IMG/VR virus record: IMGVR_UViG_3300006805_000044
Span: 1-47,384 of that record
Strand: one strand, 5' to 3'
Length of the DNA stretch: 47,384 nt
DNA from: a virus
Lineage: Duplodnaviria; Caudoviricetes
Position 1 is the stretch's first letter. Every line of letters begins with the position of its first letter. This document shows, piece by piece, positions 1 to 47,384 of this stretch. Both the position numbers and the translations under genes were made by a program. The notes beneath the pieces are model-generated. The model searched no databases and was not told where the DNA came from. It saw nothing but the letters and a program-made list of their open reading frames with translations.

Positions 1-501
1 TACATCGTGTTCTCGCCAACAGGATCGTTCAAGACGTTCTCGCTGCGCATCGCTCAGGACGGCGACCTGCAGTACACGACGTTGACCGGTATCACGGCGC
101 GCGCCTGCGCGACGGATACGGCGAACGATACGCTGTGCTTCGTCGGCCCTGACGGCTCCGGCGCGATGCGCCGCCTATACCGTTTCGACGCTGCCCTGAC
201 GTTTCACTCGTACACCTGGACGAGCAAGGTGTTCACGTTGCAGGCACCGGCTAACTTCGCGGTTGCTCAAGTGTTCGCCGCATCCTATCCGTGCACGCTG
301 CAAGTGCTCGCTGCGAAGCCGACGACAGGCGGCGTGACCGGACCTATAGTCAGCGTGCTCACCAAGACCGTGACGAGCAAAGACCCGTTCCGCCTTCCGT
401 CCGGCTTCACCGCGCGCGAGTGGCAGCTCACGATCACCGGTACGGCCAGTGTGCAGCGCGTCGACATGGCAACGTCCATTGCTGAACTGAGGGCGCTGTG
501 A
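1..501 (+). CDS. Tail tubular/stabilization protein, C-terminal part (5'-truncated by window)
   Basis: Frame is open from base 1. C-terminal 'YTWTSKVF...PFRLPSGFTAREWQLTITG...V..V.MATSIAEL' resembles podovirus tail tubular B/stabilization proteins; lies directly upstream of the tail fibre gene. Confidence 0.6.
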   Translation, partial: YIVFSPTGSFKTFSLRIAQDGDLQYTTLTGITARACATDTANDTLCFVGPDGSGAMRRLYRFDAALTFHSYTWTSKVFTLQAPANFAVAQVFAASYPCTLQVLAAKPTTGGVTGPIVSVLTKTVTSKDPFRLPSGFTAREWQLTITGTASVQRVDMATSIAELRAL

Positions 502-2972
502 GCTCGCGGCGCACGCAGCATCCAGGGATACCGCCGCCCGGTCCATCGGTCGCCGAGCTGCACCGCACGGCAGAGCGGACGAAAGAGTCGCTAGAGGTTG
601 GCCTGGGCCGGCGCGGAGACCCGAACGACCGGTGGGTAACCGTTAGGGACCTGGAGGAAGCAGGGATCGTTGCCTCACTGGGCGGCGGCAGCTTCCGCGC
701 CGGCAGCTTCCCGTATGGCGGAGGCGGCAGTCAGGTTCCCGTCGACGTGCCAGGATCCATCAACGGCCTGCCGAACAACACGCCGCCGAACTACGGCGAG
801 GACGACTACACGCCGCCGCCGATGCCGACGAACGTCCGGTGCCAAGCCATCGCGCCGAACAAGATCATGGTCATCTTCGACCCGCCGCTGTACGGCAATC
901 ACGCGTTCAGCGAGATCTACTACATACCGGAGGCGACGGGGCAGACGTACGCTCAGTTCATCGCGGCGTCGGGACCGGGGTTCAATCCGACGAAGCCGTG
1001 CACTGGCGCGACGACAGGATCGAACCCGAACGCATTCTTCCGTGGTCGGTTCGACGGGTCGAATCCTGTGCTGGAACTGGCGGCCGGCGATAACCCTGGT
1101 GCAACCTCGCTCGGTGCTGCGCTGAACCCGCCGCGCCTCTATTTCTTCGTGCGCTTCGTCTCGCTGGCGAAGATCTCCGGCCCGTTCGGCCCGCAAGGCG
1201 TCGGTGCCGTCGCTCAGCCGTCCATCGACCCGGTGCGCGTGCTCGACCTGATGACCGCTAGCGTCACGGCTAGCGCCGTCTATACGAACCTGCGCGCGTT
1301 CATCGGCACGGACCCTAACGCACTGCAGCAGATCACGCAGAATGGCCGCGGCGTTACGGCGATCTTCAACGATACGGTGTCTCACGGAAACACGCTTGGC
1401 CAGCTCTGGACGGTGCGACAAGAGCGCACGCTGCCGGACGGGTCCATCGTGGCGGCTGGATTCGGCCTCGGTATCACCGAGGACACGACGACCGGCACAG
1501 CGCAGTCCCTGTTCGCGGTCAACGCCGACAAGTTCGCGATCATGGGGTCGGGGACTCCGTTCATCCCCGTGGTGAACTTCGCGGTATCCGGCGCCGATCC
1601 GACATTCTGCGTCGTCACCGTGACGAACAGCGCGCCGTTGCAGCTTGGCCAGTCGATCACCTTCAAGTCGAAGACCGGCAATTCACCGGTCGAGGATCTT
1701 GAGGGGGTCATCACGGCGCTGACTCCGACGCAGATCACGGCGCAGAAATCTATCCCCGGATACACCCCGGTCGGACAGCCTCCCGTATCGCCTAACTGGC
1801 CGAATGCCTCGGCGTCCAACCTGTTCGTGACGGGCGCCACCAATATACCGTTCATCGTCGACACGCTGAACTCGGCGGTCGGCATCCGCGGCAAGCTGAT
1901 TGTCGACGGCTTGATCCGCGCGACGGCCGGCGACTTCAATAGCCTGAGCGCGAACACGGCATTCATCGCCTCGCTGCGCGCCGGCATCGTGAATGCAAAC
2001 ATTATTGTCGGCCAGTCGATCATTGCCGGCGACGGGCTTCCGGACGGCGCCACGGTCAATGACATCAGCCAGGTCGATGCCTGGATCGTCCAGATCAGTC
2101 GCGTGCAGCCGGGCGGCTTCCCGCTGCGCATCTGGAATCCGAAGCGCTACACCGCGAATCCGAACGGCGGATTCCAGATCTTCGCCTTCTCGGCCGGGTC
2201 GACGCTGAACAACATTCCGCCTTCGCTGTATCTCAACGGCGACCTTCTGCTAGGCGGCAACGCGACAATCAATCTGCGCGACGGCGGAGCCGTTGGCATG
2301 GGCGCTAAGTCGCTTGACGGCACGCATTACACGTTCTGGTGCGGCGCCGATGGCGACTACGGAACGACGCGCGCGCAGATGGATGCGAACGGGGCGTTCT
2401 GGATCCGGCCGCGGCTGGTTACCGAGGTGGGCGGGCAGACGTTCCGGGCCGGATTCAATTTGGATCTGTTCCTGGGTCAGAACGCATTGGCGCTTCCGGT
2501 CATGACCGCTCCGGGATCGCCGAACCCAGGCGCATCAGTCAACGTCGACACGTTTTCCAAGCAAATTCGCGCGAATACTCTGGTAGAGCAGGCGGTTAGC
2601 AGGTCAACGATCCGTATCCGTGGACTTCGTGACGGCGGGAATGCAACTACCTTGGTGACTGTATCCGGTCTGCTGGTTTCATCCAATGTCGGAACCACCA
2701 ACAATGGCGACGACAAGATGTTCCGCCTAGCCGCCTACTTGCGTGACTACACCGGAGGAATCCCAGGCGGCGTATACCTGATCCAAGAGATCTACCAGGA
2801 CGACTACTCGCCGGAGTGCTATCCGTTCAGCATCTGCGCGCCCATCAACGCTCAGCCAGGCGACTACAAGGTCGAGCTCTACCTGGACCGCTACGATGAC
2901 CGCAACATGAGCATCATCAGCGGGTGGAACGTGGTCGCGTTTCAAGTGGCGACGAATGCGGCGCTAGCGTAG
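498..2972 (+). CDS. Tail fibre / host-specificity protein (DUF1983/J-like segment)
   Basis: 824 aa, G/T/S/N-rich and beta-rich; 'AAGFGLG...SLFAVNADKFAIM...PFIV...LIVDG' is typical of tip-attachment J/DUF1983 segments; GTGA-coupled to the upstream gene. Confidence 0.65.
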   Translation: MSSRRTQHPGIPPPGPSVAELHRTAERTKESLEVGLGRRGDPNDRWVTVRDLEEAGIVASLGGGSFRAGSFPYGGGGSQVPVDVPGSINGLPNNTPPNYGEDDYTPPPMPTNVRCQAIAPNKIMVIFDPPLYGNHAFSEIYYIPEATGQTYAQFIAASGPGFNPTKPCTGATTGSNPNAFFRGRFDGSNPVLELAAGDNPGATSLGAALNPPRLYFFVRFVSLAKISGPFGPQGVGAVAQPSIDPVRVLDLMTASVTASAVYTNLRAFIGTDPNALQQITQNGRGVTAIFNDTVSHGNTLGQLWTVRQERTLPDGSIVAAGFGLGITEDTTTGTAQSLFAVNADKFAIMGSGTPFIPVVNFAVSGADPTFCVVTVTNSAPLQLGQSITFKSKTGNSPVEDLEGVITALTPTQITAQKSIPGYTPVGQPPVSPNWPNASASNLFVTGATNIPFIVDTLNSAVGIRGKLIVDGLIRATAGDFNSLSANTAFIASLRAGIVNANIIVGQSIIAGDGLPDGATVNDISQVDAWIVQISRVQPGGFPLRIWNPKRYTANPNGGFQIFAFSAGSTLNNIPPSLYLNGDLLLGGNATINLRDGGAVGMGAKSLDGTHYTFWCGADGDYGTTRAQMDANGAFWIRPRLVTEVGGQTFRAGFNLDLFLGQNALALPVMTAPGSPNPGASVNVDTFSKQIRANTLVEQAVSRSTIRIRGLRDGGNATTLVTVSGLLVSSNVGTTNNGDDKMFRLAAYLRDYTGGIPGGVYLIQEIYQDDYSPECYPFSICAPINAQPGDYKVELYLDRYDDRNMSIISGWNVVAFQVATNAALA

Positions 2973-2981
2973 AGTTGGCAC

Positions 2982-3560
2982 ATGGAAAACTTCCTCACTA
3001 TCGCTACGGGCGTTGACACGACGCCGATACTTCTCGCCATCAAGCGTCGCCCCGAATTGTGGAAGGCCGACGATTATCTGAGAAACTACCCACAAGGACC
3101 ATTCAAGGAAGTCGAGTCAATCTTGCTTAGGTTCCCTCCGATCACTGTTGTCGAACTCCAGGAGGACGCCGAAAAGCTGTTGGCCGACCGCCGATACGAC
3201 CCGCACGAATGCGTGAGTCGCCCAGAAATGCAACAGGTTCCGGAGGCGCGAACACTGGCTATGATGCTCATGGCCAGGGTAGAGGGAGAGCGGCTTGGCC
3301 GAGTCATGATCAACAAGATTGTGCCAGGAGGCCGCATCTTCCCGCACGCGGATACGCCAGAGCATGCGGACTACTACACGCGATTCCACATCTGCTTGTA
3401 TGGACTGCCTGGGGCAACCATTCGTTGCGCTGATGAGCGGCGTTCGTTCCGAACTGGCGACGTGTTCTGGTTCAATAACAAGCTCGATCATGAGGTCGTA
3501 AACAACAGCGCCGAGGAACGCATCAGCATGGTGGTAGACATCAGGACTTCGCGCCCATGA
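2982..3560 (+). CDS. Aspartyl/asparaginyl beta-hydroxylase-family 2OG-Fe(II) oxygenase
   Basis: HxD (IFPHAD), RFHI, WFNNKLDHEVVN (distal His) and RISMVVDI (2OG-binding Arg). Confidence 0.85.
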   Translation: MENFLTIATGVDTTPILLAIKRRPELWKADDYLRNYPQGPFKEVESILLRFPPITVVELQEDAEKLLADRRYDPHECVSRPEMQQVPEARTLAMMLMARVEGERLGRVMINKIVPGGRIFPHADTPEHADYYTRFHICLYGLPGATIRCADERRSFRTGDVFWFNNKLDHEVVNNSAEERISMVVDIRTSRP

Positions 3561-4012
3561 TCACATATGACGTGGAACCGTGGCAGCAGTTCAAGCGAGA
3601 AGCGGCGCATTTGTGGCCGCGTCATTGGGAAGAGATCGCGATCAACCGCGACAAGATACGCTTGGCCGTTGACTACGACCGATACGACCAGCTTGACGCT
3701 ACCGGGCAACTTCATGTCGTTGTTGCGCGCAGTGACGGTGAAGTCGTCGGGTATCACCTTACCCTTGTGCAGCCTCATTTGCACTACGCCGATACGCTGC
3801 ACGGTTTTACTGATGTGTACTACATCGCTCGCGAATTCAGGCGCGGACGTACCGGAATAGACCTGTTCAGGTTCGTTGAAAAAAGCCTCAAGGCGCGCGG
3901 CGTGAAGAAGTTGTTCACGGGAACGAAGCTGCACATGGATATGTCGGCACTGTTCAAGCGCATGGGCTGGACGCCGACCGAGACCTTGTTTACGAAGTAT
4001 ATTGGAGACTAA
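3557..4012 (+). CDS. GNAT-family acetyltransferase
   Basis: 'TDVYYIAREFRRGRTGIDLFRFVEKSLKARGVK...LFKRMGW' matches the acetyl-CoA-binding motif A and C-terminal motif B. Confidence 0.8.
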   Translation: MITYDVEPWQQFKREAAHLWPRHWEEIAINRDKIRLAVDYDRYDQLDATGQLHVVVARSDGEVVGYHLTLVQPHLHYADTLHGFTDVYYIAREFRRGRTGIDLFRFVEKSLKARGVKKLFTGTKLHMDMSALFKRMGWTPTETLFTKYIGD

Positions 4013-4014
4013 CC

Positions 4015-4767
4015 ATGGTCGCAGCAATCGCCGCGGTTACTGTTGCCGCAGGTACGGCATACAGCGCCAATAGATCGAGTAGTGCTGCGCGCAGTGCGCA
4101 GCGCAGCGCAGATCGCAGTGCAGCCGAGCAGTCAGCTATCGACCGCGAGCGCCTTGACTTCTCGCGCCAGCAATACACCGACTGGCAGAACCGGTTCAAC
4201 CCGGTATGGGACCGCATGTCGTCGCTCGCCATGCAGGAAGAAAAGCCGGATTACGCTGCCATCAGCGCCGACGTTGGTGGAGCCTACGACTCTGCTCGCG
4301 GCATCCAGACGCGCAATATGCAGCGCATGGGCATAAAGCCCACCGATGGCGCGCAGCAGGCAGCTGATACGGCCTATGGTCTAGGTCGCGCCTCGTCGCT
4401 TGTCGATGCGCGAAACCGCGGACGAATGAACGCGCGTGAGCAGTATTTCAACCGCATCACGCAGCTGGCGAACATCGCCAACGGCGGCCAGGCGAACGCG
4501 ACGAACCTCGTCAACTCAGCCTATGCCGGCGCCAGCGGAGGCGCTGGCCAGCGCGCGGGGCAGCAGTACGGGCAGGCCCAGTATTATCAAGGCCAAGCGA
4601 ACCAGCAGTGGGCAGACGCGGCGTCAGCGTTTGGGTACGGCGTCGACATGTACAGCAACAGGCCGTCAAGTGGCGGTTACGGTATGCCAGGATACGGCCC
4701 AAGCTACGGCTACCCAGGCAACCCTGGCAGCGGAAACTGGGGAATGACTCAATGGGGAGGCGGTTGA
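4015..4767 (+). CDS. Putative internal virion / DNA ejection protein
   Basis: Hydrophobic Ala/Gly N-terminus, A/Q/G-rich helical body and GY-rich tail; sits between the GNAT and the large ejection proteins, as in podoviruses. Confidence 0.55.
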   Translation: MVAAIAAVTVAAGTAYSANRSSSAARSAQRSADRSAAEQSAIDRERLDFSRQQYTDWQNRFNPVWDRMSSLAMQEEKPDYAAISADVGGAYDSARGIQTRNMQRMGIKPTDGAQQAADTAYGLGRASSLVDARNRGRMNAREQYFNRITQLANIANGGQANATNLVNSAYAGASGGAGQRAGQQYGQAQYYQGQANQQWADAASAFGYGVDMYSNRPSSGGYGMPGYGPSYGYPGNPGSGNWGMTQWGGG

Positions 4768-4768
4768 T

Positions 4769-5869
4769 ATGGCCGGCATATTTGGTGGCTATCTCAGCGG
4801 AGTCAGGGCTGCGCGAGAGCAGAGGCGGCAAGATACAGAAGATGCCTATTTGGCGAACGAACGCGCCTATCAGCAACGGCGTCGCGGAGTGATTGACGAG
4901 CGGTCAGATCTAACTTTCGAGCAAGGCCAGACTGACCGCACGGAGCGCCTTACTCGCGAAGCCGAGGACCGTGATCGACTGGTAAACGTCGAACGCCCGC
5001 GCGCTGATCGGCTAGCTGACATGACTGAGCGTGCCGCCGCGCGGAAAGAGGCACGAGCGCCTATAGAGGACGCACGCGAGGATCAGCGCTTCTTGTGGGA
5101 GATGGACAAGAACGAGCGAAGCAAGCGCGAATCGGCGCTCCGCATGCAGGCTGAGCAATACGGACTCGACGAGAAGCGCATCGCTGCCGAAGCCCGCGCC
5201 GCCGCGGCCGCCTTCCGCCCCGTCCTGGCCGCCTATGTTCGCACTGGAGACCCGCGCGTCGTCGTGGGATGGGCGAACCAGACGGTAGCGAAGGATGATC
5301 CGATCACCATCGACCAGAACGAAGACGGCACGTGGTTCTTTAAGTCCAAGTCCGGCCAACCACAGACGCTCGGCACGGCTGACGACGTGATCCGCGTCGC
5401 GCGCATGATGACGAACCCTGACGTGTTCCTAGAAATGCAGGCATCGCAGGCGAAGGCGCGCGCCGAGGCGGCGCAGGCTGAGGCGGCCTATCCGGAGCGA
5501 TTCACGGAGATGGTGAATGACGAGACCGGCGCACTCCATTTGGTTGATGTACGGACGGGCGACTCCCGCCCGGTGACGCGCGACGGCCGCCAAGGCCCGC
5601 TCGTCGGTACGCGCAGCGGCGCCTTCGGGTCCCGCGCCGGTGAGCTGACGCTCGGCGTCCGCCGGCCGGCAGCAGAGGCCGGTGGCGGCGCTGACGTGCA
5701 GTTCGTCGAGCCGCCGCGCGGGCGAATTCCCGCGGCAACGTCGCCCGTTGGCCGCCAGCCGACTGCTGCTCCGCGCCGCCTCAACACCGCACCGCCTGAT
5801 GGCACTCGCGTTCAAGACCCGGATGGGCGAATCTACGTCGTCCGCAACGGCCAACCTGTCCCGGAGTGA
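4769..5869 (+). CDS. Putative internal virion / DNA ejection protein
   Basis: 'MAGIFGGYLSGVRAA' start, R/E/Q coiled-coil, small C-terminal beta module (PPDGTRVQDPDGRIYVVRNG); synteny. Confidence 0.55.
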   Translation: MAGIFGGYLSGVRAAREQRRQDTEDAYLANERAYQQRRRGVIDERSDLTFEQGQTDRTERLTREAEDRDRLVNVERPRADRLADMTERAAARKEARAPIEDAREDQRFLWEMDKNERSKRESALRMQAEQYGLDEKRIAAEARAAAAAFRPVLAAYVRTGDPRVVVGWANQTVAKDDPITIDQNEDGTWFFKSKSGQPQTLGTADDVIRVARMMTNPDVFLEMQASQAKARAEAAQAEAAYPERFTEMVNDETGALHLVDVRTGDSRPVTRDGRQGPLVGTRSGAFGSRAGELTLGVRRPAAEAGGGADVQFVEPPRGRIPAATSPVGRQPTAAPRRLNTAPPDGTRVQDPDGRIYVVRNGQPVPE

Positions 5870-5872
5870 TCA

Positions 5873-8800
5873 ATGGCGAACCCTGTCGACTGGTCGAATT
5901 TCAAGCCGATTGACGATCAGCCAGAGACGGTTCCGGCGAGCCCGGTTGACTGGGCACAGTTCAAGCCGGTCGATGATGGTCTGATCCGTCCAGGCAACAT
6001 TGACCTGAATACGCGTCCTCGCGTAAAGAACGCGGATGGGTCGATTTCAACTGTGCGCTCAATGTCCATCGGCACGGATGACGGAGAAGTGCTCATCCCT
6101 ACCGTTAGCGATGACGGCCGCATCATGGCGGACGATGAAGCAATCGACACGTACCGCCGGACTGGCCGCCAGCTTGGCGTATTCCGTACTCCAGAAGCAG
6201 CAACGCGTTACGCAGAATCGCTGCATGAACAGCAGGCGAAGCAGTACGCCGAGCCTGATCAAGGCGGTGTCGACTGGGGTGACTATCGGGTCGTGTCAGA
6301 ACCGGGCCTGCTCGACCGCTCGCTGAACTACATTCGTGACCGGGCTCAGCGGACGCGGAATGAGATCGCCGACACAGAGAAGCATATCGGCGGCCTATGG
6401 GACCGCAATGCCGGAGGCATGGTTGGTCAGATTGCTGGCGGCGTTACTCGATTCATTGGCGAGGCCTCTAAAGAGGCGCCTCAGTACCTCGACAACCTTG
6501 CAAAAGACGCGGCCGATTATTCGGCTGTTGTCGGGCAATTCGCTCGCCCGTACGGTGCCCAGGTAGCGCTCAACAACGCGATACAAGGGTCGGCCCAAAG
6601 AGAAGCGTCCATTGACCGAACGCCAAATGATTTGGCCAAGGTAGGGATCAACCTGGCTGATCAAGGTAGATACCAGTACGAGCAAGGCGTGCTTGCCTCA
6701 AAGGTAGAGAGGCCGGAATCCGTTTTTGAAAGCCCTCTGCAAGCAGCAAAGTATTACGGAAACGAGGCCCTTGGCTCGATCATCCCCATGGGTATTGCAG
6801 TAGCCCAACCTGAGATTGGTCTATCCCTCATCGGTGCTCAGGCGTTCGGCGGGGAATACAACAAGCGTCGAGATGAAGGACTGAGTATCGGTGAAGCAAC
6901 CGCATCCGGCGTCATCCACGGCGCCGCCGAAGTCATCCCGGAGCGACTTTCGCTTGGCCTGATCCGTGGCCAAGTCGGCCAGGCGCTCACTCGCGTATTC
7001 GGCGATAAGGTGGCCGAGGCAGTGGCGAAGAACGTCGTCGCCCGCGCCGCTGCGGGTGCAGCAGGCGAAGGCATCAGCGAGGCAGTTACCCAGGCCACGC
7101 AAGACCTAAACGACATTTACCTGCAGGGCGACGACATATCGCGCGAACAGTTCCTGCGGAACCTGAAAGATGCTGCGCTGACCGGCGCGGCGATGGGCGG
7201 TCCCATGGCCGGCGCGCACGCCGTAGCGACGCGTGCCGTTGAGCAGCGTGATCTGACGCAGCCTAACGCGCCAGCCATCAATGAGCCGCCGGCAGTAGCC
7301 GCAGCGATTCCTGTTCCGGAAGTGGTTAACGCTGACCCTGGCGCTATTGCGCGAGCCATGGCCGCACCGGAGTCGCTGGAAGATCCAGCAAGCCTGAACG
7401 CCATGATGGCGCAGCGGATGGCGGCGGCATTTCCGGAGGAAGCGGCAACGCCGCCGGATCCGGCTGCCGAAGCGGCACCTGCGCCGCCCGAGCGCCAGCG
7501 CTTCGATCCGGACTCGCGCGCCGCACTAAACGAGCCGGCGGAGATACAGGCCCTGGTTGAGCAGGACGGCCTCACCGAGGAACAGGCTCGCCGGGTTCGC
7601 GAGAGACTGACTCGGCCGGCCGAGCGCGATCGCGTGACCGGGATGTATCGCTCCGAGGAACTGGATCGCACGATCCAGGCCGTTCAGGACGCAGCAGAGC
7701 CAGGCCTGTACGTCGAAGCGGACTTCGCGAACTTGGGCGGCGCGAACGCTAAACTCGGTACGAGTACGGCCGACAAGCTGTTGCGCGAGTTCGCCGATAC
7801 CGTGACAGCTGAGTTGCAGGACGCGGGTGACATCGTGCCTATCCGCAAGGGCGGCGACGAATTCGGCTTCGTGATCACCGGCGCATCGCGCGATGCCGTC
7901 GAGTCCGCCATGAACGTTGCGCGAGCGAAGTTCAACGCGTCTATGACCGCGCGCGGCCACGGGAACATCCCTCATCCCAAAGGCGGCGCAGCCGGTGTAG
8001 GATTCAACTACGGTATTTCTGACATTGCCGCCGGAACGTCTATCGGCGACATTCTGAAAGCCGCGGATACGCAGGTCGAAGCACGCAAGAAAGGAGCTGG
8101 CTATGAGCAGCGAACGCCGCTTGAAACGGCTAGGACTGGATTCGACACCGGAAGCGGAGTTGTCCGAGGCACTGGCCAGGGAGGCGGAGGCGGCGCTCCA
8201 GCGTTCTCAGCAAGCGCACCAGCGGTGGCGAGAGCAGAATCCGGAGAAGGCGGCGGAGTACGACCGGAAAGTGGCGGCGCTGGCGATGTAGACGGCCAAG
8301 ATAGGTCGGCTCCTGAGCCCATTGAACCGACCGTAGCTGAACTTGAGGCGATGCCTAGCCAAGGCGATCGCTTGGCCGCGCGCGAGCGTTACTACGACGC
8401 CATCCGCAGACGCCTCGACGTTATGCAGCGGACGACACCGGATGCCGCCACTAGCTCGCCAGAGTCTGTCCGCCTGCGTCAGGACCTGGCCCGCTATGGC
8501 CGCATGCTTGGGCGGCCGACTGAGGTTGCAGTTCCGCCGAGCGGTATATCTAGTTGGGCTGAGCGCTCCGGATTCGGCAGAACTTGGGACGATAGCACGC
8601 CGCTGCATGATCGCCCGATGGCTGCAGAAGGGCTCACTAGCTACCGTTACAGAGGCCCGCTTGGCTGGATCATGGCCGCTGCAAACAGCCACTCTGAGGC
8701 ATTGGCCGAGGCGCAGCGCAGCATCAGCGATCCGCGCGTGAAGGCTTCGGCGGAAAACCTTCAGATATGGGATGGCGCGAAGTACGTGCCGGCCACGGAA

Positions 8801-11800
8801 CCCAACGAACCGACCCACCCGCCAGTCACGAAACCTTCATCCCGCAAGGATCGGTCAACAAAGGCCGCAGCTTCTGACCAAGATCATCGCCAGCGTCGCT
8901 CTGCAGAATCAACGGGTACATCGACGACCGACGTGCGATCCACTGTCGACGCGATAACTCGTACGTGGCGCAACGCCCCGCGCGTCACCGTATACGATAG
9001 CCCGTCCGATGCGCCAGTGAGACTTGACGACGACGCAGCAGGCGCCTACGTCAACGGTGAAGTGTACTTGTTCGCGAATAACCTCGCTAACACTGAGCAT
9101 GCACAGTTCGTGTTGCTGCACGAAACGCTTGGCCACCATGGATTGATCGGAACGCTAGGTCCGAAGCTGCGGCCGATGATGCGAACTGTGTACGCGACGA
9201 ATAAGAGCGTGCGCGAGGCTGCACAGAAGTGGATGCGCGAGAACGATTCGACAGACGTTGAGCTGGCTACTGAGGAAGCGCTGGCCGACATGGCCGCGAC
9301 GGACATTGTGAAGCTATCCGGATGGAAGCGACTCGTCGCCTCCGTGCGCGATGCGCTGCGTCGTGCCGGCTTCACGCTGGAAATGTCGGATACGGATATT
9401 GCGGCGCTGTTGTCGCGGTCGGTGCGGTCGGTGACCCATGGTGGCGACAGCAGCGTGCGCACGGTGGCGAAGTACAGCAAATCCCGCCACGACCAGACCG
9501 ACACGCCTGAGTTTCGTCGTTGGTTTAAAGACAGCAAGGTCGTTGACGAGAACGGCGAGCCGCTGGTGGTGTATCACGGAACTTGGTCTCCCGCTGATTT
9601 CAACACGTTCAACACCGAAGGCGGCGTGTTTTTTGCGGAGTCTCCCGAGGTAGCTGGCACGTATACGGTGGCGCGCGAATCACAGCTTACGAGCAAGAAA
9701 GAAGAACGCGAATATGCTAAAGCGGCAAATCCGCGCATCATGCCTGCGTATCTGAATATAAAGCGCCCACTGGATTGGTCTGCGCTTGACGCGGAAGCAT
9801 CCGCATACCCTGTTGGAGGCAATGTTACTGCCGAAGCTAGAAACCAAGCTACACGGAGGATTCTTGGCGTTAACACGGCGAAGGAACTATCCGATGCCAT
9901 TGACAACATGCCTAAAAAGCACTGGGCATGGGATGAAATGTCCAGGGGAAGTCCAGAAGATTTTGTTGAGCGGTACTTTTTCGGGATTTTTGATGAGAAG
10001 GGCGCTGGTAGATTCCCGGCTGCGTTGCTCGGAGGGCAGTACAAGGAGCGCGTTTCCCAAGAAGTAAAGGGGTTACTGGAAGCCATTGGTTACGATGGCG
10101 TCGTGATGAACGACTATACATCCTCGTTCAGCCAGGACCTTCGTGAGCAAGGGCGTGTATGGGTAGCCTTCCGCCCCGAGCAGATCAAGTCCGCCACCGG
10201 CAATACTGGCGCGTTCGATCCTGCGAATCCTGATATTCGATACAGTAAGGCAAGCCGCGACAAGACCGGAACGCAAGAATTCAAGAGATGGTTTGGTGGC
10301 AGCAAGGTGGTCGACGAGAATGGCGAGCCGTTGGTGGTGTATCACGGCACGGACTCGGCTCCGTTTTATGTGTTCGATCGAGCAAAGACCAAAGGAGGTC
10401 CGTCGAAGTTCGGATTCTGGTTCACCGACCAAGATGAGTTCGCAAAATCATTTGGCGAGCGCGTAGAGTTTGTATTCGTTAGAATTGAAAATCCTAACCA
10501 AATTAGCCTTTCGCAATGGAATGATATTCGCGACAAACACGCCAAGGATGGAGCTTGGTTTGAGGCGTGGCGCGACAGACTTATTTCCGATGGGTACGAT
10601 GGCCTTGTCGTGAAAGGTGGTACAGATAAGGTTGGAAGATTTACCGTAGAAAACCCGAACGTCTATGCAGCGTTTAACTCGAACCAGATAAAGTCTGCAA
10701 CTGGAAACACTGGAGAATTCGACCCGTCGAACCCAGACATCCGCTACAGCAAAGCCGCCGCCAAGCAGCTAGGCGTCTCCGCGCCAGCGCCGACAGCGGC
10801 CCCGCAGGCATTCGAGAACTTCACGCTGCCGACGATAGGCTGGCGAACCGCATGGGCGCAGGCGCAAGGCAACGCTGTTCATCGCCTTTACGAGGCCATC
10901 AAAGGCGGCAAGCGATTCCTTAAGGTACACGCCGTCGACACGCTCGATCCTATGGCCACTGTCGAGGGCGCCGTCAAGCAGCTTGGCACGTACGACAGAG
11001 GAACCATGAACACCTACCAGCGCGCCGAGTTGTTTCACGGCCGTGCGGGGCAACGCATTCGCGATTTCTGGAACGAGCGTGTCGAGCCATTGGCTATAGA
11101 CGTTGCTCGATCTAACGTCACGCTGGATGATCTTGAAAATTTCCTATACGCGAACTTCGCTCCGCGTCGCAATGAGATCATCCGCAACCTGCACGCCGGC
11201 AAGAAAACGGCAGCACAGTTCGCCGACGGAGGCTCCGGCATGAAAGATGCCGAGGCCGACAAGATCATGGACGATTTCCGCCAGCGTGGCGTATACGACG
11301 AGCTATCCAAGTTCGCTGATCGCGTCTACGACATGAACGCCGAGCGCATAAAGACGTTGCGCGATTCCGGACTGATGTCGCAAGAAGAGGCTGATGAGTG
11401 GTCCGCTGAGCCGCACTACGTACCACTGCGCGGATTCGCCGACGATCGCTATATCGCGTTCAATCGCGCGCCAGCCTCCGGCAAGGGTTTCTCCGTTGGC
11501 GGCAAGGAGTCTCCGATGGCGCGTGGCCGCGCATCTCGCGCAGCCAGTCCTCTAGGCAACGTGATAGCGCAAGCTAGCCTGGCCTATGTCCGTGCAGAGA
11601 AGAACACTGTTGGCCAGTCGCTTCTTTCGGCCGTCATCGCAAACCCGAACAAGAATCTGTGGGAAGTCGCTCAGATCAAAGTTAAGCCGGTTCGCGATAT
11701 GGATACCGGCGAAGTCGTCGAAGATATGTATGGCAACAAGGTATTCCAGTACGAAAAGCCATCTGACCGCTCGCCTGATATCTTCAACGTCAAGGTCGAT

Positions 11801-13540
11801 GGCAAGACCTACGCGATCCGATTCAAGGGACGCGACGGAGAGCTGCTTGCTTCTGGCCTGAAGAATCTCGGCTCGACTCAGCTCGGCCCGATCATGCAAT
11901 TCATTCGCACCGTTGGTCGCTACGTCTCGCTGATGCGAACGGCATGGAACCCTGACTTCATGTTCATGAACTTCGCGCGTGACTTCCAAACCGCGATGGT
12001 GAACCTGTCGGTCGAGCAGAAAAAAGGGTTCGCCAAGAAGGTGAGGAAACTTATCTGGCCTGCGCTGTCAGCAGGATTCCGCGGAGAGGCCGGTATACGC
12101 GAACATCCGCGCCTCGGCCAGTACTACAAAGATTTCCTGCGCGACGGCGGCCGGACGGACTACGTGAATCTACGTGAAGTCGAGGAAATCGCGGGCGACG
12201 TCGCATCGCTGCTGAAGAACCAGAAGCGCTCGATGTACAACCCGATCAAGATTGCGCGTCGCGCATGGGAATTGTTCGAGGCGATGAATACGGCGGTCGA
12301 GAATGCGTCGCGTCTGGCAGCCTACGTGGTCGCGCGCGAGTCCGGAATCACTCGCCCTGACTCCGCTTCGATCGCGAAGAACCTAACGGTGAACTTCAAC
12401 CGCCATGGCACGGCCGGGCCGTTCGTGAACTCGCTGTACAACTTCGCGAATGCGGCCGTGCAGAGTAATGCGCGCTACGCGCAGTTCATTGCCAGAAATC
12501 CGAAGAAAGCCATCATGAAGGTCATCGCCCCGCTTGCACTTCTCGGTTTCGCAACGTCCGTGTTGAATGGATTCACGGGCGGAGATGATGATGACGGTGA
12601 GCCTCGGTGGTCTAAGGTTCCAGATTTCGAGCGAGACCGAAATTTCATTCTCATGGTCGGAAAACACAAGATGAAGATCCCGATGCAGTACACGTACAAC
12701 CTGCCGTTTGTAGCGGGGTCTCGCGTGGCGGACGTCGTGATGGGACGCGCACGTGCAAGCACGGTTACGTCGGCGATAACGCGCGCTTTTTTCAATGCGT
12801 TGAATCCGCTTGGAGATTCTCCAACATGGCTTGGTGTCGCCGCACCGACGCTGCTTGACCCACTTGCGGATGTAGAGACGAACAAGGACTTCACTGGTCG
12901 TCCGTTACGGCCAGAGAACCCGTACGACAAGACCCCTGATCCGGACAGTCAGAAGTCGTTCGAGCGCACTCCGGAGCCGTATAAATGGCTTGCTGAGGGA
13001 TTGAATAGTTCTACTGGCGGGTCGTCTGTGCGATCTGGATACTTCGACGTATCGCCAACCACGATTCAACATTATGTTGACTTCGCACTCGGTGGCGTAG
13101 GGACGTTCATGAACCGAAGCTGGAATGCGACAGCCGGCGCCATCATCAAAGGTGAAGCTCCGCGCGCCGACCAGATCCCGTTTCTGCGTTCTTACTATGG
13201 AAAAGTCAACCAGGATCAGCAGATTCCTACGGACTACTACTCGTGGTCAGGCGATGCCAGAAAGCGCGTTGAGGAAGCGCAGAATGCCGAAGCGGAAGGC
13301 CGCCTGAAGAACGCATCAGACGACTTGCTGCGCGAGCTCAGTGTTGCCGGCGATCTGCAGCGCGTACTCAAGCGCACAGACAGCCAGCTTACCAAGCTCA
13401 AGAAAGCGCGCAAACTGGCCATGGCGGAAGGCGACGATGAACGGAAAGACGCCGTTACGGCGGAGATCCGCGCCGTCCAGGCAGAGTTCAACCGCGCCTA
13501 CGTGGAAGCACTCATGTCGATCGACGAGCCGTTGAGGTAG
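5873..13540 (+). CDS. Large polyvalent (probably ejected) protein: GGDEF + zincin metallopeptidase + 2x ART-PolyVal-like + LPD38-like C-terminus
   Basis: 2555 aa. RKGGDEF (GGDEF codons 7850-7864); HETLGHHG...EEALA (from 9119); two '[20 protein letters not shown]...GYDG...[20 protein letters not shown]' repeats; C-terminal '[10 protein letters not shown]...KIP...[16 protein letters not shown]'. Last gene of the ejection module. Confidence 0.85.
9532..10347 (+). repeat. Direct repeat at the 5' ends of the two ART cassettes (9532-9579 and 10300-10347)
   Basis: 44 of 48 nt identical; the four differences are synonymous. Confidence 0.9.
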
Positions 13541-14013
13541 GGTTGCGCGTGGTCGGCTCCGATCGTTGATCCTGGCGCGATTGGCTCGGCGGAATCTACG
13601 CCGAGGCCGCAGTCGATGGACACCATGTTCGTGATCTCGACGGCACGGCGCGCGTCAGCTCCGGCTAGCATTGCGCCCAACGCGAAGTCGCGGCCGGAGC
13701 CCCAGGCGGCGGGAACTGACTCCGATGGAATGGCGACCGGCAGGCCCTCGTAGTAGAAAACTACGCCGCCCGGCTTGACCACGACGAGGCGAGCCCAATC
13801 GTCACTGGATTTCTGGCACTCCGGATACTGCGAGGTGTCGGCGCCTGCGATATACCAGTCGCGCATCACCAGGACAGCGGCGAGCGTTCCGGTGCCAGCG
13901 AGTAGCGTTCCGTCGTCGAGGCGGAATAGCTTCGTCGCGGCGAATTTTCCTCCGCAGTTTGTGCCTTGCCGATCCGCCGCCAGCGTCTTACCGTCCCATG
14001 CTATGACTGTCAT
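13498..14013 (-). CDS. Ntn-hydrolase (HslV/proteasome-beta-like) peptidase
   Basis: Likely start ATG 14013 (ATGA-coupled) gives M-T1[16 protein letters not shown]...KLF...AGTG...AWGSG.DFALGAM...A.RAV, the N-terminal Thr nucleophile fold signature. Confidence 0.75.
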
Positions 14014-14177
14014 TGTGTCGTCGGACCTGTTTTGATTTCCGTACCGTCTGCGAGAATGCGGATTCTGTCGCACCAGATGCAGCCAGCGTTCTGCGCTACC
14101 ACCGCTTCTTCGGCGCGTAGCGAGCACCTCGGCGGACCTTGGCATATCGTGATGATGGTTTCGTCTTCGTCGTTCAT
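14010..14177 (-). CDS. Small Cys-rich hypothetical protein (55 aa; not in ORF track)
   Basis: MNDEDETIITICQGPPRCSL...GCIWCDRI...; ATGA overlaps with both neighbours. Confidence 0.6.
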   Translation of the reverse strand: MNDEDETIITICQGPPRCSLRAEEAVVAQNAGCIWCDRIRILADGTEIKTGPTTQ

Positions 14178-14641
14178 TTCCGCAAATGCTCCGGCGTGGC
14201 GGCGATGGCTTCACGCATAGTATCGAAAATCAGTGTTTCCAGACCAGCAACAGCCACAACATCTATGGCTGCGGAATACAACCTCCCCACACACTCCCGC
14301 GCCTCGTCTCGTTGCAGGACACACTGGCCTAGGCGGTGAGAGAGTTTTTCGCGCTCTTGGCGCGCCTCGTCGCGCTCGGACTCGGCCTTTTCAAGCGCGT
14401 CCGTGAGCTGCTGATTCGCGTCACGCTCGGACGCCAGCGCCTCTGGCTTGGACTGCCGCTGAAGTTCGTGCGCTTGCCGCAGTTGGCCGCTGGCCATCTC
14501 GTTCTTTGCCCAGTGCAGCGTTCTCACTGCCGAAGCCTGCCGCGCGATGGCCGCCCGCAGCTCCGCAATCTCCGCGTCCTTGGTTGAAATCTGTTCCTGC
14601 AGCAAATCTCGCTGATGCTTGTACTCGTCGGCGACGCTCAT
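14174..14641 (-). CDS. Coiled-coil hypothetical protein
   Basis: Start MSVADEY with GGAGG RBS; heptad-rich, with ERDEAR repeats. Confidence 0.6.
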   Translation of the reverse strand: MSVADEYKHQRDLLQEQISTKDAEIAELRAAIARQASAVRTLHWAKNEMASGQLRQAHELQRQSKPEALASERDANQQLTDALEKAESERDEARQEREKLSHRLGQCVLQRDEARECVGRLYSAAIDVVAVAGLETLIFDTMREAIAATPEHLRK

Positions 14642-14754
14642 GCCTCCATCCTCTTGCGGTAGTAACCAAACACGTAACAACGTCCGTAGTGCTCGTGTAT
14701 CCCGAAGAATGCGAATCCCTGCGCAGCTCGCCACTTGCGGCCGTGTGTTTTCAT
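14638..14754 (-). CDS. Small hypothetical protein (38 aa; not in ORF track)
   Basis: MKTHGRKWRAAQGFAFFGIHEHYGRCYVFGYYRKRMEA; ATGA-coupled at both ends. Confidence 0.45.
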   Translation of the reverse strand: MKTHGRKWRAAQGFAFFGIHEHYGRCYVFGYYRKRMEA

Positions 14755-15338
14755 GGTTTTGAATTCCTCGCCAGCTTTATCAGTTCATCGCGGAATGCTG
14801 CAGGTGTCGCACTGGATTTTTTGCCGCTGATTGTCGGCTTGTTTCTTTCCTTTCCCCGCTGATCGTGGAATCCAATTTGGTGCGTTGCTTCCGGGCGAGC
14901 CCAGTTCAGTTCGTGCGGCTCTTGTCCCTTGTATAGCAGCCATGTCCTCTTGCGCGCTAAGTGACCGTATGCCGACTGCCAGACTTCGCACACGTACTCA
15001 TCGTTCCCTGCCACTTGCCAGCCGATACCAACGGGCCGTAACAAGCCGTTGGCTTCCCATGCGTCAGTGAATGCAGGGTGCTCAAGCACTCCGCCGCAAC
15101 GGCGAACGCTGGCGAGTTCCGATGCGAAGCATCCGCCGTCATTGCCTGGGCGGTTATGCTCGCCGCCCCACCGCTTGAAATTTACGTGCGCAAATCGTCC
15201 CCATAACTGACAAGGTGGGTGAGCAACGACTGTGTTGAATCCGCAATACAGCCGGGCATCACGCGTCTTGTCCCACGGATCTACGTCGGGAAGTCCGAAA
15301 TAACAACCGCCCGACTCAACGAACAGTGCGGCAATCAC
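14751..15338 (-). CDS. Short C5-cytosine DNA methyltransferase-like protein
   Basis: VVAHPPC (motif IV), VLEHP (motif VI-like), Q..YGH.ARKRTW (motif VIII-like), TP..F (motif X-like); GTGA-coupled start; no canonical FxGxG. Confidence 0.6.
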   Translation of the reverse strand: MIAALFVESGGCYFGLPDVDPWDKTRDARLYCGFNTVVAHPPCQLWGRFAHVNFKRWGGEHNRPGNDGGCFASELASVRRCGGVLEHPAFTDAWEANGLLRPVGIGWQVAGNDEYVCEVWQSAYGHLARKRTWLLYKGQEPHELNWARPEATHQIGFHDQRGKERNKPTISGKKSSATPAAFRDELIKLARNSKP

Positions 15339-15556
15339 CCCTTCCTCCCGCAAGCCTCGGCGAGTGTTGCGCCGGTGTGAAACCCATTAGATCCCGACAG
15401 CAAGCGCTCCGATGCGCGTATCGCCGCCGCCTCCACCTTCCTCAGCCGCTCCACCTCGCGCTCTAGGGCGGTGTAGTCGGAGTGGTGAATCCACGCGCCT
15501 TCCGGCCACACTTCCATAGCAAGGCCGACTCTGCAGTACCGCTTCACCTCAGCCAT
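15335..15556 (-). CDS. Hypothetical protein
   Basis: GAGG RBS; in the coupled leftward array. Confidence 0.55.
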   Translation of the reverse strand: MAEVKRYCRVGLAMEVWPEGAWIHHSDYTALEREVERLRKVEAAAIRASERLLSGSNGFHTGATLAEACGRKG

Positions 15557-15571
15557 TGTCGGAGTCCTCAG

Positions 15572-15970
15572 TTATCGGCAATTTGCGGCGCTTGATTGCT
15601 GAGAGGTCGCGGCCTTCGCGCAACTCGAACTGCTATGCGCAAGATGGAACACGTCTTTCGGCGTCGCATTTCTCTGCGCGACCTCATCGGCGAATCGCAG
15701 GCCTAGCACTTCCATGATCTCGTACAGCGCAGCGAGCGCGCGCATTTCGACGATTCGCTCAGCCGCGACCGCTGGCGCCGCAGGCCTTGGGATGATCCGA
15801 GTTACGGCGGCTAGGACGTGCGCCACCTCGTCCGCGTGTATTGCATTGCTGCGATCGAGACGATGCGAAAGTTCGCGGATGACGTGCTTCGCCGAACCTT
15901 GCGGTTCTTCGTTGTACGTCAGGTTGCTGGCGACACCGAGCGCTTTCAATATCAATTCGCTGTTATTCAT
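15572..15970 (-). CDS. Hypothetical protein
   Basis: 132-aa ORF filling the leftward array; AGGA upstream. Confidence 0.5.
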   Translation of the reverse strand: MNNSELILKALGVASNLTYNEEPQGSAKHVIRELSHRLDRSNAIHADEVAHVLAAVTRIIPRPAAPAVAAERIVEMRALAALYEIMEVLGLRFADEVAQRNATPKDVFHLAHSSSSCAKAATSQQSSAANCR

Positions 15971-15998
15971 GATTTCATCTTTTTCCTGTAGTGAAGTT

Positions 15999-16208
15999 TC
16001 ATCTAGCGGAGTCCTTCAAGAACTTTGCCATACTGACGCCATCGACTCGGTTGCTGATTTCCTGCGTCGTAGTGAGGCCAAGCCATAGCCTGACGCGCTC
16101 ACCGAGCGTCAGCCAGTGCGGCTGACAATAGCTCGTGTGCAGGAGCGGGCCGTCGATGTGATCCCACTGGATGTACGCCGGTTCGATTTTCTCGATGCTT
16201 ACTGGCAT
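15999..16208 (-). CDS. Hypothetical protein
   Basis: Start MPVSIEK with GGGGAG RBS. Confidence 0.5.
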   Translation of the reverse strand: MPVSIEKIEPAYIQWDHIDGPLLHTSYCQPHWLTLGERVRLWLGLTTTQEISNRVDGVSMAKFLKDSAR

Positions 16209-16209
16209 T

Positions 16210-16428
16210 TCACTCCCCCTCTGCGTGGATGATGGTGGCAGTGGCTGTATCGTTTCTCCACTGATCAATAGACACGCCGATATGCGGAACTGGCGCGTCT
16301 CGGGTCAGAACCATGACGCTGATGATCCGGAGTTCGGGGTGTTTGTCGTCGTGATACACGCGCACAAATGTGCCGTGCTGCTCGATGATGTCACCAACCC
16401 TCGGCTCCACCCTCGGATCACGCGCCAT
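16210..16428 (-). CDS. Hypothetical protein
   Basis: MARDPRVEPRVGDII; GGAGG RBS; overlaps the upstream gene. Confidence 0.55.
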   Translation of the reverse strand: MARDPRVEPRVGDIIEQHGTFVRVYHDDKHPELRIISVMVLTRDAPVPHIGVSIDQWRNDTATATIIHAEGE

Positions 16429-16612
16429 CTCCCACCTCCGTCACTTTGACGCGGATGCAGCGGTAGCCGGCCAGCGTCGCACTATCGCGAGTCCATCCAT
16501 AAAGAATCTCGCTCACTGCCCACGCGTGAGCTTCTGAGTCGCCGACGCACATGACATCGTCATCGCCATTCACCGCCCACATGATCGCGCTTGGCGCCTC
16601 GTGCTCAGACAT
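16418..16612 (-). CDS. Hypothetical protein
   Basis: Start MSEHEAP lies within the 19-bp junction repeat, which carries GGAG. Confidence 0.55.
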   Translation of the reverse strand: MSEHEAPSAIMWAVNGDDDVMCVGDSEAHAWAVSEILYGWTRDSATLAGYRCIRVKVTEVGDGA

Positions 16613-16940
16613 GGGGAGGCTCCCGCATTGCGGCGGCGGCGCGTACGATGACTCTGCGCGTTGCCGCAAGCCTGTCTCCTCCATCCTCGGCCACGCCTTC
16701 GCCCATCCAGTCCCACGCGTACTGCTTGTGCTTCGCAATCACTGCGAGCTCTACGTGATAGATAGTCAGCCGTAGATGCGCCGCGAGGCGAAAAGCGTCG
16801 CCGTCATCGCGCAGCGGATTCCAATACAGCGATTTCGCCTCGCGAGACGTTAGGCAAAGGGCGTCGCCGCACCCGTTGTGCAGTTCGTATTCAATGCCTG
16901 CTGCTGCGGCGGCAGCCTTCAGTAGTTCGAGGTCAGACAT
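16605..16940 (-). CDS. Conserved phage hypothetical protein
   Basis: 'DLELLKAAA.AAG...WNPLRDDGDAFRLA..LRL...ATRRVIVRAAA' is a pattern recurrent in proteobacterial phages. Confidence 0.65.
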   Translation of the reverse strand: MSDLELLKAAAAAAGIEYELHNGCGDALCLTSREAKSLYWNPLRDDGDAFRLAAHLRLTIYHVELAVIAKHKQYAWDWMGEGVAEDGGDRLAATRRVIVRAAAAMREPPHV

Positions 16941-16951
16941 GGGGAGGCTCC
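16605..16951. repeat. 19-bp direct repeat TCAGACATGGGGAGGCTCC (16605-16623, 16933-16951) at consecutive gene junctions
   Basis: Exact copies; the minus strand reads GGAG-cctcccc-ATG-TC-TGA (RBS, start codon, upstream stop). Confidence 0.9.
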
Positions 16952-17451
16952 GGGGATGCGGACCAATGCGTTACAGAGTTCGGCTCGGCGTCGTTGCCGT
17001 AGCCGACCGACCAGACCTGGCGCAGCCGATCCCATCGCGCAGTGAAAGTCCGCGGCAGCCAAAACGTCATTTGCGGTGAATAGAGCAGCACTTCGCGGCC
17101 GTCATTCGGCGCCGTCCCGATCGGCTTCCACTGCTGCACAGCCGCCATGCCGGAGAGGCGGGCGGCGAGGGCGTCGCGCTCAGCTACCGCCGACTTCCAT
17201 CGCTGGATTGCTAGATCACGAATCTGCTCAGACTCTCTGGCGACCCTGAATGCGCTGTGCTCGAACGCAGTTCCGGACTTGCGTCCTGCCCATATTCGGA
17301 GATCTGACGCGATCGATTCGGCGATCCTTTGCTGCTCATTCCAAGCGCCGCGAACAAGCGCCGATTCCTCGGCCTCCTGCGAGCGTTTCAACGCCTTCCG
17401 CAATTCATCGTTCTCCGCGCACAACTGCTCTGCGGTCATGTGGTCAGCCAT
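16933..17451 (-). CDS. Coiled-coil plus DUF551-like protein
   Basis: C-terminal 'WKPIGTAPNDGREVLL...VTHW...PEPP'. Confidence 0.65.
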   Translation of the reverse strand: MADHMTAEQLCAENDELRKALKRSQEAEESALVRGAWNEQQRIAESIASDLRIWAGRKSGTAFEHSAFRVARESEQIRDLAIQRWKSAVAERDALAARLSGMAAVQQWKPIGTAPNDGREVLLYSPQMTFWLPRTFTARWDRLRQVWSVGYGNDAEPNSVTHWSASPEPPHV

Positions 17452-17623
17452 TGCTCGCGTCCTCGATCAGCGCCTCGCGCGGCGTGTAGCCATCCTCACG
17501 AAAGCTGTCCCAGCAATCCTCGAACGCGAAGCGCACGATCTTGGCGACCTTGTATCGGCGGTAGCCGTAGCCGTACACGAACAGCCAGAATGCGAGGCGG
17601 ATTTTCCAGATTGCCTTACCCAT
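17444..17623 (-). CDS. Small hypothetical protein (59 aa; not in ORF track)
   Basis: MGKAIWKIRLAFWLF...FREDGYTPREALIED; overlaps both neighbours; GGAG upstream. Confidence 0.55.
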   Translation of the reverse strand: MGKAIWKIRLAFWLFVYGYGYRRYKVAKIVRFAFEDCWDSFREDGYTPREALIEDASNG

Positions 17624-17831
17624 CGCTGCGGTCTCCCGTGGTTGCGCGACGTGTCATGGCTTCGGTGCCGATTGCGATGCGGATTTCGCGCGATGTCCAA
17701 AATCCGAAGCGATGCGGGCGCCCTGTCGTTACGCAGTTGTTCTGCCCGAATGGGCGCTTCTCAACGATGCGCCATTCACGGCCGAGCTGGTCAAGCCATC
17801 GCGTATCCATCGTCAATGGCTCGGCCTTCAC
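17616..17831 (-). CDS. Hypothetical protein
   Basis: GTGA-coupled ORF in the array. Confidence 0.45.
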   Translation of the reverse strand: MKAEPLTMDTRWLDQLGREWRIVEKRPFGQNNCVTTGRPHRFGFWTSREIRIAIGTEAMTRRATTGDRSDG

Positions 17832-18178
17832 GACTCACCACCAGTCGCGCGAGGGGCGCGAGGCATCACGCTGAGGTCGATACAGCTGCCGTTTCCGACC
17901 TTGATGAGCCACGCCCGGCGGCCGTGCGGCTTCTCGTCGGGGCCAAGCACCGTAACCGCGCTGCCGAACATCGCGCTCATGCACGTGTCGGCGTAACTCG
18001 CGATGGCTTGCATCAGCTGTTCTGCTGGCACCGCTTCATCGGTCCATGGGGTTGCCAGCAGGTCCATGTCTCGCTCTACGCTGCCATGAATCGAGAGCGC
18101 ATAGCCGTGGCGCCGCGCAATGTCCGTGAGCATCGGGTAGAACGCGACGTATGCGGGCGCGAACGTTGAAGGCTTCAT
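17828..18178 (-). CDS. Minimal Pol-beta-superfamily nucleotidyltransferase-like protein
   Basis: Start MKPSTFAP (ATGA-coupled); 'ALSIHGSVERDMDLL' (hGS..DhD) plus a third Asp in 'CIDLSV'. Confidence 0.6.
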   Translation of the reverse strand: MKPSTFAPAYVAFYPMLTDIARRHGYALSIHGSVERDMDLLATPWTDEAVPAEQLMQAIASYADTCMSAMFGSAVTVLGPDEKPHGRRAWLIKVGNGSCIDLSVMPRAPRATGGES

Positions 18179-18951
18179 TCCCAACCCCCTGCGCCCATGG
18201 CGCTGTCGATGGCGGCGTCGAGGTCTAGGCCAAATACAGGCTTTGTGGTCCGAATCCCGAATTCTGATTCGACGCGTACGCACCACGGTATCGACGGCAG
18301 TGCGCCGAACATGTCGATGTCGTGATGTCCGCGCAGCCACCGATACCGCCTCGCATCCTCGGAATCCCGCGCATCGGCGGGAGGTGAGATGTAGCAAGGA
18401 AACGCCCCGGCGCCGCATTTATCCGGGTAGCTCTCGGCCTCGTCGGCCGCCGTCGCCTCGTCGAGAAACACGGACAGCGACCTCCCCTGTGCGCGCACAA
18501 CCCACGCCACGGGCGCATCGCCAGAGCGCGGCGCTTCGACAACGTTGCCAGCGATACGTCGAGCCTCGTCGACCTTGGCCTGGGAAACGTGACCTGCGGC
18601 GACGAGCATCCGCAGAACGTAGTCTGCACTGCCCTGCAGCGGCTCAGGAGCAGCGGCGAGCATGGCGGTCCAGATGCGTGTAGGGCTTCTTCCGCGAACC
18701 ATGCCGTGCGATTCTTCGCGCATCATCGCAGCATCTGCGGACAGCAGCATTTCCTCAGTCGGCTCGATCGGCACCAGCGCATACCCGGCCGGCACAGCGC
18801 CAGAGCGCGCGCGGGCACTAGCCTGCCAACATTCCCACAAGCGCTCAGTTCCTTGAGCTTTATAGTTTCCCCACTCGGTTCTGGCGCAATCGCGAGCGCC
18901 TCCGAGCTTTGCCCACTTCTCAAACTCCGCCCGTTCGGTTTCGGTTGTCAT
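18175..18951 (-). CDS. Mosaic phage accessory protein
   Basis: Start MTTETERAEFEKW with GGAG; modules 'VPAGYALVPIEPTEEM...WTAMLAAAP', 'PVAW' and 'DARRYRWLR...DLDAAID'. Confidence 0.6.
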   Translation of the reverse strand: MTTETERAEFEKWAKLGGARDCARTEWGNYKAQGTERLWECWQASARARSGAVPAGYALVPIEPTEEMLLSADAAMMREESHGMVRGRSPTRIWTAMLAAAPEPLQGSADYVLRMLVAAGHVSQAKVDEARRIAGNVVEAPRSGDAPVAWVVRAQGRSLSVFLDEATAADEAESYPDKCGAGAFPCYISPPADARDSEDARRYRWLRGHHDIDMFGALPSIPWCVRVESEFGIRTTKPVFGLDLDAAIDSAMGAGGWE

Positions 18952-18952
18952 G

Positions 18953-19168
18953 TCAATTCTCCGACTGTAGTTTGGCGAGGGCGGCGCGAAGATCAGAGAT
19001 TCGCGAATTGTCTGCGATCTTCCATCCGACAACGCCATTGCAATTTGTCGCCGCCTCAATCACGGCCTTGATCGCCGCCCATTCGTCGGTTGTGATCCGA
19101 TACCACTCCGTCTGATCGTGACAGCTCGGCTGGCTGCGGCGCGACTCTATGCGCTCGATGGTGTTCAT
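18953..19168 (-). CDS. Hypothetical protein
   Basis: 71-aa ORF in the array. Confidence 0.5.
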   Translation of the reverse strand: MNTIERIESRRSQPSCHDQTEWYRITTDEWAAIKAVIEAATNCNGVVGWKIADNSRISDLRAALAKLQSEN

Positions 19169-19377
19169 TTAAACGGGTTCCCCTTGTCGTATTCAGCGCG
19201 CCGCGCAACGCATCATTTCACTCGCTCGACGATTCGACTGTCGAAGCACTGGATGCTCTGAGGGTCTGATCGAAATTCGGCGTCGATCAGCGCAAGTAGC
19301 GCGAAAGCCTCGTCCGTGTTCCGGAAGTTATCCTCTATCCGGCGCTGTTCTTTATCGGTCATGCGCATGCGGTTCAT
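19165..19377 (-). pseudogene. 70-codon gene interrupted by an in-frame TGA (19213-19215)
   Basis: MNRMRMTDKEQ...IVERVK*CVARRAEYDKGNPFK*; both the start and the distal stop are ATGA-coupled to neighbours. Confidence 0.5.
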
Positions 19378-19670
19378 TTCGGCTCCGTGAGTTTGCGGTA
19401 CAGAGCGTCGGCGCGCTCAAGATCTTCGATTGTGAGTTCGGCGCGTCCGGCGATGCTGGAGTGAACGGCCATGAACACGCCGGTCTTTGCTCTCGCTCCG
19501 CCCATCTCGCGCTCAACAACGGCGTAGCGCGCGAACGGCGCGATGGCTTCAATCAACTCGGCGATTGCCGGGCCGTGTTTGTCGACCCAATGCGCGGCCT
19601 TTCGTTCCGTTTCATCGGACCAGTTGCCGGTCGTCGCGTTCAACTCCGCCAACTCTTTCTGCGCGGTCAT
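19374..19670 (-). CDS. Hypothetical protein
   Basis: 98-aa ORF in the array. Confidence 0.55.
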   Translation of the reverse strand: MTAQKELAELNATTGNWSDETERKAAHWVDKHGPAIAELIEAIAPFARYAVVEREMGGARAKTGVFMAVHSSIAGRAELTIEDLERADALYRKLTEPK

Positions 19671-19673
19671 GGC

Positions 19674-19862
19674 TCAATTCCAGGTTGACGGATCGATGGT
19701 TTCTGCCTCGCCCCAGGTGCACGGGCCGCACATGTCGGTGCGCACTTGGACCTTCCCGTTTTGAACAAGCGTCACTGTGGGTGACTGCCCGCATACGCAG
19801 CACTTGCTACGGTAGTCGGGCTGATAGCCGTCCTGCTTGTTCTGGTTTTTGCTCTTGCTCAT
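19674..19862 (-). CDS. Small Zn-finger protein
   Basis: CCVCG...MCGPC; GAGG RBS; ATGA-coupled. Confidence 0.6.
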   Translation of the reverse strand: MSKSKNQNKQDGYQPDYRSKCCVCGQSPTVTLVQNGKVQVRTDMCGPCTWGEAETIDPSTWN

Positions 19863-20212
19863 ACCTCACCTCTCGCCTTGGCAAGTGCGGCGCGGGCTTC
19901 GGCATGCAGATCGTTTAATGCATCTTCCGCCGTCAACGAATCCCAAAATTCTACAACCGACTCCAGCGCCGCATACAGCCTCGGCGAAGCGATAATGGCG
20001 GCTACGATCTTGTCCGCGTAGTCCGCAACTGGCGTGCTTTCGATGTTGTGGTTGTAGGCTTCGGCGACGATAACGACTACTTCTCCATAGCATGCGCCGT
20101 CCGCAGGAATCAGCGTGCGGTATGCGGTATTTCTCCACTCATCGTTCATTGCATGCCAATCGCTGCGCCCGAGCGTGAACGTGACCGGCATAAACCTCGT
20201 CTGAGTGGTCAT
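19859..20212 (-). CDS. Hypothetical protein
   Basis: Start MTTQTRF (ATGA-coupled); C-terminal 'IIASPRLYAALE...ARAALAKARGE' phage motif. Confidence 0.55.
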   Translation of the reverse strand: MTTQTRFMPVTFTLGRSDWHAMNDEWRNTAYRTLIPADGACYGEVVVIVAEAYNHNIESTPVADYADKIVAAIIASPRLYAALESVVEFWDSLTAEDALNDLHAEARAALAKARGEV

Positions 20213-20466
20213 TTCTGCGTCACCTTGAACTCTGCGTTGCGGATCTTTGTCATCGACTTTTCGAGGCTCTTGAGCTTCGCGGATCGGCGGCGATCGAAGT
20301 CGGCTCGGGCGGATTCTTCGGTCAGGTGGAATTCGTTTCTGTGGAAGTATTGAGCAAAGCCGCCCTTGAATCGCTGATATACGGCGAAATCTTCGCGCTT
20401 TACTTCCGCATCGCACGTAAAAACGCCTTCGGTAAACGCGTACTTCGTGACGTAGATGGTGGTCAT
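20209..20466 (-). CDS. Conserved phage hypothetical protein
   Basis: 'YVTKYAFTEGV...EFHLTEESA...RR.AKLKSLEK' pattern; GGGG RBS. Confidence 0.6.
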   Translation of the reverse strand: MTTIYVTKYAFTEGVFTCDAEVKREDFAVYQRFKGGFAQYFHRNEFHLTEESARADFDRRRSAKLKSLEKSMTKIRNAEFKVTQK

Positions 20467-20810
20467 TCCCCACTCCCCTCGCGCCTCTGGCGCATCTTCG
20501 CATCAACGCTGTCGGCCGCAGCTTCGGTAACGGCCTGGTAGAGATTCATGCCGAGCTGGCGGATCATGCGCAGCAGATCGTCTTTAGCCCACGATGGCGC
20601 TGGAAGGCATTCGGAGGCGTAGAGTGCGGCGAGAAGGTCGGCGGCACTGTCGGTCCCGCTGCCCAAATACAACCAATAGGCTACGACCTCAGAAAGCCGA
20701 GACTTGTCCGCAATGATCGCATCCGCCTCGCGGTCAATCGCCGCAGCGCGTGCATCGGCGCGCTCTCCTTCCGCATCGTAAGCGTCGGAGTAATCGGTAA
20801 GGTGTTGCAT
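20463..20810 (-). CDS. Hypothetical protein
   Basis: Start MQHLTDY, adjacent to the upstream stop. Confidence 0.5.
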   Translation of the reverse strand: MQHLTDYSDAYDAEGERADARAAAIDREADAIIADKSRLSEVVAYWLYLGSGTDSAADLLAALYASECLPAPSWAKDDLLRMIRQLGMNLYQAVTEAAADSVDAKMRQRREGSGE

Positions 20811-20811
20811 G

Positions 20812-21000
20812 TCAGTAGCTCGCTGCAAAGATTCGGTCAGGAATGATGATTACAACGCCATCACGCGGCACGCGAACGCCAGCCACGACGCTCTCGACAA
20901 CTGGCGCATCGCCGTTCACCTCAAGCAATCGTATTGCTGCAGCATTCAGTGCCGGCAGCAGAAACGCGATTATCGCAAGGGCTTTCAGTCGAGTAGTCAT
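20812..21000 (-). CDS. Small protein with N-terminal signal/TM segment
   Basis: MTTRLKALAIIAFLLPALNAAA; first gene after the promoter at 21024-21052. Confidence 0.5.
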   Translation of the reverse strand: MTTRLKALAIIAFLLPALNAAAIRLLEVNGDAPVVESVVAGVRVPRDGVVIIIPDRIFAASY

Positions 21001-21023
21001 GCGATTCCCCGGTGATTGACGTT

Positions 21024-21052
21024 AGCCTACTTCCGTAAACATCTGTTGTCAA
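21024..21052 (-). promoter_or_regulatory. sigma70-type promoter TTGACA-17-TAGGCT with operator in the spacer
   Basis: -35 at 21047-21052, -10 at 21024-21029; AACATCTGTT at 21038-21047. Confidence 0.7.
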
Positions 21053-21928
21053 CTACAGCGGGCTACTGTCGTAGGCTACCTGATCACGTTCTTCCTGCTT
21101 CGCTTGGACGATGCCGCGCATGCGGTCGCCGGGCTGAGGACGAGCCTCGACTTCTTGGCGCGGAAAGAAGTCGTCGATCTTCGCGGCGCCGTCTTTCAGC
21201 GAGTTCAGCACGGCGCGGAGATCCGTAAGGTCATCCGGTGTCATCTCAGCGATCTGCCGGCCAACGCGTTTCTCGATCTTGTCGGCCGTGACGCCAAGGC
21301 GCGCGAAGTATGCGACGGCCTTGTTGATGCGATCGGCAAACGGTTCTTCCGCCTTTCCGGCCATCGTGCGCTTGCACTGCTCGATGGCCTCATCCTTGAT
21401 ATGCGTCGGAAGCACGGCAAGGATGCGAGCACGCAGGCGGCGTCCACCCATGTTCGCCGTTATCTCGTACACGTCGCGTTCTTCTCGCAGCTCTTTGCTG
21501 CCGCCCTTCGTGTCTCGAATGTGGCGCACAGTGAACTTCTGCGAGGTGCGTACATTCGCCTCGTCGTCGGAGGCCCATGCCTCCATTTCGCTGTAGCCGT
21601 CACCGCGAGACAGCTCAGTTATGCCGTAGGAGATGTTGCCCCAACATCTAGCCAGTTCTTCGGCGAGGCGAATGCTCGGGCCGGTGACAGTCTGTCCAGA
21701 GCGCGGATACGCGTATGCCGCCGACTCGGCGAGACTCATGCGCGAGCATGCTTCGACGACGCGCTGAAATGCCTTCGTCTCGTCGCGCGGGAAGCGCTTT
21801 GCGATGGCCAGTCGTCCCTGTGCCTCCGCTACCGCGCGATCCGACTCGATCGTTACTGCGCCAGCGTTGATGCCGATGGGCGCCGGCTTGGCCGGGAATG
21901 CGGGCTTGTTGGTGGGGTCGACGCTCAT
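21053..21928 (-). CDS. Putative single-strand annealing recombinase (partner of the YqaJ exonuclease)
   Basis: 'AKRFPRDE...YAYPRSGQTVTGPSIRLAEELARCWGNI' family pattern; clustered with SSB and YqaJ. The function is inferred from synteny. Confidence 0.55.
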   Translation of the reverse strand: MSVDPTNKPAFPAKPAPIGINAGAVTIESDRAVAEAQGRLAIAKRFPRDETKAFQRVVEACSRMSLAESAAYAYPRSGQTVTGPSIRLAEELARCWGNISYGITELSRGDGYSEMEAWASDDEANVRTSQKFTVRHIRDTKGGSKELREERDVYEITANMGGRRLRARILAVLPTHIKDEAIEQCKRTMAGKAEEPFADRINKAVAYFARLGVTADKIEKRVGRQIAEMTPDDLTDLRAVLNSLKDGAAKIDDFFPRQEVEARPQPGDRMRGIVQAKQEERDQVAYDSSPL

Positions 21929-21970
21929 GAGTGCTCCGTAGTGCGGCGCTCCTGTGCGGAGCGCCATGGA

Positions 21971-22261
21971 TTAGAAGGGAATCGAATCGTCTTTTGCAGC
22001 ATCGACTGCCGGCCTCGCCTTCTGCCCGGCATCTTTGTTGGGGTTTTCGCGAAATACCGACACCAACACGCGACGCTTGCGTTCACGATTCGCGATCATC
22101 GCGAGCGATGGGTTCAGCGCCGAGTTGTTGATGAGCAGGAATTCGCTCCCGTCATCGCCTTCCATGAGCGATCCGATGTTCTCGTACTCGCCCTTCGTCT
22201 TTCCGTCTTTCTCGTACTCTCCGACCTTGATCGCAAGGTCGGCAATCTTCGTGATGGCCAT
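21971..22261 (-). CDS. ssb: Single-stranded DNA-binding protein (short phage type)
   Basis: Beta-rich 'KVGEYEKDGKTKGEYENIG' and acidic C-terminal tail DDSIPF. Confidence 0.7.
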   Translation of the reverse strand: MAITKIADLAIKVGEYEKDGKTKGEYENIGSLMEGDDGSEFLLINNSALNPSLAMIANRERKRRVLVSVFRENPNKDAGQKARPAVDAAKDDSIPF

Positions 22262-22264
22262 GGG

Positions 22265-22510
22265 TCATTCCTCGATCTGCGGATCGGTCGTCGGCAACCT
22301 CGGAAGATCCGGCTGGCTGTCGATTTCCTGAGCGCCAGCAACCTCGATAACGGTGAGCGGGTTGCGCAGCAGTGGGAGGTCGGCGCGCGACGTTACGCGA
22401 ACCTGAGGACGGTACACATGCGCGATCGCTTGATCGCGACTGCGCGCTTCGACGTAGCGCAGCTTCCCGGCCGCGTCGGGAAGTTCGTAGATATAGGTCT
22501 TCGTGGCCAT
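22265..22510 (-). CDS. Hypothetical protein
   Basis: MATKTYIY...RYVEARSRDQAIAHV. Confidence 0.55.
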   Translation of the reverse strand: MATKTYIYELPDAAGKLRYVEARSRDQAIAHVYRPQVRVTSRADLPLLRNPLTVIEVAGAQEIDSQPDLPRLPTTDPQIEE

Positions 22511-22514
22511 GGTC

Positions 22515-23441
22515 TCACTTCTTGGCGTGATTGATCCGCATATCGATGCGGGCTTTTCTCTCGTAGCTGACGTGACCGCCAGCAACAGGGAATCGGGTAA
22601 TGGTGCCGGCCGGACCGGAGGCGCCTGGGCGATTGCCGAGCAAGTCTGCGATCTCTGAGGCGAGCGCCTTAGCATCTTCGTCACTGGCCTTGGCCGCCTG
22701 CGACGCGATGCGATGCAGTCGCATCAAGTCCGTTATCTTATCCCCATCGACGAGCGCAAGCGCGTCGCCAGTGATGCTCGGATGCAAACGCTTGATGACG
22801 GGCGCGTCGCGATAATAGTCCGGTTTCGGTGGCTCTCCATCGGCGATCGAGCGCCAGAAGTCGGCGACGGATTCGATGATTGCCGCATGTACAGCGGCAT
22901 CTGCTTCGCGATGCAGCAGCCGGACAGCATTCCCGCCGACCAACGCAGCGAGCGTGAGTGTCGGATAGCCGGACACTAGCATCTCGTGTTGCATCTGCAG
23001 CTCGATATGCGGGGGCGCCTCGACGTAGCCGGCCGCGTCATCGGTTTCGTAGACGACGAGCCAACCGTCTCTCATTGCGCGCACGTCAACGTTCTTGATT
23101 TCAAGCAAGCGAGTGTCGTCGCCCGTCTCGATCAGCCAGTCGAACGAGCTACCGATGCGGTGGTCAGGCAGGCGCATGTAGTCCGTCAGCGGCGCTCCGC
23201 GCCAGCCATTGTCCTCGCACGCGCCAGCCGCGATCACATCCTGCAGTCGACGCCCCCACCGCATGCGCTCGGTTTCCTCGAACTCGTCCGTGATATTTCC
23301 GGCCTTCTGGTGCCACAACTCGAACGCGGACAAGTACGGGCTACAGCCAAACAGCGCTGCAATCTCGGTACTCGTCACGTCGAAGCGGCGGGCATTGAGC
23401 CAGTCTTCGCGGGTGGTGTGGGGGATGACCTCGCGGTTCAT
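22515..23441 (-). CDS. YqaJ/lambda-exonuclease-like viral recombinase nuclease
   Basis: 'WLNARR..VTSTEIAALFGCSPY.SAFELWHQK...M.WG..L...SSFDW...LLEIKN...Q.QHEM..SG'. Confidence 0.85.
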   Translation of the reverse strand: MNREVIPHTTREDWLNARRFDVTSTEIAALFGCSPYLSAFELWHQKAGNITDEFEETERMRWGRRLQDVIAAGACEDNGWRGAPLTDYMRLPDHRIGSSFDWLIETGDDTRLLEIKNVDVRAMRDGWLVVYETDDAAGYVEAPPHIELQMQHEMLVSGYPTLTLAALVGGNAVRLLHREADAAVHAAIIESVADFWRSIADGEPPKPDYYRDAPVIKRLHPSITGDALALVDGDKITDLMRLHRIASQAAKASDEDAKALASEIADLLGNRPGASGPAGTITRFPVAGGHVSYERKARIDMRINHAKK

Positions 23442-23644
23442 ACGCGCTCCGCCAGTTCGCGCCACGCCTCGGCACGAACGCGTTGGCCGGCCGCAAGATC
23501 GGTGTAGAACTGCTCGCGACGCAGCTTGACTTCGGGGTCGCCGAGCGGATCAAGCCGGCATGCCTCCGCTTCGGCCTCACTGGCGCATGCCTCATGCTCT
23601 GAGGCCGCGGCCATAGCCAGGTAGTAATCGCGTCGATCACTCAT
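23438..23644 (-). CDS. Hypothetical protein
   Basis: GGAG RBS; coupled ORF. Confidence 0.5.
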   Translation of the reverse strand: MSDRRDYYLAMAAASEHEACASEAEAEACRLDPLGDPEVKLRREQFYTDLAAGQRVRAEAWRELAERV

Positions 23645-23852
23645 GTCGGCTCTCCGCCCAGGCCATCACGGCGTGCAGCGACTCGTCGACCGGTTGCCGC
23701 AGATCCATGCGACGGTCGAAGCGGGCGAGCGCCTGCGATCGTACCGTGTCACTGAACCCTGCCGAGCGGATAGTCTCTCGCGCTACCGTCTCAGGATCTG
23801 CGACGGGCATCGGCCCCATGAGAGAATCGAATACGCGTTGAAGAATGTTCAT
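23637..23852 (-). CDS. Hypothetical protein (first gene of the leftward early operon)
   Basis: Start MNILQRV with GGGG RBS. Confidence 0.5.
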   Translation of the reverse strand: MNILQRVFDSLMGPMPVADPETVARETIRSAGFSDTVRSQALARFDRRMDLRQPVDESLHAVMAWAESRHE

Positions 23853-24070
23853 TGGTCGCCCCGGAGTGAATGCCGCTGTATCGCCAGCGGCGTGCGCCGT
23901 CATGCCGTTGCGAGGTCTTGACCTTTGCCGCGGACGGTCAGCGGGTCGGTCCATGGCGCCTCACGGCGCGCGCCCTGCAGGTGTGGCCGAGCGGGGAATA
24001 CTCGACTACTGGGCTCAGTTGAGCGCTTGTGGCGCTCTGCGGTAAACTTCCGTTACCAGCAACGAAGCCA

Positions 24071-24098
24071 ACTATACTCAGGCAACGATTGTTGTCAA
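24071..24098 (-). promoter_or_regulatory. Leftward early promoter TTGACA-16-TATAGT
   Basis: -35 at 24093-24098, -10 at 24071-24076; operator AACGATTGTT at 24084-24093. Confidence 0.75.
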
Positions 24099-24102
24099 CA
24101 CC

Positions 24103-24131
24103 TTGCGGAAAACTATTTTCGCGTTCACTAT
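24103..24131 (+). promoter_or_regulatory. Rightward promoter TTGCGG-17-CACTAT
   Basis: Back-to-back with the leftward promoter; upstream of the AGGAGG RBS of the Cro-like gene. Confidence 0.5.
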
Positions 24132-24147
24132 CCAACCAGGAGGAACC

Positions 24148-24348
24148 ATGGCACGTAAACGAAAATTCGTATGCCCTAAGAAGGTCATCAAGGCGTATGG
24201 CTCGCGAGCGATAACCGCGGAAAGACTCGGCGTGACCCGGCAATGCGTCGGGCAGTGGGTCCTGCGCAGGGCATCCGTTCCGGCGACATACCACATTCGC
24301 CTCGCGCACGATCACCCGGCAGAGTTCGGTCACCTGCTCGATGCCTGA
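24148..24348 (+). CDS. Cro-like HTH regulator
   Basis: 'VIKAYGSRAITAERLGVTRQCVGQW...VP'; AGGAGG RBS; first rightward gene. Confidence 0.8.
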   Translation: MARKRKFVCPKKVIKAYGSRAITAERLGVTRQCVGQWVLRRASVPATYHIRLAHDHPAEFGHLLDA

Positions 24349-24856
24349 CTGGCGAACCAGCGAAGCTCCCTATGCGCGGCGCTCGGTCGTGCTCGACGCC
24401 GTTTCTGAGCGGCGCCTGAAAGCCTCGCGTATTCGCATTGAGCATCGTCATCGTGACCGCCTCTGTTTCGATATTGTCTGCGCCTGCGGGCGAGAATTCG
24501 ATGTTGACGCAGAGGCTGATGGCGACATCCAGTCCAGCATTGAGGCGGCGTGGCCACGCGCGCATCGAGGATGCGCCGAGCGTGTATCGGCGAAGCGCGA
24601 GGCAGCGCGACTACAGGCCACTGAGCTCGTTGAGCCGGGACCCGTCCGCCGCGCAACGTCGGCGCAGATTCGGACGCTGTGGAGAGATCCATTCATCCGC
24701 GAGTTCTTGACGACGTTCTACGTGCCAGCCCGCCAGCACGGGGAGTCGTCCGTGCCGAACGTCATCGGCGCGATATTCCCGGACGGAACTGTGTTCCGTG
24801 GCGGAACAGCGCTGGCGCCGAACGAGGTTCTTGTACGCTGGCCGGATACGCGGTAA
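24341..24856 (+). CDS. Hypothetical protein
   Basis: 171 aa, overlaps the Cro-like gene; CxC...HxxC. Confidence 0.5.
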   Translation: MPDWRTSEAPYARRSVVLDAVSERRLKASRIRIEHRHRDRLCFDIVCACGREFDVDAEADGDIQSSIEAAWPRAHRGCAERVSAKREAARLQATELVEPGPVRRATSAQIRTLWRDPFIREFLTTFYVPARQHGESSVPNVIGAIFPDGTVFRGGTALAPNEVLVRWPDTR

Positions 24857-24903
24857 CCACCAGGTTATGTAGTCAAACCGATAAAGGTGAATTGGGTGAA
24901 GCG

Positions 24904-25341
24904 ATGAGCAGGATTCAAGTGTTGCCTCACGTCATGGCCGATATGGCGGCGCGGATTGCGAAAGGCGCCGATCAGTACGGCGATCCGCTGACGACGGAGA
25001 ATGGACGCGATGCTCTACAAGACGCCTACGAAGAAGCGCTGGATCTCGCGATGTATCTAAAGCAAGCGCTTATGGAGCGGGCGATCAGAAGCGATGTAAT
25101 CCAGCGGTTTCCGAATGGATATTTTGCTACTAGTGAAAAGGCCAGCCCTGTGTCGTGGTCTGGACAGGTCCCGGAAGCCGAGAAAGATTGGCGCGAATGG
25201 GCTAACACGCGCTACAGCGAAATCCTGGCGCAAACGAAACCTCAGCCGGCGTTAGTGACATACGAGCCGTGGCCAGGTCCCAACTGGTCGCAGGCGCCGG
25301 ATTGGGCAATGTGGTGGTGCGTTTCTCCGATTCACTGGTGA
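24904..25341 (+). CDS. MazG-like all-alpha NTP pyrophosphohydrolase-like domain plus accessory tail
   Basis: 'R..KG..QYG..L...NGRDALQDAYEEALDLAMYL' (EExxD acidic helix). Confidence 0.55.
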   Translation: MSRIQVLPHVMADMAARIAKGADQYGDPLTTENGRDALQDAYEEALDLAMYLKQALMERAIRSDVIQRFPNGYFATSEKASPVSWSGQVPEAEKDWREWANTRYSEILAQTKPQPALVTYEPWPGPNWSQAPDWAMWWCVSPIHW

Positions 25342-25371
25342 CTGGAGAGAATCATTGCGTCGGAGCCCCGC

Positions 25372-25683
25372 GTGAAATACCACGCCCAATACCCATGCCG
25401 CTGTCGATCATGCGGCCGGCGACGCACGCTGCCGCGTCACCCGGGGAAGTACCTTCGCCATCCCGCATGCCATTACTGCGGGCGCAGACGTGACACATGG
25501 CGCATAGATAACTGGCGCCGCCTGCGCGAGCACCAGCGCTACGCGTGCACCTGCGGTGGCATCGATGGCGTGTACAACTGGGCGGGTCCGCATCGACGTG
25601 GTTCGTTGTGGTGCCAGCATGGCCGCGCTACAGAGGCGCAGATAGCCGAACGATTCCCGCACCTATTCGCATGTACGAACTAA
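25372..25683 (+). CDS. Cys/His-rich Zn-binding protein
   Basis: CRCRSC, CHYC, CTC...HRRGS.WC.H. Confidence 0.6.
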   Translation: MKYHAQYPCRCRSCGRRRTLPRHPGKYLRHPACHYCGRRRDTWRIDNWRRLREHQRYACTCGGIDGVYNWAGPHRRGSLWCQHGRATEAQIAERFPHLFACTN

Positions 25684-27242
25684 GGCCGTACCAATCAGCC
25701 GGCGTGAAAGAATGCGGCGATGCGTTCCGCGCCGGATTTCGTGCGCCCGCACTCGTGATTCCGACTGCCGGCGGGAAAACGCCCTGTGCTGCGCACATCA
25801 TCCGCTCAGTGACACAACGCGGCTGGCGCACACTGTTCCTCGCTCACCGCAAGGAACTGATCGACCAAGCATCTGCGAAACTGCATGAATGGGAAGTCGA
25901 GCACGGCATCGTGATGGCCGGCCGCATGCCGGATCGGCGTCACGCGGTGCAGGTCGCATCCGTCGCCACGATGATCAACCGACTCGATCGCTACGACGCG
26001 TTCGATCTTATCGTGATCGACGAGTGTCACCGCTCCGGCGCGCCGTCGTATGGCACGATCAACGACTACTACGGAAATCCGCGCAAGCTCGGGCTCACCG
26101 GAACGTTCTGCCGCCTCGATGGCAAGCCGCTCGGCGTGGCCGGCGGCGGCCTGTTCGACTACATCGCGCAAGGGCCGTCTACGCGAGAACTGATCGAACA
26201 GCGGTATATCAAGCCGTACCGGTTCTACCAGCCTGACGCGCTTGATCTCTCGGGCGTCGGTACGCGAGCCGGGGAGTACATCGCTGCTGACGCGGCGGGT
26301 GTCGTCGACAAGCCGAAGATCATCGGGTCGATCGTTGATCACCATGCGAAGCTCGGGGCCGGGCGGCCATCGATCATCTTCGCCGCGTCGGTCGAGCACG
26401 CCGAACATGTCGCCGAGGCGTTCCGCCGCACTAGCCTACGCGCCACAGCATGCTCAGCTGACACGGACGACAAGCTGCGAGCCGGCGTACTCAAGGATCT
26501 CGCGAACGGCCAACTCGACGTTGCCGTGAACGTCGGTCTCTGGATCGAGGGCATGGACTGCCCGGCGATCAGCTACGTCGGACTCGGCCGGCCCACCAAG
26601 TCGCTGACCTACTATCGACAGGCTGTTGGCCGCGGGTTCCGTCTGCATCCGGATTGGTCTGACCTCGTGATCGCTGATCACGCCAACTGCCAGCTCGAAC
26701 ACGGCTATCCCTGCGTACACATCGAATATACGCTCGACGGCCGGCCTACGCGGGACAAGGACGAGGAAGACGTAGCGGTCAAGCGCTGCGAGCGCTGCTA
26801 CGCCGTCTGCATGGCGTCGGCGCGCGTCTGTGACGCGCTACTGCCGGACGGCCGTGTTTGCGGCTGGGTGTTCGCCCAGGCGCCGCCCAGGCCGCGCGAG
26901 GTGCGTCAGGTTGAGGGCACGCTGCGCGAGGCGGACCTGCAGGCGGTCATCGCCGAGGAAGCGCGCAAGGCGGCGGAGCGGCGCTCGCAAGAGGGTTCCG
27001 CGCGGTCGCCGGAGGCGCTCGCCGCCCTGGCCGCCGAGCGCGGCTACGCGGAAGGCTGGGCGGCGCACAGGCAGAAAGCGCGGGACGAGAAAGCGGACCT
27101 GCAGCGGCGGGCGGCTGAGCTGCGCCGGCAGCAGGGTTGCTCGCTGTCGGGACTGTATGCGCTGAAACCCAAGGCGCTGCGCGCCGAGATTGCGGAGCGG
27201 CTGCAGGTGCAGGCGGAAAAGGACGAGGCGGAGATCGCATGA
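25671..27242 (+). CDS. Superfamily 2 DExH helicase with Zn finger
   Basis: LRPYQ, PTAGGKT, DECH, LTGT, EGMD.P, QAVGRGFR; C-terminal CxxC...C...C. Confidence 0.9.
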   Translation: MYELRPYQSAGVKECGDAFRAGFRAPALVIPTAGGKTPCAAHIIRSVTQRGWRTLFLAHRKELIDQASAKLHEWEVEHGIVMAGRMPDRRHAVQVASVATMINRLDRYDAFDLIVIDECHRSGAPSYGTINDYYGNPRKLGLTGTFCRLDGKPLGVAGGGLFDYIAQGPSTRELIEQRYIKPYRFYQPDALDLSGVGTRAGEYIAADAAGVVDKPKIIGSIVDHHAKLGAGRPSIIFAASVEHAEHVAEAFRRTSLRATACSADTDDKLRAGVLKDLANGQLDVAVNVGLWIEGMDCPAISYVGLGRPTKSLTYYRQAVGRGFRLHPDWSDLVIADHANCQLEHGYPCVHIEYTLDGRPTRDKDEEDVAVKRCERCYAVCMASARVCDALLPDGRVCGWVFAQAPPRPREVRQVEGTLREADLQAVIAEEARKAAERRSQEGSARSPEALAALAAERGYAEGWAAHRQKARDEKADLQRRAAELRRQQGCSLSGLYALKPKALRAEIAERLQVQAEKDEAEIA

Positions 27243-27691
27243 GCGAGAGCCACACCAACCTGCTGAAACTCGCGTGTGCTGCAGTGGCGCGCGTGACCGG
27301 CGTTTACTGCCGCATGTTCCCGAATGAGATTGGGACGGCGCTGCAGGGACGACCGCAGTTCGTGAGCAAGCCAGGCATGGTCAAGGTCGACAAGGGTGAC
27401 GTGATAATCCGCCGGTTCCAGCGCGTGCCGTACGGTCTGCTGCCGGGTTCCGGTGATCGCATCGGCTGGTCGACCATCGAGATCACGCCAGAGATGGTTG
27501 GCGCGCGCGTGGCGGTATTCACGTCAGCGGAGGGCAAGGTAGGCTCGGATCGCATGAGCGCCGAGCAGCGGCAGTGGCACGAGTCAGTGCAGCGGGCGGG
27601 CGGGATCTCGGTTGAGGTGCGTGAGCCGGGTGACTTGGCCGCCGCAGTGCGTGCGTTCGTGGCTGGCCTGAAAAGCCAGCGCCCGGAATAG
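27239..27691 (+). CDS. VRR-NUC (PD-(D/E)xK) nuclease
   Basis: 'GL.PGSGDRIGW...VFTSAEGK...S.EQ..W...V..AGG'; follows the helicase. Confidence 0.75.
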   Translation: MSESHTNLLKLACAAVARVTGVYCRMFPNEIGTALQGRPQFVSKPGMVKVDKGDVIIRRFQRVPYGLLPGSGDRIGWSTIEITPEMVGARVAVFTSAEGKVGSDRMSAEQRQWHESVQRAGGISVEVREPGDLAAAVRAFVAGLKSQRPE

Positions 27692-27719
27692 CCGATCGCT
27701 AAGATGTGCGATCGGCTAT
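27688..27719. terminator. 12-bp inverted repeat between convergent genes
   Basis: ATAGCCGATCGC-8 nt-GCGATCGGCTAT; no U-tract, so terminator function is inferred only from position. Confidence 0.45.
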
Positions 27720-27825
27720 CCGATGCCGCCCGCCGAGCTCGTGCTTTGCCACGGCTGGGGCCGCTGTGGTACGGCCTTACGCCGGCATCTATTACTGAGA
27801 GAGCGGCCGGGTATGAATTATCCGG

Positions 27826-28047
27826 TCACTTTTCCGCGAAGTCGATGACGCTCGTCGGTACGTTGCGCTTCCCCTGCGAGCAGACTTGAAGCTGAACTTT
27901 CACGGTGCGCAGGATTTCGCGTGCCTGTGCGGCGATGGCATCGCCCTGGGCAGGAAGGATTCCACCCTCCTTGCCGTCTTCGCCTTTCAGCGCGTTCAGC
28001 GTTTCCCACAGCGCCTGTTTCAGATTGCTAGCGGTCAGATCTTTCAT
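27826..28047 (-). CDS. Small helical phage protein
   Basis: GGAG RBS; 'LKQALWETLNALK...AIAAQAREILRTVK.QL' resembles small proteins often paired with phage HNH genes. Confidence 0.65.
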   Translation of the reverse strand: MKDLTASNLKQALWETLNALKGEDGKEGGILPAQGDAIAAQAREILRTVKVQLQVCSQGKRNVPTSVIDFAEK

Positions 28048-28540
28048 ACTCTCGTCTCCTGCGTTGAGCCTTGTTGATAGTTCCGTTAATCATCATGATT
28101 TCGTAGCGCGATGCGTTCTTTGCGACCTCGGTGTCGATGTTCGCCAGCAGCACCGCGCTTTCCCAAAACTCGCCAAAGTCCTTTTTGGCGCGGTACTCCC
28201 TGTCGTACTCCGATTTCCACGCTCGATATTCCGGCCTGCGGCAGTATTCGACGTGGATCGGCATTCGCTTCTTTCTGTACGCTGCCGCCACAACAGGGTC
28301 GTACGTGGCCTTGAAGTGGGCGCGTTTCTGCGCTTTGATCTTCTCGCCAAGACGATCCCTACGCAGCCTGTCGTACTCGCTTTTCTCGGCTTTGCGCTGA
28401 TCGATCGACTTGCCTTTGCGACGCGCTATTCCCGCGCAGACTCGGCCGCAATAAAGTGGGGCGCCTACCTTGATTGCGCGGTTCACTTTGCCTGTCGGCG
28501 CATCAACTATCGCCTTGCAGACCGGGCACTGAATGCGCAT
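28028..28540 (-). CDS. Zn-finger plus highly basic helical protein
   Basis: CPVC...YCGRVC followed by R/K/Y-rich helices; GGAG RBS; immediately downstream of the structured RNA array. Confidence 0.7.
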   Translation of the reverse strand: MRIQCPVCKAIVDAPTGKVNRAIKVGAPLYCGRVCAGIARRKGKSIDQRKAEKSEYDRLRRDRLGEKIKAQKRAHFKATYDPVVAAAYRKKRMPIHVEYCRRPEYRAWKSEYDREYRAKKDFGEFWESAVLLANIDTEVAKNASRYEIMMINGTINKAQRRRREYERSDR

Positions 28541-28572
28541 AACATCTCCGGTGTGCCGATCATCACTCGGCC

Positions 28573-28690
28573 TTCGCTCTCAAGTCTGTCGGCTGCATTA
28601 CTTCACGGCGCCGATCCGCAAGCGCTGCACTGGCGACCTTTCGCTTTCTCGCGAGACTTCGCAGTGCCAGCCGACAGACTTCAAAACGAA
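28573..28690 (-). ncRNA. Structured RNA unit 1 of tandem array
   Basis: 14-bp perfect stem (28582-28595/28668-28681), G.G mismatch, 8-bp lower stem with two U.G pairs on the minus strand; branched interior. Confidence 0.7.
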
Positions 28691-28692
28691 CT

Positions 28693-28798
28693 TTGCTCTC
28701 AAGGAATCGCACCGTGCAACCCATCTCGCTTTCCCGCATGGGTTCCGGTGGTTGCTTCACCGGCACGGCTTGATGGCGATGCGATTCCTTCAAAGCAA
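28693..28798 (-). ncRNA. Structured RNA unit 2 of tandem array
   Basis: 11-bp perfect stem (28701-28711/28780-28790), G.G, 7-bp lower stem; 11-nt bulge, then a junction with two hairpins (CCGGUG/CACCGG, AACCCAU/AUGGGUU). Confidence 0.7.
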
Positions 28799-28801
28799 CC
28801 T

Positions 28802-28937
28802 GTTGCGCTCAAGGATGGCGGTTGCTGACGCTAATCTTGCGGACAGTCGGGCTATACAAGGTCATGTCGCCGCAAGCGATGTTCCGTAGCCCACCCGGAT
28901 TTGCCGGGCTTGTGCAACCGCCATCCTTCAACGCAAC
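28802..28937 (-). ncRNA. Structured RNA unit 3 of tandem array
   Basis: 15-bp perfect stem (28811-28825/28914-28928), G.G, 8-bp lower stem; two internal hairpins and a possible pseudoknot. Confidence 0.7.
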
Positions 28938-28939
28938 CC

Positions 28940-29094
28940 TCTGGTTTGTGCGCTCGGGCAGGGCTTGATACCTGCTGGCTGACGGGACTGAACGCGCTGG
29001 AACTTAATTGCCCGTCGTTCGTTGCTTGATTCTGCCGCAACCGAGCGCGTTATCGTGAGCGTTTCCTTCAACGCCGCCGAACGCACAAACCAGA
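28940..29094 (-). ncRNA. Structured RNA unit 4 of tandem array
   Basis: 18-bp closing stem (28940-28957/29077-29094) with one internal U.G on the minus strand; four internal hairpins including GCAGG-UAUCAAGC-CCUGC. Confidence 0.65.
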
Positions 29095-29127
29095 AAGTTA
29101 TCCCCGGAGATACGTGGCTATGCTGAT

Positions 29128-29292
29128 TCAGGTAACCGGGTACGTGATGACCATCTGCCCTCCCTCGAAAGCATTCCGACATTGCTCGCCGAGGACGCGG
29201 CGTTCGGCCTGTTCGTCGTGATTCATCACGTACTTTGCCACGACGACTTCGCGGCCATTGATGCTCTGCTTGACGATGACCTGCACTTTCAT
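29128..29292 (-). CDS. Small hypothetical protein (54 aa; not in ORF track)
   Basis: GGGAGA RBS; MKVQVIVKQSINGREVVVAKYVMNHDEQAERRVLGEQCRNAFEGGQMVITYPVT. Confidence 0.65.
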   Translation of the reverse strand: MKVQVIVKQSINGREVVVAKYVMNHDEQAERRVLGEQCRNAFEGGQMVITYPVT

Positions 29293-29628
29293 GATGTTCT
29301 CCCGTTGTCGGTAAGTTGTTCCGGTTACGGTTCCGGCGCCTTGCGGCCGTCAGTGTTTCCCGCCTTTCACCGCGGCGGGCTGCGAGTAGTCTCCGGTCTA
29401 CGCTTCCACTACAGCGCTGCATTCCTAACCGGCAAGGGACTGGCTCGCTCGTGCTGCATCACCAGTCATCCGTCCTAGCGCTTTCGCGCCGGCACTCTCG
29501 GAGAATTCCTCCACTCCGAAAACACACTAAGCAATGCGCTTTCGGACTGACGCTCCTCAGTCGTCGCCCGGCCAGCAAGGGGGAGGCTGGCCGGGCGACC
29601 AAGCCGCGGACTCGTGAGCGGCGAGCCA

Positions 29629-29656
29629 ATGATACCACGACAACGGATGTTGTCAA
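29629..29656 (-). promoter_or_regulatory. Leftward promoter TTGACA-16-TATCAT driving the RNA-array cassette
   Basis: -35 at 29651-29656, -10 at 29629-29634; near-copy of the 24071-24098 promoter; operator AACGGATGTT at 29642-29651. Confidence 0.75.
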
Positions 29657-29788
29657 CACCTTGACCGCACGCCGATTGCAGTAGCAGTATCGACAGGCAC
29701 AAAAAAGCCCCGTAGACCGGGGCAACGTAGACACTTGGGTGCGCGCAGTGTATCGCGCTATACGCCCCTGCACAATGACAGGGATACC

Positions 29789-32044
29789 ATGAGCCACGAA
29801 GAAGAACCTATCAAATGGGTTCCGGCAACTATCACCGCGCCGACAGCGCCGTCGAAGCATCCGAAGCATGGAATAGCTACGCGTACGTGGGAGTATCGCA
29901 ACGCAGATGGCGACGTGATCGGATACGTCAATCGATACGATACAGATACGGGGAAGGTATTCGCTCCACAGATATACGATGGAACAAAGTGGCATTGGAA
30001 GTCTTGGTCGTCGCCGCGTCCTCTATACGGTCTGGATCGACTCGCCGAGCATCCTGCGGCCTGGGTAATCGTGACCGAGGGCGAGAAGGCGGCAGATGGC
30101 GCTGAGCCATCGCTACCGACGTGCGTGACCATCTCCGCGTCCGGTGGTCGCAATGCGCTCAAGCACGCAGATTGGTCGCCGCTCGTCGGTCATCCTGGCG
30201 TGATCCTCTGGCCTGACAACGATCACGATCAGGGAGGGCAGAGAGCATTCCACGAGCTCGCCGCACACCTCGCCTCGCTAGGCGTTCCCGTCGTCAAGAT
30301 CATCGACCCGTCCGGACATGACGACGGATGGGACGCGGCCGATGCCGCTTTCACGCCCGAGCAGATGAAAGAATGGGCGAAGGGACGCGTCAGCACGTAC
30401 GACGGACCGCGCGTATCGCCGTGGTCCGTGTCGCCGTCGACCGAGCGCCGGCCGCGACCCGCACCAGCTGCAGCGGAGCCGGCTACCACTCGCGCCTCGC
30501 CCGTCATCGAGCCCTACGACATCCTCGGCAAACCGTTCATCCCGGCACTCAAGCCCGAGCATCTTCCTAAGGCGCTGCGCGAGTTCGTGTTCGATCAGTC
30601 GTCCATCATCGGCTCAGACCCCGGCATCATCGCGATCGCATCCCTCGTCGCCGTCGCCGGCTGCATCAACGATAACATCGTGTTGCAGGGTAAACGCGAA
30701 GAAACGGGTTGGACCGAATCCGCCCGCCTATGGGGCGCCTGGATCGCCGATCCGTCGAGCAAGAAGTCCCCCGCCAGTGGCCGCGCCATCAAGCCGCTGC
30801 GGCAGATCGATGCGGCGCTACGCATTCAGTCGGCCGCCAACGCCAAGCGTGGCGCGATCGACAAGGCCGTCTACCGCGACGCGCTCGGCAAGTACGTCGA
30901 GGACAAGTCGAAGCAGTTGCTGCAAGGCGGGCCGTGTGGGTCGCCGCCTCAGGAGCCGGAAGAGCCATTGGATCTGCGCCTCATGGTCAGCGATACGACG
31001 ACGGAAAAGCTCGGCATCGTCATGAAGGACAATCCGCGCGGGCTCATCATGAACTTCGATGAGCTCAGCGGCCTGTTCGGGCAAATGGACGCGTACAAGC
31101 AGGGCGGAACCGGAGGAATGGACCGCGCGAAGTACCTGGAGCTGTACAACGGCGGCGTGCAGACCGTCGACCGCATCGGCCGCGAGTCGATCACGGTGCC
31201 GAACTGGAGCGCCTGCATCATGGGCGGCATCCAACCGTCGTCCATCCGCGCGATTGCGTATAAGCTGCCCGAAGACGGCCTGATGCAACGATTCATGGTC
31301 GTGATGGCGCAGGACACCGGCGACATCGGCGAGGACCGACGCGCGAGCGAAGCGGCAACCGAGCGCTATGCCACGCTGCTGCAGACGCTGCATGCAGACA
31401 ACGGACCGAGGCGCGTGCTGCGCATGAGCCAGGAGGCGGTCAACGTGCTGCGGCGTCTGGAAACGGAGCTGCTCGACGTGCGCAAGCTAGGAACGGCATC
31501 GGAGCGCGTCAAGGCGGCGCTCGGGAAATACTCGGGCCTGTTCGTAAGACTCTGCCTGACCTACCACATGGCGAACGCGGTAGATGCTCGGCGCGACCCG
31601 CTCGTCGAGGTATCGGCAGATACAGCGTGGCAGGTCTACGAGTTCATGACCGGCTATCTCGTCGGGCACCTCGTCGCGTTCTATGACGACTTGCTCAACG
31701 ATAACGGACACGCTGAACACGCGCGCGCTATCGGATCGATGATCCTCGCTCGCCAGATGGACTCGATCTGCAACCGCGAGGTCCACCGCGGCTATACGCC
31801 GTGGGCTTCGGTGCCTGATTACAAGCGCCTGGCAGCGTTTCGCTACCTTGAGGACGCAGGATGGATCTTCCCGGTGTCGCCAGATGGCGGCCGGCGCGTC
31901 GTGCACTACGACGTGAATCCGCGCGTGCATGAGATGTTCTACCGGACGGCCGAGGAAGAACGAGCCAGGCGACTAGCGGTTGTCGATCAGATGCGAGCGT
32001 CTGCGCTAGTCAGGGCGATGCAGAGGACGGTGAGGGCAGCGTGA
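29789..32044 (+). CDS. TOPRIM primase fused to DUF3987 (YfjI-like) P-loop helicase
   Basis: VTEGEKAAD, WPDND..G and GWDAAD (TOPRIM); ADPSSKKSP, FDELSG and DGLMQRF (DUF3987). Confidence 0.85.
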   Translation: MSHEEEPIKWVPATITAPTAPSKHPKHGIATRTWEYRNADGDVIGYVNRYDTDTGKVFAPQIYDGTKWHWKSWSSPRPLYGLDRLAEHPAAWVIVTEGEKAADGAEPSLPTCVTISASGGRNALKHADWSPLVGHPGVILWPDNDHDQGGQRAFHELAAHLASLGVPVVKIIDPSGHDDGWDAADAAFTPEQMKEWAKGRVSTYDGPRVSPWSVSPSTERRPRPAPAAAEPATTRASPVIEPYDILGKPFIPALKPEHLPKALREFVFDQSSIIGSDPGIIAIASLVAVAGCINDNIVLQGKREETGWTESARLWGAWIADPSSKKSPASGRAIKPLRQIDAALRIQSAANAKRGAIDKAVYRDALGKYVEDKSKQLLQGGPCGSPPQEPEEPLDLRLMVSDTTTEKLGIVMKDNPRGLIMNFDELSGLFGQMDAYKQGGTGGMDRAKYLELYNGGVQTVDRIGRESITVPNWSACIMGGIQPSSIRAIAYKLPEDGLMQRFMVVMAQDTGDIGEDRRASEAATERYATLLQTLHADNGPRRVLRMSQEAVNVLRRLETELLDVRKLGTASERVKAALGKYSGLFVRLCLTYHMANAVDARRDPLVEVSADTAWQVYEFMTGYLVGHLVAFYDDLLNDNGHAEHARAIGSMILARQMDSICNREVHRGYTPWASVPDYKRLAAFRYLEDAGWIFPVSPDGGRRVVHYDVNPRVHEMFYRTAEEERARRLAVVDQMRASALVRAMQRTVRAA

Positions 32045-32352
32045 AACTATTCGGCTGGACAACGAAGAACCATGGCGCGGTGAACCCTGCTGATAAACGG
32101 ATCTCCCATCAGCAGTGCGGTCCACGGCTGAACCACAAAAAGCAGAAACATTCCGACGAAACGGTGTTGGCACTACTTCGCAGGACGCTTCGAGGCGAAG
32201 CCGTCACCGTTGTTTCAAACGAGCTTTTGGTTCCTTACCACACAGCGTATCGCTGGAACAGCGGAGAGCAGAAGTTCCCGCTGTGGCGCAAGGTCATGGA
32301 AGAAATCGAAGCCGAACAGCGCGCACAAAAAGCCCCGCCGAAGCGGGGCTAG
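32041..32352 (+). CDS. Putative HTH protein
   Basis: 'HSDETV...RGEAVTVVSNELLVPYHTAYRW..G' HTH-like pattern; GTGA-coupled to the primase. Confidence 0.5.
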   Translation: MKLFGWTTKNHGAVNPADKRISHQQCGPRLNHKKQKHSDETVLALLRRTLRGEAVTVVSNELLVPYHTAYRWNSGEQKFPLWRKVMEEIEAEQRAQKAPPKRG

Positions 32353-32373
32353 TGACGTTTGTCATCGGCGTGA

Positions 32374-32544
32374 CTACCGCGCTGCTTCTTCGCGCAGCAG
32401 GCGACGAATGAGCTCTGAGACCGTTTCCCTCCCTCGACCGATAATGGCGACCAGCGCCGCGGCTTCTGCGGGGCCTAGCGTGATCTTCGGCAGAACGGCA
32501 TCCGCCCTATCGTAGCGCCGCTTGCTGCGTTCTGACGCGCTCAT
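32374..32544 (-). CDS. Ribbon-helix-helix (CopG/Arc-like) regulator (56 aa; not in ORF track)
   Basis: MSASERSKRRYDRADAVLPKITLGPAEAAALVAIIGRGRETVSELIRRLLREEAAR; ATGA-coupled. Confidence 0.65.
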   Translation of the reverse strand: MSASERSKRRYDRADAVLPKITLGPAEAAALVAIIGRGRETVSELIRRLLREEAAR

Positions 32545-32858
32545 GCATCACCCGCCAGGCCGGCCATCCGCAGCGCATTGAGCGCCTGATTGCGGAGCTC
32601 GTCGGCCGGCGTATGCGCGGGCGAGTTAACGGCAATGTCTCGCAGCGCGCCGATCATGGCGCGGATCTGGTCCGGCGTTGGAATCGCCTCGGCGATGGGG
32701 TTATAGGACACGTTTTCGATGCGGATCTGGGAGCCGTCGTCGAGTATGTAGGTATCGGTATCTCCGAACTCCACGAGGCTGTGGCCTCCGATGAAGAGCC
32801 GATGGCACAGCTCCAGTCCGTTGGGAGTTTCGGCGATGAGTTTCTGTGCCTTGGTCAT
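32541..32858 (-). CDS. Hypothetical protein
   Basis: GGAGG RBS. Confidence 0.6.
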   Translation of the reverse strand: MTKAQKLIAETPNGLELCHRLFIGGHSLVEFGDTDTYILDDGSQIRIENVSYNPIAEAIPTPDQIRAMIGALRDIAVNSPAHTPADELRNQALNALRMAGLAGDA

Positions 32859-32870
32859 GTCGATCCTCCC

Positions 32871-33065
32871 TCACCAGTATTCGATAACGGAATCATCGCC
32901 GTTCATGAGCGCCTGAAAATTGGCGTCGTCCTCGTCAGGAACATCGACGATGGCCAGGCAGAGGTCTGGGTTGGTCGCGATGACCGTGCCGTATTCGTGA
33001 GCCAGGGATCGAGCAGTGCGGTCGGCGTCGCATTCGGCGGTAAATTGGATGTTGTAACGAGACAT
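32871..33065 (-). CDS. Small acidic hypothetical protein
   Basis: Start MSRYNIQF with AGGAG RBS. Confidence 0.6.
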   Translation of the reverse strand: MSRYNIQFTAECDADRTARSLAHEYGTVIATNPDLCLAIVDVPDEDDANFQALMNGDDSVIEYW

Positions 33066-33094
33066 GTCGTACTCCTGGTGTCTGGTGTGGCGAT

Positions 33095-33334
33095 TCAAGC
33101 AGCGAGTCCTCGGTGGCTGCAAGACGACGCTTGTCCGGCGCGAACTGCGTCGTAGCAGTGCTCGGTTAAGGCCATGTAGTCTTCCGGGAGCACCTTGGGA
33201 AGCGCCGATCTCGGGATCGTGAAGGTCATCGTTTCCATGATGCACCAGACCTTCCGTGAGCCAACCTCAATCCACTTGATGCCGCTGATCTTCGCCATGT
33301 AGCTCGGCGGGCAGATTATCGTGCGCTCGGTCAT
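33095..33334 (-). CDS. Hypothetical protein
   Basis: GAGGGG RBS; first gene after the promoter at 33377-33405. Confidence 0.6.
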   Translation of the reverse strand: MTERTIICPPSYMAKISGIKWIEVGSRKVWCIMETMTFTIPRSALPKVLPEDYMALTEHCYDAVRAGQASSCSHRGLAA

Positions 33335-33376
33335 TTCGTTCCCCTCTCAACCCGGCCCGTGTCTGACCGTGGATCC

Positions 33377-33405
33377 ATCGTAACTCGTGCACGTTCACGT
33401 GTCAA
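33377..33405 (-). promoter_or_regulatory. sigma70-type promoter TTGACA-17-TACGAT
   Basis: -35 at 33400-33405, -10 at 33377-33382; operator AACAACTGTT at 33404-33413. Confidence 0.75.
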
Positions 33406-33412
33406 CAACTGT

Positions 33413-33679
33413 TTACATCGCCCCGAACCCAGCCTTCCTCGCCAGCTCATCGCGCGTCGGCCTCCGGTGCCCCTTCGCCACATTGCAGCGCGCGCAGGCG
33501 GCGACGATGTTGTCGAGTGAGTCGGTGCCGCCTACCAGACGCGGCACAAGGTGGTCTGCCGTAGCAGCGTTCCTGGCCGCCAGGTCGCAACGGCGATGCG
33601 GGATTACCAGCTCGCGGCCACAGTAGAAACACACCCAACCCTGTTGCTCAAGGGCGATACGAAGCACGTCGCGGGTCAT
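33413..33679 (-). CDS. HNH endonuclease
   Basis: CFYCG...TADHLVPR..GG....NIVAAC.RCN..KG; GGAGG RBS. Confidence 0.85.
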   Translation of the reverse strand: MTRDVLRIALEQQGWVCFYCGRELVIPHRRCDLAARNAATADHLVPRLVGGTDSLDNIVAACARCNVAKGHRRPTRDELARKAGFGAM

Positions 33680-33699
33680 TTTGTCCCTCCGAAATGTTG

Positions 33700-34400
33700 C
33701 GTTGCAGCACGAAAAACAGCCCCGTGGTCGACCCCTGTTATACCCATTCCGAGGGCATTAACAAAATTCTAACGCCGATGTTAATTGGTGCACTGCAACG
33801 GAACATTTGTTGCCATGGTTATCCACAGGCCATGTCGGGCATTGTCGTCGTTATCAACCAATGACTTACGTACACGGTTCAAACAACCATCTCAAACGCT
33901 TGTTTTAAGTTAAATGACAACAAACGTGTTTTTTTGTTCAGTTACATGTACGAACAGTAAATGAAAAACAACAAATGTAGCTGAATTTGGCCAGACAAAG
34001 GCTGACAACGGTGGAAAACTTTTTGAATGTCGGGGTTTGTCTGTACACGTGGGCTACCCCTAAATCCCTTCCCTTCCCTTCCCTTCTTCATCAATTCTGC
34101 GCCGAAGTAATGATTACCCCCAAAATCGTACTCTTACCCCCTTAGGGCTTTTCCTAGGGACAAACCCCGACATTGGGGTTTTGGTGTAAACATGGGCCGG
34201 AGGCCGAAACTGGAGATTACCTGGCTGAATCGCTCCGAGAGCTCGCGAATATGCCTACCATGTAGGGTGGTAGCGGGGTAGGTTGAGATATAGGCTCACA
34301 GCGCGTTCTGTGAGGTCGTGCAAAACGCCGTGAAATCGACCTGTTGCTATAAGGAGCGCGACGTGGTAAACATCTGTTGTCGCCCGGAAGGGTGTTTTTG
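33700..34400. other. AT-rich non-coding region; candidate replication origin or packaging/terminus region
   Basis: No credible ORF; A/T tracts at 33890-34030; 16-bp perfect inverted repeat (34026-34041/34159-34174); (TCCCT)n tract; TACCCC repeats; transcription diverges here. Confidence 0.45.
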
Positions 34401-34423
34401 CTGCAATGCAGCATGGAGTCAGT

Positions 34424-34765
34424 ATGACTGGCACGTGTATTGCCGAGGTGACGCCGCCGCCTGGCGCGGTGGCGTTTGCGATTGTTCTGGAAGACGGGAC
34501 GATGGGCGTGACCGACTGGGCGCTCATGGATAAGTTCGACTGGTGGCAGCCTCTGCCCGACGGCTGCCGATACGTCTTCGCCTTCCCCGCGCCGCAGTGG
34601 CGCCCGATTGCGGAGGCGCCCTGCGATGACACGGCTGGGCTCGCATGCAGCGTTCTGGATGGCGGCTATGACATCATCGACTTCGACCACGATTCGGCTT
34701 ACTGGGCCGGCCACGGTCTGACGCACTGGATGCCGCTCCCGCCGCTTCCTGAGTCCACGCCATGA
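34424..34765 (+). CDS. DUF551-like protein
   Basis: WRPIAEAP...THWMPLPPLP; GGAG RBS. Confidence 0.65.
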   Translation: MTGTCIAEVTPPPGAVAFAIVLEDGTMGVTDWALMDKFDWWQPLPDGCRYVFAFPAPQWRPIAEAPCDDTAGLACSVLDGGYDIIDFDHDSAYWAGHGLTHWMPLPPLPESTP

Positions 34766-35295
34766 CAAACAGGGGCTACCCATGGCATCGCTCGCCAGAA
34801 TGGGCGAGCTTTGCTGTTGAGGACGGCAGCGGCCGTCGTTTTTGGCACGAGTTTCGTCCAGATCCGTCTGGTAGTGAGTGGGTTTCGGCTGGTCGCCGCG
34901 CAGGAATAAGGCGCGGCGGGGACACGTGTCATCCGCAGACGGATTGGCGCAACAGCCTTCAGGAAAGGCAATCACCGGATAGAGATTACGCATCCGAAAT
35001 GCACTCAGCGCCCTGTCTCCAAATCGGCGAGCGCGACATGGCTGTCGTGACATCCGATCCACCGCCACAGCCGGCAGTGCTGGTGACGGAGGATGAGCTT
35101 GCCGAGCTGCGAGAGGATCGCGCTCGGCTTGAGTGGATGATCGCAAGGAATGGCTGCATGTACACAACAGCTGACGCATCTGGCGGGACGTACGACTACC
35201 GCGTTATAGCGGACGACATAGCCCATGGCGCATGGGCGCTAGGTATCGGCGACACCGCCCGCCAAGCCATCGACCGAGCGCGAGGTGAAAAATGA
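34762..35295 (+). CDS. Mosaic hypothetical protein
   Basis: 'W..SPEWA...AVEDGSG..FW' and 'EDRARLEW...RQAIDRARG' modules; ATGA-coupled. Confidence 0.6.
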   Translation: MTNRGYPWHRSPEWASFAVEDGSGRRFWHEFRPDPSGSEWVSAGRRAGIRRGGDTCHPQTDWRNSLQERQSPDRDYASEMHSAPCLQIGERDMAVVTSDPPPQPAVLVTEDELAELREDRARLEWMIARNGCMYTTADASGGTYDYRVIADDIAHGAWALGIGDTARQAIDRARGEK

Positions 35296-35558
35296 AACGC
35301 TACAGTCCAGACCTTCAATTCGGCGGCTCAGGCGATTGCCCGGCCGCATACATGGAAGAAGCCGACAGCGGCGACTATGTTGAGTATCAGTCGTGGATGG
35401 ATGAAGCGGAGAAGATGCGGCTCGACGCGGAGCGATACCGCCAGGTTCGCGAGTATTACTGGTTCCAGCGCGAGGTTGCTCACCGGTTCGGCGTGACTGA
35501 GCCGCATTCCGTCAACGATTTAGATGCGGCGCTTGACCGCGCGCGAGGCGTGAAGTGA
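35292..35558 (+). CDS. Hypothetical protein
   Basis: GAGG RBS; 'DAERYR...DLDAALDRARG'. Confidence 0.6.
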   Translation: MKRYSPDLQFGGSGDCPAAYMEEADSGDYVEYQSWMDEAEKMRLDAERYRQVREYYWFQREVAHRFGVTEPHSVNDLDAALDRARGVK

Positions 35559-35710
35559 TGACACGCAACCCACTAACCGCCGCAGTCTGCCAGTGCATCT
35601 ACGCGCCCTGGGAAAGCGCTCATACGCGCCTGAACTTCTGGCTGCAGATCCAGCGTGACTTCTTCTGCATCATCGTTTCTACCTACAATGACGAGGCACG
35701 TCGCCTATGA
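35558..35710 (+). CDS. Small hypothetical protein (50 aa; not in ORF track)
   Basis: TGATG and ATGA coupling at its two ends. Confidence 0.45.
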   Translation: MTRNPLTAAVCQCIYAPWESAHTRLNFWLQIQRDFFCIIVSTYNDEARRL

Positions 35711-35922
35711 GCACGCTACTAGAAATCCTATGCCAGGATGTCTATCAGAACATCGTTGCGACGCGCGAAGAGGTTAGTCGCTGCGACGGAGTGCAAATGA
35801 TCCCGAACGGCACGGCACCGATGTGGAAGATCGCCGGCAATTACGTCTGGATTGCTGAACTCATCGCTGCCCCGCCGGTGAATGCGATACTGACGGATGC
35901 GGCGAAGGAGTATTTCAAATGA
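35707..35922 (+). CDS. Hypothetical protein
   Basis: Coupled ORF. Confidence 0.5.
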   Translation: MSTLLEILCQDVYQNIVATREEVSRCDGVQMIPNGTAPMWKIAGNYVWIAELIAAPPVNAILTDAAKEYFK

Positions 35923-36134
35923 CTTTGCCATGGAAACCGATTGCGGAGTTGCCGGAGCGTCCCGACAAAGAGCGCAAGTTCCTAATGATTCACGAGAGTT
36001 TCCCTTGGTACGCGCATCTGCTCAGTTGGATCGACGCGTATAGCCATTGGGACGATGGCAATGGTTACTACAGCACCGGCGACACTGGCACGCGTCGCGA
36101 CTTCACCCACTTCATCGAGATCACGCCACCGTGA
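35919..36134 (+). CDS. DUF551-like small protein
   Basis: WKPIAELPE...THF.EITPP; AAGGAG RBS. Confidence 0.55.
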   Translation: MTLPWKPIAELPERPDKERKFLMIHESFPWYAHLLSWIDAYSHWDDGNGYYSTGDTGTRRDFTHFIEITPP

Positions 36135-36444
36135 ATGCGGCGATCAGGAGGATTTCGTGGGCCTTGCGCAACGCATGATCAAGTCAATCAATTATCAGTC
36201 GAATAGCCAGGGATTCTGCGTGACGCTTGCAGTGGTTACCGGGAAGCAATTCAAGGAACTCTTAAGTCGAGGCACTTCGATAGCTTCGTCGTTATGAACT
36301 CAGACGGAGTACTGTTCATGAATCTATCGAGACAGGTTCCGATAGTTGTCGCAGATAGTATCGATCGCGATGGCCTCTATGGAGCCTACATTACGAAGGC
36401 TGCCGAAGAATATTTCGCGACGTCGACCGCCACGAAAACATCTG

Positions 36445-36473
36445 TTGACACACAAAATCCTGAGCAGTAGCCT
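36445..36473 (+). promoter_or_regulatory. sigma70-type promoter TTGACA-17-TAGCCT heading the lysis/packaging genes
   Basis: Operator AACATCTGTT at 36437-36446 overlaps the -35. Confidence 0.7.
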
Positions 36474-36506
36474 CATCCCGCCGCATCCGCGGCCTTGGGG
36501 CACGAC

Positions 36507-36686
36507 ATGAAAAAGATCATCGACTGGTACAAAGCGCTGCCGCAATGGCAGCGCTCGGCGCTGTGGTGCGTTGCTGGCAGCGCTGGCGTGTGGCTGGCTC
36601 TCGGCACTACCGCGGCGCTCGGCTTCGGCCTCGGCGTCCTCGGCGGGTTCAACTTCGGACACGACTATGCAGGAAGGTCGCAATGA
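36507..36686 (+). CDS. Small membrane protein
   Basis: Hydrophobic Gly-rich segment; first gene after the promoter. Confidence 0.55.
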   Translation: MKKIIDWYKALPQWQRSALWCVAGSAGVWLALGTTAALGFGLGVLGGFNFGHDYAGRSQ

Positions 36687-36877
36687 AATTCGCTGCCGCC
36701 ATCCTGATCCTGATCGCCATCCCGACCGCCACCTTCCTCGCCGCGCTGCACTGCTACGACACCGGCTACGTCTACGGCTCAATCGTCACGGCGTTCGTCG
36801 GCGGTCTCGTCGAGTTCTTCACGCTCGTGCAAATTGCACTGTCTGCGATCGAGTGGGGAGAACCCGATGAAGCCTGA
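36683..36877 (+). CDS. Small two-TM membrane protein
   Basis: MKFAAAILILIAIP... with two hydrophobic stretches; ATGA-coupled. Confidence 0.55.
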   Translation: MKFAAAILILIAIPTATFLAALHCYDTGYVYGSIVTAFVGGLVEFFTLVQIALSAIEWGEPDEA

Positions 36878-37103
36878 TCGCCGCTCGCGCTGTTCGCGTA
36901 GCGAAGACGCCCGAGAAGCCATCGAGGCCTTCGGTTGGTCACTCGCCGAGTCCGCTACGGATACCGTCCGCGGCCACACCGTCGTTGTCGCCGGGCTGCG
37001 ACTCAACGATACTCAGTATTCCCGCGTACTCGTTATCGCGATTCCTCGCGAGTGTCAGGCGGTACGCGATTTCGTCAACCTCAAAATGAGTAACTACGCA
37101 TGA
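36867..37103 (+). CDS. Hypothetical protein
   Basis: GGGGAG RBS. Confidence 0.45.
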   Translation: MKPDRRSRCSRSEDAREAIEAFGWSLAESATDTVRGHTVVVAGLRLNDTQYSRVLVIAIPRECQAVRDFVNLKMSNYA

Positions 37104-37747
37104 CTGCAAAAATTCGTGTCTTCAACGAAGGCGATCAGCCTCTGCTGTACGGCGCCAATCGCCTGCTGATGCCTGGCAAGTCGAGCACGCACGACGTATC
37201 GGATCTCGGCTCCAGCATCAGCTTCACGCCGGTCTCGGTTGGCGATGACGTGCCTGCTCCGGCACCGGCACCTTCGACGGACGCCACTGTCCGGCCCACG
37301 CCCGCATCCATCGGCATGTTCCAGACCGAGCTCAGCCGCAAGCTGCTCGGCTCCGATGTGTGGCTGTACTGCACGACGCGGGCCGCGATGGCGCCGACGA
37401 ACGACATCAAGGTCCGCATCATGCTCAACTGCGGCTGCGACGCCGACGGCAACTGGCGCGACACGAACGGCAATCCGCTGCCGGCGTTCAGCCGAGGCTT
37501 CGAGACCGCCGACACGGCCGCCGAGCAGGAGCGTCTGCGCCGGTTCAACGCTACGCCTTCCGTGTTCGACATCACCGTGGTCAACGGGCATCCGGAGCTC
37601 GACCTGTTCCACCACGTCGCCATGGTGACCGGCATGTATCCGAAGGGCCGCGATCCGATCTTCTACGCCGTGCGCGCCGAGGACGAGGCCGCGCTGGACG
37701 AGTGGTGCGAGTTCATGGCGGCATCGCGCGGTAATCCGGGAGCGTGA
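37100..37747 (+). CDS. Hypothetical protein
   Basis: 215 aa, strong GC3 bias, PAPAP linker. Confidence 0.6.
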   Translation: MTAKIRVFNEGDQPLLYGANRLLMPGKSSTHDVSDLGSSISFTPVSVGDDVPAPAPAPSTDATVRPTPASIGMFQTELSRKLLGSDVWLYCTTRAAMAPTNDIKVRIMLNCGCDADGNWRDTNGNPLPAFSRGFETADTAAEQERLRRFNATPSVFDITVVNGHPELDLFHHVAMVTGMYPKGRDPIFYAVRAEDEAALDEWCEFMAASRGNPGA

Positions 37748-37748
37748 G

Positions 37749-38117
37749 ATGAACGACATCGAAAAGAAAATTCAGGCTAAGGGGTTGACGGCGCCGCGGG
37801 TGACGCCGGCTGATGTCGAGGCGGCCGTTGGCAGCGAGCACTACTTCACGGCCCAGGACGGCGTGTTCGGCGCGTACAAGGCGAATCATGACGTCTATGT
37901 CGGCAGCATGCCGGATGACGTCAATGGACGCGCGCTCCCTCTTCTGACGATCTGCGTGCTGGTCCTCCGCAACGGCTTCACCGTCACTGGCGAATCAGCT
38001 TGCGCGTCGCCGGAAAACTTCGACGCCGAGATCGGCCGAAAGGTCGCGCGCTCGAAGGCGGTCGAGAAGATCTGGCCGCTGCTCGGCTTCCGTCTGCGTG
38101 ATCGGCTGTCAGCATGA
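37749..38117 (+). CDS. Gp49/Sf6 gp66-family protein (Acb4-like nucleotide sponge candidate)
   Basis: 'APRVTP..VE.....E.Y...LTICVLVLRNGFTVTGESACASPENFDAEIG.K.A...A.EKIWPLLGF'. Confidence 0.8.
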   Translation: MNDIEKKIQAKGLTAPRVTPADVEAAVGSEHYFTAQDGVFGAYKANHDVYVGSMPDDVNGRALPLLTICVLVLRNGFTVTGESACASPENFDAEIGRKVARSKAVEKIWPLLGFRLRDRLSA

Positions 38118-38647
38118 CCCCCGGCGAACTCATCCTAGCCTGCCCCATGCCGTTCGACAGAGCGGCACTGTGGGCACCGTTCCTGACCGGGGCGATGCTT
38201 GAGTTCGGCATCACGGAGCCAGACGACTGCGCGATGTTCCTCGCGCAGATCGGCCACGAGTCAGGGTCGCTGCGCTACGTGCGCGAGATATGGGGTCCGA
38301 CAGTGGCGCAGCGTGGGTATGAAGGCCGTGCCGACCTAGGCAACACGCAGCCCGGCGACGGCTTCCGATACCGTGGCGGCGGTCCACCGCAGCTCACCGG
38401 TCGCGCGAACTACCGCGAGGCTGGCCAGGCGCTTGGCTTCGACCTTGAGTCGGAGCCAGACCTGATCGAGCTGCCGCATATTAGCGCCCGCGTCGCCGGA
38501 TGGTTCTGGCGATCACGCGGAATGTCGCGGCTGTCTGGCGACCTCGAAGCCGCGACGCGACGCATCAACGGCGGGACGAATGGTCTGGCTGACCGTGGAC
38601 GCCGCCTGACCGTGGCGCGTATGGCGTTCGGCCTTCCGCCGCTATAG
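38114..38647 (+). CDS. Endolysin, glycoside hydrolase family 19
   Basis: AMFLAQIGHESG, GDGFRYRG.G..QLTGRANY, AGWFW, RRINGG.NGLADR. Confidence 0.9.
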   Translation: MTPGELILACPMPFDRAALWAPFLTGAMLEFGITEPDDCAMFLAQIGHESGSLRYVREIWGPTVAQRGYEGRADLGNTQPGDGFRYRGGGPPQLTGRANYREAGQALGFDLESEPDLIELPHISARVAGWFWRSRGMSRLSGDLEAATRRINGGTNGLADRGRRLTVARMAFGLPPL

Positions 38648-38676
38648 CATGCGCGCTAGCTCAACAGGAGGCCGCC

Positions 38677-38772
38677 ATGTTCCAGTTCATCCGCCCTACC
38701 GGCAGCAAGAAGAAATGCAAAGACTGTGGCCGCATGATGCCGGCCGGCGCGAAGAAGTGTCCGTACTGCTGA
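38677..38772 (+). CDS. 31-aa zinc-ribbon microprotein (not in ORF track)
   Basis: AGGAGG RBS; MFQFIRPTGSKKKCKDCGRMMPAGAKKCPYC. Confidence 0.6.
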   Translation: MFQFIRPTGSKKKCKDCGRMMPAGAKKCPYC

Positions 38773-38779
38773 TGCGGCC

Positions 38780-38977
38780 ATGAGTCGGCGATACGACTAC
38801 CGCGGTCCTATCGATCAACGCACCGGACACCCGGTCGATTGCGCCTGCTGGACGTGCTACCTGGGGCGATGCGTGGTCGCGTCGCCGACACGCGGAGTGG
38901 CTACTGCGGTGACGCAGGATACGCCTCCGCTGGACCCATGGACCGGCCCTGACGCCGCCGACCCTACTGGTCTGTAG
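38780..38977 (+). CDS. Small Cys-containing hypothetical protein
   Basis: H..DCACWTC...C. Confidence 0.4.
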   Translation: MSRRYDYRGPIDQRTGHPVDCACWTCYLGRCVVASPTRGVATAVTQDTPPLDPWTGPDAADPTGL

Positions 38978-39065
38978 CGTTTTGTGGTTCAATCCGCGCA
39001 GCAGACGACAGCTGAGGCAAACGCTTGACCACAGTAGCCAGACATGCGCCGCCAGGATCACCGCG

Positions 39066-39416
39066 TTGAGCGCCGATACGATCGCCGTCATGGTATCGCT
39101 CGTCGCCATGCTGGCGCTGCACTTTTTCCGTAGCCCTAACCGGCAGACGGACGACCTCAAGGAAGACATTCGCCAGGTCAAGGCCGAGCACGCCGAGCTT
39201 CGTCGCGACGTGTCCGAGCTGGCGGCCCGTGTTTCGGGCGAAAACCAGGCTCTCGATAGGCGGCTCTCCAGCGAGCACTACACTCGTACGGAGATCCGCG
39301 AAATGTTGAGGGAAATCAAAGAACAAGTCGGCCTACTTCAGGGAGTGGTTGCCGAAATCAAAACGGCAGTTGCACTCATGACAGGGGCTAAAAATGGCGG
39401 ACTCAACGGACATTGA
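39066..39416 (+). CDS. TM plus coiled-coil protein (lysis module)
   Basis: N-terminal hydrophobic helix followed by heptads; start codon uncertain (TTG 39066 with AGGA). Confidence 0.55.
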   Translation: MSADTIAVMVSLVAMLALHFFRSPNRQTDDLKEDIRQVKAEHAELRRDVSELAARVSGENQALDRRLSSEHYTRTEIREMLREIKEQVGLLQGVVAEIKTAVALMTGAKNGGLNGH

Positions 39417-39714
39417 AGCGCTGCGAAGCGCGGTATTGGATCTGGTTGCAGTAGTAAAGGACTCGAATGAAACGACGCGGCTGTTGATCGAAGCTGCGCG
39501 AGGACCGGTCAGCACGTCGGCGACGACGATTCATGCCGGAGGCGTTACCAGTGCGATCGCGGTTTGCGTTTCACTCACATCCGTGGTCGTGATGATGCTG
39601 TTCTCGATCTGGCTCATGTGGCAGCAGGCCGAGCAGAAGTCGCAACAGGAAGCCTGGATTCAGGTCTGGCAGCAACGAATCGCGAACGAACTGAGGAAAG
39701 ACGATGCCCACTAG
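39394..39714 (+). CDS. Single-TM protein (lysis module)
   Basis: Hydrophobic 'AIAVCVSLTSVVVMMLFSIWLMW'. Confidence 0.55.
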   Translation: MADSTDIEALRSAVLDLVAVVKDSNETTRLLIEAARGPVSTSATTIHAGGVTSAIAVCVSLTSVVVMMLFSIWLMWQQAEQKSQQEAWIQVWQQRIANELRKDDAH

Positions 39715-39943
39715 CCCCATTATCATCATCGGCGGATCTGGCGGCGGCGGAAACCGCGCCACCGCCGTGAACTACGGCATTGGCTACCCCGTCGTTGCCG
39801 GCGACTCCATCGAGAACACCGCCACGTCTGGCGGCAATGTCTACTGCGTCTTCGTAAACAACGCGATGTACACGTCTGACATCTACCTGGGCCCTGATGA
39901 GAAGTACGACTTCACCGAGGCAGGGGCGGTAACCGTTCCATAA
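39704..39943 (+). CDS. Hypothetical protein
   Basis: GAGGA RBS; MPTSPIIIIGGSGGGG. Confidence 0.55.
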   Translation: MPTSPIIIIGGSGGGGNRATAVNYGIGYPVVAGDSIENTATSGGNVYCVFVNNAMYTSDIYLGPDEKYDFTEAGAVTVP

Positions 39944-39953
39944 GGAGAGCGAA

Positions 39954-40058
39954 ATGCGTGACGTTGTTAGTAATTTCAGCACCGAAGTTGCCATCGTGAA
40001 GATGGGCGAAAAAACCGCCGAAGGTGTTGGCGGCAGCATTGATCGAGACGGCATCTGA
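39954..40058 (+). CDS. 34-aa peptide (not in ORF track)
   Basis: TAAGGAG RBS; MRDVVSNFSTEVAIVKMGEKTAEGVGGSIDRDGI fills the gap exactly. Confidence 0.4.
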   Translation: MRDVVSNFSTEVAIVKMGEKTAEGVGGSIDRDGI

Positions 40059-40059
40059 C

Positions 40060-40404
40060 GTGATCGACCTCATCCGCAGCTCATGGGACTTGCTCGTGCA
40101 CATGGCCACGACCTCGCCCGCGGGCCTGTGGCCGATGCTGCTCGCGCTGGCTGGCAGCATCACGTTCACGCAGATCGTGAAGAAGCTCGTCATCCCTCCT
40201 GGCTGCAGCGACCTCGCGACTAAGCGTTGGTGCCAAGCCGTAGCGATTCTCTCCGGGTTCACCATCACCGCTCTCGTCATGCCAACGGTTGCCGCTCTCG
40301 TGGCCGGCACAATCGTCGGCGCGGCATCCCCTTTCATCTACTACGTCGGCGTTCGCGTGATCGGGCTCAAGTGGCCAGTGATGCGCAAATGGCTGTCGCA
40401 ATGA
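40060..40404 (+). CDS. Putative holin
   Basis: Three hydrophobic segments, 'TQIVKK', basic C-terminus; lysis region. Confidence 0.55.
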   Translation: MIDLIRSSWDLLVHMATTSPAGLWPMLLALAGSITFTQIVKKLVIPPGCSDLATKRWCQAVAILSGFTITALVMPTVAALVAGTIVGAASPFIYYVGVRVIGLKWPVMRKWLSQ

Positions 40405-40411
40405 GGTAACC

Positions 40412-40726
40412 ATGGCTCAGTACACCATCCTCGCTTCTGGCACCACCGCGGCGTCCACGTCCGACATTGTGGTCACGACCACACCGGTGTCCGTGTCGGT
40501 CTCGTCGTCTGCCGGCGGGCGTCTTCCGTCCGGCGTCCAGCTTCCCCTCGAACGCAAGATCGGATCGACGTGGCAGCCGGTCTACGAGGACTACCGCGGC
40601 AATTTCGCCCCGGTAATCCTCGGCGACGATCGCATGGACGTTGCGATCTTCGCGCCTGGCACCTACCGCGTCAGCCGGCCCGTCGTGACGACGGCGCTGC
40701 TCGTCACGCTGGACACTACGGCGTGA
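40412..40726 (+). CDS. Small beta-rich, probably virion-associated protein
   Basis: GAGG RBS; T/S/V-rich; 'APGTYRVSRP'. Confidence 0.55.
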   Translation: MAQYTILASGTTAASTSDIVVTTTPVSVSVSSSAGGRLPSGVQLPLERKIGSTWQPVYEDYRGNFAPVILGDDRMDVAIFAPGTYRVSRPVVTTALLVTLDTTA

Positions 40727-40768
40727 TGGTCGTCTACAGCGCCACGGGCTCGGCGACGCGCCGGCCGC

Positions 40769-42445
40769 TTGGCGGGCTTGGCTCCGCGGCCCTGGCGGAC
40801 GACGGCCGTCACCTCGGCGAATGACCCTATCGGTTATATCAAGGACATGAGCCCGAACGGCAAGAACTTGACCCAAGCGACGGCGGCGAATAAGCCGCTA
40901 TGGCGCGGCGCTCCGAGGACGCTCGGGTCTGAGCTTCTGACCAACGGGCGTATCGTCGACGATACCGGGTTCACACCGGGGACCGGATGGGCTCGCGTAG
41001 GCGCGTCTGTCGTCAAGGTAGCCGGCGTGGCGTCCGTACTGTCGTGGTCGCCAACGCTCGTCGCCGGCAAGGTGTACCAGCTCAGCTACACCATGACGCG
41101 CACGGCAGGCACGCTCACTCCGCGCTTCACCGGAGGAACTACTGTCAGCACTACTGCCCGATCTGCCGGCGGCACGTACACCCAGGTATTTGCAGCCGTC
41201 ACGGGCAATGTAGCGTTCGAGTTCTCGGCCGACGCAACGTTCGCCGGATCAGTTAAGAGCGTTACGCTTCGCGAAGTCACCTCGCGCACGAACATGGGCA
41301 CCTATATGTTCGGGTCTCCGCAACGCATCACCAGCGCGGCGATCGATTTCAGCAATAGCGATAAGATGACCGTGATCTATTCGTGCCTGTACGACGCCGC
41401 CACGGCGTCAGGTACGGCTATCGCGATAGGCAACTGGGCGACGACTGCCGGAACGATCTGGTGCGGACTTACACCGACGCCTGTTGGCCGCATCCGCGGC
41501 GACACCGGAAGCGGCAGCATCACGCTCGGCGCGACGGATGGACTGACCGGCGCAGGCGGCGCTGCATTCGTCGAGCGCCTTGAGTTCGACCTGTCGCAGA
41601 CCGCGCTCGCTGACGAGATCACGGTCTACAGCAGCGGCATCGAACGGACTGGAACGGGCAGCGGCACTGCCGGCGGCGCAGGCAATTGGAGCTCGACAGC
41701 GACTGTGGAGCTCGGCGTCGCATCATTACGCGGTGTCATCAACCGGTTCATCGTCATCAACCGCCTGCTGACGCCCACGGAGACCGCGAACGCCGTCGCC
41801 TGGGTTAAGCGCGGCTTCGCGTTTACCTGCGTTCTAGGCGATTCCACTGTGGCCGGCCTGTCCGGTGTTGCGCCAATCGCGCCGCGCGTAGCATCGTTCT
41901 GCGGCGGCCTCGTCTGCGGCCGATACGATGTTTCCGAGAGCGGCCGCAAGATCGCGGACATGAAGACGTTCTTCACGGCGCTGGACGACAAGAGCAAGCT
42001 CGATGCAGTCGTGATCCAGATCGGCCTGAACGACGTGAAGGGCCGCGTCGGCGAGGGAACCGCGACTACGGAAACTGTCATCGCAGACTTGCAGGACCTG
42101 GTAGACACGGTGCGCGCTGCGGTTCCTGCTGCGTGCCGCATCTACGTCGCGCAGATGACGCCGTGCAAGACCTGGCTGCTGACGGCGACCAATGGCGCCG
42201 ATGCTTATGCTGCCTGGGCGGCGGTCAACGAGGCGATTGCCGGGGGCGGGCCGACGCCGATCACTGGAGTTGACCGGAGGATCACGTCGCACGTAGAACA
42301 ACTTAGCGACGGTGCGGACAACCTGGCATCGATCCACGACTACAATAACGACGGTGTTCACGATGGCAGCGAAGGCCGCTGGATTAACGCCCAGGCTTGG
42401 CGCAGCGATGCGTTCGAGCCAGACGGCCTACTGCTCGACGCATGA
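40769..42445 (+). CDS. Tail-associated protein with lectin-like domains and C-terminal SGNH/GDSL esterase; 5' end apparently frameshifted
   Basis: VLGDST (block I), SG (II), QIGLND (III), DGVH (V); G/T/A-rich beta domains; the coupled ATG at 40726 is in a different frame. Confidence 0.7.
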   Translation: MAGLAPRPWRTTAVTSANDPIGYIKDMSPNGKNLTQATAANKPLWRGAPRTLGSELLTNGRIVDDTGFTPGTGWARVGASVVKVAGVASVLSWSPTLVAGKVYQLSYTMTRTAGTLTPRFTGGTTVSTTARSAGGTYTQVFAAVTGNVAFEFSADATFAGSVKSVTLREVTSRTNMGTYMFGSPQRITSAAIDFSNSDKMTVIYSCLYDAATASGTAIAIGNWATTAGTIWCGLTPTPVGRIRGDTGSGSITLGATDGLTGAGGAAFVERLEFDLSQTALADEITVYSSGIERTGTGSGTAGGAGNWSSTATVELGVASLRGVINRFIVINRLLTPTETANAVAWVKRGFAFTCVLGDSTVAGLSGVAPIAPRVASFCGGLVCGRYDVSESGRKIADMKTFFTALDDKSKLDAVVIQIGLNDVKGRVGEGTATTETVIADLQDLVDTVRAAVPAACRIYVAQMTPCKTWLLTATNGADAYAAWAAVNEAIAGGGPTPITGVDRRITSHVEQLSDGADNLASIHDYNNDGVHDGSEGRWINAQAWRSDAFEPDGLLLDA

Positions 42446-42735
42446 ACTTCGGCGAAGCCATGATCGCGGCAGTGCACGGGAGGCTGGTGAGGCGGCCGGG
42501 ATGGTATGGTAATTGGCACGTTCGATACTGTGCGCCAACGGATCGAGGTAACAAGAAGCCTACGCTGTGGATGGCCGAGGGATGGCCGCATCCAGTACAC
42601 AGCTACTCGCCGTCGTTTGACGCGGATGATGTCTTGGCGGAGGACTGGGATATTGTTGACCCGGTATCAATGATCGCCTCCCAGGTCGGCGAGGTTGGTT
42701 TGATCGAATGGCCTGGCGAGGATGACGACGAATGA
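42442..42735 (+). CDS. Tad2-like (DUF2829) Thoeris anti-defence sponge candidate
   Basis: 'MNFGEAM.A...G..VRRPGW.G...DVLAEDWDIV'; ATGA-coupled. Confidence 0.75.
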   Translation: MNFGEAMIAAVHGRLVRRPGWYGNWHVRYCAPTDRGNKKPTLWMAEGWPHPVHSYSPSFDADDVLAEDWDIVDPVSMIASQVGEVGLIEWPGEDDDE

Positions 42736-43187
42736 CCGCGCTGATCGTGAAATGGGCGCTACGCGCGCTGCTCGTCGCTGTCGTCTGCGGCGGCATCTAC
42801 TACGGCATCGACTCCGTTGCCGCAGCATTCCGCGAGCGCAAACAGTTGCGTTACGATGTAACCGACCTGAAGAGCAAGATAAAGGCAGCTGTCGGCGAGC
42901 GCGACGACGCGCGCACCCAGGCGAAGGCCATCGCTGACTTCGCTCAAGACGAACTGCGGCGCCGTGACGAGGCGTCGCGCAAAGCCGCGGCGGCCAATCG
43001 CCGCATTGAACGGGAGTTGCGTGATGCGAAATCCAAGCTCGCGGCGTGGTCTGCCAGCGCGGACGCTGAGCTGGCTCGCTGCCTTGACCGTGCTGTTCCT
43101 CGCTGGCTGCTCGATGGCTCCGGCGAAGCGCCAGCCGTCAGCTCCGATGACGGACGCGTGCCTGAGCCTGGCGACGCCGCCCGCTGA
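42732..43187 (+). CDS. Rz: i-spanin
   Basis: N-terminal TM, coiled-coil, C-terminal 'W....D....RCLD..VP'; contains the Rz1 start in another frame. Confidence 0.75.
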   Translation: MTALIVKWALRALLVAVVCGGIYYGIDSVAAAFRERKQLRYDVTDLKSKIKAAVGERDDARTQAKAIADFAQDELRRRDEASRKAAAANRRIERELRDAKSKLAAWSASADAELARCLDRAVPRWLLDGSGEAPAVSSDDGRVPEPGDAAR

Positions 43188-43332
43188 ACTGCTGCAAGTC
43201 GAGCCGGAGCCGGTCGCCGATGGTGACACACTGCGCGCAGCACTTGGCCTGATCGACCCGCTGCGCGCCGCGCTGCGCCGGCAGAACGAGCGCATGACGC
43301 TGTTGATCGAATGGGCGGAGCCGGAGAAGTGA
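43024..43332 (+). CDS. Rz1: o-spanin lipoprotein
   Basis: Lipobox LAGC after a hydrophobic signal; Pro-rich 'TPPAELL'; overlaps Rz. Confidence 0.75.
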   Translation: MRNPSSRRGLPARTLSWLAALTVLFLAGCSMAPAKRQPSAPMTDACLSLATPPAELLQVEPEPVADGDTLRAALGLIDPLRAALRRQNERMTLLIEWAEPEK

Positions 43333-43667
43333 CGAACCCGCTCATCGTCAACGTCATCGCGGCTGACGATACGTTCAGCAAGGAGTTGACCGTCACTGAG
43401 TTCGACTTCGCGGTTGCGATATGGGGCACGTTCGCAGGGACTCTGACGCTGCAGATCAAGCCGGTCTGGCGCGACGTTGAGATCGACTGGATCGATATTG
43501 GCATTTACGGCAATGCCGCCTATGTGTCGCATCCAGTTGTCAAGGGGACCTGCCTGGTTCGCGCCGGGTTCAAGTCAGGCGACTACGCGTCCGGTTCAGC
43601 CAACGTCGCGCTCTACCGTGGCGAGGATTCCACGGCGCGCGCCATTGTGACGAAGCGTCTGACATGA
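43329..43667 (+). CDS. Small beta-rich hypothetical (virion-associated?) protein
   Basis: GGAG RBS, GTGA-coupled; 'WGTFAGTLTLQ...VRAGFKSGDYASGSA'. Confidence 0.55.
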   Translation: MTNPLIVNVIAADDTFSKELTVTEFDFAVAIWGTFAGTLTLQIKPVWRDVEIDWIDIGIYGNAAYVSHPVVKGTCLVRAGFKSGDYASGSANVALYRGEDSTARAIVTKRLT

Positions 43668-44245
43668 CGGACATCGCCGTGGATCAGTGGGATGAAGACG
43701 ATCTCGTCGGGCTCAACGGCGAGCAAGCGGCGTTCGTCCGCGCCTACATCGAGTGCGGCGACAAACGCGCCTCGGCGCTGACGGTATGGCCGCGGCATAC
43801 GCGCCCTGTCCATGAGGCGAACCGGATGCTGCGCACGCCGAAAGTACGCGCAGCCATCGCCCGTGCGCGCGCCAAGATGTTCGACGACGCAGCGATGACC
43901 CGCAGCGAGATCCTGCGTGAGCTGGAATACATCGCCCGAGCAGACCCGCGCGACTACTTCGACGACGAAGGCAAGCCGCTCAACATCCACGACCTGCCTG
44001 ACCATGCTGCCCGCGCCATGGGTGACATGGAGTTCGCGATTCTGCCGGGAGGCAGCGTAGTCGTGACAGGTACGAAGAACTCCAAGATGAAGGCGCTGGA
44101 AGTGCTGGCGAAGGCCGCTGGCCTGCTCGACAAGGAAACGGCCAAGCCGCCGCAGGTCTTCAACTTCGATGTCAGCATCACGCCGGAGCCCGTGAAAGAG
44201 ATCAAGGCCGGCGGCTACATCCTGGACGTGCAGGTCGATGGCTGA
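43664..44245 (+). CDS. terS: Terminase small subunit
   Basis: 'LNGEQAAFVRAYI...A.RMLR.PKV..AI...ILREL..IA.ADPRDYFD...K.KALE.LAK..GL'; upstream of terL. Confidence 0.85.
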   Translation: MTDIAVDQWDEDDLVGLNGEQAAFVRAYIECGDKRASALTVWPRHTRPVHEANRMLRTPKVRAAIARARAKMFDDAAMTRSEILRELEYIARADPRDYFDDEGKPLNIHDLPDHAARAMGDMEFAILPGGSVVVTGTKNSKMKALEVLAKAAGLLDKETAKPPQVFNFDVSITPEPVKEIKAGGYILDVQVDG

Positions 44246-45692
44246 GGAAAACACGATCCGCTATCGGCCTACGCCGACCGCATCGCGGTTCCACCGGTCG
44301 CGTGCACTTGTTCGCGGTATCAAGGGTCCGATAGGCACGGGCAAGTCTGTCGCCTGCGTCATGGAGGTCTTCTTCGAGGCCATGCGCATGCCGCCTTCAT
44401 CGGACGGCGTGCGGCGCTCGCGCTGGCTGGCGATCCGCAACACGTATCCGGAACTGCTCTCGACCACGCTGCAGACGTGGGAGGACTGGTTCCCGATGGC
44501 CGAGACCGTCAAGAGCTCGCCGATCAAGTCGCGGCTGTGCATGGACCTGCCTGACGGCACGAAGCTGGAACTGCAGATGTGGTTCCTATCGATGGACAAG
44601 CCGAAGGACATGCGCAAGTTGAAGTCGCTGGATGCGACGGGAGGATGGCTTAACGAGGCGTCGGAGTTGTCGAAGGGCACGCTCGACATGATGACCGGAC
44701 GCATTGGGCGATTCCCGGCTAAACGCGACTGCCCGGACTACCGGTCCTGCATCATCATGGACACTAACCCGCCGGACACGGATCACTGGTGGTACCAACT
44801 CGCCGAGATCGAGCGGCCTCATGGGTTCGAGTTTTTCGATCAGCCGCCGGCCATCCGCCGTCGCGGCGGGACGGGCGCATGGGAGCCGAACCCCGAGGCC
44901 GAGAACGTGATGAACCACGTTAACGGCTTCGACTACTGGTTGCGCCAGGTTCCCGGTAAGCGAGACGACTGGATCAAGGTCATGCTGTGCGGCCAGTACG
45001 GCGCGACGATGGACGGCAAGCCGGTTTATCCGAACTACCGCGACGACGTGCACTGTCCGGCTGCCGACATCGAGCCGATGCGCGGCCTTCCGCTGCTGCT
45101 CGGATTCGACTGGGGGCGCACACCAGCCTGCGCGATCGCTCAACTAACACCACGCGGGCAGCTCCGGATCATCGACGAGATCGTGACGCCGGTTGACCGG
45201 CACGGCACGGGCGTCGGAGACTTTGTGAATAATTATGTCGTTCCGCACTTGAAGCTGAACTACGCTGGCATGGAAGTGCGCGCCTATGGCGACCCGGCCG
45301 GCGTAGCCAAGGAGGGCGACGACAAGAGCAGCTTCGACCGCTCGTCGGAAGCCGGCATCGTCTGCACGCCAGCGTCGACGAACGACATTCAGAAGCGCAT
45401 CGAGGCGGTCGACGCGTTCCTCATGCACATGGTAGACGGCCAGCCCGGCCTACTCGTATCGAAGAAAGCGCATACCATCCGCCGAGGCTTCCAAGGACGC
45501 TACCTGTACGAGCGTAAGAACGTCGGCGGCTACATCCCGGACTTCAAAACGGAGCCGGCGAAGAACGCCTACTCCCACCCGCATGACGCCGTGCAGTACG
45601 TTGCGCTCATGGCCTCTGGCGGGACGATCAAAAACACGGCCGTCGTGAAGGCGCGCCCGGTAACCGTGTCAAGTGCCGCAGGGTGGACGTGA
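44238..45692 (+). CDS. terL: Terminase large subunit
   Basis: GPIGTGKS (Walker A), WLNEASE (Walker B), DTNPP, GFDWG and HPHDAVQY (nuclease). Confidence 0.92.
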   Translation: MAEENTIRYRPTPTASRFHRSRALVRGIKGPIGTGKSVACVMEVFFEAMRMPPSSDGVRRSRWLAIRNTYPELLSTTLQTWEDWFPMAETVKSSPIKSRLCMDLPDGTKLELQMWFLSMDKPKDMRKLKSLDATGGWLNEASELSKGTLDMMTGRIGRFPAKRDCPDYRSCIIMDTNPPDTDHWWYQLAEIERPHGFEFFDQPPAIRRRGGTGAWEPNPEAENVMNHVNGFDYWLRQVPGKRDDWIKVMLCGQYGATMDGKPVYPNYRDDVHCPAADIEPMRGLPLLLGFDWGRTPACAIAQLTPRGQLRIIDEIVTPVDRHGTGVGDFVNNYVVPHLKLNYAGMEVRAYGDPAGVAKEGDDKSSFDRSSEAGIVCTPASTNDIQKRIEAVDAFLMHMVDGQPGLLVSKKAHTIRRGFQGRYLYERKNVGGYIPDFKTEPAKNAYSHPHDAVQYVALMASGGTIKNTAVVKARPVTVSSAAGWT

Positions 45693-47384
45693 TGCCTGGA
45701 CTGGTTGAGTTTCTATCTAACGCGCAGATCGCCGCACAAGAGGCGGTGGTCGCCGAAGAACAGCAGAAGACGGCTGCGCAGAAGCGCGCCGACGCACTCG
45801 TCGGAAACCTCGGCGCCTACATCGAGAAGTGCTGGCAGGCAGCGTACAACGCCAAGCAGCCGATCCAGATGGAGATGCTGGAGAGCCTGCGCCAGTGCAA
45901 CGGCGAGTACGACCCGCAGAAGCTAGCGGCCATCCGGGCGTTCGGTGGCTCGGAAGTGTTCATGCCGATGACCGGCAGTATCGTGCGCACGGCGTATTCC
46001 TGGCTGCGCGACGTTGTGCTCCCGGTTGGTGGACGACCGTTCGCTACCGAGCCGACGCCGCTCCCCGACCTGTCGCCGGACATCACGCAGACCATCGTCA
46101 TGCAGACCATGGAGGAAGCCGCCGCTGCCGCGCAGATGGCTGGCGCCCCGGTGCCTGCGTCAATGATCGAGGCGCGCGCCAAGATGCGCTACGACGACGC
46201 GCAGAAGCGGCTCAAGCAGGAGGCCGACCTGCGCAACGGTCGCATGGAAAAGAAGATCGACGACGTGTTCACCGAGGGTGGCTACTACGCTGCGCTTGAT
46301 GAATGCCTCCCTGACGTGATCTCGATGAAGCTCGGCTGCGTCAAGGGGCCGGTCACGAACAAGGTTCCGTCAGCGAAATGGGTTCAGCGAGGCGGGATGT
46401 GGACGGTCGATGTTGAGGAAGTGTCGCAGCAGCGGTACTACCGTGTTTCCCCGCTCGACCTCTATCCGGCGCCCGACTCAAAGGGAGTGAACGACGGCTA
46501 CCTGTTCGAGCGAATTCCGATGCGCCGGTCAAAGATCTACGCCATGATCGGCGAGAAGGGTTACGACGAGAAGCGCATCCGCGAGGCGCTTGACGAGTAC
46601 GAGCGCGGGTTCGACCTTAACCTGTCGTATGACCAAGAGCGCAATGACGCCGAGGGGAACAACCAGTACACGGATTCTCCAGACCGGTCGATTGATGTGC
46701 TGGAATTCCACGGCACGGTCCGCGGCAAGTGGCTCGTCGAATGGGGTATGGATACAGCGGACATTCCCGACGAGGACCGCGAGTACGACGTGATCTGCAT
46801 GCGCATCGGCCGGTTTATCGTGCGCTCCGTCCTGAACGACGACCCGCTGTGTGCGCGCCCGTACGGCTGCGCGTACTACCACAAGCCTGTCGCCGGGTTT
46901 TGGGGACAAGGTGTTCCGCATATCGTGCGTGACATGCAGGCCATGGTGAACGGCTGCGCGCGCGCCCTGATGAATAACATGGGCATGGCAGCGATGCCGT
47001 TGACCGAGATCGAGGCTGACCGGTTGGCCGAGGGACAGGAGCTCAAGGGCATCTACCCAGGGATGACGATTCAGACGAAATCGAATTCCAGCGGATCGCC
47101 AGGTCCTGCCGTGCGCTTTACGACGGTGCCTATCGTCGCCCAGGCGCTGATGGAGGTGTACAAATACTTCACGTCCGTGGCCGCGCAGTACAGCGGCATC
47201 CCTACCTATGAACAGGGCGTCAGTCCGAGCAGCGGAGCCGCCGGCACGGCATCCGGCTTGTCCATGCTCATGAACGCCACGACGCGCCAGTTCAAGGCAA
47301 CCGTGGCCAGCGTCGACGGCATTACCGAAGGCGCCGTGACGCGCACCTACAACTACGAGATGCGCTACGGCACCGACCCGTCGA
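45692..47384 (+). CDS. Portal protein (3'-truncated by window; absent from ORF track because it has no stop)
   Basis: ATG 45692 is TGATG-coupled to terL; the frame stays open to the window end: MPGLVEF...CNGEYDP.KL...RVSPLDLYPAPD...FWGQGVP...AGTASGLSMLM. Confidence 0.85.
   Translation, partial: MPGLVEFLSNAQIAAQEAVVAEEQQKTAAQKRADALVGNLGAYIEKCWQAAYNAKQPIQMEMLESLRQCNGEYDPQKLAAIRAFGGSEVFMPMTGSIVRTAYSWLRDVVLPVGGRPFATEPTPLPDLSPDITQTIVMQTMEEAAAAAQMAGAPVPASMIEARAKMRYDDAQKRLKQEADLRNGRMEKKIDDVFTEGGYYAALDECLPDVISMKLGCVKGPVTNKVPSAKWVQRGGMWTVDVEEVSQQRYYRVSPLDLYPAPDSKGVNDGYLFERIPMRRSKIYAMIGEKGYDEKRIREALDEYERGFDLNLSYDQERNDAEGNNQYTDSPDRSIDVLEFHGTVRGKWLVEWGMDTADIPDEDREYDVICMRIGRFIVRSVLNDDPLCARPYGCAYYHKPVAGFWGQGVPHIVRDMQAMVNGCARALMNNMGMAAMPLTEIEADRLAEGQELKGIYPGMTIQTKSNSSGSPGPAVRFTTVPIVAQALMEVYKYFTSVAAQYSGIPTYEQGVSPSSGAAGTASGLSMLMNATTRQFKATVASVDGITEGAVTRTYNYEMRYGTDPS

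Follow-up and report, generated by a model that had tools for sequence, protein, structure and literature searches.

A minus-strand array of four fold-back units with candidate RNase III closing stems in the leftward operon of a phage

Overview

The leftward operon of the phage genome described here carries, on the minus strand at 28573-29096, an array of four abutting non-coding fold-backs (U1 to U4), each of which encloses a different insert within a long closing stem. These closing stems are, with good confidence, RNase III sites. The best explanation overall, on which our judgment is evenly balanced, is that host RNase III would release four stem-clamped small RNAs, likely acting in trans early in infection, and we lean slightly towards a function of their own for the released inserts. 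The window, i.e., the whole stretch of DNA that was analysed, is a whole virus record of 47,384 bases with 61% G+C.

The Leftward Operon and Its Setting

The gene content of the window includes terminase, tail-fibre, helicase, RecE-like, endolysin and spanin-like genes. The best cultured matches are proteins of 30-55% identity, mostly from proteobacterial phages, and judged by these similarities the phage looks proteobacterial. The leftward operon is composed, in order, of a promoter (29656-29629), a 330-nt leader, a 54-aa ORF, the array, ORF170 and ORF73. The promoter, already placed at 29629-29656 by an earlier note on this DNA, is of the sigma-70 type on the minus strand (TTGACA-16-TATCAT with an extended -10, TG), agrees with the consensus at 11 of 12 positions, and is divergent from the primase-helicase gene (primase/DUF3987; 29789-32044, plus strand), which runs opposite to the array operon. 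Just upstream of it lies a terminator-like hairpin with a U-run (29707-29723, minus strand), a consensus match only, as 2 such matches were found in the region against 2.7 in shuffles.

The leader (29296-29622, minus strand) is non-coding and structured, and contains a GC-rich hairpin with a C-rich loop at 29556-29604 (folding z -5.4). This stable hairpin, which lies outside the array, resembles sX13 below the Rfam threshold (E 0.36). Thirteen GGA triplets occur within the 327 nt of the leader (p 0.013) and are possibly CsrA/RsmA sites, and a small hairpin before ORF54 (29318-29337, minus strand) matches the leaders of two other loci, L474 and L491, at 19 of 20 bases. ORF54 (29128-29292, minus strand) has coding-like codon use and belongs to no family. 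ORF170 (28028-28540, minus strand) encodes a 170-aa Cys-rich phage protein of unknown function, and its end is overlapped by the 73-aa ORF73 (27826-28047, minus strand); no Pfam or PHROG family was found for either. ORF170 has 483 relatives, in which CxxC and CxxxC are invariant, and is widespread, mostly without such an array; the two ORFs (27826-28540) co-occur as a pair in unrelated phages. Elsewhere in the window, an AT-rich non-coding stretch (33692-34174) with two inverted repeats (16-19 bp arms) lies beside an HNH gene (33413-33679); it is origin- or end-like, and similar inverted repeats were seen downstream of distant primase relatives (L176-L188).

Structure of the Four Units

Sequence and folds confirm the four abutting minus-strand fold-backs with closing stems that the earlier note had described: U1 (28573-28690), U2 (28693-28798), U3 (28802-28937) and U4 (28938-29096). 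The spacers of 2-3 nt given there hold for U1/U2 (2 nt) and U2/U3 (3 nt), but U3 and U4 adjoin with 0 nt between them. U1, U2 and U3 carry a UUGAAG/CUUGAG core in the closing stem, which spans 24 positions in U3, and the stems are numbered here so that the G·G mismatch of this core is pair 9. U4 is closed by a duplex of ~20 bp that keeps the same frame, in which pair 9 is C-G instead of G·G and pair 10 is U-A; the pairs that could form at its outer end are in competition with the base of U3.

The core had been called fixed, with its U·G pair and G·G mismatch, and in U1-U3 it is: pairs 7-12 are identical (U·G, U-A, G·G, A-U, A-U and G-C), and so are pairs 2, 4 and 23. The flanking pairs, said to differ in sequence and yet keep pairing, indeed vary on both arms at 12 positions and on one arm only at 1, and standard pairs occupy 63 of 63 cells across pairs 2-23, pair 9 excepted. 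With this pattern, the three stems look as if they had been copied from one ancestral stem and kept paired by selection.

Folding z-scores of the minus strand are -7.3, -6.6, -5.8 and -6.0 for U1 to U4, and those of the plus strand are -5.1, -4.1, -5.8 and -2.9; energy alone gives no strand, because the plus strand also folds. On the minus strand, pairs 2-23 of all four stems contain 9 G·U and 0 A·C, three of the nine being the shared pair 7. Wobbles are thus G·U on the minus strand only, as previously stated, which agrees with the direction of the leftward promoter. A motif-free stem scan of the whole window returned 12 minus-strand stems, among which U1-U4 have the top four minus-strand scores.

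It is very unlikely that the inverted repeats act as DNA (cruciforms, recombination or packaging sites), or that they are terminators or small-protein genes. Good folding of the plus strand and the ORFs of 40-118 aa that cross the array would be expected of such elements, but the excess of G·U over A·C on one strand speaks for RNA, no U-run terminators were found in the array, and the array region is non-coding: the codon-model scores of its six frames range from -0.01 to -0.28, whereas ORF54, ORF73, ORF170 and the endolysin gene score +0.17 to +0.35 in the same model.

With Rfam covariance models, among them c4, ToxI/type III antitoxin, ribozymes and rRNA, 0 matches at the gathering threshold were obtained in the whole window, and ARAGORN detected no tRNA or tmRNA cloverleaf genes in it. 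A CRISPR or pseudo-ToxI tandem array was ruled out, as there are no near-identical direct repeats at a regular period. The earlier exclusion of both CRISPR and tRNA therefore stands.

Relatives of the Closing Stem

Pre-rRNA processing stalks of Bacillota, Actinomycetota and Acidobacteriota were also found to carry the U-A/G·G/A-U core above a short lower stem. All four stalks (16S and 23S) from Bacillus pumilus and Priestia have it, as do 3 of 12 further 16S stalks (those of an Acidobacteriota genome, Streptomyces and Actinomadura); the 16S counts leave out L361 and L375, whose leaders are too short, and L377-L379. U1-U3, but not U4, share with the Bacillus-type stalk this core, a 3' arm reading UGAG/UGAA, a lower stem of 7-8 pairs and an upper stem of 14-16 pairs, and the RNase III cut of the stalk is mapped next to the core. 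B. subtilis RNase III cuts 67 nt after the 16S end, and the extension begins AAGGA (excerpt of PMC6144821); when this distance is counted off on the record of a different B. subtilis strain, the published cut falls at UUAGUUU^UGAAGG, give or take a base. For S. aureus, the cut positions A-92 and U+64 were reported (excerpt of PMC3386247). The core is absent from the 7 proteobacterial 16S stalks and the Variovorax 16S/23S stalks examined and the phage looks proteobacterial, so that direct mimicry of a host rRNA stalk is unsupported.

No homologous array was recovered in any search of cultured phages, IMG/VR, GTDB or metagenomes. In cultured phages, blastn gave four records, all at chance level. 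Scans of IMG/VR with the primase and ORF170 yielded no array, a later scan giving 14 loci at 40% or less; primase relatives exist at 88% and 84%. Stem-junction patterns retrieved 94 + 63 IMG/VR loci and 106 GTDB loci, none with a paired unit according to a detector that recovers U1-U3 in the window. The metagenome scan (35 of 64 parts) returned, among the matches listed, the window's own contig and distant relatives; 802 genomes of two proteobacterial orders gave short chance matches only, and no close primase was found in 401 genomes. In two low-GC viral records, 257 nt near a tRNA gene are surrounded by a UUGAG/UUGAG G·G stem (about 400-680 on the reverse strand of L034 and L048).

Among the 68 ORF170 loci in IMG/VR, a comparable region was seen only in L453, where a promoter, small ORFs and an 800-nt non-coding region (z -4.85) are followed later by the ORF170-ORF73 pair. 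This locus also carries a stem with a G·G core, and it shares exact 14- and 15-mers with the non-coding region of the window, but not the primase. Over 72 nt it matches Burkholderia phage Bcep176, the leader of which contains a G·G-core stem round a 60-nt insert, and neighbouring modules recur beside repressor-type genes in Magia, E192a, PL1 and BgManors32. A further 46 loci were retrieved with an anchor motif located outside the stems, giving 52 loci of Burkholderia phages and IMG/VR records that share the leader module. The leader stems of these loci form a related family.

Stems with U-A/(G·G or C-G)/A-U, one or more per locus, occur in 41 of these 52 loci, against 13 units in 12 loci on the reverse strand of the same loci. 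In a motif-free search, the core was found in 25 of 42 distinct long stems, with G·G as the commonest mismatch (31/83). At positions that the detector does not force, a 3'-arm G at pair 7 is present in 26 of 28 arm pairs and G-C at pair 4 in 21 of 28. Pair 9 is G·G in 17 of the 28; since homologous Burkholderia units carry either G·G or C-G there, the mismatch is tolerated, not required, and U4 of the window also has C-G. The inserts range from a tiny loop, in many members, to three conserved types of ~60 nt, and the units are 0-7 nt apart in 7 of 12 multi-unit loci, L476 having three in a row. The earlier note's picture of constant RNase III-like stems with variable inserts is supported both by the core shared with cut pre-rRNA stalks and by this family with exchangeable inserts.

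A pair profile (positions 2-19) trained on the Burkholderia loci only ranks U3, U2 and U1 first to third of 3407 registers in the window, and 0, 0 and 1 of 25,671 background registers, respectively, score as high; U4 is not recognised by it. When the profile omits the three positions that the detector forces, the background registers that reach the scores of U3, U2 and U1 number 39, 196 and 1077, respectively, of 25,671. The Burkholderia loci are close kin with ~6 effective arm types, and the profile result gives moderate support to one design shared by the array and the Burkholderia stems, common descent not being proven by it.

Several other features of these leaders were observed. The Burkholderia temperate phages (L462, L466-L470 and L471-L516) have conserved non-coding leaders of 0.6-1.1 kb next to the repressor, which contain a boxA-like element as well as several modules that match nothing in Rfam; some of the tiny ORFs annotated in them (Bcep176 gp28-31) are probably not genes. 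No Rfam match at threshold was obtained for six loci of the family tested. One insert type, found twice in Bcep176 (L462:2321-2425 and 3732-3837) and also at L476:1029-1134, weakly resembles the pistol ribozyme (20.1 bits against a gathering threshold of 34.5, E 0.73), and its first hairpin shows one compensatory change in three sequences.

RNase III Site Criteria and Predicted Cleavage

By analogy with known sites, the favoured register would place the cuts at UUGAAG^N on the 5' arm and CU^UGAG on the 3' arm, with a 2-nt 3' overhang. This register, which would put the cuts at 29089/28943 in U4, 28925/28812 in U3, 28787/28702 in U2 and 28678/28583 in U1, is central in the stem, and the predicted products are ~147, ~114, ~86 and ~96 nt for U4, U3, U2 and U1, respectively. 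The two-fold symmetry of UGA/UGA also makes a mirror site possible, 5 pairs lower and centred on pairs 6/7, with products of 157, 124, 96 and 106 nt. U1, U2 and U3 all have G-C at pair 4, and a cut at UU^GAAG was rejected for this reason.

The stems offer about two helical turns of duplex (22-24 positions, with one mismatch in U1-U3). E. coli RNase III prefers A-U or U-A at D and D' and at least one G-C between the cuts (excerpt of PMC6212723). With the letters assigned to pairs as we read that excerpt, D and D' are pairs 8 and 15. Each of the four units has A-U or U-A at both, and in the favoured register one G-C (pair 12) lies between the cuts. In the Burkholderia stems, pairs 15 and 12 are not conserved and the mirror register fits better. 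It was further reported that G-C at proximal-box position 4 inhibits E. coli RNase III in vitro while binding stays intact, the distal-box pairs concerned being U-A and U·G (excerpt of PMC1540722); pair 13 is G-C in U3 and U2 and U-A in U1 and U4, so that two units depart from this E. coli in vitro rule. Aquifex RNase III ignores the distal box (PMC3074117), real sites are often poor matches to the consensus (excerpt of PMC5371410), and the enzymes of B. subtilis and E. coli follow similar rules (excerpt of 10.1101/2023.03.12.532304).

The pair-13 G-C of two units, as a catalytic antideterminant that spares binding in vitro (excerpt of PMC1540722), would also suit an array that is not processed by RNase III, in which the stems are bound or cut by something else, such as a phage or host dsRNA-binding protein, or bound uncut by RNase III, and the entire array would act, unprocessed, as a single long structured RNA, e.g., a sponge for RNase III or an antitermination scaffold. 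Lower stems of only 7-8 pairs, and the position of the Burkholderia stems after boxA-like elements in pL-type leaders, point the same way. We consider this improbable: the core geometry is identical to that of rRNA stalks known to be cleaved, U4 forms a near-perfect duplex, and no boxA-like match was seen when the sequence of the window's leader was read.

Inserts

As stated in the earlier note, the apical insert differs in each unit: the four are mutually unrelated in sequence, and the array contains only a 15-nt partial direct repeat. Insert-only folding z-scores are 0.07, -0.10, -2.06 and -1.23, no better than shuffles, save marginally for U2; the stability far beyond chance belongs to the closing stems and not to the inserts. 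No homologues of the inserts were found in the searches described above, and the decoy, antisense or guide roles suggested in the earlier note are conjectural.

Smaller features of the inserts are as follows. The U2 insert (28712-28779, minus strand) has two alternative folds of equal energy, both -52.8 kcal/mol, and its AAGCAAC loop is complementary to a GUUGC near the 3' arm, a possible switch or pseudoknot. A loop-like UGAAGYAA occurs in U1 and U2 (approx. 28607-28614 and 28752-28759, minus strand) and also in the module shared by L453 and Bcep176, and the array contains three copies each of AUCAAGC and UUGCGG. The U4 insert matches L476 over 19 nt; this match sits in a repressor-like reading frame and was treated as chance.

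The insert of U4, which folds into several hairpins, includes a 31-nt stretch (28973-29003, minus strand) complementary to the 3' end of the helicase gene (27138-27168), with 26/31 identical as DNA. Based on this match, at least U4 might be a cis-encoded regulator that pairs with the end of the helicase message, and the array a self-targeting antisense set. The duplex energy is -48.1 kcal/mol, 3 of 300 shuffles score as high, and a 10-nt unpaired stretch lies inside; however, this p of 0.01 is weak, because the match was found after several looks, and the inserts of U1-U3 have no comparable match in the phage genome. The antisense set is accordingly judged quite unlikely.

Proposed Mechanism and Its Meaning

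In the mechanism that we favour, host RNA polymerase would transcribe the leftward operon early, from the 29656 promoter, and each stem would form once its 3' arm has emerged. RNase III would then cut both strands of each helix near the middle, releasing the four RNAs (~147, 114, 86 and 96 nt), each clamped by the 11-12 remaining pairs. The clamp would protect the RNA ends as precursor stems do, and the products may be stable; the ORF170 message would gain a new 5' end ~42 nt before its start. The trans action is the least supported step: our committed guess is that the RNAs would serve as protein-binding decoys or as regulators of host RNA-binding machinery. Decoys would fit better than Hfq-type sRNAs, because the inserts are mostly paired and multi-branched, without terminator tails. 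U4 may in addition be an antisense regulator of the phage helicase-nuclease message, which is a lead only.

The main argument for the inserts as products is that gene separation alone would hardly call for four abutting sites. The stems could nevertheless be RNase III sites in cis only, in the style of the lambda N leader and the T7 early message, with inserts that are inert or quickly degraded; cutting would separate the leader and ORF54 from ORF170-ORF73 and tune stability or translation. The start of ORF170 lies 33 nt after U1, the inserts fold no better than shuffles, many Burkholderia members enclose only a tiny loop, and the lambda N leader and dicBF fold as comparable single stems round ~90 and ~110 nt, all of which would be in keeping with such a role. 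One site would suffice for it, however, whereas four abutting sites with 0-3-nt spacers yield only inserts, and the Burkholderia inserts are conserved types with some covariation. A purely cis-acting array is thus considered rather unlikely, and release of the inserts by RNase III remains the preferred reading.

If the inserts are released and active, they would represent a class of RNA effectors missed by gene callers and Rfam, with predictable ends that ease cloning and testing; cultured Burkholderia phages with related stems (Bcep176 and Magia) provide a direct experimental route. More tentatively, a portable RNase III clamp of rRNA-stalk design may serve as a plug-in slot for small structured RNAs that are unrelated to each other, and the arrays as a library of swappable RNA effectors in early operons. 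Were this true, the effectors would be decoys for defence or regulatory proteins, antisense RNAs and ribozyme-derived folds, and would parallel, at the RNA level, the small accessory-protein genes found in early regions. Even with a role in cis only, the stems document an RNase III processing module that phage leaders can reuse.

Comparison with Known Systems

The closest precedents are single stems in phage and prophage leaders. The lambda N leader likewise belongs to a leftward early operon and has a long helix that closes a ~90-nt insert (17 bp in our folding), but it is a single stem without the UGA/UGA G·G core, follows nutL, and has a described role in cis. The lambda pL N-leader stem is an RNase III site. 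RNase III controls the lambda N mRNA (excerpt of PMC8708148). The dicBF leader of the E. coli Qin prophage also lies on a pL-like transcript with a long untranslated region, and its processing by RNase III yields the trans-acting sRNA DicF (excerpts of PMC10448788 and PMC5069750). By our folding it forms a 21-pair stem round ~110 nt; DicF itself is located outside this stem and depends on RNase E and a terminator. By analogy, the array would likely work like the lambda N-leader and dicBF stems (excerpts of PMC10448788, PMC5069750, PMC8708148 and PMC3867540). Differently from the array, dicBF has no repeated stem core, and there is no sequence likeness between them.

In the T7 early region (R1.1), too, host RNase III processes a phage polycistron, and the AAG/CUU pairs of the array are presumably as in the R1.1 proximal box, but the T7 sites are short hairpins between genes. 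The stable species 1/2 RNAs of T4 sit in a tRNA cluster, whereas the genome of the window is without tRNA. The Bacillus-type pre-rRNA stalks enclose kilobase 16S/23S rRNAs, which the units of the window, having no Rfam match, do not. The UGAG(A/C)GC stems of Burkholderia phages (Bcep176, Magia, E192a, PL1 and BgManors32) resemble the array in their early leftward leader, 3'-arm motif, exchangeable inserts and up to three abutting units, and differ from it in that pair 9 is often C-G, the upper-stem sequence is different, and no insert is common to both.

The literature searched contained no description of such stem-clamped arrays or of the Burkholderia UGAG leader stems, and no match was found in six supplementary files of a survey of viral candidate RNAs (PMC10690425). 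Single RNase III stems that enclose ~100 nt in phage leftward leaders are already known (lambda N leader, dicBF), and to call the array an undescribed system, as was done at first, is therefore an overstatement. The array belongs to no Rfam family, and what is new compared with lambda N and dicBF is the tandem of core-bearing stems.
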